Assembly (NCBI GenBank): GCA_963729605.1
Contig: CAVSNY010000007.1
Location: forward strand, 224,001 to 288,000
Reading direction: 5' to 3'
Source: an uncultured Gammaproteobacteria bacterium
GTDB taxonomy: Bacteria; Pseudomonadota; Gammaproteobacteria; DRLM01
Length of the DNA stretch: 64,000 nucleotides
The notes beneath the pieces were generated by a model, which was given only the letters and a program-made list of their open reading frames with translations, did not search any database and was not told where the DNA came from. Positions 1 through 64,000 of this stretch are shown here, piece by piece; the first letter of the stretch is position 1; the number at the start of each line of letters is the position of its first letter. The translations under genes were made by a program, and so were the position numbers.

Positions 1-779
1 GTGAAACCCTGATCGCTGATCGACGCGATGGCCGCCGCTTCCAGCGCCGCTTCTTCGCTGAGCGGCGGCAGGATGGAGGTGAGCCGCGAGGCCAGCATGG
101 TTTTGCCGGTGCCCGGCGGACCGATGAACAATACATTGTGGCCGCCGGCGGCGGCGATTTCCAAGGCGCGTTTGGCGTGATGCTGGCCGCGCACGTCGCG
201 CAGATCGGCGTCGTGCGGCGCGGGTGCCGCCGCCAGGTTTGCCGCGGGCGCGTGCGGCGCGAGGCGGGTCGTACCGCGCAGGTGTTCACACACTTCCAGC
301 AAATGCCGGGCGCCGAACACCACCGCGTCCCGCGCCAGCGCCGCTTCGTCGGCGTTGACGTGCGGCAGGATCACCGCGCGTCCCGCGTTGCGGCTGTGCA
401 AGGCGAAAGGCAACGCGCCGCGGACGCTGCGCAATTCGCCGGTGAGCGCGAGTTCGCCGACGAATTCGTAGGTGTGCAGCGCGTCGCTGGGAATTTGCCC
501 GGAGGCGGCGAGGATGCCGAGCGCGATGGGCAGGTCGAAGCGGCTGCCGTCCTTGGGCAGATCGGCGGGCGCCAGGTTGATGGTGATGCGCCGCGCGGGA
601 AAATCGAATTGCGCGTTCAACAAGGCGGCGCGCACCCGGTCCTTGCTTTCTTTGACGGTGGCCTCGGGCAGGCCGACGATCGACAGGCCGGGCAGGCCGT
701 TGGCGAGGTGCACCTCGACGGTGACGGTCGGTGCGCTGATGCCGTCCTGCGCGCGGGTGTGGATGACAGCGAGGGACAC
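1..779 (-). CDS. comM: YifB/ComM family Mg-chelatase-like AAA+ ATPase (5' part; runs off the window start)
   Basis: Manual translation from GTG at 779 gives SLAVIHTRAQDGISAPTVTVEVHLANGLPGLSIVGLPEATVKESKDRVRAA...ITINLAPADLPKDGSRFDLPIALGIL, with Walker A GPPGTGKTMLA near positions 95-125. It is absent from the ORF track because it is open-ended. Confidence 0.93.
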   Translation of the reverse strand, partial: MSLAVIHTRAQDGISAPTVTVEVHLANGLPGLSIVGLPEATVKESKDRVRAALLNAQFDFPARRITINLAPADLPKDGSRFDLPIALGILAASGQIPSDALHTYEFVGELALTGELRSVRGALPFALHSRNAGRAVILPHVNADEAALARDAVVFGARHLLEVCEHLRGTTRLAPHAPAANLAAAPAPHDADLRDVRGQHHAKRALEIAAAGGHNVLFIGPPGTGKTMLASRLTSILPPLSEEAALEAAAIASISDQGF

Positions 780-879
780 GGTGCGCCTTTCTTTATGAGG
801 CCTGTGTATGTCGACACGTCGCCGCGGGCGGCGTCGTGTCTGCGACATTATTCCCGAGACGCCTCCCCGTCGCCAGGGA

Positions 880-1158
880 CTAAACGACCGGATTGCCGGG
901 CTGCGTGATCCGCGTTTGGTCGCGGCCTTCCAATTCGGCGATCTGCCGTTGCAGGGCGTCGAGCTGCAGGCGGGTGCGGGCCAGCAGCGCGGTTTGTACG
1001 TCAAATTCTTCGCGGGTGACCAGATTCAGTTTGGCGAAGCCGCTCTGCAGGATCGCGCGGAAGTTTTTTTCGGCGTCCTGCTGGAGTTCGCGTACGCCGG
1101 GCGGGAGGGCCTTGGCCAGCCGTTCCGCGAGTTGGTCGAGTAGGTGGGGATCCATCAT
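880..1158 (-). CDS. ubiK: Ubiquinone biosynthesis accessory factor UbiK (YqiC/BMFP family)
   Basis: Motif FAKLNLVTREEFDVQTALLARTRLQLDALQRQIAELE; conserved ubiK-comM / glnK-amtB synteny. Confidence 0.9.
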   Translation of the reverse strand: MMDPHLLDQLAERLAKALPPGVRELQQDAEKNFRAILQSGFAKLNLVTREEFDVQTALLARTRLQLDALQRQIAELEGRDQTRITQPGNPVV

Positions 1159-1233
1159 GGCGCTGCTCCTCGTCGGTTTTATGTAGACGTGAGCCAGTCT
1201 ACTGCAATTCATAAAAAGTGCACCAGGGGTGCG

Positions 1234-1250
1234 CGCACCGGACTGGTGCG
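1234..1250. promoter_or_regulatory. Putative NtrC enhancer site upstream of glnK
   Basis: cGCACC-ggact-GGTGCg matches the GCAC-N7-GTGC NtrC consensus, about 95 bp upstream of the sigma54 site. A weaker half-site occurs at 1263-1280. Confidence 0.7.
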
Positions 1251-1343
1251 AAGGTTTTTTATCGCATCCAAGATGGTGCGCGAGGCCCGTCCGGGCTAGG
1301 CCGGATCTTAATCATATCGCTGAAATTCAGCGCCTTTTTGCAG

Positions 1344-1359
1344 TGGCACATATCGTGCT
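1344..1359 (+). promoter_or_regulatory. Sigma54 (-24/-12) promoter of glnK-amtB
   Basis: TGGCAC-ATATCG-TGCT has exact GG-N10-GC spacing; glnK-amtB is a classic sigma54/NtrC target. Confidence 0.8.
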
Positions 1360-1418
1360 GAAGGCTAGACCGTAGGCCGTTTGGCGAGGCACCGTAAGCT
1401 GGGGGCCCGCGCAAATAG

Positions 1419-1844
<426 letters not shown>

Positions 1845-1858
1845 GCGGGGAGTTAATC

Positions 1859-3298
<1,440 letters not shown>

Positions 3299-3320
3299 TC
3301 CACCAGATACGTCGGTACTT

Positions 3321-3349
3321 ACGGGCGCCTTAGGGCGCCCGTTTTTTTT
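3321..3349 (+). terminator. Rho-independent terminator after amtB
   Basis: ACGGGCGCC-TTAG-GGCGCCCGT hairpin followed by a T run. Confidence 0.85.
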
Positions 3350-3424
3350 ACCGCTCAAAAAGCGGTGTTGCAAGTTAATCAACTGGAAAACGCCGGGTCG
3401 CGTAAAGCGTCCCGGCGGCCGTGC

Positions 3425-3661
3425 TCAAAGGCTATTGTGGGTGCCGTCGCAAAACGGTTTGTCGTTGCTGTGTTTGCAGCCGCAGAGGGCGAGGGGCGCT
3501 TTCGAGGTGACGGTGAATTTGACCGGGGAAAATTCGCTGCCTTTGTGCGAACCGTCGCAGAAGGGTTGGTTGGCGGATTTGCCGCAGGCGCACCACCAGT
3601 AATCGCCCGGCGCCAACTGGACAACATAGGGGGATTTTTTCGCGATCGTCGGTTCAGCCAT
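3425..3661 (-). CDS. CDGSH iron-sulfur domain protein with two CDGSH motifs
   Basis: WCACGKSANQPFCDGSH and LCGCKHSNDKPFCDGTH. Confidence 0.92.
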   Translation of the reverse strand: MAEPTIAKKSPYVVQLAPGDYWWCACGKSANQPFCDGSHKGSEFSPVKFTVTSKAPLALCGCKHSNDKPFCDGTHNSL

Positions 3662-3888
3662 GCTGTTCTCCTTCTCGGCCAGTGCGGCGCGGTTGCGCCG
3701 TGGCGCCGATTTAAAGCTGGTCTCCTTGCGCTGTCAAGCTGGGCGCTCATCCGTGGCGGCGGAGCCGGATTGATACACGGCGCGCTGCGCGACCGATCGT
3801 TTGCGGCGTGAGCGGGAAATATAAAACGGCCGAGGCGTTTTTTTGATGTTGACGGCGATGCCGGCCGTTCGCGCGCATCGGGGTTTTT

Positions 3889-6285
3889 TCAGCAGATCAC
3901 CAAGGGCGGAGCGCCGGCCATCAGTTCGGCGGCGGACACCGGTGCGCCGAACAACCGCCCTTGCGCCAAGCGGCATTCATGCTCGAGCAAGAAATCCAGT
4001 TGCGCCTGGTTTTCCACGCCCTCGGCGATCACCTCCAAATCCAAACCGCGGGCGAGGGCGATGATGGCGCTGGCGATGGCGGCGTCCTCGGCGTTGTGGG
4101 TGACGTCGCGCAGAAAGACGCGGTCGATTTTGAGGCCGCTGACGGCGAGTTGTTTGAGATGGCGTAACGAGGAATAACCGGTGGCGAAATCGTCGATGAT
4201 CAGCCGGACCCCCAACTGGGCCAGGGTCTGGCAGTGGCTGACGATGAGATGTTCGGCGCTGGTGAGCGCCGACTCGGTGAGTTCGAGGGCGAGACAGTGC
4301 GCCGGCAAGCCGGTTTCATGCAGGATGTCTTTGACCATGGCGGTGAAAGTGGGATGGCGGAGCTGGCGTTTGGAGACGTTGACGGCGACGCGCAGCCGCG
4401 GCCAACCCTCGGCGTGCCAGTGCGTGGCCTGGCGGCAGGCGTTGCGCAAGGCCCATTCGCCGATCTGGATGATCAATCCCGATTCCTCGGCGTAGTTGAG
4501 AAAGGCATCGGGCCGCAAGAGGCCGCGTTGCGGATGTTGCCAGCGCAATAAAGCCTCGACGCCGATGATGCATTGCCGGCGCAGATCGAATTGCGCCTGA
4601 TAATGCAGCAGCAGCTGTTCTTCGGCGATGGCCTTGTGCAGCGCGCTTTCCAGTGAAAATCGCTCGTTGGCGCCGACGCTCATTTGCGCCTCGTAAATCT
4701 GGTGACCGCCCCGCCCGGCGCCTTTGGCGGCGTACATGGCGGTATCGGCGTATTTGAGCAAGTCCTCGGCGTTGGCGCCGTCGCGCGGAAACAGGCTGAT
4801 ACCGATGCTGGCGCCGACGAAGACCTCGTGTTCCTGTAAGCGGAAGGGCCGCAGAAAAATCCGCAGCAGACGTTCGGCGATTTGACGGGCTTCCTCGGCG
4901 TGACCGATGGGGTAGGCGACGATCACGAATTCGTCGCCGCCCAGGCGTGCCACCAGGCTCTCGTTGTCGCGGGTCGGGTTGTCGCTGTGGGCGGCGTCGC
5001 GCACGCTTTGGCGCAGGCGTTCGGCGACCAGGTGCAGGAGTTGATCGCCCACGCTGTGGCCGAGACTGTCGTTGATGTGTTTGAAATGATCGAGGTCGAG
5101 AAAAAGGATGGCGAGTTGACGGTCGCTGCACCGCGCCGCCGCCAGGGCCGCTTCCAGACGCTGCCGGAAGTGTTCGCGATTGGGCAATTGGGTGAGGCTG
5201 TCGTAATAGGCGAGTTGGCGGATCTGTTCCTCGGCGTGTTTATTTTCGGTGATGTCGCGCAGTACGCAGACGAAGGTGGCGGGCGTGCCGTCGCGGTCGC
5301 GCATGATCGAGACGGCGATGCCGAAATGGCGGTTCGCGCCGTCGGAACGGGGATAGACGGTTTCGTAATGGCTGAGGGGGTTGCCGTCCAGCAGGCTTTG
5401 CAGGGTGTCGGCTTTCAAACCCAGCGCCTCGCCCAGCCGGGTGTCCAAGATATTTTTATTGTCATAACCGAGCATATCGCACGCGGGTTGATTGGCGAGA
5501 CGCACGATGCCGTCGGTATCCAGCAGCACCAGGCCGTCGTTGATGGTTTCGATGATCTTCTGCGCGGCGTAGGCCGGTGTGATGTCGATCAGCCGGTAAC
5601 GCCAAGTGACGTAGGCTACCAGCGCGGTCAATGACACCACCCCCAGATAACCGAGCGGCAACAGCGGAATGCCGAAGGCCGGGGCGAAGTCGGCGCCGCC
5701 GAAAATGCCCATGGTGAAAAACAGGCCGAGATATTTGGCACGGCGCCGGTTGTTGCTGCCGGGTCGGGCGCGGCGGTAGGCCTGCCAGAAGATCCGCACA
5801 TCGACTATCCAGATCAGCGCGAGAAAAATCACGAAGGCCAGACCGGCCCAGCCGTAACGCGGATGATAACTCCACGGATACGCTTCGGGCGCGGCGAGAA
5901 ACCAGTCCGTGCCGAAACACAGGGTGATGAACAACAGGGTGATGCCCCACACCGCCCGCAGCCAGAGTTTGCATTGCGCGGCGCGATCGGCGACCACCAC
6001 GGTGAAATGATAGGTCGCGGCCGGAATGATAATGATGCCGACGTGGGCCAGCCGGCCCCAGTCCATGGCAACTTCGGCATCGATGGCCAGATACATCCAG
6101 GCGTACGCGAACACCCAGATGAACAGGGCGAGTATCAAAACGGTGAGAGGCGATGCGGCGCGTGAGCCTTTCTCGCGGGCTATCGTGAGTATGCCGAGCA
6201 GGAGTGTGATGGCGGCGGTGATGAATAAGGGGACGGCGTGGGGATTGAACGCATAATGGTCTGCGCTGAGCAGCGGTGCAAACAT
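3889..6285 (-). CDS. 7TM-PAS-GGDEF-EAL diguanylate cyclase/phosphodiesterase
   Basis: N-terminal hydrophobic helices, a PAS domain, RLGGDEF, EALLRW and DDFATGYSS. Confidence 0.92.
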   Translation of the reverse strand: MFAPLLSADHYAFNPHAVPLFITAAITLLLGILTIAREKGSRAASPLTVLILALFIWVFAYAWMYLAIDAEVAMDWGRLAHVGIIIIPAATYHFTVVVADRAAQCKLWLRAVWGITLLFITLCFGTDWFLAAPEAYPWSYHPRYGWAGLAFVIFLALIWIVDVRIFWQAYRRARPGSNNRRRAKYLGLFFTMGIFGGADFAPAFGIPLLPLGYLGVVSLTALVAYVTWRYRLIDITPAYAAQKIIETINDGLVLLDTDGIVRLANQPACDMLGYDNKNILDTRLGEALGLKADTLQSLLDGNPLSHYETVYPRSDGANRHFGIAVSIMRDRDGTPATFVCVLRDITENKHAEEQIRQLAYYDSLTQLPNREHFRQRLEAALAAARCSDRQLAILFLDLDHFKHINDSLGHSVGDQLLHLVAERLRQSVRDAAHSDNPTRDNESLVARLGGDEFVIVAYPIGHAEEARQIAERLLRIFLRPFRLQEHEVFVGASIGISLFPRDGANAEDLLKYADTAMYAAKGAGRGGHQIYEAQMSVGANERFSLESALHKAIAEEQLLLHYQAQFDLRRQCIIGVEALLRWQHPQRGLLRPDAFLNYAEESGLIIQIGEWALRNACRQATHWHAEGWPRLRVAVNVSKRQLRHPTFTAMVKDILHETGLPAHCLALELTESALTSAEHLIVSHCQTLAQLGVRLIIDDFATGYSSLRHLKQLAVSGLKIDRVFLRDVTHNAEDAAIASAIIALARGLDLEVIAEGVENQAQLDFLLEHECRLAQGRLFGAPVSAAELMAGAPPLVIC

Positions 6286-6706
6286 GAAGCCCCCTACAGT
6301 CTAGTGGCTTTACCGTCTCATGGCTGGAATAGGCGGCTCTCCTCGATCAAGGGCGGACGTCTCACCATGGTGTTATAGGCGGAGCGTGAACGGATACCGG
6401 GTAAGGGCCGGCGGTTGAGACGGAGCGTCGGAGAGCGGTCATAATCGTGCGTCATCATTCCTTGAATCGGCTCCATGGTTTTGGCTAGTTGCCGCCCTGA
6501 TTTTAAATCCATGCGATAACAGAGCTAATTTAAAGTATGGTCTTTTGGTGTGCTTGGCGCAAGTCGTGTTTGCCGCGTCGAAGAGTCGTGGTTGAGTTGG
6601 TACCCATGTCGAAAGAAATAACCAACCGGCATTTTTTACGACGGGGAATCGCTAGAATAGCGCGGGTGGTTACGCCAAGACCTCATTTTGCGGATCGTGT
6701 TCTGAG

Positions 6707-8074
6707 ATGAATTCATTGTTGATGAATCTGCGCGCGGGTGTGCGCTTGTTGTTTTTCCGTGGACTCGCCGCCGCCGATTATCGGGTTTCCGCCGATCAGC
6801 TGGTGCTGCTGGCCGGTTTGCTGACCGGTCTGTGGTTTTGCGCCGATTGGCTGCGCGCGCTGCCGGACCCCGCGCTCAATGTGTATGCCTTCGCCGATTA
6901 TGGCCTGCTGTGGTCGTGCGTCTTGTTCGCCGCTTATTTGGTGAGCCGCTTAATACGCGTGCCCGCCGCGGCGCTGGCCTTGCCCGTTTTAATCTTGAGC
7001 GCCGCCTTGCCCCTTTCTATTTTGCTATTGGTGGTGGACGGGCTGGCGGCGAGCGAGTTTCCGGACCTCTTGGTTTGGATCGCCGGCGGGTATTGGTTAT
7101 GGCTGGCGCTGGCGGTGGCGCGGGCCTTGTATCTGGTCATGGGCCGCAGCGTCGTAGGCGCGGTGGGCGGTTTTCTGTTCATGGTGGCGGTGAATATATT
7201 GCCGCTGTGGGTGGTGAGGCTCGGCCAGTTCTGGGAGCCGGCACCCGCGTGGGCGATGGATCAGGCCGCGCTCCCGGCCGTCGATGCCGAGGCGGTGTTT
7301 TACGATCAGCCGGCGCGGATGGCGCACACCCTCGCCGCGTTGCGGCCGCAGCGCCCCGGCGTGAGCGATGCCTACTTCATCGGATTTGCCGGCGACGCCT
7401 CGCAGGCGGTGTTCGCGAAAGAGGTCGGTTATGTGCGGGCCTTGTGGGATGAAAAATGGGATACCCGCGGCCGCTCGCTGGCCTTGGTGAACGATCCGGC
7501 GACGGTGGGCGAGACGCCCATCGCCTCGGTGACCAATTTGAATACCGCCTTGCGCCATATCGGGCGATTGATGGATCCCGCCGAGGATGTGCTGGTGTTG
7601 TTTCTCACCAGCCATGGCTCCGAGGATTTTGAACTGACGGTGAACTTCGCGCCGCTGGCGCTCAATCCGCTCACGCCGGAACAGCTTAAAGCCGGCTTGG
7701 ACGAGTCCGGTATCAAATGGCGGATCGTCATCGTCTCCGCCTGTTATTCCGGCGGGTATGTGGCGGGCCTGCGCGATCCCTACACCGCGGTGATGACCGC
7801 CGCCGCCGCGGATCGCACCTCCTTCGGCTGCGACACCGAGCGCGACTTCACCTATTTCGGCGAGGCCTATTTTCGCGACGAACTGGCCCGGGGTGTATCG
7901 TTGTTGCAAGCCTTCGAAAACGCCACGGCGCGGATCGCTCAACGGGAGCGGGCCGAGGGCTTGACGCCGTCATTGCCGCAGTTGTTCGTAGGCGATGAAA
8001 TGGCCGCGCGTTTACCGCTGTGGGAGACGGCATTGCATGAACGGCGTTGCGGCGCTCAAGTCGGCGAGTGTTAG
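6707..8074 (+). CDS. Membrane-anchored peptidase C13 (caspase/legumain-like) family protein
   Basis: Catalytic His/Cys motifs LFLTSHGS and IVSACYSGG, plus RTSFGC; N-terminal transmembrane segments. Confidence 0.85.
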   Translation: MNSLLMNLRAGVRLLFFRGLAAADYRVSADQLVLLAGLLTGLWFCADWLRALPDPALNVYAFADYGLLWSCVLFAAYLVSRLIRVPAAALALPVLILSAALPLSILLLVVDGLAASEFPDLLVWIAGGYWLWLALAVARALYLVMGRSVVGAVGGFLFMVAVNILPLWVVRLGQFWEPAPAWAMDQAALPAVDAEAVFYDQPARMAHTLAALRPQRPGVSDAYFIGFAGDASQAVFAKEVGYVRALWDEKWDTRGRSLALVNDPATVGETPIASVTNLNTALRHIGRLMDPAEDVLVLFLTSHGSEDFELTVNFAPLALNPLTPEQLKAGLDESGIKWRIVIVSACYSGGYVAGLRDPYTAVMTAAAADRTSFGCDTERDFTYFGEAYFRDELARGVSLLQAFENATARIAQRERAEGLTPSLPQLFVGDEMAARLPLWETALHERRCGAQVGEC

Positions 8075-8106
8075 CGGCGCACGGTTATCATTAACCCGCA
8101 ACTCAA

Positions 8107-8160
8107 GGAACCTCTGAATTTAATCAGAGGTTCCCGCGACATACGGAGGTACCGCCTTCA
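8107..8160 (+). mobile_element. Partial copy (one end) of the IS5-like MITE family
   Basis: GGAACCTCTGAATTTAATCAGAGGTTCCCGCGACATACGGA matches the ends of the copies at 13769 and (reverse complement) 28019. Confidence 0.65.
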
Positions 8161-8199
8161 GCCCACTGAGTTCCCGTTTTAATATGTCAACAAGGGAGG

Positions 8200-8610
8200 T
8201 CAGTCGCCGATCTCCAGCGGAATTTCGGCCACGGCGTCTTCGCACAGGCGATAGCCGCGCAATTCCAGTACGCCTTTGGTCTGTAGCGAGATGATGAGAT
8301 ACACGGCTTCGGGGTAAGCCGCTTCGTCGATGTCGGCCCGGGAAGGAATCGGCGGGGTGTCCGGATGCGAGTGGTAAATGGCGTACAGGGTTTCGCCGCG
8401 CTCCCGCATGACGCGCAGCGCCGCGATTTGTTGCGCGGGGTCCATGATGAACACGCGCCGCGGCTCGCCGGCGCTATTGGCGATGGGATAACAGCTCACC
8501 GGCACGCCGCCGTGGCCGCCGAGCAGGCCGCAGACTTCCTGTTGCGGATATTGCTGGGCGTGCTCCAGCAGTTGGTTTACCAAGCCTCGCGGCAGGTGTT
8601 GCGTATTCAT
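8200..8610 (-). CDS. JAB/MPN (Mov34, M67) metallopeptidase, Mec-like
   Basis: EVCGLL and the JAMM motif IYHSHPDTPPIPSRAD. Confidence 0.9.
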   Translation of the reverse strand: MNTQHLPRGLVNQLLEHAQQYPQQEVCGLLGGHGGVPVSCYPIANSAGEPRRVFIMDPAQQIAALRVMRERGETLYAIYHSHPDTPPIPSRADIDEAAYPEAVYLIISLQTKGVLELRGYRLCEDAVAEIPLEIGD

Positions 8611-8613
8611 GGT

Positions 8614-9480
8614 TCAGTCTCGTTGTCCCAGGGTGACCCGTGGCCGGTCCGCGTAATCGGACAAGGTTCTTACTTGATGATAGTGCAGCAGATCCAGTAA
8701 TTCCGCCACCGCCGGCCCTTGTTGATAACCATGTTCCAACAGCAGCCAGCCCTGTGCCTGTAAATGGGCCGGCGCGGCCTGCGCGAGCCGGGTGATCATT
8801 TCCAGGCCGGTCGGCCCCGCCACCAGCGCGCCGCGCGGTTCGGCGGTCAAGTCGCCGTCGAGTAAATGCGGGTCGTCTTCAGCGAGGTAAGGCGGGTTGG
8901 AACAAATCATGTCGAAGCGTTCATCGCGCAGCGCGGCGGTGCCGTCGCCTTCGCGAAAACTCAGATTGCCAAGGCCCAGCTTTTGCGCGTTGTGCGCGGC
9001 GATCGCGAGGGCCTGCGGCGAGATGTCGGTGGCGACGATCCGGCAACGCGGCCGTTCGCTCGCGATGGCCAGCGCGATGGCGCCCGAGCCGGTGCCGATG
9101 TCGGCAATGCAATAATCGCGGTCCGGCGGGATGCGTTCCAAGGCGAGTTCCACCAGGCGTTCGGTGTCGGGGCGGGGAATCAAAGTGTGGCTGTTGACGT
9201 GAAGATTCAACGACCAGAATTCGCGCTGGCCGGTGAGATAGGCGACCGGCCGGCCGGCGGCGCGCTCCTCGATCAAAGCGAAAAAATCGCACCGCTGCTG
9301 CGGAAGCAAAACCTGCTCCGGCCAGGCGCGCAAATGGCTGCGCGGTTTATTCAGCGTGTGGGCGAGCAACACGTCCGCGTCGAGGTCGGCGCTGTCGGCG
9401 CGTATGCCGGCGAGCCGCGCGCGCGCGGCGGCCAGGGCGGCCGCGATGGTCAGTGAATGTGCCGGGCGGTTCGCGTTCAT
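8614..9480 (-). CDS. prmC: Release factor glutamine methyltransferase
   Basis: LIPRPDTE, DIGTGSGAIA, SNPPY; lies downstream of prfA. Confidence 0.95.
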   Translation of the reverse strand: MNANRPAHSLTIAAALAAARARLAGIRADSADLDADVLLAHTLNKPRSHLRAWPEQVLLPQQRCDFFALIEERAAGRPVAYLTGQREFWSLNLHVNSHTLIPRPDTERLVELALERIPPDRDYCIADIGTGSGAIALAIASERPRCRIVATDISPQALAIAAHNAQKLGLGNLSFREGDGTAALRDERFDMICSNPPYLAEDDPHLLDGDLTAEPRGALVAGPTGLEMITRLAQAAPAHLQAQGWLLLEHGYQQGPAVAELLDLLHYHQVRTLSDYADRPRVTLGQRD

Positions 9481-9491
9481 GGCGCGCGTCG

Positions 9492-10573
9492 TTATTCGCT
9501 CAGCGTCGCCAGCTGTTCGGTCTGGTGTTCGTTGATCAGCGGGTCGATGAGTTCGTCGAGATTACCCTGGATGATGCTTTCGAGCTTGTAGAGGGTGAGA
9601 TTGATGCGGTGATCGGTGACGCGGCCCTGCGGGAAATTATAGGTGCGGATGCGTTCCGAGCGGTCGCCGCTGCCGACTTGCAGGCGGCGGGTCTCGGATT
9701 GCTGCGCGGTCTGTTTTTCGCGCTCGGCGGAGAGCAGCTTGGCCTGCAACAGCGACATGGCGCGCGCGCGGTTCTTGTGTTGCGAACGTTCGTCCTGGCA
9801 TTCCACCACCACGCCCGAAGGCAGATGGGTGATGCGGATCGCCGAGTCGGTTTTGTTGACGTGTTGGCCGCCGGCGCCGGAGGCGCGGTAGGTGTCCACT
9901 TTGAGGTCGGCGGGATTGAGCGCGATGTGATGAATCTCTTCCACTTCCGGCAACACCGCGACGGTGGCGGCGGAGGTGTGGATGCGGCCTTGCGCCTCGG
10001 TCTGCGGCACGCGCTGCACGCGGTGGGTGCCGGATTCGAATTTGAGGCGCGAATACACCCCATGGCCGATCAGGCGCAGCACCACTTCCTTGTAGCCGCC
10101 GTGTTCGCCGAGACTCTCGCTGATCAGTTCGCTCTGCCAGCCCTGCTGTTCGGCGTAGCGGGAATACATGCGGTACAAATCGCCGGCGAAGATCGCCGCT
10201 TCGTCGCCGCCGGTGCCGGCGCGGATTTCCAAGAAGATGTTGCTGTTGTCGAGTGGATCGGTCGGCAGCAGGAGTTTGCTCAATTCCACTTCCAGCGTCG
10301 CGGCGCGCGCGGTGGCCTGTTGGAGTTCTTCATCGGCCATCTGTCGCACGTCGAGGTCGGGATCCTGCATCATCGCGCGCGCCGCGGCGATGTCGGCGAT
10401 CGCGCCTTGATAAGCTCGAAACAGGCCACCACCGGATTGAGCTGGGCATATTCTTTCGACAGATCGCGGAAACGCTCCTGCGACGTGATCACGTCCGGAT
10501 CGGCGAGGAGCGCATCGAGCTCCTGCAGCCGTTCGGAGAGGGTCTCCAATTTGCCGCGTATCGAGGGTTTCAC
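9492..10573 (-). CDS. prfA: Peptide chain release factor 1, split into two frames by a one-base frameshift near 10418
   Basis: The N-terminus [19 protein letters not shown]...[13 protein letters not shown] is in the 10370..10573 frame. The remainder ([10 protein letters not shown]..., PQT motif, GAGGQHVN) is in the 9492 frame. Confidence 0.9.
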
Positions 10574-10582
10574 GCTGGAAGG

Positions 10583-11845
10583 CTACGAGTGGGGATCTTT
10601 GAGGTCGAAGAGTTCGCGGGCGATGTCGAGGACGTCGGAGCGGCCCTCGAAACCCGCTTGGCGCATGTGCACGCTGGGCGAGTGTATCAGTTTGTTGGTG
10701 AGGGCGCGGCCCATTTGAAATAACACTTCTTCCGCCGGCATGCCGCGGGCCAGCAGGCGTTTGGCCTTGGCGAGTTCCTGGTCGCGCAGCCATTCCGCGT
10801 TGTCGCGGTACACGCGGATGGTGGCCACCGCGTCCAGCGAACGCAGCCAGCCCATGAAACGCGCCACCTGGTTTTCGATGATCTCTTCGGCCTGTTTGGC
10901 GGCCTCCTGCCGCGAGCGCAGTCCCTCTTGGATGATCTCCTGCAAATCGTCCACCGCGTACAGATACACGTCGTTCAGTTCGCCGGCCTCGGGCTCGATG
11001 TCGCGCGGCACGGCGATGTCGATCATCAGAATGGGGCGGTGTTTGCGTTGTTTGATGGCCCGTTCGATGGCGCCTTTGCCGAGGATGGGCAATTGGCTGG
11101 CGGTGGAGGAGATCACCAGGTCGGCCTCGGCCAGATGGGCGGGGATGTCGCTCAGGGAAATCGCGTAACCGCCGAATTCGGTGGCCAAAACATGGGCCTT
11201 TTCCACGGTGCGGTTGGCGATGATCATGCGGCCGATGCCGTGTTCATGGAGATGGCGGGCGGTGAGTTCGATGGTCTCCCCCGCGCCGATCAGCAGGGCG
11301 GTGTGTTTGGAGAGGTCGCTGAAGAACTGTTTGGTCAGACTCACCGCGGCGAAGGCCACCGAGACCGGGCTGGAACCGATGGCGGTGTCGGTGCGGACCT
11401 GTTTGGCGACCGCGAAGGTGTGCTGGAACAAGCGGCCCAGCAGGGTGCCGACGGTGCCGTTCTGCAGGGCGGTGAGATAGGCCTCCTTCATCTGGCCGAG
11501 GATTTGCGGCTCGCCTAAAATCATGGAATCGAGGCCGGAGGCGACCCGCAGCAGATGGCGTACCGCGAATTGATCGGGGTGAAGGTAGAGATAAGGACCG
11601 ATCTCTTCGCCCTGAAGTTTGTGATAGTGTTGGAACCAATCGATCACCGATTGCGAGTGATCTTCTTCCACGCAGCAGACGATTTCCGTGCGGTTACAAG
11701 TGGATAGAATCGCCGCCTCTTGCACCGCGGGCAGGGTGGTCAACTGGCGAAGCGCGTCCGAAATCTGCGGCGGAGCGAAGGCCACCCGTTCCCGGATGGC
11801 GATCGGCGCGGTTTTATGATTTATTCCAAACGCTAAAAGAGGCAT
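10583..11845 (-). CDS. hemA: Glutamyl-tRNA reductase
   Basis: [41 protein letters not shown]; start taken at MPLLAF. Confidence 0.96.
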
Positions 11846-11997
11846 GGCATCAGGCCGACATAGACTTTGATCATTCTGCGGTACTTCTTGGGTGGGTGGC
11901 AAGTTTAGCTAATAATTATCCTTAGGATGAAGTAATGGTGGGCAAAAACTTGTCTGTAGCGAATGAGATTCATACCTTGTGGCTGGCCGTACGGAGA

Positions 11998-13752
11998 ATG
12001 CATATGGAAGGCTCTCAAATTAGAGCGCTGATGGTGATAGTGCCGGTCCTGCTGGCCGGTTGCGCCTCCCCTATGGCGGCCCGCGACGCGCTGGTCCCGG
12101 CACCGGAACCGGTGGCGGCGCCCGCTCCCGCTTCCGAATCCAAGCCAGTGGTCGTCACGGCGGTGGAGCCGGAGGTGATGTACCAAGTGCTGGTGGCCGA
12201 GGTCGCCATGCAGCGCGGCCAATATGACCTCGCCATTCAAAACTACCTCGAATTGGGGCGGATTACCCGCGACGTGCGCATGGCCGAGCGGGCGGCGCGG
12301 GTGGCGGTTTATGCCCACGACAATGAAAACGCCTTGCAGGCCGCCAAGCTGTGGGCTGAGCTGGATAGCGGTAATCTCGAAGCCAGGCAGGTTCTTAGCG
12401 CGCTGTATATCCGCAACGGCCAGCTCGAGGAGGCTCAGCGGCAATTGGAAGAAGTGCTGGGACTGGCGCCCGCCGGCGATGAGAACGGTTTTATGTTGAT
12501 CGCCGGCCTGCTGGGTCGCCAGCAAGATAAACAGGCCGCCTTGCAGGTCATGCAGCGGCTGATCGCCGACCGCCCCGACGACCCCGCCGCCCTGATGGCG
12601 TTCAGCCACTTGGCGGTGCGCACCGGGGCCTTGGATCTGGCCGAGGGCGCCATCAAGCGGGTGGTCGAGCTGCAACCCCAGCGGGTCGATGCCTTGGTGC
12701 AGCAGGCGCGGATTCTGACCATGCGCGGCAAGGCCGCCGAGGCCCTCGCCTTGTTGGAAGCAGCGGTCAAACAGCATCCCAAGGATGCCGACCTGCGCAC
12801 TGCGTACGCCCGCTTGCTGGTGGACGCCAAACAGTTCGAAAAGGCCTTGGATCAATTTAAAATCGTTAATAAACAAGTACCCAGCCAGCCTGAGATCTTA
12901 TTCGCGCTGGGTATGGTGGCCGTGCAATTGGAACGGGTGGACGAAGGCGAAAAATACTTGCTGGAGCTCAATCGCGGCAACCAGGCCTATGTGACGGAGA
13001 GCGCCTATTATCTGGGCCGCATCGCCGAGGAGTACCGCAAAGATCCCGATGCGGCCATCAAGTGGTATCGCCAGGTGGATCGAGGCGAGAGCGCCCTCGA
13101 GGCCCAAATCCGCATCGCCTACCTGATCGCGCAAAAGGGTGAGATCGACCAGGCCCGCGCCCAATTGCATACCATCACGCCGCGCGGCCCGGCCCAGGCG
13201 CTGCGCATCTATCTGGTGGAGGGGCAGTTGCTGCGCGACGCCGGCCGCAACGAAGAGGCCTTGGAGGTATTCAACGTCGGTCTGGAGGAGTTGCCCGACA
13301 ATACCGATTTGCTGTATTCCCGCGCCATGGTGGCCGAGAAGCTCGACAAACTCGACCTCATGGAGGACGACCTCAAGCGCATCCTGGCCCGCGAGCCCGA
13401 CAACGCCGATGCCCTCAACGCCCTGGGTTATACCTTGGCCGACCGCACCCGCCGTTACGACGACGCCATGGTGTATATCCAGCGAGCCCTGGAGCTGCGT
13501 CCCGACAGTCATTTCATCCTCGACAGCATGGGCTGGCTGCAATACCGGTTGGGTAATTACGAGGAAGCGGTGCGTTATCTGCGGCGCGCCCTCGAGGTGA
13601 ATCCCGATTCGGAAATCGCCGCCCATCTCACCGAGGTATTGTGGGTGATGGGTGATCAGCAGGGCGCGCGGACGGTGTGGAAGCAGGCCCTCGACGCCTC
13701 GCCGGGCAATAAATTCCTGCTTGAAGTCATGGATAAGCTCGATCATAAATAA
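11998..13752 (+). CDS. Tetratricopeptide-repeat lipoprotein
   Basis: LAGC lipobox, many TPRs (ALNALGYTLAD, LDSMGWLQYRLG); conserved position between hemA and lolB. The start codon is uncertain. Confidence 0.88.
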   Translation: MHMEGSQIRALMVIVPVLLAGCASPMAARDALVPAPEPVAAPAPASESKPVVVTAVEPEVMYQVLVAEVAMQRGQYDLAIQNYLELGRITRDVRMAERAARVAVYAHDNENALQAAKLWAELDSGNLEARQVLSALYIRNGQLEEAQRQLEEVLGLAPAGDENGFMLIAGLLGRQQDKQAALQVMQRLIADRPDDPAALMAFSHLAVRTGALDLAEGAIKRVVELQPQRVDALVQQARILTMRGKAAEALALLEAAVKQHPKDADLRTAYARLLVDAKQFEKALDQFKIVNKQVPSQPEILFALGMVAVQLERVDEGEKYLLELNRGNQAYVTESAYYLGRIAEEYRKDPDAAIKWYRQVDRGESALEAQIRIAYLIAQKGEIDQARAQLHTITPRGPAQALRIYLVEGQLLRDAGRNEEALEVFNVGLEELPDNTDLLYSRAMVAEKLDKLDLMEDDLKRILAREPDNADALNALGYTLADRTRRYDDAMVYIQRALELRPDSHFILDSMGWLQYRLGNYEEAVRYLRRALEVNPDSEIAAHLTEVLWVMGDQQGARTVWKQALDASPGNKFLLEVMDKLDHK

Positions 13753-13768
13753 TTTAAAGCAATTTTAA

Positions 13769-13918
13769 GGAATCGCTGATTTATTCAGGAGTTCCCGCGG
13801 CACACGGAGGCGCCGCCACTTTCAACGGCCGAGGCTGTTGAAAATGAAGGAAAGCGAAAATCACGTTCTTCGCTTTCCGCGCGCTGAAAATTCCCGAATG
13901 GAATTATTCAGACCTTTC
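13769..13918 (+). mobile_element. ~150 bp non-autonomous MITE with IS5-family-like ends and a TTAA target duplication
   Basis: TTAA|GGAATCGCTGATTTATTC...GAATTATTCAGACCTTTC|TTAA; homologous to copies at 27869-28019, 33947-34055 and 8107. Confidence 0.75.
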
Positions 13919-13942
13919 TTAAATAAACCGTAGTGGGGGTTC

Positions 13943-14560
13943 ATGTATATCGAAACCGGCGCGCGCCGGAGCGGATGGCTGCTCATCGTCATCACATGGT
14001 GGGTGAGCGCTTGCGCCAGCCTGCCGGCCCCGGTCTCCATTCCCGAAGAGGCCCGCCTCTGGCAGCAGCGGCAGGTTGATCTGTCCCGGCTCGATCATTG
14101 GGTGGTGAGCGGGCGCATCGGCATCCAAAGCGAGGATACCGGCTGGCATGCCTCGCTGCGCTGGCAGCAGGACGGCGAGGATTTTCGCATCGTGCTCAGC
14201 GCGCCTCTTGGACAGGGCTCGGCGCAACTGCGGGGGGGGCCGCAGCAGGTTGAGTTGATCATGAGCAACGGCCAGCGCCTGACTGCCGCCGACCCCGACA
14301 GTTTGCTGAATCGCGCCCTCGGTACGCCGATCCCGGTGTCGGGCCTGCACTATTGGGTGCGCGGTCTGCCGGTGCCGGCGTTGCACGCTACCCACGAATT
14401 GGACGGCCAGGGCCGCTTGGCGTGGCTGGAGCAGTCAGGGTGGCGGATCTCGTTCCGCCGCTACGAGGCGGTGGCCGGCCAGGACTTGCCCACCAAGATT
14501 TTTTTGGACAACGCCCAATATAAAGTGCGTTTGACCTTCGACAGCTGGATTTTGTCGTGA
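13943..14560 (+). CDS. lolB: Outer-membrane lipoprotein insertion protein LolB
   Basis: Lipobox; GRIGI, WQQ, LSAPLGQG, LHYWVRGLP, LEQSGWRI; synteny with ispE. Confidence 0.92.
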   Translation: MYIETGARRSGWLLIVITWWVSACASLPAPVSIPEEARLWQQRQVDLSRLDHWVVSGRIGIQSEDTGWHASLRWQQDGEDFRIVLSAPLGQGSAQLRGGPQQVELIMSNGQRLTAADPDSLLNRALGTPIPVSGLHYWVRGLPVPALHATHELDGQGRLAWLEQSGWRISFRRYEAVAGQDLPTKIFLDNAQYKVRLTFDSWILS

Positions 14561-15414
14561 GCCCCGCGACCGCCGCCCGCCGCTGGCCGGCCCCGGCCAA
14601 ACTCAATTTATTCCTGCACATCGTCGGGCGTCGTCCCGACGGTTACCACCTGCTGCAAAGCGTCTTTCAATTCCTCGACGTGGGCGATGTGATCAGTCTC
14701 ACCGTGCGCGACGACGGCCTGATCCGCCGCGTCACGCCTCTCGCGGGCGTGGCGGAAGACGCTGATTTGACCGTGCGCGCCGCCCGCTGCCTGCAAGCCG
14801 CGACCGAAACGTCCTTGGGTGCCGACATCGCCGTGGAGAAACGCCTGCCGATGGGCGCGGGCCTGGGCGGCGGCAGCTCCGACGCCGCCACGGTGCTGGT
14901 GGCGCTGAATCGATTGTGGGGTTTGAATTGCACGGAAGACCGCCTCGCCGACCTGGGGCTGACGCTGGGCGCCGACGTGCCGGTGTTCGTACGGGGTCGC
15001 GCGGCCTGGGCCGAAGGCGTGGGCGAGCAACTGACCCCGGTCGATCTGCCGGAACCTTGGTACGTGGTATTGGTGCCGCCTTGCCATGTGTCCACCGCGG
15101 AAATATTTGGGGCGCCCGAATTGACACGAAACGCCCCTCCCATCACAATAGCCGCCTTTCTTTCCGGGTCCGGGTCCAATCTGTGCGAAGCCGTTGTGCG
15201 GCGCCGTTATCCGGAGGTCGGAGAGGCGTTGGACTGGCTGCACGGGCATGCGCCGGCCAGGATGAGCGGCACGGGCGCGGCGGTCTTCGCGCGCTGCGCG
15301 GACGAGACGGCTGCCCGCCGCATCGCCGCGTTGGCGCCGGCCGCGTGGCGCGCTTTCGCGGCGAAAGGCCGCAACCGCTCCCCGCTCCACGAGATGTTGC
15401 GCAGCGAAGAATAA
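14557..15414 (+). CDS. ispE: 4-diphosphocytidyl-2C-methyl-D-erythritol kinase
   Basis: PAPAKLNLFL, KRLPMGAGLGGGSSDAA, LGADVPVF. Confidence 0.96.
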   Translation: MSPATAARRWPAPAKLNLFLHIVGRRPDGYHLLQSVFQFLDVGDVISLTVRDDGLIRRVTPLAGVAEDADLTVRAARCLQAATETSLGADIAVEKRLPMGAGLGGGSSDAATVLVALNRLWGLNCTEDRLADLGLTLGADVPVFVRGRAAWAEGVGEQLTPVDLPEPWYVVLVPPCHVSTAEIFGAPELTRNAPPITIAAFLSGSGSNLCEAVVRRRYPEVGEALDWLHGHAPARMSGTGAAVFARCADETAARRIAALAPAAWRAFAAKGRNRSPLHEMLRSEE

Positions 15415-15480
15415 ACGGGCGAGGATGAAAGCGGTGCCGTTAAGGCGGCCGCGTGTCTTGTTGAACGTGAATGTGTTTGT

Positions 15481-15555
15481 TGGGGTGTCGCCAAGCGGTA
15501 AGGCACTGGATTTTGATTCCAGCATCCCCAGGTTCGAATCCTGGCACCCCAGCCA
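15481..15555 (+). tRNA. tRNA-Gln (TTG)
   Basis: TGGGGTGTCGCCAAGCGGTAAGGCACTGGATTTTGATTCCAGCATCCCCAGGTTCGAATCCTGGCACCCCAGCCA; typical ispE-tRNAGln-prs location. Confidence 0.95.
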
Positions 15556-15677
15556 TTTATTGATGGAAAATCGTGATAAGCGCCTTTTATTGAGGCCGCG
15601 TATTGTGATGCCGGATGAATAGTCCAATGGGTTCAGTCGAGTCGGCGTTTGCCGCGGGCGTAGAAAGAGGGGTCGAC

Positions 15678-16631
15678 GTGCCGTACAACTCGATGCTGGT
15701 CTTCAGTGGCAACGCCAACCGGCAGTTGGCGGAAGACATGGTCAATTACCTGAACCTGCCGCTGGGCAAGGCCATCGTCGGCCGTTTCAGTGACGGCGAG
15801 ATCATGGTGGAGATCATGGAAAACGTCCGCGGCAAGGACGTCTTCATCGTCCAGCCGACCTGCCAGCCCACCAACGATCACATCATGGAATTGCTGGTGA
15901 TGGTGGACGCGGTGCGCCGCTCCTCCGCCGCGCGGGTGACCGCGGTGATCCCGTATTTCGGTTATTCCCGCCAGGACCGGCGGCCGCGCTCGGCGCGGGT
16001 GGCCATCTCGGCGAAGGTGGTGGCCAATATGATCAGCAGTGTGGGCGCCCACCGGGTGTTGACCGTGGACCTGCATTCCGATCAGATCCAGGGGTTTTTC
16101 GACATGCCGGTGGACAATGTCTACGCCTCGCCGATCTTGCTGGGCGACATCTGGCGGCAGAAATACCCGGACCAGATCGTGGTGTCGCCCGACGTGGGCG
16201 GGGTGGTGCGGGCGCGGGCGCTGGCCAAGCGGCTGGGCGACGCCGACCTCGCCATCATCGACAAACGCCGGCCGCGGCCCAACGAGGCCAAGGTGATGCA
16301 CATCATCGGCGAAGTGGAAGGCCGTACCTGCGTGCTGGTGGATGACCTGGTGGATACCGCCGGCACCTTGTGCGAGGCGGCGCGGGCGCTGAAAGAGCGC
16401 GGCGCGGTCAAGGTGGTGGCCTATTGCACGCATCCGGTATTGTCGGGCGCGGCGATAAAGAATATCGAAAGCTCGGTGCTCGACGAACTGGTGGTGACCG
16501 ACACCATCCCGCTCCGGCCCGAGGCCAAGGCCTGCACCCGTATCCGCCAGCTGAGCGTGGCGGGCATGCTGGCCGAGACCATGCGCCGTATCAGCACGGA
16601 AGAGTCGGTGAGCACCTTATTCATGGATTAA
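15678..16631 (+). CDS. prs: Ribose-phosphate pyrophosphokinase
   Basis: [41 protein letters not shown]; GTG start chosen after an AGAGGG RBS. Confidence 0.96.
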
Positions 16632-16746
16632 AACGAATTCGGCAGGCGGCGAGGTCGCGCGCCGCCCGCTGAAAATCCGTCCCCACTTTGAAAACGGGGA
16701 CGGCCTATGCTGCCCGAGGGCGGCTTTTATTTTTGGAGAGACGAAC

Positions 16747-17397
16747 ATGAGTACCAGTTTTGAATTAACCGCGGAATCGCGTACGGACATGGGGAAAGGT
16801 GCGAGCCGCCGCCTCCGTCGCGAAAGCAAAGTGCCGGGCATCATGTACGGCGGCGGCGGTGAGCCGGTCGCGCTGACCTTCATCCACAAAGACGTGGCGA
16901 AGAGCCTGGAGAGCGAAGCGTTTTACTCGCACATCCTCACCATCCACATCGACGGCAAAGCGGAGAAAGCGGTACTGAAAGACCTGCACCGCCATCCCTA
17001 CAAGCCCATCATCATGCACATGGATTTGCAGCGGGTGAACGAGACCGACAAGATTCACATGCACGTGCCCCTGCATTTCAAGGGCGAGGACATCGCCCCC
17101 GGCGTCAAGCTGCGCGGCGGCATCGTCAACCACTTGATGAACAGTATCGACATCTATTGTTTGGCGAAGGATCTGCCCGAGTACATCGAAGTGGATGTCT
17201 CGCCGCTGAACGTGGGTGAGTCGCTGCATTTGTCCGACCTCACCCTGCCGTCCGGTGTCGAAATCCCCGGTCTGGAAACGGGCTCGGAGCACGACCTGCC
17301 GGTGGTGGCCATCGTCCTGCCGCGCGCCGCGGTGGAAGCGGAAGAAGCGCCGGCCGCCGAAGCGGCGCAGCCCGAGGCGGGCAAGGCCGCCGAATAA
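16747..17397 (+). CDS. rplY: 50S ribosomal protein L25/Ctc
   Basis: GKGASRRLRR..VPGIMYGG, HMDLQRV; long Ctc form. Confidence 0.96.
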   Translation: MSTSFELTAESRTDMGKGASRRLRRESKVPGIMYGGGGEPVALTFIHKDVAKSLESEAFYSHILTIHIDGKAEKAVLKDLHRHPYKPIIMHMDLQRVNETDKIHMHVPLHFKGEDIAPGVKLRGGIVNHLMNSIDIYCLAKDLPEYIEVDVSPLNVGESLHLSDLTLPSGVEIPGLETGSEHDLPVVAIVLPRAAVEAEEAPAAEAAQPEAGKAAE

Positions 17398-17444
17398 GTC
17401 CGGTCTCCGGTCTTTAACGCAACATAACAACGAGGAGCCCGGCG

Positions 17445-18011
17445 TTGACGGAGGGCGTGAGTTTGATCGTGGGCTTGGGCAATCCGGGTGCCCGCTATCA
17501 AGCCACCCGCCACAACGCCGGGTTCTGGTTTGTGGAGGCCTTGGCGGCGCGGCGCGGCGTCACGTTTAAAACCGCGGCGCGTTATCACGGCGACGTGGCG
17601 GAGCTAAACGGCGGCTGGCTGATCAAGCCCGGCACGTTCATGAATCGCAGTGGCCAGGCGGTCGCGGCGCTGGCGGGGTTTTATAAAATTCCCGTGGCGC
17701 GGATTTTAGTGGTCCACGATGAATTGGATCTGCCGCCCGGCACCGCGCGGCTCAAACAGGGCGGCGGCCACGGCGGGCACAACGGTCTGCGCAGTCTGAT
17801 CGCGGATTTGGGCGCCGACTTCTGGCGCTTGCGGCTGGGCATCGGCCATCCCGGCCACAAGGATTTGGTGACGGATTATGTGTTGGGCAAACCGTCGCAG
17901 GACGACCGGTTATCGATCGAAGCGGCCATCACACGCGCGGTGGAGATCGTGCCGGCGATGATCGCGGGCGACCCGCAAGGGGCGATGCTCAAACTGCATA
18001 GCGGCGAGTAA
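17445..18011 (+). CDS. pth: Peptidyl-tRNA hydrolase
   Basis: LIVGLGNPG..Y..TRHNAGF, HDELDL, GGHGGHNGLRS. Confidence 0.96.
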   Translation: MTEGVSLIVGLGNPGARYQATRHNAGFWFVEALAARRGVTFKTAARYHGDVAELNGGWLIKPGTFMNRSGQAVAALAGFYKIPVARILVVHDELDLPPGTARLKQGGGHGGHNGLRSLIADLGADFWRLRLGIGHPGHKDLVTDYVLGKPSQDDRLSIEAAITRAVEIVPAMIAGDPQGAMLKLHSGE

Positions 18012-18116
18012 CCGGTACGCTCGTGAGGGTGAACCGGCGATAATGCGGCCGCTGGTTAAATCGATCAAACTCGCGCTACGCGAACCTTACTGCTACATTT
18101 TAAGTGGATCGAATTT

Positions 18117-19208
18117 ATGGGTTTCAAATGCGGCATCGTCGGCCTGCCCAACGTGGGCAAGTCCACCCTCTTCAACGCGCTGACCCAGGCGGGCATCGAG
18201 GCGGCTAATTACCCGTTCTGCACCATCGAACCCAACGTCGGCATCGTGCCCATGCCCGATCCGCGTCTCGACGAATTGGCCAAGATCGTCAAACCGCAGC
18301 GCGTCATTCCCACCACCATGGAATTCGTCGACATCGCCGGCTTGGTGGCGGGCGCATCCAAGGGTGAAGGCCTGGGCAATAAATTTCTCGCGCATATTCG
18401 CGAAACCAACGCCATCGCCCACGTGGTGCGCTGTTTCGACAGCGGCGACATCGTGCACGTCGCCGGCAAGGTGGACCCGCTCAGCGACATCGAAGTCATC
18501 AACACCGAGCTGGCGCTGGCGGATCTGGACACCGTGGAAAAGGCCGCGCACCGTGCGGCCAAAGTCGCCAAGACCGGCAACAAAGACGCGCAATTGCTGA
18601 CCGCTTTATTGGAACGCGCGCGCGCCCATCTCGATCAAAGCCGGCCGGTGCGCACACTGGAAATGGACGAGGACGAACGCCGCAGCCTGCGCGAACTGAC
18701 GTTGCTCACCATGAAGCCGACCATGTACATCGCCAACGTGGCGGAAGACGGCTTCACCAATAATCCCTATCTCGATAAGGTGCGCGAGCTGGCGGTGCGG
18801 GAAGGCGCGCAAGTGGTGCCGGTGTGCGCCGCCATCGAGTCCGAGATCGCCGAACTCAGCGACGCCGACAAGGGCGATTTTCTCCGCGACCTCGGCCTGG
18901 CCGAACCGGGCTTGAACCGGGTGATCCGCGCCGGCTACAGCCTGCTCGGCCTGCAAACCTACTTCACCGCCGGTGAAAAAGAGGTGCGGGCCTGGACCGT
19001 GGCGGTGGGCGCCACCGCGCCGCAGGCCGCCGGCGTCATCCACACCGATTTCGAGCGCGGCTTCATCCGCGCCGAAGTCATCGGCTACGCCGACTTCATC
19101 GCCTGCGGCGGCGAACAAAAGGCCAAAGAGGCCGGCAAATGGCGCCTGGAAGGCAAGGACTACATCGTGCAGGACGGCGACGTTGTCCACTTCCGCTTCA
19201 ATGTTTGA
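18117..19208 (+). CDS. ychF: Ribosome-binding ATPase YchF
   Basis: [41 protein letters not shown]. Confidence 0.97.
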
Positions 19209-19304
19209 CCAGAAAACCACCCGGCCAGTGAAAAGAGCGAAAAATGGCGTTATAATGCGCCAGCTTTTTTCGTTGTACGGCTAAATTTCCACGCAAGTCA
19301 ATTC

Positions 19305-19381
19305 GGCTACGTAGCTCAGCTGGTTAGAGCGCGGCACTCATAATGCTGAGGTCGGTGGTTCGAGTCCACCCGTAGCCACCA
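19305..19381 (+). tRNA. Elongator tRNA-Met (CAT)
   Basis: GGCTACGTAGCTCAGCTGGTTAGAGCGCGGCACTCATAATGCTGAGGTCGGTGGTTCGAGTCCACCCGTAGCCACCA; TATAAT plus a GCGC discriminator at 19251-19260. Confidence 0.95.
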
Positions 19382-19508
19382 TTTAGTCACCAAGAACTTA
19401 TCTCAATTAACCAACTTCACCACCTTCTGTCTGTGCCGAAAGTGTGACCGGCACGATTCGCTCCGCATGCTGCGCCAGGTGTATCGCCGAGAGGTGTGCA
19501 TAACGCCT

Positions 19509-19913
19509 CTATGGTGCGATCAACTCAAGATTGGGAAAATACGTTTTATAACGTCGCTTATCACGAGTCAGCAAAGTGTATCCGCCAATCGCCGCATGGG
19601 CACCGATATAAAAATCGGGAAGGGGCGAGCGCCGCGCGCCGCCGGCGCGGCGATAATTGACGAAGCACTTGCCGGCCAAAAAGCCCGCTTCCCACGGCAG
19701 AGCTTCACGCCGCAAATAATCCTCTGGCAAAGCGGCATCGAGCTCTTCAATGCGATCGAAGCCCACCGAGACTTCGCTGTAAATGATGGGATTGATAATC
19801 AGGACATGGGTCTCCGCAAGCATTTCCAGCTGAGTCGCGGACCACGAAAACCATTTTGGGTCCTCGTTAACAATGTCGAGGATCACGTTACTGTCCACGA
19901 GAACATTGGCCAC
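19509..19913 (-). CDS. vapC: VapC-type PIN-domain toxin
   Basis: VLVDSNVILD, IYSEVS, PLPDFYIGAHA, LLTRD. Confidence 0.92.
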   Translation of the reverse strand: MANVLVDSNVILDIVNEDPKWFSWSATQLEMLAETHVLIINPIIYSEVSVGFDRIEELDAALPEDYLRREALPWEAGFLAGKCFVNYRRAGGARRSPLPDFYIGAHAAIGGYTLLTRDKRRYKTYFPNLELIAP

Positions 19914-19920
19914 GGTAAGA

Positions 19921-20145
19921 CTAGCCCCGCGTGAGTGCCATGATCTCCTCGGTGCTCATGCGCTTGTTCCCTTTGCCGCGCATAAGGCTGACCAGGCGCT
20001 TGCCGCGCCGGCCCGGCTGCTCGGCCTTGCGCAACACGACCGTACCGCCGCGCATAACGAACTCCACCTCTGTGTCCGGGAGCAGCCCAGCCTTCTCTCG
20101 AATCTCGGCAGGAATGGTGACTTGACCCTTGCTGGTGATACGCAT
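19921..20145 (-). CDS. AbrB/MazE/SpoVT-family antitoxin
   Basis: MRITSKGQVTIPAEIREKAGL; directly upstream of the PIN toxin. Confidence 0.92.
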   Translation of the reverse strand: MRITSKGQVTIPAEIREKAGLLPDTEVEFVMRGGTVVLRKAEQPGRRGKRLVSLMRGKGNKRMSTEEIMALTRG

Positions 20146-20162
20146 GAAGATCGCTCCTTGGA

Positions 20163-20186
20163 AGTATTACTTCCAAAAGTAATACT
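20163..20186. promoter_or_regulatory. Inverted-repeat operator of the TA operon
   Basis: AGTATTACTT-CCAA-AAGTAATACT is a perfect 10-bp inverted repeat just upstream of the antitoxin. A TTGACT -35 lies on the minus strand at 20199-20204. Confidence 0.7.
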
Positions 20187-20381
20187 AGAGGCTGCGGCAG
20201 TCAAGCAGTGCGATTCAGGCCGTCGCCGCTACAGCCCCGCTAGCATCAATATGAGTTGTGTCATCAGTGTGCCTTCGCTTAAAGAATTGACCGAAATTTA
20301 CCGGCTATTACTGGCACATAAACCAAGCGGCAGCGCCGTAAGTGGCTGATTATTAATAAACAGCATATTTACAGCCTTGGA

Positions 20382-20427
20382 TCATAATGCTGACGTCGTG
20401 GTTCGAGTCCACCCCGTAGCTACCATT
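20382..20427 (+). repeat. Degenerate direct repeat of the tRNA-Met 3' end (attR-like)
   Basis: TCATAATGCTGACGTCGTGGTTCGAGTCCACCCCGTAGCTACCATT compared with tRNA positions 19338-19383. Confidence 0.85.
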
Positions 20428-20682
20428 ACCTTCCAGATCATCCCAACCCCAGCATCCCAAGGGAGCAAGAAAGCGGCCGCCAAATCCCGCGCATCGGGAT
20501 GTTTACCGTGGCGGCTTTGGACATGGATAAAAAATCCTGTACAAGAAAGCGCTATTTCGGTTTACTTGCCAGTCGCATAGATACTTAAACGCTCAATGGA
20601 ATGATCCATTAAGAACAATAGGTCGGTGGCTGATGAACGATTTCGCATGTGCGTAAGTTGTTTTCAAGTCGCGTGATCGACA

Positions 20683-20823
20683 ATGACTGAAAATCAGAAT
20701 CCCGAACAAAAAGCCCGCGACCGGATCGACAACCTGCCTGAGCCGGATGAGTTGGCGTTGGAAATCATCGAAAACCTGGAAGCGGGACTGAACAGCTTCC
20801 GGGGAATCGCGACGGCGTTGTAA
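20683..20823 (+). pseudogene. 46-aa chimeric remnant of a type I restriction-modification locus (HsdR N-terminus fused to HsdM C-terminus)
   Basis: MTENQNPEQKARDRID resembles type I HsdR starts. DNLPEPDELALEIIENLEAGLNSFRGIATAL resembles type I HsdM ends. Recognised from memory, not searched. Confidence 0.6.
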
Positions 20824-20881
20824 TCATTATTTTCAGAGATAATGACAACGCCATTATTAATTACCTTTAAGGAGATGGTGC

Positions 20882-21349
20882 GTGATAAAACGTATATTTT
20901 TTGTCCCGCTTGCGGTGGTGTTGACTACGGTCATTCCCGCCGTGAGCGGTTGTTCCGAATCAGTTGATCCCGATGTGAAGACTACTATGGAGGTGAGTAA
21001 CGTGGCGGAAATGATTAAGACGGACGTGGTTGTCGGCGAAGGCGCGGAGGCGGCGGCGGGGATGAATGTGTCGGTGCACTATACCGGTTGGCTTTACGAC
21101 GAGGCCGCGCCTGACCATAAAGGGGAAAAATTCGATAGCTCCCGTGATCGCGGTACGCCGTTCGAGTTTCCTCTCGGCGGAGGTCGGGTCATTAAGGGAT
21201 GGGATCAGGGCGTGGCGGGCATGAAAGTCGGCGGCCAGCGGATATTGACCATTCCCCCCGAGATGGGCTACGGCGCGCGCGGCGCGGGCGGTGTGATTCC
21301 GCCGAATGCGACCTTGATATTTGATGTGGAGTTGCTGGGCGTTCGCTAA
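20882..21349 (+). CDS. FKBP-type peptidyl-prolyl cis-trans isomerase
   Basis: [45 protein letters not shown]. The true start may be downstream. Confidence 0.94.
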
Positions 21350-21586
21350 AAAATAATGAGATCAGTCTCGTCATGGCCGATTCTGCAAATTAAAGGGTGG
21401 GACGCTATCCATTATCCGCTGTGGCTCAGCGCGTTTTTGTTTAGAGCGCCCTCCGGCGTCAAGTAATATTGATTGGTTGATGCCGCGATCGGATTGCGCA
21501 GATCGGGGCTGGCTATCTTTGAGCGTGGTACCGACGCATGGACGGGACGAAATGGACGTTACCCTTGGCAGTAATTTCAATCCGGA

Positions 21587-22141
21587 GTGCTCCCCATGGG
21601 CAATTCACTTTTAGAGCAGTTGAAGAAAAGCGGCCTGGTTGATAAAAACAAGGCGCAGCAGGTCAAGCAAAGCCAATACAAAAATCAGAAGCAAAAAACC
21701 AAGCGGGGCGCGCCGGATAAGTTGGATGAAGTCCAACTGCTGGCCCGGCAGGCGCAGGCCGAAAAGCTTGAGCGCGACCGCCAGTTGAATCAACAAAAAC
21801 AGGAAGAGCTCGAGCGCAAGGCCATCGCCGCGCAGGTCAGGCAGTTGATCGAAACCAATCGCGTCAAAGAGCGTGATGGGGATATTGTTTACAACTTTGC
21901 CGACGCCAATGTGGTCAAGCGTCTGTATGTCTCGGAGCGGATCCATAAGCATCTCATGGCCGGTCAGCTGGCTATCGCCAAACTGGGCGAGGGCTACGAA
22001 CTGGTGCCCATGCCCGTGGCGGAGAAGATCAAGCAGCGCGATGCGCGGTGCATTATCCAGGCTGATCACGACGCCGCGCCCAAGCAGGACGGTGATGATC
22101 CGTACGCCGACTATAAGATTCCGGACGATCTGATGTGGTGA
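21587..22141 (+). CDS. DUF2058 (YaiL-like) protein
   Basis: SLLEQLKKSGLVD start and DDPYADYKIPDDLMW end. Confidence 0.85.
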   Translation: MLPMGNSLLEQLKKSGLVDKNKAQQVKQSQYKNQKQKTKRGAPDKLDEVQLLARQAQAEKLERDRQLNQQKQEELERKAIAAQVRQLIETNRVKERDGDIVYNFADANVVKRLYVSERIHKHLMAGQLAIAKLGEGYELVPMPVAEKIKQRDARCIIQADHDAAPKQDGDDPYADYKIPDDLMW

Positions 22142-22189
22142 AGAGGGCCGGGCGTCAATGGTGCTTCCTCAAGCGGTGTCATAATCGAT

Positions 22190-22239
22190 GCAGAGTGGCT
22201 TAGGCGCGTTTTTTGCGCCGTAACGCTAACTCATCCTAC
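22190..22239. repeat. GTAG-class REP-like palindrome (collapsed pair)
   Basis: GCAGAGTGGCTTAG-GCGCG..CGCCG-TAACGCTAACTCATCCTAC, related to the 53772 and 55246 copies. Confidence 0.55.
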
Positions 22240-22307
22240 ATTGAATTTATGTAAGTGCCGTTCGGGTCAGGTTTTGACGTTATTTTCCAAGGCGCGAGGA
22301 TTTTGAG

Positions 22308-22586
22308 ATGAAAGCGACCGCTGAATTACAAATCGTCCCGATCGGCAGGGGTGTCTCGGTCAGGCGTGAAATCATCCGCGTCGTCGAGTTGCTTCATGAG
22401 CATGACTTCATTATTGAGACCCATGCCTCGGGCACCAATGTTGAAGGTGAATTGGCGGAGATACTGGCCGCCGTCGAGAAAATACATGAAGCGCTCCATC
22501 GCGAAGGCTGTGTCCGTTTGGTGAGTTATTTGAAACTGGAAACCCGCACCGATAAGGCGCCGACCTTGGCGGGGAAGAGGCTTTGA
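22308..22586 (+). CDS. MTH1187/UPF0045 thiamine-binding-like protein
   Basis: AELQIVPIG.GVSV, HASGTNVEG, LKLETRTDK. Confidence 0.8.
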   Translation: MKATAELQIVPIGRGVSVRREIIRVVELLHEHDFIIETHASGTNVEGELAEILAAVEKIHEALHREGCVRLVSYLKLETRTDKAPTLAGKRL

Positions 22587-22620
22587 TTATTTCGTGATCG
22601 AGCTCCTTAAATAAAAGGAA

Positions 22621-22670
22621 AACCACCCCGTCCGCTGCGCGGTCACCCCTCCTTGGAAAGGAGGGGAGCT
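22621..22670. repeat. REP-like double hairpin (ACCACCCC...CCCCTCC-N-GGAGGGG family)
   Basis: AACCACCCCGTCCGCTGCGCGGTCACCCCTCCTTGGAAAGGAGGGGAG; the reverse-complement homolog is at 41848-41897. Confidence 0.7.
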
Positions 22671-22807
22671 ATACCTGTTCGCCGCTTTTTCTTTGATGAT
22701 GTGGCGGAGATAACGTGAAAGGTCCGGCGGTTTTTCCGCTGGGGCTGGAGTGCATGCGGCATAGTGTTTACCGCTAAAGGGCGGGTGATGGTGAGACGGT
22801 TTTATCA

Positions 22808-23623
22808 ATGCAAATATTAGTTACCCTGAAAGAATATCAGATCTTGCGCGTGGCCTTGCAAACCGGCGTGCCGCATGTCGAGTGTTCGCTGGACTTGGGC
22901 CGATCCATGACGCGCGTTGAGGTGGCCGATGAGGGCTGGTGTTGGCAAGGCCGATGGTTTCCCTATCTCGAGAGTTGTAACGACAGGACCATCTATTATT
23001 GGGATGGCGAGTCGTTTCAACCGGTGTCGCGTTACACCACGTCCTTGATCAAATTGGTGCCGACTGACTGGGGGGCGCCGACCTTCGAGATCGACGGCAT
23101 CAAAATGCTGCCCACGGCACAACTCTCTCCTTACACCGACGCCGAACGCAAGGTGGCGTTGATACAACCGCGCGGCAAGCTGATATTGGACACCTGCGGC
23201 GGCCTCGGTTATTTCGCCGCCTGGTGCGTGCGCGGCCTGGCCCGGCGGGTGCTGTCTTTTGAAAAGAATCCCGACGTGGTGTGGTTGCGGGATTTAAATC
23301 CCTGGTCGCCGAAGGTGGACGAGGTGTTGAGTTTGACGGTGGGCGATATCGTCGAGCAGATCGTCTCGCTGCCCGATGGTTCGGTCGATGCCATCTTGCA
23401 CGACCCGCCGCGTTTCGGCATCGCCGGCGAACTTTACTCGCAGGTCTTTTACAATCAGTTCGCCCGGGTGCTGCGTCGCAAAGGCAAACTGTTTCATTAC
23501 ACGGGTGCGCCCAACAAATTGACCAGCGGCCGCGACGTGCCCAACGAAGTGGCGAAACGTTTGCGCCGCGCCGGTTTCGTCACGGAGTTGAACGGCGACG
23601 GCGTGCTGGCGGTGAAAAGTTAA
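22808..23623 (+). CDS. SAM-dependent methyltransferase (COG2521-like)
   Basis: APTFEIDGIKM, ILDTCGGLGY, DAILHDPPRF, GKLFHYTG. Confidence 0.8.
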   Translation: MQILVTLKEYQILRVALQTGVPHVECSLDLGRSMTRVEVADEGWCWQGRWFPYLESCNDRTIYYWDGESFQPVSRYTTSLIKLVPTDWGAPTFEIDGIKMLPTAQLSPYTDAERKVALIQPRGKLILDTCGGLGYFAAWCVRGLARRVLSFEKNPDVVWLRDLNPWSPKVDEVLSLTVGDIVEQIVSLPDGSVDAILHDPPRFGIAGELYSQVFYNQFARVLRRKGKLFHYTGAPNKLTSGRDVPNEVAKRLRRAGFVTELNGDGVLAVKS

Positions 23624-23834
23624 GCCGCACTGGCGCCGCGGCGAAGTTATGCGGCCGATCACCGCCCGCGGGTTCACGGTCCTTTTTGAAAGATCGAGTG
23701 GCCCGGCACGCCGGCCTCGCTTGTTCGACATCGAAGAATCTTTCGAATACATCGCTTGTCCGCTCGTGGCGAAGGGCGAAGATGAAAGAAGTGTTCTGCG
23801 GAGTGAGGATGATCATCCGGGCGCCCTCACCCCT

Positions 23835-24347
23835 GCCCTCTCCCGCTCGCGGGAGAGGGAGGAATCCGTCACGCTGACCGTGGCGCCCGTGATATTGCCT
23901 CTCCCGCGCGCGAGGGAGGAATGATTTTGCGAGGTACGAGAAAATTACGGACCAGTCTCTCCCGCGCGCGCGGGAGGAATGGGATGGAATCATTGCGTGT
24001 GCAGGCCGGCGCTGTCTCTCCCGCTCGCGCGAGCGAGGAATGGTGGTGGTCGTTCCGTCCGTTTCGGGTCATGCGCCTCTCCCACTCGTGTGCGCGGGAG
24101 GAATAATGCAGCGGTTCGACAAGAACATTCATGCCGAGCCTCTCGCCCGCGGGAGAGGAGAGAAATCATCGCCCAGGCGGGCGTCGATTTTCCGCTGAGC
24201 CTCCGGCTCGCGGGAGAGAGGGAAGTTGATCGGTTCATCCCCACGCATGTGGGGAACGAGCCTCCCGCGTGCGGGAGAGAGAAGAAATTACTTCCGCAGC
24301 TTCATCATCAGTTCGAACGAGCCTCCGGCTCGCGGGAGAGAGGGAAT
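23835..24347. CRISPR. Orphan, degenerate CRISPR-like array: 9 palindromic repeats (26-31 nt) and 8 unique spacers (30-33 nt)
   Basis: Repeats at 23835-23865, 23897-23922, 23955-23980, 24014-24041, 24075-24104, 24136-24166, 24197-24226, 24258-24288 and 24319-24347. Approximate consensus G(A/T)(G)CCTCTCCCGCnCGCGGGAGAG..GGAAT. Period 57-63 bp. No cas gene in the window. Confidence 0.75.
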
Positions 24348-24463
24348 AATAATGCTCAGCCTGGTATTCCAGTGTTGCGTTAGGTTGCCCATCGTGGACG
24401 GGTTCCAGCTGGGATGCCCCGGCGTCGCTGGCCCGCGACGCCGATGCTGGGATACCATAACCC

Positions 24464-24733
24464 ATGGCCAGGGTCGTCTTCACCGATAACTTGCAGCGGC
24501 TCGTCGCTTGCCCGCCCGTGGAGACGGACGGCGGCAGCTTGCGCGAGGTGCTGGACGCGGCATTCCGGAAACATGCGCGGGTACGGACTTATGTGCTCGA
24601 CGAGCAAGGCGCCATTCGTAAACACGTCGCGGTGTTCATCGACGGCGTCCTGGTCCAAGATCGTCAAACCTTGACGGATCCGGTGTCGCCCACGGCGCAG
24701 GTGTACGTCATGCAAGCCTTGTCGGGAGGATGA
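24464..24733 (+). CDS. MoaD/ThiS ubiquitin-like protein
   Basis: 89-aa beta-grasp pattern, YVLDEQG..RKHV.VFIDG, C-terminal ALSGG. Confidence 0.88.
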   Translation: MARVVFTDNLQRLVACPPVETDGGSLREVLDAAFRKHARVRTYVLDEQGAIRKHVAVFIDGVLVQDRQTLTDPVSPTAQVYVMQALSGG

Positions 24734-24737
24734 TTTC

Positions 24738-25838
24738 ATGTCGAATCGCTTATTGGCGGGGACGCGGAAGGGATTGTTCGTTTTTAATATGGATGACCGG
24801 CACGCGACCTTGAGCGCCACCCATTTTCTCGGCGAGCCCGCGACGGCGGTGCTGCCGGTGAGCGATACGGAGTGGTACGTGTCCTTGGGACACGGCCACT
24901 TCGGCGCCAAACTGCATTACACCGACGACGCGGGCGCGAGCTTCCGTGAAATCGCGTCGCCCGCCTATCCGCCCAAGCCGGAAGGCCTGGAGGATCTCGA
25001 CCCCATGCGTAAGCAGCCCATCCCGTGGGCCGTGCAGCAGAACTGGATACTCGAGGCCGGCGGCGCGGCGGGTGAGCTGTGGTGCGGCACCATACCCGGC
25101 GGCCTGTTCCGCTCCGCCGACCGCGGCGCTTCGTGGCAATTCATGGACGCCTTGTGGAATCAGCCGGCGCGCGCCAAGTGGTTCGGCGGCGGTTACGATT
25201 ATCCGGGCATCCATTCCATTTGCGTCGATCCGCGCGACGCGGCGACGGTGACGGTCGCCGTGTCCTGCGGCGGTCTGTGGCGGACCACGGATCGCGGCCA
25301 GACCTGGAGTTCGCACGGCCGCGGCATGCGCGCCGCGTATATGCCGCCGGAGTTGGCCGGCGATGCCGAGATTCAAGACCCGCATCGCATGGTGCAGTGT
25401 CCGGGCGCGCCGTCGCATTTTTGGATACAGCATCACAACGGCATCTTTCGCTCCACGAACGACGCGGTCGATTGGAGCGAGCGGCACGGCACGCCGTCCA
25501 GCTTCGGCTTCGCGGTGGCGGTCCATCCGCGCGACCCCGACATCGCCTGGTTCGTACCGGCCCAGCAAGACGTCTGCCGCGTGCCGGTGGCGGGCCGCTT
25601 CGGCGTGATGCGCACCCGCGACGGCGGCGACTCGTTCCACTTGTTGACCGAGGGCTTGCCCGACGCGCCGGCCTATCATCTGGTGTATCGTCACGGACTG
25701 GATGTCGACGGCGCCGGCGACACCTTGGCCATGGGTTCCACCACCGGCAGCTTGTGGCTGGGCCGCGACGGCGGCGAGCGTTGGAGCCGGGTCAGCGCCG
25801 AACTGCCCCCTATCAATACCGTTCGCTTCTGCCGCTAG
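24738..25838 (+). CDS. BNR/Asp-box beta-propeller (sialidase-like) protein
   Basis: GTRKGLF start; repeated Asp-box S/T-x-D-x-G-x-S/T-W motifs. Confidence 0.85.
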   Translation: MSNRLLAGTRKGLFVFNMDDRHATLSATHFLGEPATAVLPVSDTEWYVSLGHGHFGAKLHYTDDAGASFREIASPAYPPKPEGLEDLDPMRKQPIPWAVQQNWILEAGGAAGELWCGTIPGGLFRSADRGASWQFMDALWNQPARAKWFGGGYDYPGIHSICVDPRDAATVTVAVSCGGLWRTTDRGQTWSSHGRGMRAAYMPPELAGDAEIQDPHRMVQCPGAPSHFWIQHHNGIFRSTNDAVDWSERHGTPSSFGFAVAVHPRDPDIAWFVPAQQDVCRVPVAGRFGVMRTRDGGDSFHLLTEGLPDAPAYHLVYRHGLDVDGAGDTLAMGSTTGSLWLGRDGGERWSRVSAELPPINTVRFCR

Positions 25839-26180
25839 GGTGATCGGCGGTGTAACCCGATGAGATGACCGGTAACGGCTGACTGGCGGCGTGCTCAATG
25901 ACGTAGCGTGAGCGCCGTGCTGACGCCCCGCCCCGGCCGTTCTCCATCACTCATGATTAATGCCGCCATTGGCCGCGCGCATTGGGCGGTGCGCCGCAAC
26001 GGCCGCGGCCATTTTTATAAATGGCGATCACCCGACGATGGCCCGGCAGGCCGAATGATCGAACCTGTGTTCCGCACGGCCTCCATTTAAATCAGATACG
26101 CTTCTTTCATGGGTTATCTTGTCTAAAAAACGCATTGGGATATTCCGGGCTGCATTGGCCACTTTTTTGAGTCATGATTC

Positions 26181-27749
26181 ATGCAAAACCTTCGTTTCGA
26201 TAATCGCTTCGTTCATCAACTGCCCGCCGATCCCGAAAGTGGCCCGCGCCCGCGGCAAGTACAGGGCGCCGCGTATTCACGCGTCGATCCCACGCCGGTG
26301 AGCGCGCCTCGGCTGGCGGCGTATTCGCGCGAGGTGGCGGCGCTGCTCGGTATCGACGACGCGAGTATTGCATCGCCTGCTTTCGCGCAAGTCTTCGGCG
26401 GTAATGCCCTGCTCGACGGCATGTTGCCTTACGCGGCGAATTACGGCGGTCACCAGTTCGGCCACTGGGCGGGCCAGCTCGGCGACGGCCGCGCGATCAC
26501 GCTCGGCGAAACGATCAACGCGGCGGGCCAGCGCTGGGAACTGCAACTCAAGGGCGCGGGCCCGACGCCGTATTCGCGGCGCGCCGACGGCCGCGCGGTG
26601 TTGCGTTCGTCGGTGCGCGAGTTTCTGTGCAGCGAGGCCATGTTCCATCTCGGCGTGCCCACCACCCGCGCCTTGAGTCTGATGACGACCGGTGAACGGG
26701 TGGTGCGCGATATGTTTTACGACGGTCACCCCAAGGCCGAGCCCGGCGCCATCGTGTGCCGGGTCGCGCCGTCGTTCATCCGCTTCGGCAATTTCGAATT
26801 GCCGGCGGCGCGCGGCGATACGGCGCTGTTGCAACAGTTGATCGACTTCACCATTCGCCGCGATTTCCCCGAATTGAGTGAAGATGACCGCCACGGCGAA
26901 TCGCTGCGCACCGCGTGGTTCGCGCAGGTGTGCGAACGCACGGCGCGCATGGTCGCGCATTGGATGCGGGTAGGTTTCGTGCACGGAGTGATGAACACCG
27001 ACAATATGTCGGTGCTCGGCCTCACCATCGACTACGGACCCTATGGCTGGGTCGATAATTTCGATTTGGATTGGACGCCCAACACCACCGATGCGGAGGG
27101 ACGCCGCTACCGTTTCGGTAATCAACCGGAAATCGCTTATTGGAATTTAACCCGCTTCGCCAATGCAGTGGCGCCGGCCTTCGCCTCGCTGGAACCGCTG
27201 CATGCCGGATTGCAACGTTACGTGGATGTCTTCGAGGTCGCCGAGCGCGGCCACATCGCGGCCAAGCTCGGTCTCGCCGAGGGTTTGGAAGAGGATGTCG
27301 AACTCATGCGGGCCTTGTACGCGTTGCTGCAATCGGCCGAAGTCGATATGACGTTGTTCTTCCGCGCCTTGAGCGATGTGGAGATTGATGCGCCGACGCT
27401 GGCACCGTTGCACGGCGCATTTTACGACGAGGCGAAGCGGCAGCATGCCGAACCCGCCTTCATGGCGTGGCTGACCCGTTATGCGTCGCGCGTGCGCCGC
27501 GATAATGAACCCGCCGGGCAACGGCGCGCGCGCATGCGGGCGGTCAATCCGCGCTACGTGTTGCGCAATTATCTGGCGCAAGAGGCGATAGACCGCGCCG
27601 AGGCCGGCGACGACGCGGGCATACACGAATTGCTCGACGTCTTGCGCCGCCCTTACGACGATCAACCGGACCGCGATTCATTCGCCCAGCGCCGGCCGGA
27701 CTGGGCGCGTCATCGCGCCGGGTGTTCGATGTTGTCATGCAGCTCGTGA
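26181..27749 (+). CDS. selO: Protein adenylyltransferase SelO/YdiU
   Basis: [57 protein letters not shown]-terminal SCSS. Confidence 0.94.
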
Positions 27750-27868
27750 GGGGTGAATCGGTGACAGGGCGCTTGGGTGTTCGGTCCTGCGTTGTCGAGC
27801 GATGATATTAAGATCGGACGTTCGAGGTTTTAAGCCGCTGAGGCGTGCCGCGTTCGCGACAGCTTTAG

Positions 27869-28019
27869 GGGAAGCGCTGAATAATTCCATCCGGGAATTT
27901 TCAGAACACGAGCAGCGAAAATGGGATTTTCGCCTCGCGCCATTTTCAATGGCTGACACCATTGAAAATGGCCGCACATCCGTATGCCGCGGGAACCTCT
28001 GAATTAAATCAGAGGTTCC
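27869..28019 (-). mobile_element. ~150 bp IS5-like MITE (inverted copy) with a TTAG target duplication
   Basis: TTAG|GGGAAGCGCTGAATAATTC...GAATTAAATCAGAGGTTCC|TTAG; its reverse complement aligns with 13769-13918. Confidence 0.75.
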
Positions 28020-28192
28020 TTAGCAAGCGCATGTGTCGGTGCAATGTGCGGGCGGAGGTGCGGGCGCGCCGGAATTTATTGCGCAGGGCAGAACGCGAAG
28101 TGATCTTTGTTGAAGACCTGTATCGCTGATTCGTCGCCTACCCTGCGCATTCAATATGAATCATGGCATTCCGGATTTCGGCTCAGCCTCAG

Positions 28193-28534
28193 TTAGCCGG
28201 CGTTGACCCGGTAATGCCCTTCGCCGGCCGCGTCTTGTGTGCAGTGTTGGCCGATGACGGCCGGTTCCATTTCATCGTCGAACATTAAACCCATGCCGCT
28301 GCTGGTGACTCGCACCACCATGGCCTTGGTGCGCAACAGCGGTTGATTGATGTCTTTTTTGAGGGGGAACACGACCTCGATCAAGGCGTGTAGCGGCAGG
28401 CGCATTCGTCCGGTGTGGACGAACATGCCATGCCGGCTGAGATTGAGGGCGTTCGCTTGGAGTAAACCAAGGCTGTTGTAATAAATGGCGACTGGGGTAT
28501 TCGATGCGGCCCGTTCGCTCAGGCGATGTTCCAT
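28193..28534 (-). CDS. Single-domain PilZ protein
   Basis: EHRLSER (RxxxR), NLSRHG (D/NxSxxG), AMVVRV..GMGLMF. Confidence 0.8.
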   Translation of the reverse strand: MEHRLSERAASNTPVAIYYNSLGLLQANALNLSRHGMFVHTGRMRLPLHALIEVVFPLKKDINQPLLRTKAMVVRVTSSGMGLMFDDEMEPAVIGQHCTQDAAGEGHYRVNAG

Positions 28535-28818
28535 AATGACCTCCATTTTCCATTTAGTCAGCGTGCCGATGGGCGTTGGAGTCGCGCGAGCGCGGTTTGT
28601 AAAGACTCCAAAAACACCGGTGCGCGCCGGATACGACAAGGCGCAATGACGTCAGCTTGGGACGGGGTGCAACGTTGCAGTGATGCAATGATGGGTTGCG
28701 CCGCCAGTTGAAGCCGCATTTGCATCGAGCCGGAGAGAAATGCGGCAACGGTTAGTTAATAAAAGCCTAAGTTCCGGCCAAGATAAAGCACGGTATATGC
28801 GAATGATGATTGGGGTAT

Positions 28819-29439
28819 CTACCGAGATTCCCGGCAGGCTACCGTCACTCTCACCAATTCGGCCACGGATTTGACGTGGAGTTTTTGCATGATTTTGGCG
28901 CGGTGGGCCTCGACGGTCTTGGTGCTCAAACCCAGGTCCGCGGCGATGCGCTTGCTGGATTCGCCGGCGATGACACGATCCAGCACCTCATGCTCGCGTT
29001 TGGTGAGATGGGCCAGGCCTTCCTTGGCTTCGCCGAGGGCGGCTTGTCTACCCCGGTTTTCGGTGTCTTGTTGCAGGGCATGTTGGATACGGTCCAGCAA
29101 GGCCTGGTCGTTGAAAGGTTTTTCGATGAAATCGACCGCGCCATTTTTCAAGGCGCGCACCGCCATGGGGACGTCGCCGTGGCCGGTGATAATGATGATA
29201 GGGATTTCAATGTGATGGGTTCTGAGGTGTTCCTGTAGCTCCAGGCCGCTGATTTCGGGCATGCGCACATCCAGCACGACGCAGCCGGGGCGGTCGTTAT
29301 GGAAACTGTTGAGAAAATCGCGGGCCGAACCATAGGTTTCCACCGGCAGACCGACCGATTCGATCAGCCAGCGCAACGATTCCCGCACCGCTTTGTCGTC
29401 GTCGATCACATAGGTAATGGGTTGGCTGCTGGTCATCAT
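28819..29439 (-). CDS. FixJ/TtrR-family response regulator (REC plus LuxR-type HTH)
   Basis: VIDDDKAVRESL, LDVRMP, ITGHGDVPMAV, KTVEAHRAKIMQKL. Confidence 0.93.
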   Translation of the reverse strand: MMTSSQPITYVIDDDKAVRESLRWLIESVGLPVETYGSARDFLNSFHNDRPGCVVLDVRMPEISGLELQEHLRTHHIEIPIIIITGHGDVPMAVRALKNGAVDFIEKPFNDQALLDRIQHALQQDTENRGRQAALGEAKEGLAHLTKREHEVLDRVIAGESSKRIAADLGLSTKTVEAHRAKIMQKLHVKSVAELVRVTVACRESR

Positions 29440-31700
29440 GAATTGTCCCTCGCCAGAGGTAAGGTGAACGTGAACACCATGCCACGGGGTTTGTCGGGTT
29501 CCGCCCAGAGACGGCCTTCGTGACTCTCTATTATGGTACGGCTGATGGATAAACCCATACCCATGCCGCCATTTTTTGTGGTGTAAAAGGCATTGAAGAT
29601 GTCGTTGAGGTGATCGTGCGGCACCCCGGGACCGGTGTCGCGCAACGACACCCGCACGCGATTGTTGTCCATGCCGGTCTCGACATGCAAGACGCGGTGG
29701 TCTTGCTTCATCGCCGTCATGGCCTCGAAGGCGTTGTGCGCGATATTGATGATGACTTGTTGTATTTGCGTGGGATTGACCATCACCGGCAAGGGAGTTT
29801 CATGAAGATGCAGGTGTACGGGGATGCCGGCGTTGCGCGCCTCCGGCAGCACCAGATGCACGGCGTGGCGGACCAGCTCGTTGATGTCGGTGGTGATCAG
29901 CACGGGTTTTTCCTTGCTGACGAATTGGCGGACATTGCGCACCACCGCGGCGGCCCTTTCGGTCTGTCCTATCACTTCCTCCAGCGCGTGCAGCAATTGT
30001 TGCGAATCGAGTTGGCCGGCGCGCAGCCGCAAGACGCATCCTTGCACGTAATTGCGCACCGCCGACAAGGGTTGGTTGATATCGTGCGCCAAGGCGGTGG
30101 CCATTTCACCCATGGTGGTCAGGCGCAGGCAGTGGGCCAATTCGTTTTCGTGGCTGCGGAGCAATTCTTGCGCCTTGATTTTATCGGTGATGTCCACCCA
30201 ATAACCCACCACCTCGATAGGGACGTTGTTCTCATCGCGGACCAGGCGTACGTCGTCGTGCAGCCAGCGGTAGTCGCCGTCTTTGGCGCGGAACCGGTAT
30301 TCGCGGTGGTGAGCCCCCTCGCGCAGCAGGGTATCCATGCTTTTCTGCACCGCCATTTTATCGTCCGGATGCACATGCTCGATCCAGAATTGCCGGTCGT
30401 TCAGGAATTCACCGGGTTCATACCCCAGTTGCGCGCGGACGTTGTCGCTGATGAAGGTGGTGGGGCAGTTGCGATCGGGGGCGCAACTGTAAATCATGGC
30501 GGGGGTCGCGGTAAGCAGGTGCTGGAGCCGGCCGTTGAGGGTGAGCAGACGTTGTTTGATGAGTTTGTGTTCCTGGATTTCTTCTTTGAGAAACCGCGAG
30601 GACTGATGGAGGCGGCGATTTAAATGATGGACGTACACCAGCAAGGAGCAGCCGATGATGAAACCGATGCCGATGGCCGTCAACCAGGGCCAGTATTGCT
30701 TGGCCAAATCGGACACGGTGATTTTGCCGAAATCCTGGTAGGGCGGTGCGTGCAGTTCCCGCAACAGGGCGTGGACCGGGGAATAGTCGAGCGGGATGGT
30801 CCATCCCGCGTAATCGCCGGCCTTGGCCGCCTCGCTGTCCGGAGTCATGGACAGCAGGGCGATGGCGATCTTTTCCGCGAGGTCCGCCGGCGCGGTGGGC
30901 AGTTGGGCGAAAGGCCACTCGGGATAAAGCTGAGTGCTCAGTAGAAAGGGAAAATCATTGGCGACCGGGTGCAGCACTTTTATATCTAGAAGATCGATTT
31001 GTCCCCACATGGCCATGGATTCCAGCACGCCGGTGCGCACGCTGCCGGCGTCCGCGCGATTGTTGAGCACCGCGCGCACCACGTTGTCTTGCGGAAAACC
31101 CAGCGGAATCAATTCAAGGTCGCGCAATGAGGGGATGTCGTGCTGCTTGATTTCCCGCCAAGCCATTTGAAAGCCGCCGAAGGCGCCGCTGTCCACCGCG
31201 GCGAAACGGCGGCCGCGCAAATCGGCGAGGGTTTGAATGTCGTGGCGGTCGGCGCGGGTAAAAATCACCGCGCCGAATTGCGTGAGCGGCGCCCCGCCCT
31301 GGATATTTTTGAGGGTGGCGATACGGCTGGCGCCGTAACGGGTCTCGAGTTCAACGTAATGTCCGGGATTGGTCAGTGTAAAGTGCAGGGAATTGGCCGC
31401 CACCGCCCGGTTCATGGCGGGGATGTCCATGGGCAGCAGATTAAAATGGTAGCCATTAAAGGTACGGTTGAGGTAATCCACGGTAGGTGACCAGCGTTGC
31501 AGGGCATAGTCGTTGCCGCGGTGGGCGAGTACACCGATATGGATGGGGATGATTGGGGTTTCCTGCGCCGGCGTGTCGCGAGGCAGGAAAATCAATAAAA
31601 CCGCCATGATTCCCGCGCATGCCACATACCCCCGCCTTGGATGGTGGAATAAAGTGCCGTCTCGCCTGTGGGGGCGGTGTCGGGATAATGAGTGAGGCAT
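29436..31700 (-). CDS. TtrS-like sensor histidine kinase (periplasmic phosphonate-binding-like domain, TM, PAS, HisKA, HATPase)
   Basis: IGVLAHRG...WSP..YL, TNPGHY, AFGGF, GFPQD, STQLYPEWPFA; H-box AHDINQPL; GMGMGLSI. The start is probably downstream of 31700. Confidence 0.85.
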   Translation of the reverse strand: MPHSLSRHRPHRRDGTLFHHPRRGYVACAGIMAVLLIFLPRDTPAQETPIIPIHIGVLAHRGNDYALQRWSPTVDYLNRTFNGYHFNLLPMDIPAMNRAVAANSLHFTLTNPGHYVELETRYGASRIATLKNIQGGAPLTQFGAVIFTRADRHDIQTLADLRGRRFAAVDSGAFGGFQMAWREIKQHDIPSLRDLELIPLGFPQDNVVRAVLNNRADAGSVRTGVLESMAMWGQIDLLDIKVLHPVANDFPFLLSTQLYPEWPFAQLPTAPADLAEKIAIALLSMTPDSEAAKAGDYAGWTIPLDYSPVHALLRELHAPPYQDFGKITVSDLAKQYWPWLTAIGIGFIIGCSLLVYVHHLNRRLHQSSRFLKEEIQEHKLIKQRLLTLNGRLQHLLTATPAMIYSCAPDRNCPTTFISDNVRAQLGYEPGEFLNDRQFWIEHVHPDDKMAVQKSMDTLLREGAHHREYRFRAKDGDYRWLHDDVRLVRDENNVPIEVVGYWVDITDKIKAQELLRSHENELAHCLRLTTMGEMATALAHDINQPLSAVRNYVQGCVLRLRAGQLDSQQLLHALEEVIGQTERAAAVVRNVRQFVSKEKPVLITTDINELVRHAVHLVLPEARNAGIPVHLHLHETPLPVMVNPTQIQQVIINIAHNAFEAMTAMKQDHRVLHVETGMDNNRVRVSLRDTGPGVPHDHLNDIFNAFYTTKNGGMGMGLSISRTIIESHEGRLWAEPDKPRGMVFTFTLPLARDNS

Positions 31701-31857
31701 CCGCTTTTTTAGTGCCCGATTCCCGGGCGATTAAACCAATATCCTTATGATACTGCCGATTGTGGTGGAGTCGGCGCGGCGAAGCAACACGGGGTTTATC
31801 CGGATAGGTCGATTTATCGGGGAACCGCGTTGAGCGGGCGGCGTATCGCCGCCCGGT

Positions 31858-33675
31858 TTACGGGGCGACGGGTGCGATGACGGTCGGCGTCGGCGCGGTG
31901 ATGGACGGCGCGGGGCTTGGATCGATGTTCTGTATTTGCTTCGCGCCCGGCAGTTTTTCCAAGGTATCCAGCACGCGAGTGAGTTTGGCGTCCAAATCGC
32001 GCTGCTGTTTGATCCAGTCGGGGACGCTGCTCACCGTGGCACGCAGTTCGTCATTACCCCAGTAAGCCATCGCGAAACCGACGCTTAACAATAACAAGGC
32101 CATGGCCGCGAGGCCGCTGCGACGCCCCAGCGACATGCGGTCGGGTGAACTTTGCGGATGGGTCGCGGCCGCGGGTTGGAAGACCTTGCGCAGCCCAGCC
32201 GGGCCGAAGCTGAAATCCTGTTTGGCGGAAGGGGCTTGAGGCCCGGCTTGATTCCGTCCGCCGAAGGCGATGTGCACCGGGTCTTCGTCGTTGCTGGCGA
32301 GCGAGAGTTTGGCGCCTTTGAGGTGATTGTCCACCGTGGTGAAAAGGCGCACGTCCTCGAAACCCTGGATGGAATTGTCCTGGGCCTGATTTAAATACAT
32401 GTCGCTGGGGGTGAACAGCGAGTCGATCTGCCGGTCGTCGCGCAGACCGATGGTATTGCGCCACAGCGCCTCCTCGGAGACCCACGCGAAGTTGACCGAT
32501 GATTTTTCTTGTCCGGCCGGGGCCGCGTGAACGCGCGGCGACGCTGCGGGATGATCGCCGTCGGGGAACGTCAGCACCGAACGTTCTTCGTGGTCCGCGC
32601 GCGCGGTATCGCCCGCTTCGCGATAGTGATGGATGACGCGTTTCATGCGATGGCGCGGCACGCTGTTGAGTCCGCCTTTCAGCACGTAGGCATCCAGGCC
32701 TTGCTGCAGGAGCAGAAAGGCGGCCGCGGTGCTGAAGTTGCCGGTGTTGGAATACACCACATAGGATTGGCGGGGATCGAAGCGGTTGGCCTTGAGGCGC
32801 AGCACCGGCATGGGCATGTTGAGGCTGCCGATCAGGCCGTCGGTTTCGAATTCCTCTTGCGAACGGACGTCCACCAGCACCGTATTGGGCCGGGCCATGG
32901 CCTCCTCGAAAGGCATGTGGCGGAGCAGCGGGTTGGCCAGCAAGTCGATGAAATCTTCCTTGGACAGACGTAACAGCGTGCCGTCCTCGATCATGGTGAT
33001 GGAGGCGTTGCGGGTCGCGTCGGTGATGAGCGCCTCTTCACCGAAACCCTGCCCTTCGCGGAGCTCGGCCAACTTGACATCGCGCGCCCGCGGCGCGGGG
33101 CGGCGGGAGACGCTGCAGCGGCCTTTTTTGATGACGTAGTAACAGTCGGCGATGCCGTCCTGATGGATGATGACTTGGCCGGCTTGGGTCTGGATTTCCT
33201 CCATGCGTCGCAACAAGACCTCGATATTGGCGTGCGGCATGTGGCGGAATAGGGGCGACTGCAGCCATCTGGTCTTCCACACACCGCCCGAGCGATCGGC
33301 GGCTTCGGCGTTCTCCGGGGCGGCGTGGTTCAGCAGATCGGAGATGTCGGCGTTGATGATCAGCAACCGGACGCGGGTCAGGGCGCGGGCGGTGACGGTG
33401 CGGGGCAGGTGATGGGCCAGCGGGTAGCGGGCGGTCTCCGTGTCGGCCCGCACCCGTTCTTCGGCGGACAAGGGCGAGGTCAACGCGATGTCGCCTTCCA
33501 GCAGATAAATCGTGGTCCGCGCCGCGTCGCCACGTTCGAACAGGGTGTGTCCGGCGGGGAGAATATGTTCTTTTGCATTCCGCAGGAGTTGTTCGAGGGC
33601 AGGCCGGCTAAAGTCGCCGAGCGGGATGAGGTTTTGAAGTAACGCGTCGTCGATCTGCTTGCGTGCTGTGGCCAT
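31858..33675 (-). CDS. Tandem cyclic-nucleotide-binding domains plus a rhodanese-like domain and a C-terminal TM
   Basis: cNMP motifs (LFERGD, GQGFGEEALI..ATRNASI); rhodanese-like VDVRSQEEF and YVLKGGL. Confidence 0.8.
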   Translation of the reverse strand: MATARKQIDDALLQNLIPLGDFSRPALEQLLRNAKEHILPAGHTLFERGDAARTTIYLLEGDIALTSPLSAEERVRADTETARYPLAHHLPRTVTARALTRVRLLIINADISDLLNHAAPENAEAADRSGGVWKTRWLQSPLFRHMPHANIEVLLRRMEEIQTQAGQVIIHQDGIADCYYVIKKGRCSVSRRPAPRARDVKLAELREGQGFGEEALITDATRNASITMIEDGTLLRLSKEDFIDLLANPLLRHMPFEEAMARPNTVLVDVRSQEEFETDGLIGSLNMPMPVLRLKANRFDPRQSYVVYSNTGNFSTAAAFLLLQQGLDAYVLKGGLNSVPRHRMKRVIHHYREAGDTARADHEERSVLTFPDGDHPAASPRVHAAPAGQEKSSVNFAWVSEEALWRNTIGLRDDRQIDSLFTPSDMYLNQAQDNSIQGFEDVRLFTTVDNHLKGAKLSLASNDEDPVHIAFGGRNQAGPQAPSAKQDFSFGPAGLRKVFQPAAATHPQSSPDRMSLGRRSGLAAMALLLLSVGFAMAYWGNDELRATVSSVPDWIKQQRDLDAKLTRVLDTLEKLPGAKQIQNIDPSPAPSITAPTPTVIAPVAP

Positions 33676-33946
33676 GATGACTGTACCGCCTTAAGTGAGG
33701 GTTTGCCGTTGCCGGTGTTTCGCCGCGGCGGGCCCTGTGGTCATACCCCTGTTTTCGGGAAGAGTGGGCCGGAGCGTGAGGCGCGAGTGTGACCGGCTTC
33801 ACAGGGCTTGTGCCAAGGAGCCCGCGAACCGGAGAGATTCTCTTGTTCGCGGGGGTCGCGGCGAGATTTTTGACGCGTCAGTCCTTGTGGATCGCCGTAA
33901 ATCAAAGATCGCCCGGCGCGTTATGATGTCTTGGTTCTAAATCTAA

Positions 33947-34055
33947 GGAACCTTGGATTTATTTCTGCGGTGCCGGGGTGTACCGCCCTTTTCAAGGGTG
34001 TTAGCCGTTGAAAATGCCCGGTCTGAAAATTCCAGGATGGAATTATTCAGCTTTC
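33947..34055 (+). mobile_element. Internally deleted copy of the IS5-like MITE
   Basis: CTAA|GGAACCTTGGATTTATTTC...GTTGAAAATG...CTGAAAATTCCAGGATGGAATTATTCAGCTTTC|TTAA. Confidence 0.65.
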
Positions 34056-34108
34056 TTAAATTACGCGGATGGGTTGGCGATGGACGCGATGCGATGGGTT
34101 ACAACAAG

Positions 34109-34639
34109 ATGAGCGATGAACGGATACGGGTAGCCTTGTTGTCCGATACCCACGGCGAGCTGGACCCGCGAGTGGCTGGCGCGGTCGCTGCTTGTGATTA
34201 TGCGCTGCATGCCGGCGACGTCGGCGCGGCGGCGGTGTTGCGCGCCTTGCGGCCGCGCCGGCGGGTGATCGCGGTGCGGGGCAACAACGATACGCCGGCG
34301 CATTGGCCGGCGGACGAGGCCGTGCTGTTGGCGGCCCTGCCGGAGGAAGCGATATTGACCCTGCCGGGCGGACAGGTGGCGGTGATCCATGGCCATCAGG
34401 CGGGTGAGCCCGTCCGTCGTCATGAAAATTTGCGTCGGCGTTTTCCCGAGGCGCGGCTGGTGGTCTATGGCCACAGCCATCGACGCTTGATCGACCAAAG
34501 CCGGACGCCCTGGGTCATCAACCCCGGCGCGGCGGGCAGGTCGCGCACCTACGGCGGCCCCTCCTTGGTGATTCTGGAAGCGGACCTGGCGGATTGGCGG
34601 GTGGAGGCGCTGTGTTTCAGCGGGCCGCCCGGGGCTTGA
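34109..34639 (+). CDS. YfcE-like metallophosphoesterase
   Basis: LSDTHG, HAGD, VRGNND, HGH, YGHSH, NPGA. Confidence 0.9.
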   Translation: MSDERIRVALLSDTHGELDPRVAGAVAACDYALHAGDVGAAAVLRALRPRRRVIAVRGNNDTPAHWPADEAVLLAALPEEAILTLPGGQVAVIHGHQAGEPVRRHENLRRRFPEARLVVYGHSHRRLIDQSRTPWVINPGAAGRSRTYGGPSLVILEADLADWRVEALCFSGPPGA

Positions 34640-34797
34640 GCGGGAAACACAAAGAAAGCGAGCCGCCAAGGCGTCAAGGGGAGGTCATTGATAAAGATTT
34701 TTTTTGGCGTGCCGGGCGCCTTGGCGGTTCAAGTTAAGGCCCTGAGCGCGGCTACGGATCACCGGGATCGCGGCGTCGCGTCGCCGGGCCTGCCCGC

Positions 34798-35877
34798 TCA
34801 GCGGTTTTTGGTGGAAGCGGCCCGCTGTTTGCGCGAGACGGCGGCCGGTTTGGCCTGCGGCAGTGTCGCGCAGCCCTCGATCAAGGTGAGTTTCACTTGG
34901 TTGCGCCCGGCCTGTTTGGCTTGATAGAGCGACTGGTCGGCCTGCAAAGTAATGTCTTGCCAGCTGGCGCAGCGGGCGTGGGCCCCCTCCAGATACCCGA
35001 TGCCCCCGCTCATGGTGACGTAGCGGTGGGGATTGGTGTCGTGGCGGATTTGCAATTCGGCGAGCCCGGTCACCAGACGCTCGGCCATGATCCGCGCGCC
35101 CTCCGCGGTGGTTTCCGGCAGGAGCAGCAGCAATTCTTCGCCGCCGTAGCGATAGAGCCGGTCGGCGGTGCGGATGCGGCTTTGGACGAAGCGGCAGACC
35201 TGAATGAGGGCCTGATCGCCGGCGGGATGCCCGTAATGGTCGTTATAGTTTTTGAAGAAGTCGATGTCGAACAAGGCTACGGCGTAAGGCCGTTTGTAGC
35301 GCTGGGCGGTGGCGTGGGTGTGGTCAAGATCGGCTTCCATGGCCCGCCGATTGCCGATGCCGAGCAGGCCGTCTTCCAGCGACAGGGCCCGCAGTTTCTC
35401 GTTGGCCTTTTCCAGTTCCTGGGTCCGTTCGTTGACCAGCTTTTCGATGAGTTCGCGGTGTTGCTCGATCAAGACCAGGTGCGCCCGCATCATGTCGGAC
35501 TGGGTGATCAGGCCGCACAGCTGGTCTTGGTCGTTGACCACCGGCAGGTGGCGAATGCCGCGCGCCCGCGCGATCACCAGGGCCTCGAACAGGCTGGCCG
35601 ATTCCTTGATGACGATGGGCGGATATGACATGCATTGCGCGGCGCGCATATCCGCGTGGACGGTTTTCTGGGCGAAGATTTCCGAGAGGATGCGCACCAT
35701 GTCGCGTTCGGTGATGATGCCGACCGGGCTGTTGTTTTCGGCCACCACCATGCAGGAATAGCGGTTGTCACGCATTTTATGGATCACATCTATCATCAGC
35801 GTATCCGGTGCGACGCAAACGATATTCTTATTCATTACCGCGGTGATTAAGCTTTGCTCGCTGGTAGGCGTGGTCAT
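34798..35877 (-). CDS. CBS-domain diguanylate cyclase
   Basis: CBS pair (GIITERD, HLPVV), DIDFFK.YNDHYGH, RYGGEEL. Confidence 0.9.
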   Translation of the reverse strand: MTTPTSEQSLITAVMNKNIVCVAPDTLMIDVIHKMRDNRYSCMVVAENNSPVGIITERDMVRILSEIFAQKTVHADMRAAQCMSYPPIVIKESASLFEALVIARARGIRHLPVVNDQDQLCGLITQSDMMRAHLVLIEQHRELIEKLVNERTQELEKANEKLRALSLEDGLLGIGNRRAMEADLDHTHATAQRYKRPYAVALFDIDFFKNYNDHYGHPAGDQALIQVCRFVQSRIRTADRLYRYGGEELLLLLPETTAEGARIMAERLVTGLAELQIRHDTNPHRYVTMSGGIGYLEGAHARCASWQDITLQADQSLYQAKQAGRNQVKLTLIEGCATLPQAKPAAVSRKQRAASTKNR

Positions 35878-35996
35878 GGTCAGGGGCCGTTTTTCTAGTG
35901 TCCGGTCAGGTTATCGGTAGTAACGGTGAGGATTTGATAGCCGCCCTGGTTTTTTTATGGCTCGCCCGGAGGGAGGCTGAAAGTGGGTGGCCCGGC

Positions 35997-36788
35997 TCAG
36001 CGCAGCAGGCGCGCCCACCAGGGGCCGTTGCGCTTATGGAGGCGGTGGGCGAGTTTGCCGAGCGGAAGCCCACAGCGTTCTTCCAGGTCGGTTACCGCCG
36101 CCGGCAGCGGGGCCGCGCCGAGTTTGGGCAGGGGGTAGCGGGCGTTCAGGGTGATGACGTTGGCGGTGCCTTCGGAGGGGAGCTGCAAGGGGGGCGTGCC
36201 GAAACACCGCTGTAGATTGGCGAGGGTGTGTTTGTAGCGGGCGCGTTCCCGGCCCCACAAGTTGGTGACCAGCAAACCCCGCGGCGCGAGCCAGGCCCGG
36301 CAGGCCTCCAGAAAAGCCGGCTCTTCCGTGCCCGCCGCCATGCCCCGTTCGTCGTAGACGTCGAGCAGGATCAGGTCGTAAGCCTCGTCGGGCGGTTTTT
36401 GGATGAAGTGTCCGGCGTCTTCGATATGGACCCGCAGGCGCGGTACGTCCGGGAGTTGAAAATAGCCGAAGGCCAGTTTGGCCACGGCGGCCCGGTGTTC
36501 CACCGCGTGCACCTCGCATTCGGGAAAATGGCGGAGCAGAAACTTGGCCAGCGAACCGCCCCCCAAGCCGATGATCAGGACCCGGCCGGGCGCCGGTTGG
36601 AACAGCAGGCAACTCATCATGGCGCAGGTGTAGGCGAGCGCCAGGTGGTCGGGATGATGGTGGACCATGGCGCTTTGACGGATGTGGTTGCCGAAATGCA
36701 GGCTGCGGGTCAGGACGTCATCGACGATTTCCAGGCTGCCGTGCTCGTCGCGGGAGCGGTGGATCAGCGTGCCATGGTATTTACGCAT
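35997..36788 (-). CDS. Spermidine-synthase-like SAM-dependent transferase
   Basis: RSLHF...QSAM, LIIGLGGGSLAKF, YDLILLD. Confidence 0.8.
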   Translation of the reverse strand: MRKYHGTLIHRSRDEHGSLEIVDDVLTRSLHFGNHIRQSAMVHHHPDHLALAYTCAMMSCLLFQPAPGRVLIIGLGGGSLAKFLLRHFPECEVHAVEHRAAVAKLAFGYFQLPDVPRLRVHIEDAGHFIQKPPDEAYDLILLDVYDERGMAAGTEEPAFLEACRAWLAPRGLLVTNLWGRERARYKHTLANLQRCFGTPPLQLPSEGTANVITLNARYPLPKLGAAPLPAAVTDLEERCGLPLGKLAHRLHKRNGPWWARLLR

Positions 36789-36830
36789 TGCCCGATCAGG
36801 TGTGGAAACGGGAATTTGCGCGGTCGGGGT

Positions 36831-37127
36831 TCACGGCGCGTCGTCATCACCGCCGGGTATCTCTTGCATGCGCAGTTGATTGGCCTTGGCGAAGGCCAGC
36901 ACGTATTCATAGGCGGCCGGGTTTTCCTGGCGCAGCATCAGGTCCACCACCAGACACTTCCGACCGTTGATGATTTTGGGCTGTACGCCGCGCGCGTAAC
37001 GCAGGCGGTGGTCGGGACCGAAGGTGGCCAGGGTGGCGGAGATGCGTTCGATCCAGTCGCTGGGCCGGAACTGACTGCCATCTTCACGGATACCTTCGAT
37101 GATGAGCTTTTGAGTGGGTCGATTCAT
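36831..37127 (-). CDS. DUF3579 family protein
   Basis: IEGI..DG..FRPSDW.ER, F..ANQL motif. Confidence 0.75.
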   Translation of the reverse strand: MNRPTQKLIIEGIREDGSQFRPSDWIERISATLATFGPDHRLRYARGVQPKIINGRKCLVVDLMLRQENPAAYEYVLAFAKANQLRMQEIPGGDDDAP

Positions 37128-37517
37128 GTAACTGCTAATAATTCCGGATTTTTTGGCGTGGTGAGGGCGGCTCAAACTCAAGGCGGTCGGACCAGCGCCG
37201 AGGCAATAATAGTAGTCTAATGACGCGCTATTTTTGCACAAAATCATGGTGACTTGGACCGTAGACCGCAAAAAGAATTTTTTCGTGGTCCGCCGCGGCC
37301 GGCGCGGCGTGGCCTCGCGGGCCGCGAAACGCCCTTGGCGCGCGGCCCGGACGGGCGTTGACCTTGCCCGCGCTTAGGAGTATTCCTGTCGGCCTGACGC
37401 CAGCGGGGCCGGGTCTGCTTCAAACGCGGGACCGGCTCCGCCGACGACCTAAAGTTGTCATCGCTTTGGGCGACAAATGGGACAGGGAATCAATAATCAA
37501 GGCGGCTTGGACGAAGC

Positions 37518-40352
<2,835 letters not shown>

Positions 40353-40363
40353 AGGAAAAAATC

Positions 40364-41557
40364 ATGCGCATCGAAGTAAAAGTACCGGCCTTGCCCGAAT
40401 CGGTGGCCGACGCCACCCTCGCCAAATGGCACAAGCAAGCGGGGCAAAGCGTGCGCCGCGATGAAAATCTGGTGGACCTCGAAACCGACAAGGTGATGCT
40501 GGAGATCGTCGCGCCGCAGGACGGCGTGCTCGCCGAGATCAAGCAAGCCGACGGTGCGCTGGTGAAGGGCGGCGAAGTGGTGGCGGTGATCGACACCGAC
40601 GGCGCGGCGGCCGCGCCCTCCGCGCCGGCCGGTGCGCCTGCACCCGCTGCCGCACCGTTGGCGAAGACGGATACGGAAGCGCCGCCGTTGTCCCCCGCGG
40701 TGCGCAAACTGGTGGCGGAACAGGCGTTGAATCCCGCGCAGATTTCCGGCAGCGGCAAAGGCGGCCGGATCACCAAGGGTGATGTGATCCGCCATCTGGA
40801 ACAGCCCGCCGTGCCGACGCCGTCGCCGAGTGTCGCCGCCGCGCCGCCGCGCGGCGGGCGCAGCGAACAACGGGTACCCATGACCCGCTTGCGGGCGCGC
40901 ATCGCCGAACGTTTGGTCGAGGCGCAGCACACCGCCGCCATGCTCACCACCTTCAACGAGGTGAACATGCAGCCGGTGATGAATTTGCGCAAACGTTACC
41001 AGGACGATTTTCAAAAGAAGTACGGCAGCAAGCTGGGTTTCATGTCCTTCTTCATCAAGGCCGCGGTCGAGGCGCTCAAACAATATCCGGTGGTCAACGC
41101 CTCCATCGACGGCGGCGACGTGCTCTATCACAACTACTTCGACGTCGGCGTGGCGGTGAGCACGACGCGCGGCCTGGTGGTGCCCGTCATCCGCGACGCC
41201 GATATGTTGTCCTTCGCCGAATTGGAGCAGACCGTGGTGGACTACGCCAATCGCGGCCGCGACGGCAAACTCACCCTGGAAGAACTGACCGGCGGCACCT
41301 TCACCATCACCAACGGCGGCGTGTTCGGCTCGCTGTTGTCCACGCCCATCCTCAATCCGCCGCAGAGCGCGATCCTCGGTATGCACAAGATCGCCGAACG
41401 GGCGATGGTCGAGAACGGCCAGATCGTCGCGCGGCCCATGATGTATCTGGCGCTGTCCTACGATCACCGCCTGGTGGACGGCCACGACGCGGTGCGATTC
41501 CTGGTGACCATCAAGGACATGCTGGAAGATCCCGCGCGGCTGTTGTTGCAGGTGTGA
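40364..41557 (+). CDS. sucB: Dihydrolipoamide succinyltransferase E2
   Basis: Lipoyl motif ETDKV, E3-binding domain, SYDHRLVDG. Confidence 0.97.
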
Positions 41558-41639
41558 GGAGAACGGGCGAAGAATAACGGTGGATAGCTCGGAGCGGTAC
41601 TGATGAAGCACATCAACCCGATCGCGTTTCGCGGCTTGA

Positions 41640-41897
41640 CCGCCCCGGCGGCGTGCGCCGCCACCCCTTCTTATTCAAGGAGGGTCTGCCCGATTGCAGC
41701 GGGGTGGCCTTGGGCGGGAGTTTTGTCCGTGTTGGTGAGGCGAGGCGCTTCGCTTCTCTCTCGGTCAGTGGTGCGAGGTGTTGCGTTTTTTTCTACGCCA
41801 GTGGTGCGAGGCGCGCCGTTTTCCCTGGCTGACCAGCGCATGACTTGGTTCCTCCCCTCCTCGATGAGGAGGGGTGCCCCGCAGGGGCGGGGTGGTG
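41640..41897. repeat. Inverted REP-like pair enclosing three 33-bp tandem repeats
   Basis: REP-like hairpins at about 41640-41685 and 41848-41897. GCGAGG recurs at 41740, 41773 and 41806 within (c/t)(a/g)GTG(g)(t)GCGAGG units. Confidence 0.6.
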
Positions 41898-42012
41898 AAG
41901 CGCGCGGCATGATTCGCGATTGTCTGAATGCTCTCTGGGTCTCCAAACGGGTGAATTCGAATTATCGGCGCTCACCCGTGCCCTGTGCTGACTGAGTAAA
42001 CGAGGATGTGGT

Positions 42013-43428
<1,416 letters not shown>

Positions 43429-43551
43429 GTTGAACCGATTCGTTGGCGTGATTATCGCCTCGGCGGGCATTCCGTAACGCGGCCGGCTTTGATTGAAGCA
43501 AAGTCCGCCGGTGTCGATATATCAGCTTAGGCCCCGCACGGCATCGCCAGC

Positions 43552-44391
43552 GTGAAGATAGAAAAGCAATTTCTCTCCGCCTTCCTCGAAGACCTCAACC
43601 GCAATCGCGTGGTATTGCCCACCTTGCCGGAGGTGGCGGTACAGGTGCGCAAGCTGGCCAACGACCCCGCCGTTACGGCGCGCCAGATGGCGCGTGTCTT
43701 GAGCACCGATCCGGCCTTGTCCGCCCGCCTGTTGAAGGTGGTGAACAGTACGGTGTTCCGCGGCCGCGAAAAGATCGAAAATATTCAAAACGCCGTGGCG
43801 CGGCTCGGCGCCCTGCAATTGCGCAATCTCGTCACCACCCTGGTGATGCAGCAGTTGTATCAGGCCAAAGGCACGCAACACACCCGGCAACGGTTGAAAG
43901 AGCTGTGGGTGCACAGCGCCAAGGTCGCGGCACTGAGTTACGTGATCGCCCAGCGTTTCACCCGTCTCGAACCGGATCAGGCGATGCTGAGCGGGTTGAT
44001 CCACGACATCGGCGTATTGCCCATCCTGCGGCGCGCCGAGGCCTATCCGCAGTTGGCCGGCGATCCGATCGCGCTCGAAGAGGTGATCAAACACCTGCAC
44101 GCCATCATCGGTCCGATCATTTTGGATGAATGGGGATTTTCGCCGGAGCTGGTGGCGGTGACGTCGCAACACGAAGATGTGTGGCGCAACGGCGGTCCCG
44201 AACTCGATTACGCCGATGTGGTGATCGTCGCCAATCTGCACAGCCATCTCGGCAGCGGCCATCGCCTGACCCAAATGGATTGGGGCGACATCCCCGCCTT
44301 CACCAAACTCGGACTCACGCCCAAAGAAAGCATCGCCACGCTCGACGCGGCGCGCGAAGAATTGCAGGAAGTCCGCAGCCTGTTCGTGTGA
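43552..44391 (+). CDS. HDOD domain protein
   Basis: LPTLPEVA, DPALSARLLKVVNS, GLIHDIG. Confidence 0.9.
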   Translation: MKIEKQFLSAFLEDLNRNRVVLPTLPEVAVQVRKLANDPAVTARQMARVLSTDPALSARLLKVVNSTVFRGREKIENIQNAVARLGALQLRNLVTTLVMQQLYQAKGTQHTRQRLKELWVHSAKVAALSYVIAQRFTRLEPDQAMLSGLIHDIGVLPILRRAEAYPQLAGDPIALEEVIKHLHAIIGPIILDEWGFSPELVAVTSQHEDVWRNGGPELDYADVVIVANLHSHLGSGHRLTQMDWGDIPAFTKLGLTPKESIATLDAAREELQEVRSLFV

Positions 44392-44453
44392 TCCTCGCCA
44401 CCCGCGCGTTTATCTGACGGCGCCGGCCTCAAATCCACCGCGCCCCGCGCCGA

Positions 44454-45284
44454 TCATTTTTGTCCCCGCTCCGCGCCCAGCGCCGCGACGATCTCGTTCA
44501 CCAGCGGTTTCATGAAGAAACTCTCCTCGGGCATCATGTCGATGCGGGCGCCGATGTTCCGCAAGGCCTCGGCGACGACGGGACCGACCGCGGCGACTTT
44601 GACGCGCGCCAGGCCGTTTTTGAGCTTGTCTTCAAGCTGATTGGCCTTGGCGACATCCTTGAGGCGAGTGACCTGTTGCATGCTGGTAAAGGCGATGACG
44701 TCGATCCCGCCCGACGCCAGCTGTTCGATCAACGCGACGACTTTGCCGGCGTCGGCCTGGTCGGCGTAGATGTAGGGCGCGACCGGATCGGGCGCGGCGC
44801 CGGCCTGCCTGATGACATCGATGAGCTTGAGACTGGGTTCGCTGCCATAGAGCTGCACGCCGATGCGGCGGCGGTGGAGATCGAGTTTGGCGAGCGCGGC
44901 GATGATGCCGTCGGTGGTGGGTTCCTCGGCGGCGAGATCGCTGCGCAAGCCGATGTCGCGCAGGGCCTTGGCCGGTTTGGGGCCGCGCGTGAGTTTGCGA
45001 ACCTCGCCGAGCCGATCAATGAACGCCTGTTTGAGGCCCGCCCGGTCGGCGAAACCGAGCAGGCGGCGCAGGCCCTCGCCGGTGAACAGAATCAAGTCAT
45101 CCATCTCACCATTGATGAAGCGCCGCAACCAAGCGAGTACCGGCGCGGGATCGGGGGCATCGAGGATGCTCACCAGCGGGCAGCGCAAGGTGGCGGCGCC
45201 GCGGCTTTCCAGCATCTGAGCGAAGAGGTCGAGTTCGCGGGTCTCCGGCAAGGCAATCATACGGCCGGTCAAGGGTAAGGACAT
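44454..45284 (-). CDS. Uroporphyrinogen-III synthase (HemD)-like protein
   Basis: LFTGEG, RGPKP, IAFTS, AAVGPV. Confidence 0.85.
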   Translation of the reverse strand: MSLPLTGRMIALPETRELDLFAQMLESRGAATLRCPLVSILDAPDPAPVLAWLRRFINGEMDDLILFTGEGLRRLLGFADRAGLKQAFIDRLGEVRKLTRGPKPAKALRDIGLRSDLAAEEPTTDGIIAALAKLDLHRRRIGVQLYGSEPSLKLIDVIRQAGAAPDPVAPYIYADQADAGKVVALIEQLASGGIDVIAFTSMQQVTRLKDVAKANQLEDKLKNGLARVKVAAVGPVVAEALRNIGARIDMMPEESFFMKPLVNEIVAALGAERGQK

Positions 45285-45688
45285 CGTAAATCTCCTGCTG
45301 TACTCATTAAGAAAATAATAGATATTCCCGATAACCAGTTCGCACCCCGAGCTGGCGTGGTGAGGATTCGCGGTATGGATATATTAAGCTTCAATCTTGC
45401 GGTGAATGCCAGTTCGAAGTGCGGCGCGATTTACCGAACCCGAGTTTTTTGAAAAAGGATTAGGCTTGATGTTTATTAAGTCGCGCTTAAAGGAACCGCC
45501 AAGGACGCCGGCGGACGAGGTGGTGAATGCGGCGAGAGCCTGCGAATGCGTCGCCTAACGCCAATAAATAAAACACCTTCATGCCTCACGCTACCGATAC
45601 CTCCTGCTCCATTGATACACCGCATCCTGCGCGTTAGAAGACAAAGAAATGCCATGACTGAAACACATCGGTAACCAGAGGATGCTGT

Positions 45689-46195
45689 ATGTCGAGCGAA
45701 GGGGAAAGAAAGTTTATTTATACCCTTATTGTCTGGCTAGTAGGTCTTATGCTGGCAAATGCAGGGTGTAGTTACCTTTCAGCATTGGACTGGAGCATCC
45801 TGGCGAGTATTCCGGCGATCGAGTCATATGCCAAAGCGACTGCGCCCGCTTATATGTGCACGGCGCGGGGAGCGTGGACGTATGCTTGGCTGGTTGCGCC
45901 ATTTTTTTTGGGTTGGCTGGTCTACCTTGGCCATCGCGAGCCCAGGGGTAAGCGCACTCCGGGTCAAAAATATTGGGGGGTGCTCTTTTGGATTGGCATG
46001 CTTGCGTTGATTTTTATGAGCGCATTTTTTGGAATGTATGATCCTTATCCAGGGACAGATAAGGGGACATGGGCGTCGATGTATAGAGAGTCTGAGCTGG
46101 GCGTGCTTATTGCCACTGCATCTATATGGGTGGGAGGGTTTTCGGTATTTTTAATGAGTGCGATTTGGTTGACTGAGCTTCTGAAGCTCAAATAG
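45689..46195 (+). CDS. Hypothetical membrane protein of visibly lower GC
   Basis: 168-aa ORF with about 4 hydrophobic segments, a GAGG RBS and atypical codon usage. Confidence 0.6.
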   Translation: MSSEGERKFIYTLIVWLVGLMLANAGCSYLSALDWSILASIPAIESYAKATAPAYMCTARGAWTYAWLVAPFFLGWLVYLGHREPRGKRTPGQKYWGVLFWIGMLALIFMSAFFGMYDPYPGTDKGTWASMYRESELGVLIATASIWVGGFSVFLMSAIWLTELLKLK

Positions 46196-46238
46196 CGAGC
46201 GCAGCACACGCTACTCGCTGAAGGCTTGTCCAGCCCGC

Positions 46239-46370
46239 GTAGGGCGCAATAACCGAAGGCATTGCGCCGCATGTGGGACAACCTTCACCATCGCCACGCG
46301 CATAACCCACCCATCAATCCCTGCCGTTTCCATCCTGGGCAATACGGCTATCGCCTATTTGACGCCCTAC
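46239..46370. repeat. GTAG-class REPIN (inverted REP doublet)
   Basis: GTAGGGCGCAATAACCGAAGGCATTGCGCC ... GGCAATACGGCTATCGCCTATTTGACGCCCTAC. Confidence 0.75.
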
Positions 46371-46665
46371 CAGTGCGCCTTACGCGCGTTGTGTTGCAGG
46401 CCGCAGCAGAATCCGGGACAAGGTGACGCCTCTTTGATTCTTAGCCAAGCAATCTCGCCAGAGAGGCGATTTTCCTGAGACGACGTTTTCTGCGACGACA
46501 CCGTATTTGAGAACCTTATGGAAACCGGCGCAATGTGGAGCGTTATGCACGCTTGCGCCTGACCATTTGGCGAGTGCGGTAAACAAGACACGTGATTAAA
46601 TGGGTGCCATCCGGAGGGATGGCGCTTTATTTATGGACTCAACAAATCTAATACCAATGAGCAAG

Positions 46666-46704
46666 TTGACACTGTCTATAAATAGTACCAAAATAGTCCC
46701 CATT
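46666..46704 (+). promoter_or_regulatory. Sigma70 promoter of the suf operon overlapped by a putative Rrf2-regulator operator
   Basis: TTGACA-17 bp-CAAAAT; imperfect palindrome AATAGTACCAAAATAGTCCCCATT overlapping the -10. Confidence 0.6.
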
Positions 46705-46724
46705 ACGGATTCGAGGTACATCAC

Positions 46725-47198
46725 GTGCTGCGCGTGGGAAAGTTAACCGATTACGGCACGGTCGTCATGACCTACCTGGCCCGTGACCCTCACGGCTTGC
46801 ACAGTGCCAACGAAATGGCCGCTGAGCTGGGCCTGGCCTTGCCCACGGTCAGCAAAATTCTTAAGGCCTTGGTGCAAAACGGTCTTTTGGTCTCCCACCG
46901 CGGGGTCAAGGGCGGTTACAGCCTGGCCCTGGCGCCGGAAGAGATTTCGGTGGCGCAAATCATCGCCGCCATCGAGGGGCCGATCGCGCTCACCGAGTGC
47001 AGCGATGCGGCGGGGGAGTGTGAGCAGGAGCCGCTGTGTTCGGTGCGGACCAATTGGCAACGGATCAATCGCGCGGTACGCGACGCCCTGGAGCAAGTCT
47101 CCCTGGCGGAATTGGCGCGGCCCGCCCAACAACCCGTGCGCTTCGTGGCGCCGGGGACGCTGCCCGGCCGGGTGGCGCGCGAGATAGACGGAGTTTAG
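46725..47198 (+). CDS. SUF system Fe-S cluster assembly regulator (Rrf2 family)
   Basis: [39 protein letters not shown]...C. Confidence 0.9.
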
Positions 47199-47200
47199 TT

Positions 47201-48643
<1,443 letters not shown>

Positions 48644-48728
48644 TTATTCTTAACCACGGGAAACGCGGAGGCGGCTGGTTGTCGGTCCACTTGGCGAGTC
48701 CCGTGACATCAATCATGGAATTCGAGTT

Positions 48729-49484
48729 ATGTTGAGCATCAAGAATCTTAAGGTGAACGTGGACGGCAAGGCCATCCTCAAGGGCATCGATCTCGAGATC
48801 AAGGCCGGTGAGGTGCACGCCATCATGGGGCCGAACGGTTCCGGCAAATCCACCCTCGCCAATGTGCTGGCCGGTCGCGAAGGGTATGACGTCACCGACG
48901 GCGAGGTGATTTATCAAGGCCGGAATCTGCTCGAGCTGGCGCCGGAACAACGGGCGCGCGCGGGGGTATTCCTCGCCTTTCAATATCCGGTGGAAATCCC
49001 CGGCGTGAGCAACGTCTATCTGCTCAAGGCCGCGGTCAACGCGGTGCGCAAACACCGCGGCGTGGACGAACTCGACGCCATGGATTTCCTCACGCTGGTG
49101 CGCGAGAAAATGAAACTGGTGAAAATGGACGAACAATTTCTTTACCGCGCCGTCAACGAAGGTTTTTCCGGCGGCGAGAAGAAACGCAATGAGATTTTGC
49201 AAATGGCCTTGCTGGAACCGGCGCTGAGCATCCTCGACGAGACCGACTCAGGCCTCGACATCGACGCGCTGAAAATCGTTTCCGACGGCGTGAATGCTCT
49301 GCGCAGTAAAGATCGCGCCTTCGTGCTGGTGACGCATTATCAGCGGCTCCTGGACTACGTGGTGCCCGACCAGGTGCACGTGCTGGCGCATGGCCGCATC
49401 GTCAAATCCGGCGACCGCGGCCTGGCCCTGGAGCTCGAGCAAAAGGGTTACGGTTGGATCGAAACCCAAGCGGCCGCCGTGTAA
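48729..49484 (+). CDS. sufC: Fe-S cluster assembly ATPase SufC
   Basis: GPNGSGKST, FLAFQYPVEIPG, FSGGEKKRNE, LDETDSGLD. Confidence 0.97.
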   Translation: MLSIKNLKVNVDGKAILKGIDLEIKAGEVHAIMGPNGSGKSTLANVLAGREGYDVTDGEVIYQGRNLLELAPEQRARAGVFLAFQYPVEIPGVSNVYLLKAAVNAVRKHRGVDELDAMDFLTLVREKMKLVKMDEQFLYRAVNEGFSGGEKKRNEILQMALLEPALSILDETDSGLDIDALKIVSDGVNALRSKDRAFVLVTHYQRLLDYVVPDQVHVLAHGRIVKSGDRGLALELEQKGYGWIETQAAAV

Positions 49485-49502
49485 GCCGCCCAGGTCAATG
49501 AA

Positions 49503-50846
49503 ATGAATGCCGTCATGCAAGCCCATCATCATTATGCCGCCGAATTCGAGCGGGTCGAATCCGCCTTGGCGGGCGCCGCCTCGCCTTGGCTGCGCGAATT
49601 GCGCCGCAACGCCTTGGCCGTCTTCGTCGAGCGGGGTTTTCCCAGCGCCCGCGACGAGGATTGGAAATACACCCGCACCGCGGCCATCGAGAAACGCGCC
49701 TTCAATTGCGGTCCCGCGGCCACCGCGCCGCTGAATGCACAGCGTCTTCAGCAGGTGTTGCACACGGAATTCGCCGCCCACCGCATCGTCATCGTCGACG
49801 GCCGTTACCGCCCGGAATGGTCGCAACTCGACGGCCTGCCCGCCGGAGTGCGCGTCACCGCCTTGGCCGAGGCCTTGAGCGACGAGTCCTCCGGTGTGCG
49901 CACCGCGCTGGGCAAGGCGGTGAATATCCAGCGCCATCCCTTCGCCGCGCTCAATACCGCGTTCATCGATGACGGCGTCTTCATCGCTTTACAAAAAGGC
50001 ACGGTGCTCGATCAGCCCGTGCAGATCGTGTTCGTCGCCAGCGCGGCGCAAGGCGGTCACGCCACCCATCCCCGCGTGGTGGTGGCGGCGGGCGAGCACA
50101 GCCGGGCCACGTTCATCGAACGCTTCGTTGCCTTGGACGAGGCGGTGTATTTCACCAATGCCGTCACCGAGGTGGTGTTGAGCGACAATGCCCATGTCGA
50201 ACTCTGCCGTTTGCAAGAGGAAAGCGCCAAGGCCTTTCATATTTCCGGCGTGTTCGTGACGCAGGGCCGCGCCAGCCGCTTCACCTCGCACGCCATCTCG
50301 CTGGGCGCCTTGCTGGCGCGCGACGATATCGACGTGCAATTGGCGGCGCCTGGCGTGGAATGCAACTTGAACGGTTTGTACATGGCCGGCGGCCGCCAGC
50401 ATGTGGACACCCACAGTCGCGTCGATCATTTGCAGCCGCACGGCACCAGCAATGAATTTTACAAAGGCGTGCTCGACGGCCACGGCCGCGGGATATTCAA
50501 CGGCAAGGTGATCGTCCATCCCGACGCGCAGAAGACCGACGCGCGGCAGCGCAACCAGAATTTATTATTGTCCGACGACGCGGAAGCCGACACCAAGCCC
50601 GAACTGGAAATCTACGCCGACGACGTCAAATGCGCGCACGGCGCCACGGTCGGCCAGCTGGACGCCGACTCGGTGTTTTATCTGCGCTCGCGCGGTATGG
50701 ACGAGACGGCGGCGCGTAGCCTGCTGACCTACGCCTTCGCCAGCGAGATCATCGACCGCGTGCAGCTGCCGGCGATCCGCGCCTATCTGCGGCAAGCGGT
50801 GATCGCCCGCCTCCCCGGCGGGCCCGCCATCGAGGAATTTTTATGA
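49503..50846 (+). CDS. sufD: Fe-S cluster assembly protein SufD
   Basis: EDWKYT, KPELEIYADDVKCAHGATVG, FYLRSRG. Confidence 0.96.
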   Translation: MNAVMQAHHHYAAEFERVESALAGAASPWLRELRRNALAVFVERGFPSARDEDWKYTRTAAIEKRAFNCGPAATAPLNAQRLQQVLHTEFAAHRIVIVDGRYRPEWSQLDGLPAGVRVTALAEALSDESSGVRTALGKAVNIQRHPFAALNTAFIDDGVFIALQKGTVLDQPVQIVFVASAAQGGHATHPRVVVAAGEHSRATFIERFVALDEAVYFTNAVTEVVLSDNAHVELCRLQEESAKAFHISGVFVTQGRASRFTSHAISLGALLARDDIDVQLAAPGVECNLNGLYMAGGRQHVDTHSRVDHLQPHGTSNEFYKGVLDGHGRGIFNGKVIVHPDAQKTDARQRNQNLLLSDDAEADTKPELEIYADDVKCAHGATVGQLDADSVFYLRSRGMDETAARSLLTYAFASEIIDRVQLPAIRAYLRQAVIARLPGGPAIEEFL

Positions 50847-52102
50847 GCAGTCCCAAGGAACGGATCGAGATCACGGCGCCGGCCGGCCTGGACGCGGCGC
50901 GCCTGCGTGCCGATTTTCCGATCTTGAATCAAACCGTGCACGGGCGGCCGCTGGTGTATCTCGACAACGCCGCCACCACGCAAAAACCGCGGCAGGTGAT
51001 TGAAGCGATCGAGCATTATTACAGCGCCGACAACGCCAATATTCATCGCGGCGTGCATACCCTGAGTCAGCGCGCCACCGACGCGTACGAGGGCGCGCGC
51101 GAAAAGGTCCGGCGTTTCATCAACGCCGCCGATCTGCGCGAGATCGTCTTCGTGCGCGGCGCCACCGAGGGCATCAACCTGGTGGCGCAGAGTTACGGCC
51201 GCAATCGTTTTAAAGCCGGCGATGAAATTCTCATCAGCGCCATGGAGCATCATTCCAATATCGTGCCCTGGCAGATGTTGTGCGAGCAGACCGGCGCGTT
51301 GTTGAAGGTCGCGCCCATCAACGACGCGGGCGAACTGATCCTCGACGAGTTTCACAAGCTGCTGTCGCCGCGCACCAAGCTGGTGGGTATGGTGCATATC
51401 TCCAACGCCCTCGGCACCGTCAATCCGGTGCAAGAGATCATCGCCGCCGCCCACGCGGTGGGCGCGGTGGTGCTGCTGGACGGCGCTCAGGCCGTCGCCC
51501 ACGCCGCGGTGGACGTGCGGGCCTTGAATTGCGATTTCTACGTGTTTTCCAGCCATAAACTCTACGGCCCCACCGGCAGCGGCGTGTTGTACGGCAAACG
51601 CGAATTGCTGGAGGCCATGCCGCCTTATCAGGGCGGCGGCGACATGATCCGCATGGTCAGCTTCGCGAAGACCGAATACAACAGCCTGCCCTACAAATTC
51701 GAGGCGGGCACGCCGCACATCGCCGGCGGCATCGGTCTCGGCGCGGCCGTCGATTACGTGACGGCCGTCGGTTTGGACGCCATCGCCCAGTACGAAGACC
51801 ATTTGCTGCGCTACGCCACCGAACAGGCCTTGCAGGTTCCCGGTCTGCGCCTGATCGGCACGGCGCGCGACAAGGCGGCGATTTTGTCCTTCGTCCTGGG
51901 GCGTATCCATCCCCACGACATCGGCACCATACTGGACCACGAAGGCGTGGCGATCCGTACCGGCCATCACTGCGCCATGCCGGTGATGGACTATTTCAAT
52001 GTGCCGGCGACCGCCCGCGCGTCGTTTGCCTTGTACAACACCCGCGCCGACGTCGATCGCCTCATCGCGGCCCTGCACAAAGTGAACGAGGTATTCGGCT
52101 GA
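50843..52102 (+). CDS. sufS: Cysteine desulfurase SufS
   Basis: YLDNAATTQKP, SSHKLYGPTG, RTGHHCA. Confidence 0.96.
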   Translation: MSSPKERIEITAPAGLDAARLRADFPILNQTVHGRPLVYLDNAATTQKPRQVIEAIEHYYSADNANIHRGVHTLSQRATDAYEGAREKVRRFINAADLREIVFVRGATEGINLVAQSYGRNRFKAGDEILISAMEHHSNIVPWQMLCEQTGALLKVAPINDAGELILDEFHKLLSPRTKLVGMVHISNALGTVNPVQEIIAAAHAVGAVVLLDGAQAVAHAAVDVRALNCDFYVFSSHKLYGPTGSGVLYGKRELLEAMPPYQGGGDMIRMVSFAKTEYNSLPYKFEAGTPHIAGGIGLGAAVDYVTAVGLDAIAQYEDHLLRYATEQALQVPGLRLIGTARDKAAILSFVLGRIHPHDIGTILDHEGVAIRTGHHCAMPVMDYFNVPATARASFALYNTRADVDRLIAALHKVNEVFG

Positions 52103-52551
52103 TGTCCGACCTCCGCGACCTTTATCAAGAGGTGATCTTCGATCACAACCGCCACCCCCGCAATTTCGGCAAGCTGGAGGGCGCCAATCGTCACGCGGTG
52201 GGACACAATCCTCTGTGCGGCGATAGACTGACTTTGTATCTCAAGGTGGAAAACGATCTCATCAGCGACGTGCGTTTCGAAGGCATGGGCTGCGCCATCT
52301 CCACCGCCTCCGCCTCGCTGATGACCGAACGTTTGAAAGGTATGAACGTGGTGGACGCCGAGGCCTTGTTCGGGCGGTTTCACGACCTGCTGACCAACGC
52401 CGCTACCGACGACGACACCGCGTCCCTCGGCAAACTCACGGTGCTGCTCGGCGTGCGCGAGTATCCCGCGCGCGTCAAGTGCGCGACCTTGGCCTGGCAT
52501 ACCCTGCACGCGGCGCTCGCCAATCAAGATCACGCGGTGACGACGGAATAA
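52102..52551 (+). CDS. sufU: SUF system NifU-like protein SufU
   Basis: NPLCGD, GCAISTASAS, RVKCATLAWH. Confidence 0.94.
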   Translation: MSDLRDLYQEVIFDHNRHPRNFGKLEGANRHAVGHNPLCGDRLTLYLKVENDLISDVRFEGMGCAISTASASLMTERLKGMNVVDAEALFGRFHDLLTNAATDDDTASLGKLTVLLGVREYPARVKCATLAWHTLHAALANQDHAVTTE

Positions 52552-52553
52552 CC

Positions 52554-53105
52554 ATGCGCAGCAATGAAATCGTATCCTTGACCCGCGATTGCGAAGCGGT
52601 GCTGATCCCCGCCGGGACGCAGGTGACCCTGCCCGCCGGCCAGCAGGTCACAATCACCCAGGCCTTGGGCGGCAGTTACACCTGTTACGTCGAAGGCAGC
52701 CTGGTGCGCATCGACAGCAAAGACGCCGACGCGCTCGGCAAGTCCTTACAAGAAACCTCCGCCGATTCCGCCGAGCTCACCGGCGACGGCACGGTGGATG
52801 AAAAACTGGTGTGGGATCAGCTCGCCACGTGTTATGACCCGGAGATACCCATCAACATCGTCGAACTGGGTTTGATCTACGAATGCGATATCGTGCCGCT
52901 GCCGGAAGGTGGTAATCGCATCGACATCAAGATGACCCTCACCGCGCCGGGCTGCGGCATGGGCTCGATACTGCAAGCCGACGTGGCCAGCAAAGTGAAA
53001 AGCGTGCCCAACGTCACCGACGTCAACGTCGAGCTGGTGTTCGAGCCGCAATGGGATCAGAGCCGCATGACCGAGGCCGCGCGTTTGCAGGCCGGATTGT
53101 TTTAA
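52554..53105 (+). CDS. sufT: Fe-S assembly protein SufT (DUF59)
   Basis: ITQALGGSYT, YDPEIPINIVELGLIY, MTLTAPGCGMG. Confidence 0.92.
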   Translation: MRSNEIVSLTRDCEAVLIPAGTQVTLPAGQQVTITQALGGSYTCYVEGSLVRIDSKDADALGKSLQETSADSAELTGDGTVDEKLVWDQLATCYDPEIPINIVELGLIYECDIVPLPEGGNRIDIKMTLTAPGCGMGSILQADVASKVKSVPNVTDVNVELVFEPQWDQSRMTEAARLQAGLF

Positions 53106-53119
53106 CGAGGCGGGTTGCG

Positions 53120-53440
53120 ATGTCGGATTGGGTAACGGTCGCCGCAGTGGCCGAGTTGACGCCGGGGACGCGGCGCATCATCGACGTGGACGACGTGCAG
53201 ATCGCCGTGTTCAATTTGAACGGCGAGTTTTACGCCATCGAAGACGTCTGCACCCACGATTACGCGCCGCTGGCCGACGCGAAGCTGGAAGGCGATGAAA
53301 TCATCTGTCCCCGCCACGGCGCGCGGTTTTGCATCAAGACCGGCGCCGTCACCGCGCCCCCCGCTTACGAAGCGGTCACCACCTTTCCGGTGCGCATCCA
53401 TGAAGGCATGGTGCAGGTCCGCGATCCGCGCTGGGATTGA
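53120..53440 (+). CDS. Rieske-type [2Fe-2S] ferredoxin
   Basis: CTHD...CPRHGARF. Confidence 0.92.
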   Translation: MSDWVTVAAVAELTPGTRRIIDVDDVQIAVFNLNGEFYAIEDVCTHDYAPLADAKLEGDEIICPRHGARFCIKTGAVTAPPAYEAVTTFPVRIHEGMVQVRDPRWD

Positions 53441-53771
53441 ACACGCGGCCGCGCGCCGCATATTGCCTTCCCGTTTGAGGAAACTAACCGGGCGTATTCC
53501 CTCGCTTCCTCATCCATCCGTACGTTGCAGCCATCATGTTTGCGTGGAACGTCATTTGCGTTCGCGGATGATTGATTCGGTGTAAGTCTCGAAGCGTTGT
53601 CGTCGTGACGGCGCAAGACCGGTTTCGGGCGAGACGCCGCCCGGCGCGCGGTGTTGGTGACTTGGGCATGGAGGCGGCGGGATGGCGTGCGGGCAGCACG
53701 AACCTCTCCACTGCGGCGCCGGCGGCGGGAATTTGAAATCAACACCGTTATGCCTCGGCACAAAAATAAAT

Positions 53772-53893
53772 GCAGGGTGGGTTAGGCCGAAGGCCGTAAC
53801 CCGCCAAACGCCGCGTAGCGATTCATCAATCAATCCCCTTAAGGAGCGCCTGACGGCGCAGTTGGTGGGTCACGCTGCGCTAACCCACCCTAC
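53772..53893. repeat. GTAG-class REPIN
   Basis: GCAGGGTGGGTTAGGCCGAAGGCCGTAACCCGCC ... GGTGGGTCACGCTGCGCTAACCCACCCTAC; sister copy at 55246-55364. Confidence 0.75.
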
Positions 53894-53977
53894 ATGGATT
53901 TTAAAAAGCGGGTGCGTTGTGCCCTGTGCACTCATCCCGTTTGAGTAGTGCAGACCAGCCCCGCCACGCGAGACCGC

Positions 53978-54628
53978 TCACCCCGCATTCAATTGCCGGC
54001 CCAGTGCCAAGGTATAAATGAGGATGGCTGGGGTTTGGCAGATCAGAATCAGAAATTCGTAGGCGGCCTTTTCCAAATCCTCCATTTCGAAGCGGGTGTT
54101 GCCCCAGGCGCCGAGGCGGTCGGCGGCGGCGAGGGCGAGGCGATGGCCGGCGTAGATCCACAACAGGATCATCCCCGCCGCCGGCCAGCCCGGAAATAAG
54201 TCGGCGGCTTGGCCGGTGGCGCCGATGAGCCAATAAAACAACAGACCCGCCGCGGTGATGCCTTGCGCCGGCAGGATCAGGCCGGGCAGGGCGCCGATGA
54301 CCGGCAGCAGGGGCAGCAGCAGGCTCAATAGGAACAGCAGATTGATTAAATGGCTGAGACGATGTTCACCGCCGGCGAGCAGGTCCGGCAACGGCGGGGC
54401 CCCGGTCACGCCGTACAGCACCGGGTAGGCTATGGCGATGAAGGCCAATATCAGCGCGGCCCGCGCCAGCGGCAGATAGACATGTTCACTGAGCCAGCCG
54501 GTGACCGGGTGGTGATGCAGCCAGCCGTTCAAGCGAAACTCGGCCCACACCAGCGCGATGCTCAAGACGCCATACGCGAGCAGGGCCAGTTGCAGGGCGG
54601 GGTGGAATAAGACGGCGGTGAGCGACAT
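53978..54628 (-). CDS. Hypothetical membrane protein
   Basis: 216 aa with multiple hydrophobic helices and host-like codon usage. Confidence 0.7.
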   Translation of the reverse strand: MSLTAVLFHPALQLALLAYGVLSIALVWAEFRLNGWLHHHPVTGWLSEHVYLPLARAALILAFIAIAYPVLYGVTGAPPLPDLLAGGEHRLSHLINLLFLLSLLLPLLPVIGALPGLILPAQGITAAGLLFYWLIGATGQAADLFPGWPAAGMILLWIYAGHRLALAAADRLGAWGNTRFEMEDLEKAAYEFLILICQTPAILIYTLALGRQLNAG

Positions 54629-54750
54629 GCAGCTTAGTGTGCCAGGCCGGATGACGGGGTGTCATATCGGGCGGGTGTTGTGCGGTGAGGCTGGTATCTT
54701 GCCGCGGGGCGCGTTATTGTTTTGGTTCATCGCGGATTTACGGAGGGGAC

Positions 54751-55215
54751 GTGGCACGTTGGGGCATCACATTGTGCGCGGCACTGTGGTTGCTGACCGC
54801 CTGCGCCGTGGACTCGGTCAAGACCCAGTACGAGGGCGACGCCCCGCTGCGGACCTATAAGACCTTCGATTGGATGGCCTCCGAGAAACAGGAGGTGTCG
54901 GTGGACGACATGGCCGCGTTCCGGCTCGATGCGGCGATCCGCGACAGCCTGCACCGGGAATTGACCGCCCGCGCTTATAAATATCAAACCCTGGGGTCGC
55001 CGGATTTTTTCGTGAGCTACCGCTTGAGCGCAGCGGAGGCCGACGCTGCCAGGACCTTGGAAGTGGAAATCCACGACGGCCGGACCCGGCGTTTGGTCTG
55101 GCGCGGCTGGCTGGCGCAGGCCATTCCCGTCAAGTTAGACGAGCCGGATTTTTCCATGAACGCCCACGTCGGAACGGTGGTCCGGCAAATCCTCTATCAT
55201 TTCCCGCCTCGTTGA
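54751..55215 (+). CDS. DUF4136-like lipoprotein
   Basis: LTAC lipobox, YKTFDW, PDFFVSY, RLVWRG, ILYHFPP. Confidence 0.75.
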   Translation: MARWGITLCAALWLLTACAVDSVKTQYEGDAPLRTYKTFDWMASEKQEVSVDDMAAFRLDAAIRDSLHRELTARAYKYQTLGSPDFFVSYRLSAAEADAARTLEVEIHDGRTRRLVWRGWLAQAIPVKLDEPDFSMNAHVGTVVRQILYHFPPR

Positions 55216-55245
55216 AGCGGGCGGATCTTCGTTCTAAAAATAAAG

Positions 55246-55364
55246 GGAGGGTGGGTTAGGCCGCAGGCCGTAATCCGCCGCAGGCCGCGCAGCGACTTAT
55301 CAATCCCCAATAAGGGAGCGCGTTATGGCGCGGTTGGCGGGCCGCGTTGCCCTCACCCGCCCAC
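55246..55364. repeat. GTAG-class REPIN (degenerate sister of 53772-53893)
   Basis: Same REP arms, the same internal ATCAATCCCC..AAGG(G)AGCG segment, and the same AAAAATAAA and ATG.ATTTT flanks. Confidence 0.7.
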
Positions 55365-55502
55365 ATGAATTTTGTAAGATGCTGCCCGAATTGCCATGTC
55401 CATCTCTTGTGAGAGCGCCGTTTAAAAATAAAGGCACGTCCTTGTGCCGCCACCGCGAATCGTCCGTGATTCTCAAACGCTCGCTCAAAGTAACCGAACT
55501 TG

Positions 55503-55913
55503 TCAGCGCGCCCGTCCCCCGCGTTTGAGGGGCGCGTGGTATTCGAACAAAAACTCCGCTTCATCATGGCGGGTCGGCGGGATGGGTGATCCCACTTGCG
55601 CCAGGGTCTCCCGCCACACACCGGGTGCGGAGAATAAAGTCCGAGTCCGGCCGACGGCGCCGAGGTCGTCGGCGTTCCACAGAAAGGCGATGGGCGTCCA
55701 TACGCCCATTGCGCGGATGGCGCTAGCTAACTCCATGCTGCTCAGCGCCTTCGCCACGCCCTGGACGACGATCCAGTCGTAATCGGGTGAACCTATCCTT
55801 AGTTCAGCGAGGGCGCCGGCGCCATCCGCGCAATGGGTGATGGCGTGTCCATTGCCCGCATCACTGAAAAAACGCTCCAGATTGGCATCCTTGCCGACGA
55901 GCAGTATTTTCAC
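55503..55913 (-). CDS. Degenerate receiver-like (pseudo-REC) protein coupled to luxI
   Basis: MKILLV..., ADGAGAL, YDWIVVQ, ELASAIR, TPIAFL; its GTG start overlaps the luxI TGA stop. Confidence 0.6.
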   Translation of the reverse strand: MKILLVGKDANLERFFSDAGNGHAITHCADGAGALAELRIGSPDYDWIVVQGVAKALSSMELASAIRAMGVWTPIAFLWNADDLGAVGRTRTLFSAPGVWRETLAQVGSPIPPTRHDEAEFLFEYHAPLKRGGRAR

Positions 55914-56536
55914 GCCGCCTCCTTGCGGATGTCCCCGCCCGCCGTGGAACGCACCGCATGGCGCGTTTGCTCGTTGATGTCGATCCAGCAGGCGACGGAG
56001 AGCACATTGCCTATCCAGACGGGTGTGCCGAGCCCGAAGCGGCGCATGCTGATGCCGATGCGGCGCAATAATTTTTCAAGCGCGACGCTGGTGACGATGA
56101 CGTAGCGTTGGATGCCGTTGCGATCGGCGAAGTCCACCGCCTCCTGCATCATGCGAAACGTGAACGGATGAAAGGTGGCCTGTCGTTGTTCCGTGCTGCC
56201 CGCGGGGATCACCGCGAAACGGCTGAGCTCCCAGACCGTCGCGTCCTGCGGCGCGGCCTCGCCCTGTAACATTTGCGAAAAGACCTCGCGCAGCATATAG
56301 CGGCCGGTGGTTGGCAGCAGGCGGGCGCAGCTTTGGATTTCATTGAGGTGATTATGGGAAAACAAATAGATCGAATCGACATCGTCGTACTGGTCTTTCT
56401 CCAGCCCGTTGCTGATGTTGACATCCCACTTCAGGCGTTCGTAAAACATCTCGGTACGAAAGCGATACAGATTTTCCAATACATCGGTGTGGAGTGTGGC
56501 CCCGCTTGACCGCCCCACCTGTATCCGATTGTCCAT
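55910..56536 (-). CDS. Acyl-homoserine-lactone synthase (LuxI family)
   Basis: RFR..MF..RLKW, EKDQYD, CARLLPTTG.YML.EVF, WELSRF. Confidence 0.95.
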   Translation of the reverse strand: MDNRIQVGRSSGATLHTDVLENLYRFRTEMFYERLKWDVNISNGLEKDQYDDVDSIYLFSHNHLNEIQSCARLLPTTGRYMLREVFSQMLQGEAAPQDATVWELSRFAVIPAGSTEQRQATFHPFTFRMMQEAVDFADRNGIQRYVIVTSVALEKLLRRIGISMRRFGLGTPVWIGNVLSVACWIDINEQTRHAVRSTAGGDIRKEAA

Positions 56537-56598
56537 TTTTCCTCCCGAAAATTTGTTTTCGTTCGGACGCAAGTAGACACCGCGGCGCTGATCCGCAT

Positions 56599-56618
56599 AA
56601 CTGTCAAATCTGACAGGG
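56599..56618. promoter_or_regulatory. lux-box-like operator upstream of luxI
   Basis: aaCTGTCA-AATC-TGACAGgg palindrome (CT-N12-AG), about 65-80 bp upstream of the luxI start. Confidence 0.85.
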
Positions 56619-56638
56619 AACGGGACGGGACGGCGGGT

Positions 56639-57394
56639 TTAGGCGGGTTGGGGGGTGATGATGCCGAGCGAGATGCCGCGCGCGACCGCCTGTTGGCGAT
56701 TGATGACGCCGAGTTTTTCGGCGGCGTTGTTCAAATGAAAAACCACGGTGCGTTCGGAGATGCGCAGGATTTGGGAAATTTCCCAGGCGGTTTTTCCCTC
56801 GGCGCTCCACAACAGGCATTCTTTCTCGCGGGCGCTGAGCTGGATGTGTTGCGCCGTGATGTCCGGGCCGTCGAGGATGGCGCGGATGGCCTCGTGGATG
56901 TGGGCGAGCAGCGAGGGGGCGAACGGCACGGCGTTGAAAATGGATTGCTGCGTGTCGCGGGTGTCCTGGCCGGAGGCGAGGCTGAAGACGATCTTCTCGC
57001 CGTGACTGCCGTGCAGCGGGAAACTCACGCCGCGGCGCAGGCCGAGATCGCGCGCCTCGTTCATGAAGGCTTGCGCTACGGCATCGGCGTCGACCAGGCG
57101 CTGGCCGGTGTCCCAGCTCAGCGGTGTGATGTGCCGCACGCAGTGTTGCACGATGGGATCGCTGCGTTCGTATTGACGACCCCGATACCACGGGCCCCAG
57201 TCGTCGGGGTAACCGCTGACGATGACGGTGGTGGGTTTGACGAAGGAAGTGGGAAAACGCGCGCCGAACAGAAAGAAATCGAAACCCAATTCCTGGGTGA
57301 ATCGCGCGCACACGGCGTGGATGTCCTCGATCGTTTTCGCCTTGCCGAGGGCATCGACTAGCTCATGATAGAGCGCGGGCGTTATCATCATCAC
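56639..57394 (-). CDS. AHL-binding LuxR-family regulator
   Basis: YPDDW...Y....Y...DP autoinducer domain, EARDLGL..G, LSAREKECLLWSAEGKTAWEIS HTH. Confidence 0.95.
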   Translation of the reverse strand: MMMITPALYHELVDALGKAKTIEDIHAVCARFTQELGFDFFLFGARFPTSFVKPTTVIVSGYPDDWGPWYRGRQYERSDPIVQHCVRHITPLSWDTGQRLVDADAVAQAFMNEARDLGLRRGVSFPLHGSHGEKIVFSLASGQDTRDTQQSIFNAVPFAPSLLAHIHEAIRAILDGPDITAQHIQLSAREKECLLWSAEGKTAWEISQILRISERTVVFHLNNAAEKLGVINRQQAVARGISLGIITPQPA

Positions 57395-57860
57395 CGCCTA
57401 TGCTGGAGTGGTACCGCCTTGTCGCCGACGGCGAGCGAGGGAAATGCGGGTGAGCGCGCGGGCCCCAATCCTGAGCGGCTGAAATCATACCCCCTTCCCA
57501 TGCTGATAATTAGCATATTTGCCATTGCGAGGTCTAGGCTGGCGAGGGATATCATCTCGCCCGATAATGGTGCGCGGCCATTTGATTCATCCTATAACAA
57601 GCAATTCGACGCGGTGACCGAATGTGCTGGACCAATGATACGCAACGGCCGTTACTTTCCCGGGCGGCTTTATCAATATGATTCCTAATATTTTAGTAAT
57701 GCGGCGTTTTTGCCGCTGGTAAACTCGCCGCCGGGAATGTTTGGATCGGTGGACAAGCTCCTGTAATATCGCGGCTTTCCGCTTGGTCAGCTTAATCGCC
57801 GGGAATGCGGGTCGCCGGTGGGCGGATCGGAATCAAAGTGACGTACGGGACGCAGTTCGA

Positions 57861-58925
57861 ATGAATAAAATATATCGCCGGCAATGGCGACCGTCGGTGG
57901 TACGCCACGGCTTGGGCTTGATCGTGATATTGATCTTTTCGTCCCCGGGCATGGCCGCCGTTGCCGCGGCGCCAAAAGATCATGTCCACCAACAAAACGC
58001 CTGCGGACGCTGCCATACCAACGACGTCACCGCGGCGATGGTATTGAATGCGCCGGAGCAGAGTTGTCTGCGTTGTCACACGCAAGCCGCCCCGCGTAAC
58101 GGCATGCTCAAGGCCAGCGCCGTCGCCTCCGCCGAGCCGGAGTTGTCGCAACTCTTGCCGAAGCAACCCATCGCCGCGAGCGACGGCATGCGCTTTCCGC
58201 ACTATGACGCGCAATCGCGGCTGGGCGGGGAACCCAATCCCATGGCGGCGGTTCCCGCCGGCCGTTTCATCCGCGGCACCAATGAACGCCTGCCCGATGA
58301 AGGTCCGCAACACGCCATGCATGTGGCGGCCTTCAAGATCGATATATACGAAGTGACCAACCGGCAATACAAGGCGTTCATCGACGCCACCGGCCGCCGC
58401 TCGCCGGATCACTTCCGCAATCGCACCTTTCCCGCCGGCAAGGCCGACCATCCGGTGACCTTCGTCACTTGGAACGACGCGGCGGACTATTGCGCGTGGG
58501 CGGGCAAACGCCTGCCCAGCGACGTGGAATGGGAGAAGGCGGCGCGCGGCACCGACGGCCGTTCCTTTCCGTGGGGCAATGAATTCGATGTGCGCAAGGC
58601 CAACACCCCGGTGCGCTGGCTGGCGTTGAAACAAACGGGCGACACCACGCCGGTGGGGGCCTTTCAGGCCGGCGTCAGCCCCTATGGAATGTATGACATG
58701 ACCGGCAACGTGTGGGAGTGGACCGCGTCGTGGTATCAGCCTTATCCGGGCAACCAGACTGCGTCCGAGGCCTACGGCGAACGGTATAAAACCTTGAAGG
58801 GGGGTTCTTGGTTCGATTGTTCTTTTTATAAATGCGGTTTGTCGGCGCCGGTCTACAACCGGGCCTTCTTCGCCCGCAAAACCAAAAACGATACGATCGG
58901 CTTCCGTTGCGCGAAAGATCATTGA
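57861..58925 (+). CDS. Exported FGE/SUMF1-fold protein with two N-terminal c-type heme motifs
   Basis: Signal-like segment, CGRCH and CLRCH; EVTN..Y..F, HPVT.V.W.DA, RLPS..EWEKAARG, GNVWEW, GFRCA. Confidence 0.85.
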   Translation: MNKIYRRQWRPSVVRHGLGLIVILIFSSPGMAAVAAAPKDHVHQQNACGRCHTNDVTAAMVLNAPEQSCLRCHTQAAPRNGMLKASAVASAEPELSQLLPKQPIAASDGMRFPHYDAQSRLGGEPNPMAAVPAGRFIRGTNERLPDEGPQHAMHVAAFKIDIYEVTNRQYKAFIDATGRRSPDHFRNRTFPAGKADHPVTFVTWNDAADYCAWAGKRLPSDVEWEKAARGTDGRSFPWGNEFDVRKANTPVRWLALKQTGDTTPVGAFQAGVSPYGMYDMTGNVWEWTASWYQPYPGNQTASEAYGERYKTLKGGSWFDCSFYKCGLSAPVYNRAFFARKTKNDTIGFRCAKDH

Positions 58926-59137
58926 GCCTCGCGGATGCAATCACGGGATCACGGAGGGCACGGGGAGTCGATGTTTGCGCGCCCGTCGGGCGACTTCGAT
59001 CAAGGCGCGAAGCGCCGATTTTTTTCGTGAGTCTCACGTCCCCGGTGATCAACCGTTTTTTACAGCTTGAACGCGACGACCGAATCGCAGCGGAATCCAC
59101 GGCGTATTTTAATAGCTCAGCACTCTAAGGATAAGGC

Positions 59138-60187
59138 ATGAATTGGAAGATGAAGTCTCCGCTGGTGTTATTGATGTTGGCGATGAGCGCGACGGGATGC
59201 AGCCAGCGCAGCGAGGAGATTACCGACCCCGAGGCCGTGACGCTCACGCCGGCCGCCGTTAAACCCGCGCCTGTCAGCGTGGCGGTGGCCAAGGCCGTGG
59301 CCGCCTCGCCGGGCAATCACAGCGACATGCCGATGGTGACCGTGCCGGCGGGGGAATTCATCCGCGGCAGCCGGAAAACCGATGACGAGGGCATCCAGGA
59401 ACAATACGGCATGGCGGCGCCGATTTATCTCGACGAGCACCCGCAACACAAACTGTTTTTGCCCGCCTTCAAAATCGACGTTTACGAAGTGAGCAATAAA
59501 CAGTTCAAGGAATTCATCATCACCACCGATCGCGCCCTGCCCTACGAATGGGGACAGAACGGTTATGGCCTGACCATGAAGGAAGCCAGCACCATGGATA
59601 TTGAACGCCTGCGCGAGATCGGCGCCGACGATTTCAAGCTGGACATGGATACCACCACGATGTCGCGCGAAGAGCTGATGGCGGTGATGGAGAAGGAACA
59701 ACTCAAACGCGATCCGTTTCCGGTGACGGGCATCTCATGGCATTACGCCGACGTCTATTGCCGCTGGCGCGGCAAGCGCCTGCCGAGCGAGGCCGAGTGG
59801 GAAAAGGCCGCGCGCGGCCCCGACGGTTTCGAGTTCCCCTGGGGCAACGACTGGAACGCGGCGATCGCCAACACCGGCGATCAGGATGACAGCGAATGGG
59901 AAGAGGGCATCGCGCCGGTGGGTTCCTATCCGAACAACAAGTCGTATTACGGCGTGTATGACCTGGCCGGCAACGTCTGGGAATGGACCGCCGACTGGTA
60001 TCAGCCTTACCCGAAATCCACCTACCGCAGCGACAACTTCGGCGAGAAGGTCAAGGTGATCCGCGGCGGCGGAGGCGGCATCGGCCATTACGCGCTGAGT
60101 TATTTTTTCCGCGGCGCCACCCGCCAATTCGCCGAGCCGGACATGGCCGGCGAGGACGTGGGTTTCCGCTGCGCGGCGGACGTTTGA
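59138..60187 (+). CDS. FGE/SUMF1-fold lipoprotein
   Basis: ATGC lipobox; RLPSEAEWEKAARG, DLAGNVWEW, GFRCA. Confidence 0.88.
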   Translation: MNWKMKSPLVLLMLAMSATGCSQRSEEITDPEAVTLTPAAVKPAPVSVAVAKAVAASPGNHSDMPMVTVPAGEFIRGSRKTDDEGIQEQYGMAAPIYLDEHPQHKLFLPAFKIDVYEVSNKQFKEFIITTDRALPYEWGQNGYGLTMKEASTMDIERLREIGADDFKLDMDTTTMSREELMAVMEKEQLKRDPFPVTGISWHYADVYCRWRGKRLPSEAEWEKAARGPDGFEFPWGNDWNAAIANTGDQDDSEWEEGIAPVGSYPNNKSYYGVYDLAGNVWEWTADWYQPYPKSTYRSDNFGEKVKVIRGGGGGIGHYALSYFFRGATRQFAEPDMAGEDVGFRCAADV

Positions 60188-60204
60188 ATATTCGCGGTGA
60201 TTAA

Positions 60205-60243
60205 CCCCTCTCCCCCTGCGGGAGAGGGGAAGGGGAGAGGGGG
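60205..60243. repeat. Solo REP-like palindrome of the same family as the first array repeat
   Basis: Reverse complement CCCTCTCCCCTTCCCCTCTCCCGCAGGGGGAGAGGGG compared with 23824-23859 CCCTCACCCCTGCCCTCTCCCGCTCGCGGGAGAGGG. Confidence 0.75.
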
Positions 60244-60344
60244 CGCTGCGCTGCGCGCTCCTCGTCGGGAGAGAGGCAATGCCGAAAAGGACGTGTATTC
60301 CGATCAGACCTGTTTTGATGCCGGGTTAATACTTTCCGCCGACG

Positions 60345-61049
60345 ATGAATTTTTCCGAACCCTTGATCCCCGCCGTCTTGCTGCGCCGCTATAAGCGTTT
60401 TCTCGCCGACGTGCGTCTGGCCGACGGCAGCGTATTGACCGTGCACACCGCCAACACCGGCGCCATGCTGGGCTGCGCCGAACCGGGCAGCCGGGTGTGG
60501 CTGAGCCGCGCCGTCAATCTCAAACGCAAATATGCCTATTCATGGGAGATCAGCGAAACGGCGGCGGGGACGCGGGTGGGCGTCAATACCGCCTTGCCCA
60601 ATTTATTAGTGCGTGAAGCGATCGAGAACGGGGTGATCGAAGAACTGCGATCTTATCGCACCGTTCGCGGCGAGGTGGTCTGCGGCGCGGAGCGCAGCCG
60701 GATCGATTTGCTGCTGGAAGAAACCGGACGGGCGCCCTGTTACGTGGAAGTGAAAAACGTCACCGCCGCGGTGGCGGACATGGCGATTTTTCCCGACGCG
60801 GTGAGCGCGCGGGGCGCGAAACACGTGCGCGAGCTGGCCCACTTGGTGGCGCAGGGCGCGCGCGGGGTGTTGTGTTTCTGCGTGCAGCGCGGCGATGTGA
60901 CGGCGGTGCGGCCCGCCGACGAGATCGATCCGCTGTACGGCGCCACGCTGCGCGCCGCCGTGGCGCGCGGGGTGGAGGTGATCGCCTACCGGGCGCAGGT
61001 CACGCCGGAATTCATCGAATTGCGCACGCCGTTGCCGGTGGTGTTGTGA
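60345..61049 (+). CDS. sfsA: SfsA DNA/RNA nuclease (sugar fermentation stimulation protein)
   Basis: RRYKRFLADV, NTGAMLG, SRIDLLL, YVEVKNVT, FPDAVS.RG.KH. Confidence 0.95.
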   Translation: MNFSEPLIPAVLLRRYKRFLADVRLADGSVLTVHTANTGAMLGCAEPGSRVWLSRAVNLKRKYAYSWEISETAAGTRVGVNTALPNLLVREAIENGVIEELRSYRTVRGEVVCGAERSRIDLLLEETGRAPCYVEVKNVTAAVADMAIFPDAVSARGAKHVRELAHLVAQGARGVLCFCVQRGDVTAVRPADEIDPLYGATLRAAVARGVEVIAYRAQVTPEFIELRTPLPVVL

Positions 61050-61065
61050 AGCGGCGGGCCGCCGC

Positions 61066-61440
61066 TCAATAGCTGCGGTACGCCGCGTGGCCGGACGACA
61101 CCAATAAATCATTGATGTTCTCCCATTCGCCGGCCTCGTTGGGCAGCCAGATCTCCGCCAGATAACGGCCGTATTTTTCGCGGCGGTCTTTGACCGTTTC
61201 GATGATGACGGCCTTGCCTTCGATCTTTTCGCGGAGAAAGGCCAGCGAGGCCAGGCCCCGTTCCCGGCTGGGACCGCGCAGTTCGGGGCTGTCGATCCGA
61301 TTGAATCTCACCTTCTCCTCGTGCCGCCAGGTGGACAGACCGAGGTCGATGTCCATGGTGCAGGTGTCGCCGTCGTAGATCGAGCGCACGATGGCGGAAT
61401 AATAATAACGCTTGTCTTCCATGCTTTGTTTAATGGACAT
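61066..61440 (-). CDS. Thermonuclease (SNase-like) family protein
   Basis: IYDGDT, DIDLG, R...IDSPEL, EKYGRYLA, NINDLLV..GHA. Confidence 0.85.
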   Translation of the reverse strand: MSIKQSMEDKRYYYSAIVRSIYDGDTCTMDIDLGLSTWRHEEKVRFNRIDSPELRGPSRERGLASLAFLREKIEGKAVIIETVKDRREKYGRYLAEIWLPNEAGEWENINDLLVSSGHAAYRSY

Positions 61441-61468
61441 CGACGTTCCTTTAATTGAGGCCGCTGCG

Positions 61469-62164
61469 TCAAAATTGCCGTTGAAAGTATAACTCGACGC
61501 CCTGTTCGAGATGATCGTGGAGCAGCGCGCCGACCTGACCGCCGCCCACGTTGAATTCCATACCGTAGCGGCCGCCGAGTTGCGGGCCGGCTTGGCGTTT
61601 CAATTTAAAATTCACCGGCCCTTCCGCCGTCTCTCTGCTGGAAAGGTGGCTATAGACGGCGCCCGCCAGCAGGCTGACTTGAGAACCGATGCGCCACTGC
61701 GCGTCGCCTTCCAGCTGCGCCTGTTCCCATTCGACCCGCAGCGCTTGCCCGCCTTCATCGTCATCGACCCGCTGATAGAGATAACTGCCAGTCAGGCTGA
61801 CGGCGAACCGCGGCGAATTCCAGAGCAGGCCGCGCAGGCTGGGGGCGGCGTAAAAGCCTTGAGGTTCCATGCCGATCAACGCGGGCAGGGCGGGCTCGGC
61901 GAGGCGGGCGTAGCCGAGGCGCAAGCCGGGTTGCAGTCGGCTGTCGCTGTTTTCGAAAAACCGGACCCCGGCGCGTTGTACCGTCACGCTGCCGGTGGCC
62001 TGCCGGTCGTGTAATTCCGTGTCGAAGCGCTGGAGCTGGGCGGCGAACTGAAACGGGATGGGATAGACGTCGGCACTTGCCGCCGGCAGGCAGAGGAATC
62101 CCAAGCCGGCCGCCATGGATTTTACGGCGCGGCCGCGGTGTTTTGCCTGGGTGGATGCCGCCAT
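61469..62164 (-). CDS. Hypothetical exported protein, possibly an outer-membrane beta-barrel
   Basis: Signal peptide, amphipathic strands, C-terminal YFQRQF. Confidence 0.55.
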   Translation of the reverse strand: MAASTQAKHRGRAVKSMAAGLGFLCLPAASADVYPIPFQFAAQLQRFDTELHDRQATGSVTVQRAGVRFFENSDSRLQPGLRLGYARLAEPALPALIGMEPQGFYAAPSLRGLLWNSPRFAVSLTGSYLYQRVDDDEGGQALRVEWEQAQLEGDAQWRIGSQVSLLAGAVYSHLSSRETAEGPVNFKLKRQAGPQLGGRYGMEFNVGGGQVGALLHDHLEQGVELYFQRQF

Positions 62165-62418
62165 GGGGTCTTTCAGTAGGAACGGTCGATCACCGCGCCG
62201 GGCATTTTAACCCGATCGGGTCCGCTCGACATGGCCGCCGTTTTATCCAGCGCGCTGAAATCCCGCGCCGGATTTGACCCCTTTGGATCAAGCTCTTGTT
62301 TTATATTGGGCGATACCGACGGGTAGCGGCCACACTATTAAAGGAAAAGGCGGCCGGGGCCGACAATCTGCAAGAACGACACGGAGCGCGGGTCAGATCG
62401 GTCGCGGGAACACGCCTA

Positions 62419-64000
62419 ATGAAAGATGCTCACAAGTCCGGTTTTTTCAAGTCCTTGTTTGGTGGGGGGCGCCGCGTCGCGCCGGCGCGGGCGGATTTGC
62501 CTTTATACATTCCGGTCGCGCCCAAGCCGGCCAAGGTGCCGCCCCTCGATTTCGGCGCGCTGGTCGACGAATTGCTGCGCCACGATTACGCCCCCGTCAG
62601 CTTGTTCACGGAAATGGTGCGGCTGTTGGAAAAGAGCAATCCCCAGCCCCTCGCCGGCGAACAGCGCGCGCATTGCACCCATATGCTGGTCGAGGAACTG
62701 AACCGGGGCCTCAGCGCCTTATTCAAACGTTTCGTCAATGAAGGCAGCGGCGTGCCCGAGAGCCGGGAACAACGGGAAGGGATGTCGCACGCGGTGCGGG
62801 CGGTCGAACAGCTCGCCATCAGTTACAAGCTGGCGTTCCGGCAGGAATACAGTATTTTGAGCGACGACCCGGTCCAGTACGAACGCCTGACGATCGTGGT
62901 GTTGCGGATCATGGAGCTAATCCGCCTCGAGCAATTGCTGCGGGCGTTCCGCTATCAAAAGTTACCGCAACATGCCTGGCGCGACAGCAACCAGCTGTTC
63001 TTCGCCGCCGCCGAATTCGGCGACGTGCGGGCCGCCCACTCTTTAAAGATCCGTATTTTCGAGAATGAAACCGCGCCGCAACGCGGTCTGTTTCCCGACA
63101 GCGCCACGCTGGAGCAAGTGTATTTGTCGATCCAGATCACCGGACTGTTGGACGTGATCAGCTGGCCTACCCACTTGATGTACATCGTCGATCGCTACTT
63201 GGCTGAGCTCGATCCGCGCTTAACCGCCGTGCCCGACGAAGAGGCGACGTTGCCGCCCGGCCATGTCGTCATTTATCAAAACCAGGGCGTGCCGCCCCGC
63301 TTCAGCCGCAGTCACGACCAACTGGGCGATACCCTGCTGGTGGACATGCGGCCGTTGGTAAGGCGGGCGGCGACCGACAGGGTGGCCTTGAATGCGCCGG
63401 AGGGCGCATCGGCGCTGAGCGGCCCACTCAGCGAGCTGGACCCCCACGACCGCATTCCCATACTCGATCTGCTTCTGCAAAAGGTCCGGCCGCAAAAACG
63501 CGGCGAAACGCGCCAAACGGTGTTCGAGGCGCGCGATGCCCGGGTTTACGGCGGATTCAACGACATCTACCGTTTTCTGCGCAGCGCGGTGCCCGGCAAT
63601 GGCGCGGAGGCGCAGGAGGAGCGGCGTTTTTGGGATAGCCTGGCCATGCACTCGAAGGTAGTCGCCGGCGACGGCGACGAGATCGAGCCGCGCTGGATAG
63701 TCGCCAATGAAAGCGAGGGCGGCGTGCAGTTGCGTATCCAGGAAAGCCAATACGCCATGCTGCTGCAAGTGGGGCGTCTGGTGGCCTACATCTATTCCGG
63801 CGAAGACGCGGCCGCGGCCAAGCTGGGTTACATCGTGCGTCTGCAGCGGGTGGGCGAGCGCGAAGTGGAAGTGGGCATCGCCCGCATCCGTCAAACCGCG
63901 ACGGCGGTGGTGGTGGAAGATCTCGACGCCGAAGATCAGCGCACCTTGCCGGCGGTGATGATCCGCGACACCAACGGCAAACTGCAATTGCTGTGCGACA
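62419..64000 (+). CDS. Large helical protein with a C-terminal PilZ-like region, FimW-like (partial; runs off the window end)
   Basis: Open frame from ATG 62419 (MKDAHKSGFFKSLFG...) to the window end, including AVEQLAISYK, YQKLPQHAWRD, WIVANESEGG.QL, LGYIVRL. It is absent from the ORF track because it has no stop. Confidence 0.65.
   Translation, partial: MKDAHKSGFFKSLFGGGRRVAPARADLPLYIPVAPKPAKVPPLDFGALVDELLRHDYAPVSLFTEMVRLLEKSNPQPLAGEQRAHCTHMLVEELNRGLSALFKRFVNEGSGVPESREQREGMSHAVRAVEQLAISYKLAFRQEYSILSDDPVQYERLTIVVLRIMELIRLEQLLRAFRYQKLPQHAWRDSNQLFFAAAEFGDVRAAHSLKIRIFENETAPQRGLFPDSATLEQVYLSIQITGLLDVISWPTHLMYIVDRYLAELDPRLTAVPDEEATLPPGHVVIYQNQGVPPRFSRSHDQLGDTLLVDMRPLVRRAATDRVALNAPEGASALSGPLSELDPHDRIPILDLLLQKVRPQKRGETRQTVFEARDARVYGGFNDIYRFLRSAVPGNGAEAQEERRFWDSLAMHSKVVAGDGDEIEPRWIVANESEGGVQLRIQESQYAMLLQVGRLVAYIYSGEDAAAAKLGYIVRLQRVGEREVEVGIARIRQTATAVVVEDLDAEDQRTLPAVMIRDTNGKLQLLCD

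What the first reader, a model, noticed from the sequence alone, without database searches (positions are those of the whole stretch)
23824..24347. Orphan CRISPR-like array apparently built on a REP palindrome (candidate natural neo-CRISPR or new repeat-spacer system)
Seen: nine hairpin repeats separate eight mutually unrelated 30-33 nt spacers at a 57-63 bp period. Spacers: S1 ccgtcacgctgaccgtggcgcccgtgatatt, S2 gattttgcgaggtacgagaaaattacggacca, S3 gggatggaatcattgcgtgtgcaggccggcgct, S4 ggtggtggtcgttccgtccgtttcgggtcatgc, S5 aatgcagcggttcgacaagaacattcatgcc, S6 catcgcccaggcgggcgtcgattttccgct, S7 tgatcggttcatccccacgcatgtggggaac, S8 tacttccgcagcttcatcatcagttcgaac. Repeat 1 is the 3' part of a complete REP-like element (CCCTCACCCCTGCCCTCTCCCGCTCGCGGGAGAGGG); a solo copy of that family sits at 60205-60243. 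Repeats 2-9 lack the 5' CCCTCACCCC arm, so only about 30 nt was duplicated each time. Neither cas genes nor an obvious AT-rich leader flank the array. Established: type I-E Cas1-Cas2 produces ~61 bp repeat-spacer units and can integrate at off-target repeat-like palindromes in E. coli experiments. Inference: a trans-acting integrase repeatedly inserted captured DNA into this REP hairpin, either creating a de novo array or forming an undescribed REP-based memory or guide-RNA locus. Standard CRISPR finders would probably miss it because the repeats are so divergent.
Basis: partly seen in the sequence, partly recalled or inferred. Interest (0 to 1): 0.9.

Follow-up and report, generated by a model that had tools for sequence, protein, structure and literature searches.

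The report
CRISPR-like arrays grown from REP hairpins
A dispersed palindromic repeat in this bacterium has repeatedly taken up unrelated ~32-base DNA pieces, copying its hairpin each time, which looks like a CRISPR spacer integrase working at the wrong address and shows how new CRISPR-like arrays may arise in nature.

Summary
Window 23837-24347 holds nine ~29-nt copies of a REP-type palindrome and eight ~32-nt spacers. The period is mostly 61 bp, and the array starts from a complete copy of a dispersed element. Repeats average 72% identity, while spacers are at the shuffled level.

Three new facts bear on the reading:
- Spacer 7 is an exact 27-nt copy of a widespread CRISPR repeat. That repeat forms 61-bp arrays in at least 119 public stretches, one beside Cas3 and Cse1, so it is type I-E.
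- At least four more REP mini-arrays with a 59-61 bp period lie elsewhere in this genome.
- Relatives carry shorter versions. Related metagenome strains have R1-S5-R9, or S5-S6. A sister species has the same element unexpanded at one orthologous locus and with one shared spacer at another.

Best reading (0.62): a Cas1-Cas2 integrase inserted spacers off-target into REP hairpins, giving natural neo-CRISPR arrays that now look like decaying scars. The geometry fits I-E, but no I-E cas genes are in the assembly. The resident I-F system is the alternative agent. Seven spacers have no database match.

The parts
23771..23823 (+). Left arm of the dispersed REP/MITE-like element that seeds the array
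   Evidence: Query positions 964-1054 (window 23771-23861) match other copies in the genome at 82-91%: C6:157336, C7:419186, C4:311637, C4:53940 and C3:161952. The upstream contexts are listed.
23824..23836 (+). CCCTCAC-type arm of the complete REP element. It is present only before repeat 1.
   Evidence: Repeats 2-9 lack it.
23837..23865 (+). Repeat 1: intact 9-bp-stem hairpin plus an 8-nt tail (29 nt)
   Evidence: Fold -18.1 kcal/mol, z -3.1.
23866..23893 (+). Spacer 1 (28-32 nt, depending on where repeat 2 is taken to start)
   Evidence: Unique in the genome. Unrelated to the other spacers.
23894..23922 (+). Repeat 2 (core 23898-23922), with a decayed hairpin
   Evidence: z -0.6.
23923..23951 (+). 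Spacer 2
   Evidence: Unique. A 24-mer finds nothing in viral contigs.
23952..23980 (+). Repeat 3
   Evidence: z -2.3.
23981..24012 (+). Spacer 3
   Evidence: Unique. A 24-mer finds nothing in viral contigs.
24013..24041 (+). Repeat 4
   Evidence: z -1.9.
24042..24075 (+). Spacer 4
   Evidence: Unique.
24076..24104 (+). Repeat 5, the last of the R1-R5 sub-family (shared tail GGAGGAAT)
   Evidence: z -2.4.
24105..24135 (+). Spacer 5, shared with related strains
   Evidence: A 21.5-kb metagenome contig of run X3 joins 23865 to 24318 with 30 letters between them. Those letters are this spacer with 1 mismatch. A contig of run X1 covers it too.
24136..24164 (+). Repeat 6, the first of the R6-R9 sub-family (5' GAGCCTC)
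   Evidence: z -0.6.
24165..24196 (+). Spacer 6. It contains a terminator-like hairpin plus T-run.
   Evidence: Covered by the run X1 contig spanning 24096-24220. Terminator-like site at 24170-24183.
24197..24225 (+). Repeat 7, identical to repeat 9 over 28 of 29 nt
24226..24257 (+). Spacer 7. Positions 24231-24257 are an exact copy of a type I-E CRISPR repeat, in reverse orientation.
   Evidence: The 27-mer matches exactly in at least 119 public stretches. There it stands at a 61-bp period, 1879 of the intervals counted. It lies next to Cas3 and Cse1 in L093. It is the only copy in its own genome and in the 12 genomes of the order.
24258..24286 (+). Repeat 8
   Evidence: z -2.0.
24287..24318 (+). 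Spacer 8
   Evidence: Unique. Not seen in the run X1 contig, which runs from repeat 7 straight into the right flank.
24319..24347 (+). Repeat 9, the last repeat, followed by the native right flank
   Evidence: Similarity of the right flank to the element's canonical right arm is not significant here (score 20 against a null of 19.4).
60205..60243 (-). Solo palindrome of a related REP sub-family

Best explanation
The locus is a natural 'neo-CRISPR' array. A CRISPR adaptation integrase (Cas1-Cas2) acted away from its own array and used the GC-rich hairpin of a dispersed REP/MITE-like element as if it were a CRISPR repeat.

Each event made staggered cuts at the two borders of a ~29-bp segment (the hairpin plus a short 3' tail), ligated in a ~32-nt captured fragment, and gap repair duplicated the segment. 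Repetition gave nine repeats and eight unrelated spacers here, and smaller arrays at four or more other copies of the element.

One captured fragment (spacer 7) came from another replicon's type I-E CRISPR array.

The 29 + 32 = 61 geometry points to an I-E-type enzyme acting in trans, for example from a plasmid since lost or not assembled. The resident type I-F Cas1-Cas2/3 is the alternative agent; its own array is mostly 28 + 32 = 60.

The arrays look like non-functional scars that now change by mutation, hairpin decay and repeat-repeat recombination.

Shown: the anatomy, the foreign identity of spacer 7, the recurrence at several loci, and the shorter or empty orthologous states in relatives. 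Inferred: that Cas1-Cas2 did it, which subtype, and that the arrays have no function.
For: 1. Repeat-spacer anatomy with sharp repeat borders and a constant 61-bp register in R6-R9. Repeats average 71.6% identity while spacers are at the shuffle level, 46.0% against 45.3%.
2. The hairpin is not being maintained: 4 of 9 repeats fold no better than shuffles. Selection on the repeats therefore cannot explain why they stay alike while the spacers are random. The spacers must have been different from the start.
3. Spacer 7 is an exact 27-nt type I-E CRISPR repeat. It is absent elsewhere in the genome, even as 12-mers above chance (5 found, 7.5 expected), and absent from the other 11 genomes of the order. 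It is therefore inserted foreign DNA, sitting exactly in a spacer slot.
4. The same polar architecture recurs at C7:419230-419560 (6 repeats), C4:311389-311660 (5), C4:40690-40900 (4) and C6:224663/224724 (2): a complete element, then hairpin-only copies on the side away from the CCCTCAC arm. In two of these arrays the element's canonical right arm follows the last repeat (scores 34 and 41 against null maxima of 25 and 26). They are therefore expansions inside one element.
5. Comparative states:
- Sister-species genome G003 has the C7:419k element unexpanded, one hairpin followed directly by the right arm, with flanks 92% identical.
- G003 has the C4:311k element with 2 repeats and 1 spacer. 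That spacer is G000's spacer next to the complete REP, about 91% identical by my reading. G000 has three further unrelated spacers there.
- G001 and G002 lack the element at both loci.
- At the window locus, strains with flanks 94.5-96.4% identical carry R1-S5-R9 (run X3), or S5-R6-S6-last repeat (run X1).
6. Period. The mode is 61 among REP neighbours: 61 seen 7 times, 60 twice, 59 three times. I-E arrays with the spacer-7 repeat have 61 in 1879 intervals, next most common 62 in 62. The genome's own I-F array has 60 in 285 of 296 intervals, and its two other systems have 68-76.
7. The genome has active adaptation modules: four Cas1 hits and an I-F array of 297 repeats. It is the only one of the 4 genomes of the genus with more than one Cas1 hit.
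8. Off-target Cas1-Cas2 integration that spawns new arrays is documented for E. coli I-E (Nivala et al. 2018). I saw this only through passages in citing papers.
Against: - No I-E gene is found in the assembly, which is 94.5% complete. Cas6e (PF08798), I-E Cas2 (PF09707) and Cse1 (PF09481) give no hit, and all four Cas1 hits sit beside their own non-I-E arrays. In the tool's control genomes these three I-E family searches hit only Thermus, so their sensitivity is uncertain.
- No I-E array is present in the genome.
- The period is not uniform. R1-R5 units vary between 57 and 63 bp, more than a ruler enzyme should give. Later indels in (CG)n loops have to be assumed.
- R8, which lies between the identical R7 and R9, differs from both at 6-7 positions. 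Simple serial duplication does not predict that.
- Seven of eight spacers, and all 14 spacers of the other arrays, match nothing in phages, plasmids or the genome itself. Three window spacers tested as 24-mers found nothing in viral contigs, and a 22-mer of spacer 5 found nothing in metagenome contigs. The control shows these libraries are nearly blind for this organism: roughly 65 genuine I-F spacers gave only 1-2 weak hits.
- Gain cannot be told from loss in the strain comparison. S6 is shared by this genome and run X1 but missing in run X3, so losses certainly occur.
- Spacer 7, S1-S4 and S8 are seen only in this assembly.
- No AT-rich leader or promoter was found.
Confidence: 0.62

Rival explanations
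1. Old tandem amplification of a hairpin-plus-linker unit by slippage or unequal crossing-over. The linkers then diverged to randomness, and relatives differ only by deletions.
For: In-array segmental duplication does occur: spacers A/A2 and C/C2 of the C7:419k array are 93-96% identical. R7 = R9 here and two repeats of C4:311k are identical, so repeat-repeat recombination is plausible. Unit loss is needed anyway to explain the distribution of S6. One other genome of the 401 sampled in the class (G244) has a plain ~60-bp tandem repeat of a similar hairpin with the same linker each time.
Against: The repeats keep about 72% identity without structural maintenance, while the spacers are exactly at the shuffle level. 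Equal-age neutral sequence should have diverged equally. Spacer 7 is a pristine foreign CRISPR repeat and cannot be a decayed copy of a neighbour. The spacer shared between G000 and G003 is still about 91% identical, while the extra G000 spacers at that locus show no likeness to it. The element itself is absent at the orthologous sites of G001 and G002, so the arrays cannot be older than the element's arrival in the G000+G003 lineage.
Confidence: 0.12
2. An insertion mechanism specific to the REP/MITE element, and not Cas1-Cas2, adds short DNA next to the hairpin and copies the hairpin. Candidates are a REP-associated Y1 transposase or an unknown integrase. The result might be a new kind of repeat-spacer memory.
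For: The arrays occur only on this element family and always on the same side of the hairpin. No cognate I-E genes are found. The genome encodes one Y1 transposase of the RAYT kind. The 3-unit pattern is found in only 1 of the 12 genomes of the order, this one. In the class sample it is found in 2 of 401, this genome and G244, whose match is a plain tandem repeat. So something special to this genome is at work.
Against: The Y1 transposase gene is followed by a different palindrome family (printout). From recall, no transposase family is known to give a ~29-bp target duplication with a fixed ~32-nt insert. The 29 + 32 = 61 geometry coincides with I-E arrays. No gene is linked to any of the arrays. 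The hairpins decay.
Confidence: 0.1
3. An eroded remnant of an ordinary cas-associated CRISPR array whose repeat merely resembles the REP family, the cas operon having been deleted.
For: Orphan arrays left by cas loss are common (passages seen in PMC13142298, and PMC8616872). The period of 61 and the hairpin-plus-8-nt-tail layout resemble an I-E repeat.
Against: Repeat 1 is continuous with the arm and left flank of a dispersed element that has dozens of copies. The same thing is seen at four or more unlinked loci. G003 holds the unexpanded element at an orthologous site. No Rfam CRISPR-DR family reaches its threshold.
Confidence: 0.05
4. An assembly artefact. Part of the array, above all spacer 7, is a chimeric join with abundant I-E arrays from the same community.
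For: The I-E repeat has a summed contig depth of 2845 and 6685 in two metagenome runs, against about 20 for the flanks. S1-S4, S7 and S8 are not covered by any related contig laid.
Against: Spacer 7 sits in perfect 61-bp register between two REP repeats. It shares no long word with them that could mislead an assembler. S5, S6 and the repeat types are confirmed in independent contigs. The genome is in only 7 contigs without N.
Confidence: 0.03

Closest known systems
Neo-CRISPR arrays from non-canonical (off-target) spacer integration by E. coli type I-E Cas1-Cas2 (Nivala, Shipman & Church 2018). The paper is not held here; I saw it only through citing passages.
   Same: A non-CRISPR genomic sequence serves as the first repeat. 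Each insertion adds a spacer-sized fragment and duplicates the target. There is no adjacent cas operon. Unit length is 61 bp.
   Different: This is a natural case, not produced by overexpression. It is seeded on a dispersed REP/MITE hairpin at several loci, grows to 8 spacers, and one spacer is a foreign CRISPR repeat. No cognate I-E integrase is present in the assembly. I could not read what target motif or duplication length that paper reports.
Isolated or orphan CRISPR (mini-)arrays away from cas genes (Shmakov et al. 2020). The paper is not held here; its three proposed origins, including off-target spacer acquisition, are summarised in PMC13142298.
   Same: An array with no neighbouring cas genes. 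Off-target acquisition is one accepted route of origin.
   Different: Here the seed sequence can be identified as a copy of a dispersed element, and the empty or shorter states exist in relatives. The repeats differ from every cas-linked repeat of the genome.
Canonical type I-E CRISPR array
   Same: A 29-nt repeat with a GC-rich stem followed by an 8-nt tail, ~32-nt spacers and a 61-bp period.
   Different: The repeats are only 53-97% alike. There is no leader or promoter, no Cas6e, Cse1 or I-E Cas2 in the genome, and the repeat belongs to a REP family.
REP clusters: BIMEs and REPIN arrays (recalled from the literature, not read here)
   Same: Built from an extragenic GC-rich palindrome of a family with hundreds of copies, and located between genes.
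   Different: From recall, BIMEs alternate REP orientation with a few conserved linker types, and REPINs are inverted pairs. Here the copies are direct and hairpin-only, with unique linkers of fixed length. The genome's inverted doublets have a separate 99-bp spacing class.

Membership tests
CRISPR array (cas-associated, functional) | Near-identical direct repeats of 23-50 nt | tested here: not met
   Pairwise identity is 53-97%, mean 71.6%. Only R7 and R9 are near-identical.
CRISPR array (cas-associated, functional) | Unique spacers of nearly constant length | tested here: met
   Spacers are 28-34 nt, and exactly 32 in R6-R9. They are mutually unrelated.
CRISPR array (cas-associated, functional) | Cognate cas genes with the same repeat in the genome | tested here: not met
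   The three cas-linked repeat families of the genome are different. No Cas6e, Cse1 or I-E Cas2 was found.
CRISPR array (cas-associated, functional) | Leader with a promoter; transcription and processing into crRNA | tested here: inconclusive
   No sigma-70-like site in 23500-24600.
CRISPR array (cas-associated, functional) | Spacers derived from mobile elements | tested here: inconclusive
   1 of 8 spacers is a foreign CRISPR repeat that often lies on plasmids. The other 7 have no match, but the I-F control shows the libraries are nearly blind for this organism.
Neo-CRISPR / off-target Cas1-Cas2 integration product | The first repeat is a pre-existing non-CRISPR genomic sequence | tested here: met
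   R1 is the hairpin of a complete dispersed element. An unexpanded orthologue is seen for a sister array.
Neo-CRISPR / off-target Cas1-Cas2 integration product | Each insert is flanked by a duplication of repeat length (~28-29 bp) and has spacer length (~32-33 nt) | tested here: met
   29 + 32 in strict register for R6-R9. The other units are 57-63 bp.
Neo-CRISPR / off-target Cas1-Cas2 integration product | A Cas1-Cas2 with matching geometry is available in the cell | tested here: inconclusive
   I-F Cas1 is present, but its own array has a period of 60 in 285 of 296 intervals. An I-E enzyme would fit the 61-bp period, but none is found in the assembly. Cse1 occurs in 1 of the 11 other genomes of the order.
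Neo-CRISPR / off-target Cas1-Cas2 integration product | Insertion polymorphism between close relatives | tested here: met
   Related strains and the sister species have fewer units at three loci. The direction, gain or loss, is not resolved.
Neo-CRISPR / off-target Cas1-Cas2 integration product | The integration reaction is demonstrated at this target | not testable with these tools
   Needs an in vitro or in vivo integration assay.
BIME / REP cluster | Complete REPs in alternating orientation with a few conserved linker types (recalled definition) | tested here: not met
   Copies 2-9 lack the arm, all are direct, and the linkers are unique.
Simple tandem repeat (minisatellite) | Units alike over their whole length | tested here: not met
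   TRF finds nothing. The spacer halves are at chance identity. Compare G244, where the linker does repeat.

The most novel reading that the evidence does not exclude
The REP arrays are not scars but a working, undescribed repeat-spacer system. An integrase specific to the element family (or a co-opted one) records short foreign DNA next to REP hairpins at many loci, and a hairpin-binding nuclease processes the transcripts into guides. This would be a REP-based adaptive memory independent of the known Cas effector sets. A milder form: this dispersed repeat family is a nursery from which new CRISPR repeat families are born.
Probability: 0.07. Interest if true: 0.95.

Novelty: new variant of a known kind. 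Interest (0 to 1): 0.66.

Why it matters
How new CRISPR arrays and new repeat families arise is an open question. As far as the passages I could read say, the only direct evidence is an E. coli overexpression experiment plus circumstantial cases in two other species.

This genome seems to hold a natural series of such births:
- one dispersed hairpin family;
- at least five loci at different stages, from 2 to 9 repeats;
- an unexpanded orthologue in a sister species;
- strain-level differences in unit content;
- a captured foreign CRISPR repeat as a molecular fingerprint.

That makes the question testable with ordinary tools: integration assays on a defined 29-bp target, and population sequencing of a defined set of loci. 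It also warns annotators that REP-rich genomes can hold CRISPR-like arrays that repeat finders miss, and that adaptation integrases leave scars outside their own arrays.

Tried and rejected
**Protospacer searches**
- blastn of the window array against phages and plasmids hit only the spacer-7 region.
- Two other arrays gave nothing meaningful against the same libraries.
- 24-mers of S5, S2 and S3 found 0 matches in viral contigs. A 22-mer of S5 found 0 in metagenome contigs.
- Control: 3960 nt of the genuine I-F array (roughly 65 spacers) gave one clear spacer-sized phage hit (29 of 32 to Mu-like Pseudomonas phages, E 0.3) and one doubtful one. Its plasmid hits were repeat-driven. These negatives therefore say little.

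**Self-derived spacers**
- None found. The best was 19 of 20 for S5, E 0.015.

**Rfam**
- No family reached its gathering score over the window except two tRNAs.
- The permissive scan of 23700-24450 gave 11 chance-level rows, best E 0.41. Even spacer 7 matched no CRISPR-DR model, so Rfam is a poor test for CRISPR repeats here.

**Relatives and metagenome loci**
- The window locus itself is a synteny break in the held relatives. In G003 the two flanking genes lie on different contigs with other neighbours.
- 80 metagenome loci encoding the flanking methyltransferase (best 83% aa identity) include none with a REP array. 14 of the 80 have any REP core.
- I looked for an I-E array in G006, the one relative with Cse1, using a generic stem pattern. 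Only scattered palindromes came back, at the level of the control.
- Orthologues of the C4:40k and C6:224k arrays were not informative. One has broken synteny; for the other G003 has no match, and G001 and G002 have short gaps without the element.

**Other tests that led nowhere**
- The window's right flank is not significantly similar to the element's canonical right arm (score 20 against a null of 19.4). I make the 'expansion inside one element' claim only for two other arrays.
- 12-mers of the I-E repeat elsewhere in the genome: 5 found, 7.5 expected, none inside a CRISPR array.
- The VIPR preprint, which mentions REP together with Cas1, concerns 5-bp GGYNN arrays and is unrelated.
- Parts of the array without contig cover (S1-S4, S8) are not evidence of absence.
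- The 73 letters between the two sides of the run X10 join were not shown, so that strain's content is unknown.

**Tools and papers not available**
- Supplements are closed. Nivala 2018 (PMC5832444) and Shmakov 2020 (PMC7757702) are not held. Their details, and any REP-related off-target sites in their supplements, could bear on novelty.
- My statements on I-E ruler mechanics, PAM-derived repeat ends, BIME structure and the word length of the Logan assemblies are recalled, not checked.
Full report
**1. What is there**

Window 23824-24347 lies in an 840-bp gap between a methyltransferase-like gene (22808-23623, +) and a ThiS-like gene (24464-24733, +). The window is G000:C7:224001-288000, in a 3.48-Mb, 61% GC genome of 7 contigs.

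The region starts with a complete copy of a dispersed palindromic element:
- a left arm;
- a CCCTCAC-type arm;
- a perfect 9-bp-stem hairpin, folding at -18.1 kcal/mol with z -3.1.

Eight further copies of the hairpin segment alone follow in direct orientation. They are separated by eight unique stretches.

- In R6-R9 the register is exactly 61 bp, a 29-nt repeat plus a 32-nt spacer. Conservation switches on sharply at the first repeat base.
- In R1-R5 the units are 57-63 bp and the hairpin loops contain (CG)n runs of varying length.
- The repeats form two sub-families, R1-R5 and R6-R9, with spacer 5 at the junction. R7 and R9 are identical over 28 nt.
- Tandem Repeats Finder sees nothing.

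**2. More than chance, and not a decayed tandem repeat**

The genome has 297 hairpin cores. By my arithmetic this density predicts about 0.2 neighbours at 56-61 bp, yet 14 are found, with the mode at 61.

Repeats average 71.6% pairwise identity. With the same aligner the spacers score 46.0%, against 45.3 +/- 1.1% for shuffles. Local and in-register tests agree.

Four of the nine repeats no longer fold better than shuffles, so the repeats are not being held together by selection on structure. Sequence of equal age would then have diverged equally. The spacers must have been different when they arrived.

**3. Spacer 7 is a foreign type I-E CRISPR repeat**

- Positions 24231-24257 match, letter for letter, a 27-mer that occurs in at least 119 public genome stretches from many phyla.
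- In those stretches it stands in arrays with a 61-bp period: 1879 intervals of 61, next most common 62 with 62 intervals. It is always followed by the same two letters.
- In L093 such an array lies beside Cas3 (HD domain, E 6.7e-38) and Cse1 (E 1.5e-63), the I-E signature.
- In plasmid records the spacer-7 region is what matches: the records come mainly from Deinococcus (31), Thermus (12), Pseudomonas (9) and Acidiphilium (3), and all but one of the 25 listed rows lie on it; I take these to be I-E arrays but did not open the records.
- In this genome the sequence is unique. Even its 12-mers are not enriched. None of the other 11 genomes of the order has it with up to 2 mismatches.
- In two of the metagenome runs that hold close relatives of this organism (X1 and X3), contigs with this repeat reach summed depths of 2845 and 6685, against about 20 for the flanks. 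Organisms or plasmids with such arrays therefore share the habitat.

**4. The phenomenon is genome-wide**

The same architecture recurs at:
- C7:419230-419560, with 6 repeats and periods 61, 60, 61, 61, 57;
- C4:311389-311660, with 5 repeats;
- C4:40690-40900, with 4 repeats;
- C6:224663/224724, with 2 repeats 61 bp apart;
- possibly C4:40966/41025 and C6:105149/105205.

In every case the complete element comes first and the hairpin-only copies lie on the side away from the CCCTCAC arm. In the C7:419k and C4:311k arrays the element's canonical right arm follows the last repeat (scores 34 and 41 against null maxima of 25 and 26), so those arrays are expansions inside one element. For the window array that similarity is not significant.

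Each array has its own repeat variant and tail. This points to local copying, not to independent arrivals of the element. All 14 spacers of these arrays are unique in the genome, apart from an internal segmental duplication in C7:419k.

**5. Relatives**

*Window locus.* Contigs from metagenome runs carry the same locus with flanks 94.5-96.4% identical.
- A 21.5-kb contig of run X3 joins the end of R1 to the last base before R9. The 30 letters between are spacer 5 with one mismatch, so that strain has R1-S5-R9.
- A contig of run X1 covers S5-R6-S6-R7 and then runs into the right flank. It has S5 and S6 but not S7 or S8.
- A 10.3-kb contig of run X10 has 73 unseen letters between R1 and the right flank.

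*Sister species G003.*
- At the C7:419k locus (flanks 92% identical), G003 has the element unexpanded: one hairpin followed directly by the right arm.
- At the C4:311k locus (flanks 93-96% identical), G003 has two repeats and one spacer. That spacer is the G000 spacer next to the complete REP, about 91% identical by my reading. G000 has three more, unrelated spacers toward the right arm.

*Wider sample.*
- G001 and G002 lack the element at both sites.
- The 3-unit pattern is found in 1 of the 12 genomes of the order, this one.
- In a class sample it is found in 2 of 401 genomes. The other, G244, is a plain tandem repeat whose linker recurs.

So unit content changes on the time scale of 4-8% flank divergence, and this genome has the longest version at all three comparable loci. 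Losses certainly occur: S6 is shared with run X1 but missing in run X3. Gain is therefore likely but not proven.

**6. Mechanism**

From what I know, a fixed-length insert flanked by a duplicated ~29-bp target is the product of only one enzyme family, the CRISPR adaptation integrase Cas1-Cas2. Off-target integration by E. coli I-E Cas1-Cas2 that founds new arrays has been reported. I could see this only as passages in citing papers. Off-target acquisition is also one of three accepted origins of isolated arrays (passage).

*Which integrase?*
- The genome has four Cas1 hits, each beside its own array: an I-F-type system with 297 repeats, and two systems with 37-nt repeats.
- Their periods are 60 (285 of 296 intervals) for I-F and 68-76 for the others.
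- The REP arrays have their mode at 61, the I-E value.
- Together with spacer 7, this favours an I-E-type enzyme.
- However, Cas6e, I-E Cas2 and Cse1 are not found in this 94.5%-complete assembly, and there is no I-E array.
- Cse1 occurs in 1 of the 11 other genomes of the order, so I-E systems do circulate in the family.
- In favour of I-F: this is the only genome of the genus with that Cas1, and its adaptation has clearly been very active.
- I cannot decide between the two. A lost or unassembled plasmid-borne I-E system that also donated spacer 7 is the tidier story, but it is inference.

*Function.* Probably none. There is no promoter-like site, the hairpins are decaying, and no cognate processing enzyme is present.

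**7. What does not fit**

- R8, between the identical R7 and R9, differs from both at 6-7 positions, and R6 resembles R8. Gene conversion or hairpin-templated mutation has to be invoked.
- The R1-R5 half is irregular in length.
- The two repeat sub-families, with the shared S5 between them, suggest that the ancestral state already had two unlike hairpins. Alternatively the array grew at both ends.
- No protospacer, and hence no PAM, could be found. The control with genuine I-F spacers shows that the libraries hardly know this organism's mobile elements.

**8. Verdict**

The kind is known, since neo-CRISPR and isolated arrays by off-target integration are described.

I searched the held library with four sets of terms: 'neo-CRISPR', off-target and spacer integration; orphan CRISPR, mini-arrays and de novo; repetitive extragenic palindrome with CRISPR, Cas1 and spacer; and isolated arrays with repeat-like. 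I found no description of the following features:
- a natural, multi-locus series seeded on a REP/MITE hairpin;
- an unexpanded orthologue in a sister species;
- strain polymorphism in unit content;
- a captured CRISPR repeat as a spacer.

The two key papers and all supplements could not be read, so this statement of novelty is provisional.

Noticed in passing
L237 (G000:C4:153801-157760), part of G000:C4:153801-171580: A very large type I-F-like CRISPR array: 297 repeats of 28 nt, with a period of 60 in 285 of 296 intervals. Its Cas1 lies at C4:145271. It is the only such Cas1 hit in the 4 genomes of the genus. One spacer (locus positions 1889-1920) matches transposable Mu-like Pseudomonas phages at 29 of 32.
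   Followed up: partly
G000:C6:188631-189561 and other sites (99-bp class): The REP family also forms inverted doublets 99 bp apart inside a longer MITE-like unit. Three such units stand in tandem with a period of about 350 bp.
   Followed up: no
L002 / L004 (G000:C7:615204-616597): Two adjacent Cas1 matches, one full-length and one covering only the first 113 profile positions, lie beside the array at C7:612497-614353. They may be a duplicated, split or fused cas1.
   Followed up: no
L229 (G000:C7:53-415): A Y1 (IS200/RAYT-like) transposase gene lies at the very start of contig C7. It is followed by a palindrome of a different family from the one in the arrays.
   Followed up: partly
window 24170-24193: Spacer 6 carries a 5-bp GC stem plus a T-run that scores as an intrinsic-terminator-like site on the plus strand; the same stem also scores on the minus strand, at 24183-24170. 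It may be a captured terminator fragment, or chance.
   Followed up: no
L235 (G000:C7:419255-419540): Inside the second REP array, spacers A and C recur as A2 and C2 at 93-96% identity, without the middle spacer B. This is a segmental duplication of array units followed by a loss.
   Followed up: partly
window 24218-24268 as laid in runs X1 and X3: Contigs carrying the I-E repeat of spacer 7 reach summed depths of 2845 and 6685 in biofilter and bioreactor metagenomes, about a hundred times the depth of this organism's flanks.
   Followed up: no
L251 (G002:C57, about 111230-111520): At the site orthologous to the C4:311k array, G002 has a long run of 8-9-bp microsatellite-like units and a different palindrome instead of the element.
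   Followed up: no
window 15481-15552 and 19305-19378: Two tRNA genes, the only Rfam matches above threshold in the window.
   Followed up: no

What the first reader, a model, noticed from the sequence alone, without database searches (positions are those of the whole stretch)
24227..24257. A spacer that is a canonical type I-E CRISPR repeat
Seen: spacer 7 contains CGGTTCATCCCCACGCATGTGGGGAAC (24231-24257; hairpin TCCCCAC-GCAT-GTGGGGA). It sits exactly in spacer register between repeats 7 and 8 and is preceded by 4 extra bases (TGAT). Established: CGGTTCATCCCCAC..GTGGGGAACAC is the typical form of 29-nt type I-E repeats. Inference: the array captured a piece of a real I-E CRISPR array, either from the host chromosome (self-acquisition, implying a I-E system in this lineage) or from a mobile element. 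If expressed, it could target a CRISPR locus or act as a solitary-repeat decoy for Cas6e/Cascade, similar to RNA anti-CRISPRs.
Basis: partly seen in the sequence, partly recalled or inferred. Interest (0 to 1): 0.8.

Follow-up and report, generated by a model that had tools for sequence, protein, structure and literature searches.

The report
I-E CRISPR repeat inside REP-derived mini-array
A 27-base piece of a foreign-type (I-E) CRISPR repeat sits as one spacer in a decayed, cas-less array that grew out of a common intergenic palindrome, most likely a by-product of misdirected CRISPR spacer integration and not a working immune or decoy element.

Summary
CGGTTCATCCCCACGCATGTGGGGAAC (24231-24257) is there, is single-copy in the 3.48-Mb genome, and fills a 32-nt spacer slot (24226-24257). 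The same 27-mer is the repeat of many 61-bp-period arrays in distant bacteria and archaea; 5 of 5 such genomes tested encode Cas6e.

The host array is not a normal CRISPR array. It has nine decayed palindromic repeats (48-97% alike), unrelated spacers and no cas neighbours. Its first repeat is a dispersed REP-like element. At least three other copies of that element in this genome have grown similar 60/61-bp arrays. At one of them a sister species has two 29-nt repeats around one 32-nt spacer, where this genome has five repeats.

No I-E gene or array was found in this genome or in 11 relatives. An intact I-F system with 297 repeats is present.

Independent metagenome contigs carry the array with this spacer, and variants lack one or two units, so it is not a misassembly.

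Best reading: ectopic Cas1-Cas2 integration into a REP-like palindrome captured a fragment of an I-E array, foreign or once resident. Nothing supports a decoy or targeting role.

The parts
23771..23833 (+). Left module of a dispersed REP-like element (ends ...GGGCGCCCTCACCCCTG), directly upstream of repeat 1
   Evidence: window 23771-23861 matches G000:C6:157336-157427 (84%), C7:419186-419257 (88%) and G002:C136:1273-1353 (81%); left-module copies at C3:161955, C4:311709, C6:157415, C6:265613, C7:247813 and C7:419185.
23834..24347 (+). Degenerate array of nine palindromic direct repeats and eight unique spacers of 29-32 nt. R1 23834-23865, R2 23895-23922, R3 23953-23980, R4 24012-24041, R5 24073-24104, R6 24136-24166, R7 24197-24225, R8 24258-24288, R9 24319-24347.
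   Evidence: Repeats are 48-97% identical; R7 equals R9 except for the last base. Spacer-spacer similarity is at the shuffled level (-6.86 against -7.05, sd 0.72). Periods are 57-63, and exactly 61 for R6 to R9.
23834..23865 (+). Repeat 1, the copy closest to the dispersed REP-like palindrome CCCTCTCCCGC..GCGGGAGAGGG (10-bp stem, -21.4 kcal/mol)
   Evidence: 38 matches in G000, most of them to this segment; coverage map; fold.
24226..24257 (+). Spacer 7: 32 nt, made of TTGAT plus 27 nt of an I-E repeat
24231..24257 (-). The I-E repeat fragment. Read on the minus strand it is in the usual sense orientation, lacks the first two bases, and keeps the whole 7-bp hairpin and the 8-nt tail ATGAACCG.
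24348..24375 (+). Probable right module of the REP-like element (AATAATGCTCAGCCTGG.. against GGAATGACGCCTCAGTCCGG.. in single copies)
   Evidence: Read by eye against C7:992280-992310, C4:41045-41075 and C6:157296-157340. The similarity is weak, so this is inference.

Best explanation
The locus is an orphan, decaying, CRISPR-like mini-array. It arose when a Cas1-Cas2 integrase inserted spacer-sized DNA next to the palindrome of a dispersed REP-like element, duplicating about 29 bp each time. This is the off-target or 'neo-CRISPR' route.

Spacer 7 is one such insert. Its donor DNA was the spacer-repeat junction of a type I-E CRISPR array. That array was either on foreign DNA (organisms and viral contigs carrying this exact repeat are common) or belonged to an I-E module that is no longer in the genome.

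Which integrase did it is open:
- The 61-bp period and the I-E-derived spacer point to an I-E-type module.
- The only related integrase present today is the intact and very active I-F module, whose own array has a 60-bp period.

The array is inherited vertically, loses or gains units at its right end, and probably has no present function.

Shown: the anatomy, the donor family, the absence of I-E today, the parallel arrays, the two-repeat state in the sister species and the population variants.

Inferred: the integrase mechanism and the lack of function.
For: 1. The fragment is spacer-sized and keeps the period. R7, S7 and R8 keep the 61-bp register, which an ordinary insertion would break.

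2. The seed exists as a single copy. The same element (left module, palindrome, right module) occurs with one palindrome at C6:157296-157415 and C7:992232-992310.

3. There are parallel arrays between the same modules: C7:419185 onwards (5 repeats), C4:311709-311368 (5 repeats, periods 60, 61, 60, 61) and C4:40690-41050.

4. An orthologous locus shows different states. G002:C136 has two 29-nt repeats around one 32-nt spacer. G000 C4:311 has the same flanks, the same first spacer and three more units. A 29-bp duplication around a unique 32-nt insert is the product expected of Cas1-Cas2 integration (established knowledge).

5. Spacers are mutually unrelated and single-copy in the genome. This argues against tandem duplication or mosaic repeat modules.

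6. The phenomenon is confined to this genome.
- Palindrome pairs 35-65 nt apart: 25 in G000 against 0-3 in each of 11 relatives.
- Triple pattern: 1 of 401 genomes of the class sample, which is G000.
- G000 is 1 of only 2 of 12 genomes of the order with any Cas1. It has three Cas1 loci, including a complete I-F operon with 297 repeats.

7. Period. Arrays with this I-E repeat are 61 bp in 2229 of 2363 intervals. The resident I-F array is 60 bp in 285 of 296.

8. Donors are plentiful.
- At least 119 genome stretches hold the repeat.
- The 32-mer lies inside ordinary arrays in 15 metagenome stretches.
- Seven IMG/VR stretches hold solitary copies or mini-arrays.
- In all 4 metagenomes laid, depth over the repeat is 26-101 against about 3-24 on the flanks. 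X1 record 5 is a contig with three copies, so organisms with this repeat co-occur.

9. It is real DNA. X1 record 4 (23976-24280; 4 differences, 1 gap) and X3 record 21 (24082-24293; 3 differences, 1 gap) span spacer 7. X2 has forms that skip 61 bp (24254 to 24316) and 124 bp (24220 to 24345).

10. Literature, from passages read.
- Off-target integration spawning neo-CRISPR arrays in E. coli is attributed to Nivala et al. 2018 in bioRxiv 10.1101/148544.
Against: - No integrase has been shown to act here, and the mechanism rests on product geometry alone.
- Freshly duplicated repeats should be identical, but the repeats are only 48-97% alike. In particular R8 differs at about 7 positions from R7 and R9, which are identical to each other. 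Simple stepwise duplication at either end does not produce that pattern.
- The hairpin is already lost in R7 and R9 (z = +0.78).
- No I-E gene or array is present in the genome or in 11 relatives.
- The resident I-F module gives 60-bp, not 61-bp, units.
- G002, which has the two-repeat state, shows no Cas1, though it is only 75% complete.
- No protospacer was found for any other spacer, so no PAM can be read.
- REP-like doublets about 65 bp apart exist in Cupriavidus and Mitsuaria plasmids. A spacing near 60 is therefore not unique to CRISPR integrases, although those doublets are inverted pairs, not direct arrays.
- Polarity hints conflict. The shared spacer at the left (G000 against G002) and the variants missing right-end units suggest growth at the right. 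The unique G that ends R7 (giving AAG before spacer 7) would fit a leader on the left.
Confidence: 0.6

Rival explanations
1. A mechanism specific to REP elements and independent of Cas built the arrays. Examples are repeated insertion of the palindrome at a preferred distance from an existing copy, or tandem duplication followed by decay. The I-E fragment then entered by a short patch of recombination or repair.
For: - The repeat belongs to a dispersed REP-like family.
- Related elements on other bacteria's plasmids form doublets about 65 bp apart.
- The C7:419 array contains a 183-bp higher-order duplication, and C3:214404 and C3:214681 repeat the same 63-nt stretch, so tandem duplication does operate at such loci.
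- The repeats are degenerate.
- G002 has a two-repeat state without a detected Cas1.
- A 41-of-45 match around spacer 7 to one metagenome array (L139) includes 7 bases of microhomology on the repeat-8 side.
Against: - Spacers are unrelated to each other at the shuffled level and unique in the genome.
- The two-repeat state in G002 is an exact 29 + 32 + 29 arrangement.
- The only Y1 transposase gene (C7:53-415) is flanked by a different palindrome.
- A patch would have to replace exactly 32 nt to keep the period.
- Direct arrays were found in 1 of 401 genomes of the class, although the REP-like family is widespread.
Confidence: 0.2
2. The array, or spacer 7 alone, is functional. Either its transcript carries an intact Cas6e-binding hairpin and acts as a solitary-repeat decoy (an RNA anti-CRISPR), or it is a guide against DNA that carries I-E arrays.
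For: - Read on the minus strand, the fragment keeps the full 7-bp hairpin and the 8-nt tail of the repeat.
- Solitary copies of this exact repeat occur on IMG/VR contigs.
- Solitary repeat units on viruses and plasmids, including two of type I-E, act as RNA anti-CRISPRs (PMC10651486, passages read).
- The spacer is kept in diverged environmental strains.
Against: - The host has no Cas6e or any other I-E protein to bind.
- The context is chromosomal and housekeeping, between a methyltransferase and ThiS-like, BNR and SelO genes, with no mobile-element genes.
- No promoter-like site lies within 23500-24600.
- The flanking repeats are unlike the I-F repeat or the two 37-nt repeats of the resident systems, so no resident effector is expected to load it.
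- Neighbouring repeats have lost their hairpins.
- Retention over the observed divergence is compatible with neutrality. My estimate is about 0.14 for no change in 27 nt at 7% divergence.
Confidence: 0.07
3. Assembly or contamination artefact: a read from another organism's I-E array was stitched into this contig.
For: The window comes from an assembly of unknown method. Organisms with this repeat co-occur in the metagenomes that hold the locus.
Against: - Contigs from two other runs in two different studies (X1 of study P1, X3 of study P3) span repeat 7, spacer 7 and repeat 8 with 98% identity.
- A third run holds a variant joining spacer 7 directly to repeat 9.
- The fragment is exactly spacer-sized and in register.
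Confidence: 0.02

Closest known systems
Neo-CRISPR arrays from off-target spacer integration (Nivala et al. 2018, known to me only through bioRxiv 10.1101/148544, passages read) and 'isolated arrays' thought to start that way (Shmakov et al. 2020, CRISPR Journal; recalled, not seen here)
   Same: Spacer-sized unique inserts flanked by a duplicated repeat-sized genomic segment, away from cas genes, in a genome that has Cas1-Cas2.
   Different: - The seed is a dispersed REP-like palindrome, used at several loci.
- The arrays reach nine units.
- The repeats are strongly decayed.
- One spacer is itself a CRISPR repeat of a type the genome lacks.
- The acting integrase is not identified.
Type I-E CRISPR arrays with the repeat family ...CGGTTCATCCCCACGCATGTGGGGAAC(AC)
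   Same: The 27-mer is identical. The 61-bp period of the last four units equals the I-E period.
   Different: Only one truncated copy is present and it sits in a spacer slot. The flanking repeats are unrelated to it. There are no I-E cas genes.
Solitary repeat units / RNA anti-CRISPRs (PMC10651486)
   Same: A lone CRISPR repeat with an intact hairpin lying outside a matching array.
   Different: It is not on a mobile element. No promoter was found. The host lacks the matching Cas proteins. It is embedded as a spacer between other repeats.
REP / REPIN-type intergenic palindromes
   Same: Repeat 1 and its left module belong to a dispersed palindromic family also seen on plasmids of other Proteobacteria.
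   Different: REP clusters are usually inverted pairs or tandem copies with conserved linkers (established knowledge). Here the repeats are direct, with unique 32-nt linkers. The only Y1 transposase gene has a different palindrome beside it.

Membership tests
Type I-E CRISPR repeat (the 27-mer) | Sequence is the unit of regularly spaced arrays with a 61-bp period | tested here: met
   at least 119 stretches, with up to 88 exact copies per 8-kb stretch; 2229 of 2363 intervals are 61 bp.
Type I-E CRISPR repeat (the 27-mer) | Arrays with this repeat accompany I-E cas genes (Cas6e) | tested here: met
   PF08798 scores over its cut-off in 5 of 5 genomes tested (those holding L016, L080, L017, L058 and L018). 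Only 5 of the genomes behind the 119 stretches were tested.
Type I-E CRISPR repeat (the 27-mer) | Stem-loop followed by an 8-nt tail | tested here: met
   7-bp stem and 4-nt loop, -12.8 kcal/mol on the minus strand, with the tail ATGAACCG intact.
Type I-E CRISPR repeat (the 27-mer) | Full 29-nt length | tested here: not met
   27 of 29 positions are present. The last two (AC in 1385 of 2144 real copies) are replaced by the start of repeat 8.
Functional CRISPR array (the host array 23834-24347) | Near-identical direct repeats | tested here: not met
   pairwise identity is 48-97%, and only R7 and R9 are alike.
Functional CRISPR array (the host array 23834-24347) | Regular spacing with unique spacers | tested here: met
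Functional CRISPR array (the host array 23834-24347) | cas genes adjacent, or a system in the genome whose repeat matches | tested here: not met
   One search shows the neighbours; the resident repeats (one 28-nt I-F type and two 37-nt types) are unlike it.
Functional CRISPR array (the host array 23834-24347) | Spacers match mobile elements | tested here: inconclusive
   Only spacer 7 has a source, and that source is a CRISPR repeat. No other hits were found, but the exact or BLAST searches of these libraries are insensitive for an environmental organism.
Neo-CRISPR / ectopic integration product | The seed sequence exists unexpanded elsewhere | tested here: met
   Searches show single-palindrome copies with the same left and right modules.
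Neo-CRISPR / ectopic integration product | Repeat-length duplication flanking a spacer-length unique insert | tested here: met
   29 + 32 + 29 in G002:C136; the orthologous array in G000 has five repeats.
Neo-CRISPR / ectopic integration product | A Cas1-Cas2 integrase of fitting geometry in the cell | tested here: inconclusive
   I-F Cas1 and Cas2/3 are present, but their array has a 60-bp period. An I-E module, which would give 61 bp, is absent.
Neo-CRISPR / ectopic integration product | Integration shown to depend on Cas1-Cas2 | not testable with these tools
   This needs an experiment.
RNA anti-CRISPR / solitary repeat unit | Encoded on a virus or plasmid, behind a promoter, and matching the host's Cas type | tested here: not met
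   One search shows housekeeping neighbours. One search finds 0 promoter-like sites. Searches find no I-E proteins.
REP/REPIN elements | Dispersed intergenic palindrome in many copies | tested here: met
   38 matches in G000, and many in G002 and G004; 55 strict palindromes.
REP/REPIN elements | Associated RAYT (Y1 transposase) flanked by the same palindrome | tested here: not met
   the single Y1_Tnp hit at C7:53-415 is followed by a different palindrome.

The most novel reading that the evidence does not exclude
REP-like intergenic palindromes act as natural birthplaces of CRISPR arrays. In this lineage an I-E-type adaptation module, since lost, repeatedly integrated spacers into one REP-like element family. 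It left several arrays with I-E geometry (29 + 32 = 61 bp) and, as a fingerprint, one spacer sampled from its own CRISPR array. The environmental variants with 0, 1 and 2 extra right-end units would then be snapshots of stepwise growth.
Probability: 0.25. Interest if true: 0.75.

Novelty: new variant of a known kind. Interest (0 to 1): 0.55.

Why it matters
Natural evidence that CRISPR integrases create new arrays at non-CRISPR sites is scarce. The preprint read here speaks of circumstantial evidence in two other species besides E. coli.

This genome offers several things together:
- one seed element in single-copy, two-repeat (in the sister species), five-repeat and nine-repeat states;
- an orthologous locus that differs in unit number between two species;
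- population variants at the right end of the array;
- a spacer whose donor is unmistakably a CRISPR array of another type.

That makes the origin of arrays from pre-existing palindromes, and what integrases require of a target site, directly testable. It also cautions against reading small degenerate arrays, or their spacers, as working immunity or anti-CRISPR devices.

Tried and rejected
- Donor search. The 32-mer (TTGAT plus the repeat) hit 15 metagenome stretches. All lie inside ordinary arrays of 17-134 exact repeats, and none has the REP-like context. A 5-nt flank is expected by chance, so no donor can be named.
- Flank match. A 41-of-45 match around spacer 7 to one metagenome array (L137, L139 and L147, which carry the same sequence) extends into the flanking repeats. 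I treat it as chance among about 3,650 repeat hits.
- Protospacers.
  - Phages: 13 weak records. The best non-repeat hits have E of 0.7 or more.
  - Plasmids: 212 records. The 40 listed fall on the REP-like element or on the I-E repeat region, plus one 84% hit to a tssH gene (E = 0.01) that I take as chance. The other 172 were not inspected.
  - Exact IMG/VR scans of spacers 2, 5 and 8 found 0.
  - Self-matches in the genome are at chance level. One 25-of-27 match covering repeat 4 and spacer 4 lies at C7:906140 (E = 0.007).
  - The C4:311 array found nothing for its spacers.
- The resident spacers (296 + 185 + 26) against the loci that carry I-E arrays gave only 16-21-nt chance matches.
- Rfam gave no CRISPR-DR or other family over the array at E up to 1. 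Tandem Repeats Finder returned 0 rows.
- A decayed I-E array at this site is rejected. No other unit resembles the 27-mer at the 61-bp offsets.
- A shared accessory gene next to the parallel arrays is rejected. The neighbours are a sigma-54 regulator, a ZIP transporter, an ACT protein and RecQ.
- VIPR repeat arrays (bioRxiv 10.64898/2026.10.15.759431, passages read) use 5-nt GGYNN units and are unrelated.
- RNA evidence: no RNA holder was listed.
- The paper search for REP together with Cas1, spacer and integration returned 4 papers. By listing, and by passages in one, none describes REP-seeded arrays.
- Supplementary data of PMC10651486 (lists of solitary repeats) could not be seen and may include this repeat.
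- Sensitivity caveat. The control E. coli genome did not ring for PF08798, PF09481, PF09344, PF09707 or PF09485; only Thermus did. Absence of I-E proteins therefore rests on imperfect searches, although PF08798 did find Cas6e in 5 of 5 genomes with this repeat.
Full report
WHAT IS THERE

The window is G000:C7:224001-288000. At 24231-24257 the plus strand reads CGGTTCATCCCCACGCATGTGGGGAAC. It occurs once in the window at up to 3 mismatches, and in none of 100 shuffles. It occurs once in the whole 3,475,565-base, 7-contig assembly, even at up to 6 substitutions.

It lies in a run of nine palindromic direct repeats, R1 23834-23865 to R9 24319-24347. The intervals are 57-63 bp, and exactly 61, 61, 61 for the last four repeats. 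The slot between R7 (24197-24225) and R8 (from 24258) is 32 nt: TTGAT plus the 27-mer.

IS IT AN I-E REPEAT?

Most hold dozens of copies, in many bacterial phyla and in methanogenic archaea.
- In those stretches 2229 of 2363 successive copies are 61 bp apart. The next two bases are AC in 1385 of 2144 copies.
- Five of five genomes holding such arrays have a Cas6e-family (PF08798) hit over the curated cut-off.
- On the minus strand the fragment folds into the expected 7-bp stem with a 4-nt loop, followed by ATGAACCG.

So it is 27 of the 29 positions of a widespread I-E repeat, plus 5 nt that would be the end of the neighbouring spacer in the donor array.

WHAT IS THE ARRAY THAT HOLDS IT?

It is not an ordinary CRISPR array.
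- The nine repeats are only 48-97% identical. R7 and R9 are the same except for their last base (G against T). R8 differs from both at about 7 positions and is closest to R6, at 81%.
- R1 folds into a strong 10-bp hairpin (-21.4 kcal/mol). R7 and R9 fold no better than shuffles.
- The eight spacers are unrelated to each other. Their mean pairwise score is -6.86, against -7.05 (sd 0.72) for shuffles. They have no other copy in the genome.
- The neighbours are a SAM methyltransferase-like gene, a ThiS-like gene, a BNR-repeat protein and SelO. Tandem Repeats Finder and Rfam report nothing over the array.
- R1 and about 60 nt upstream belong to a dispersed REP-like element, with 38 matches in G000 and many in G002 and G004. 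Related copies lie on megaplasmids of other Proteobacteria.

THE ELEMENT AND ITS OTHER ARRAYS

The element has three parts: a left module ending in GGGCGCCCTCACCCC, the palindrome CCCTCTCCCGC..GCGGGAGAGGG, and a right module GGAATGACGC.TCAGTCCGG. Copies with a single palindrome lie at C6:157296-157415 and C7:992232-992310.

In at least three further places the palindrome has become a direct array with unique linkers:
- C7:419185 onwards has 5 units. It also carries a 183-bp higher-order duplication.
- C4:311709-311368 has 5 units, with periods 60, 61, 60, 61.
- C4:40690-41050 is the third.

The flanking genes of these arrays are unrelated housekeeping genes.

The C4:311 locus has an orthologue in a sister species. 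G002:C136 has the same flanks but only two 29-nt repeats around one 32-nt spacer. That spacer is the one next to the left module in G000.

Palindrome pairs 35-65 nt apart number 25 in G000 and 0-3 in each of 11 relatives, and the commonest spacing in G000 is 61. A three-palindrome pattern was found in 1 of 401 genomes sampled from the class, which is G000.

CAS CONTENT

G000 has three true CRISPR-Cas loci.
- One is a complete I-F operon: Cas1, the Cas2/3 fusion and Csy1-4. Its array has 297 repeats, with a 60-bp period in 285 of 296 intervals.
- The other two systems have 37-nt repeats.

No I-E protein family was detected in G000:
- Cas6e;
- Cse1;
- Cas7e, which was also 0 of 12 in the order;
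- I-E Cas2;
- Cse2;
- I-E-type Cas1, which scored over its cut-off in 0 of 12.

None of the 11 other genomes of the order has the 27-mer at up to 2 mismatches. Cas1 of any type is present in 2 of 12 genomes of the order, G000 and G001.

One caveat applies. The control E. coli genome did not ring for the Pfam I-E families, so sensitivity is imperfect, and G000 is 94.5% complete.

IS IT REAL DNA, AND DOES IT VARY?

No run held half of the stretch's sampled words, and no RNA run was listed. Contigs of four metagenome runs from four studies were laid on 23600-24600.
- X1 record 4 covers 23976-24280 with 4 differences and 1 gap.
- X3 record 21 covers 24082-24293 with 3 differences and 1 gap.
- Both span R7, spacer 7 and R8.
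- In X2 the flanks differ by about 6-14%. One contig there joins 24254 to 24316, skipping 61 bp, which gives R7, spacer 7 and R9. Another joins 24220 to 24345, skipping 124 bp with one base between, which removes spacers 7 and 8.

The locus is therefore not a chimera. It is vertically inherited and polymorphic in unit number at its right end.

Depth over the 27-mer itself is 26-101 in all four runs, against about 3-24 on the flanks. X1 record 5 is a contig with three copies of the repeat. Organisms with this I-E repeat therefore live in the same samples.

WHERE COULD THE FRAGMENT HAVE COME FROM?

- The 32-mer occurs in 15 metagenome stretches, every one inside a normal array of 17-134 exact repeats. 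The TTGAT flank does not single out a donor.
- The 27-mer also occurs on 7 IMG/VR stretches (6 contig names) as solitary copies or two-repeat mini-arrays.
- In 21 of the 119 genome stretches it is a lone copy even at 4 mismatches. Several of these lie beside arrays of another type, and some lie at contig ends.
- Solitary repeats on viruses and plasmids are known, and two I-E ones act as RNA anti-CRISPRs (PMC10651486, passages read).

Both a foreign donor and a formerly resident I-E array are therefore plausible.

MECHANISM

A unique 32-nt insert flanked by a duplicated 29-nt segment is the product expected of Cas1-Cas2 spacer integration (established knowledge). Off-target integration founding 'neo-CRISPR' arrays has been reported for E. 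coli (Nivala et al. 2018, as cited in bioRxiv 10.1101/148544, passages read).

I therefore read these loci as ectopic integration products seeded on a REP-like palindrome, and spacer 7 as a prespacer cut from an I-E array.

Which integrase did it is open. The 61-bp period and the I-E-derived spacer favour an I-E module that is now gone. The intact and evidently very active I-F module is the only related integrase present, but it makes 60-bp units.

WHAT DOES NOT FIT

- Repeats that should be born identical are strongly diverged, and R8 sits between the identical R7 and R9.
- Polarity hints conflict. The shared spacer at the left and the variants missing right-end units suggest growth at the right. 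The unique G ending R7, which gives AAG before spacer 7, would suit a leader on the left.
- G002 shows no Cas1, though it is 75% complete.
- Related REP doublets about 65 bp apart exist elsewhere, although they are inverted pairs.

A REP-specific, Cas-independent process therefore remains a serious rival, which I put at 0.2.

FUNCTION

I found nothing that supports the decoy or targeting idea.
- There is no matching Cas protein.
- No promoter-like site lies within 23500-24600.
- The context is not a mobile element.
- The neighbouring hairpins are decaying.

The fragment would, however, be a structurally intact Cas6e substrate if the minus strand were transcribed.

VERDICT

The locus is best filed as a new variant of a known kind: an orphan, neo-CRISPR-like array seeded on a REP-like element, carrying a spacer derived from a CRISPR repeat of another type.

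I therefore used no earlier findings and did not name the organism.

Noticed in passing
G000:C4:145125-171600 (outside the window): Complete type I-F locus (Cas1, Cas2/3 fusion, Csy1-4) followed by an array of 297 repeats of GTTCACTGCCGCGCAGGCAGCTTAGAAA. That is unusually long. It is the only I-F-type system among the 12 genomes of the order.
   Followed up: partly
G000:C6:198743-213382 and C7:612496-614352 (outside the window): Two further CRISPR loci with 37-nt repeats (about 157 + 31 repeats, and 27 repeats), each next to a Cas1. At C7:615204-616597 there are two adjacent Cas1-like matches. The types were not determined.
   Followed up: no
L045, L053, L054, L069, L092, L122 (genome-contig loci): Lone exact copies of the same I-E repeat lie directly beside arrays of a different repeat type (GTTTCAATCC... 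and others) in unrelated genomes. This recurrent arrangement could be remnants of collapsed I-E arrays or regulatory solitary repeats.
   Followed up: no
L152-L158 (IMG/VR contigs); Klebsiella phage KP13-16 OP617741.1:19368-19394: Viral contigs carry this I-E repeat as solitary units or two-repeat mini-arrays. A Klebsiella phage has a 26-of-27 match in an unannotated stretch. These are candidates for RNA anti-CRISPRs or viral mini-arrays.
   Followed up: no
window 24254-24269 and 24315-24330: Spacers 7 and 8 both end in GAAC before the GAG of the next repeat. This gives an 11-12-nt identity (GAACGAGCCTCC) that coincides with the 61-bp deletion seen in run X2. Chance, a processing preference and a longer true repeat were not told apart.
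   Followed up: partly
G000:C7:419222-419520: The five-unit parallel array contains a 183-bp (three-unit) higher-order duplication, so tandem duplication also acts on these arrays.
   Followed up: partly
G000:C7:53-415: A single Y1-transposase (RAYT-like) gene lies at a contig start. It is followed by a different palindrome (GGGTGCGTGGGACGCACCC), so it does not look like the mobiliser of the CTCTCCCGC palindrome family.
   Followed up: partly
window 23624-23642 (minus strand) and 23565-23640: A terminator-like hairpin and a weak, sub-threshold Rfam match (Pseudomon-Rho, 27.1 bits against a gathering score of 45, E = 0.31) lie at the end of the methyltransferase gene. Probably chance.
   Followed up: no
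window 22808-23623 / 24464-24733, against G002:C100 and G002:C95: The methyltransferase and ThiS-like genes that flank the array are not neighbours in the sister species G002, where they lie on different contigs with other genes next to them. The array therefore sits at a rearrangement junction specific to this species.
   Followed up: partly
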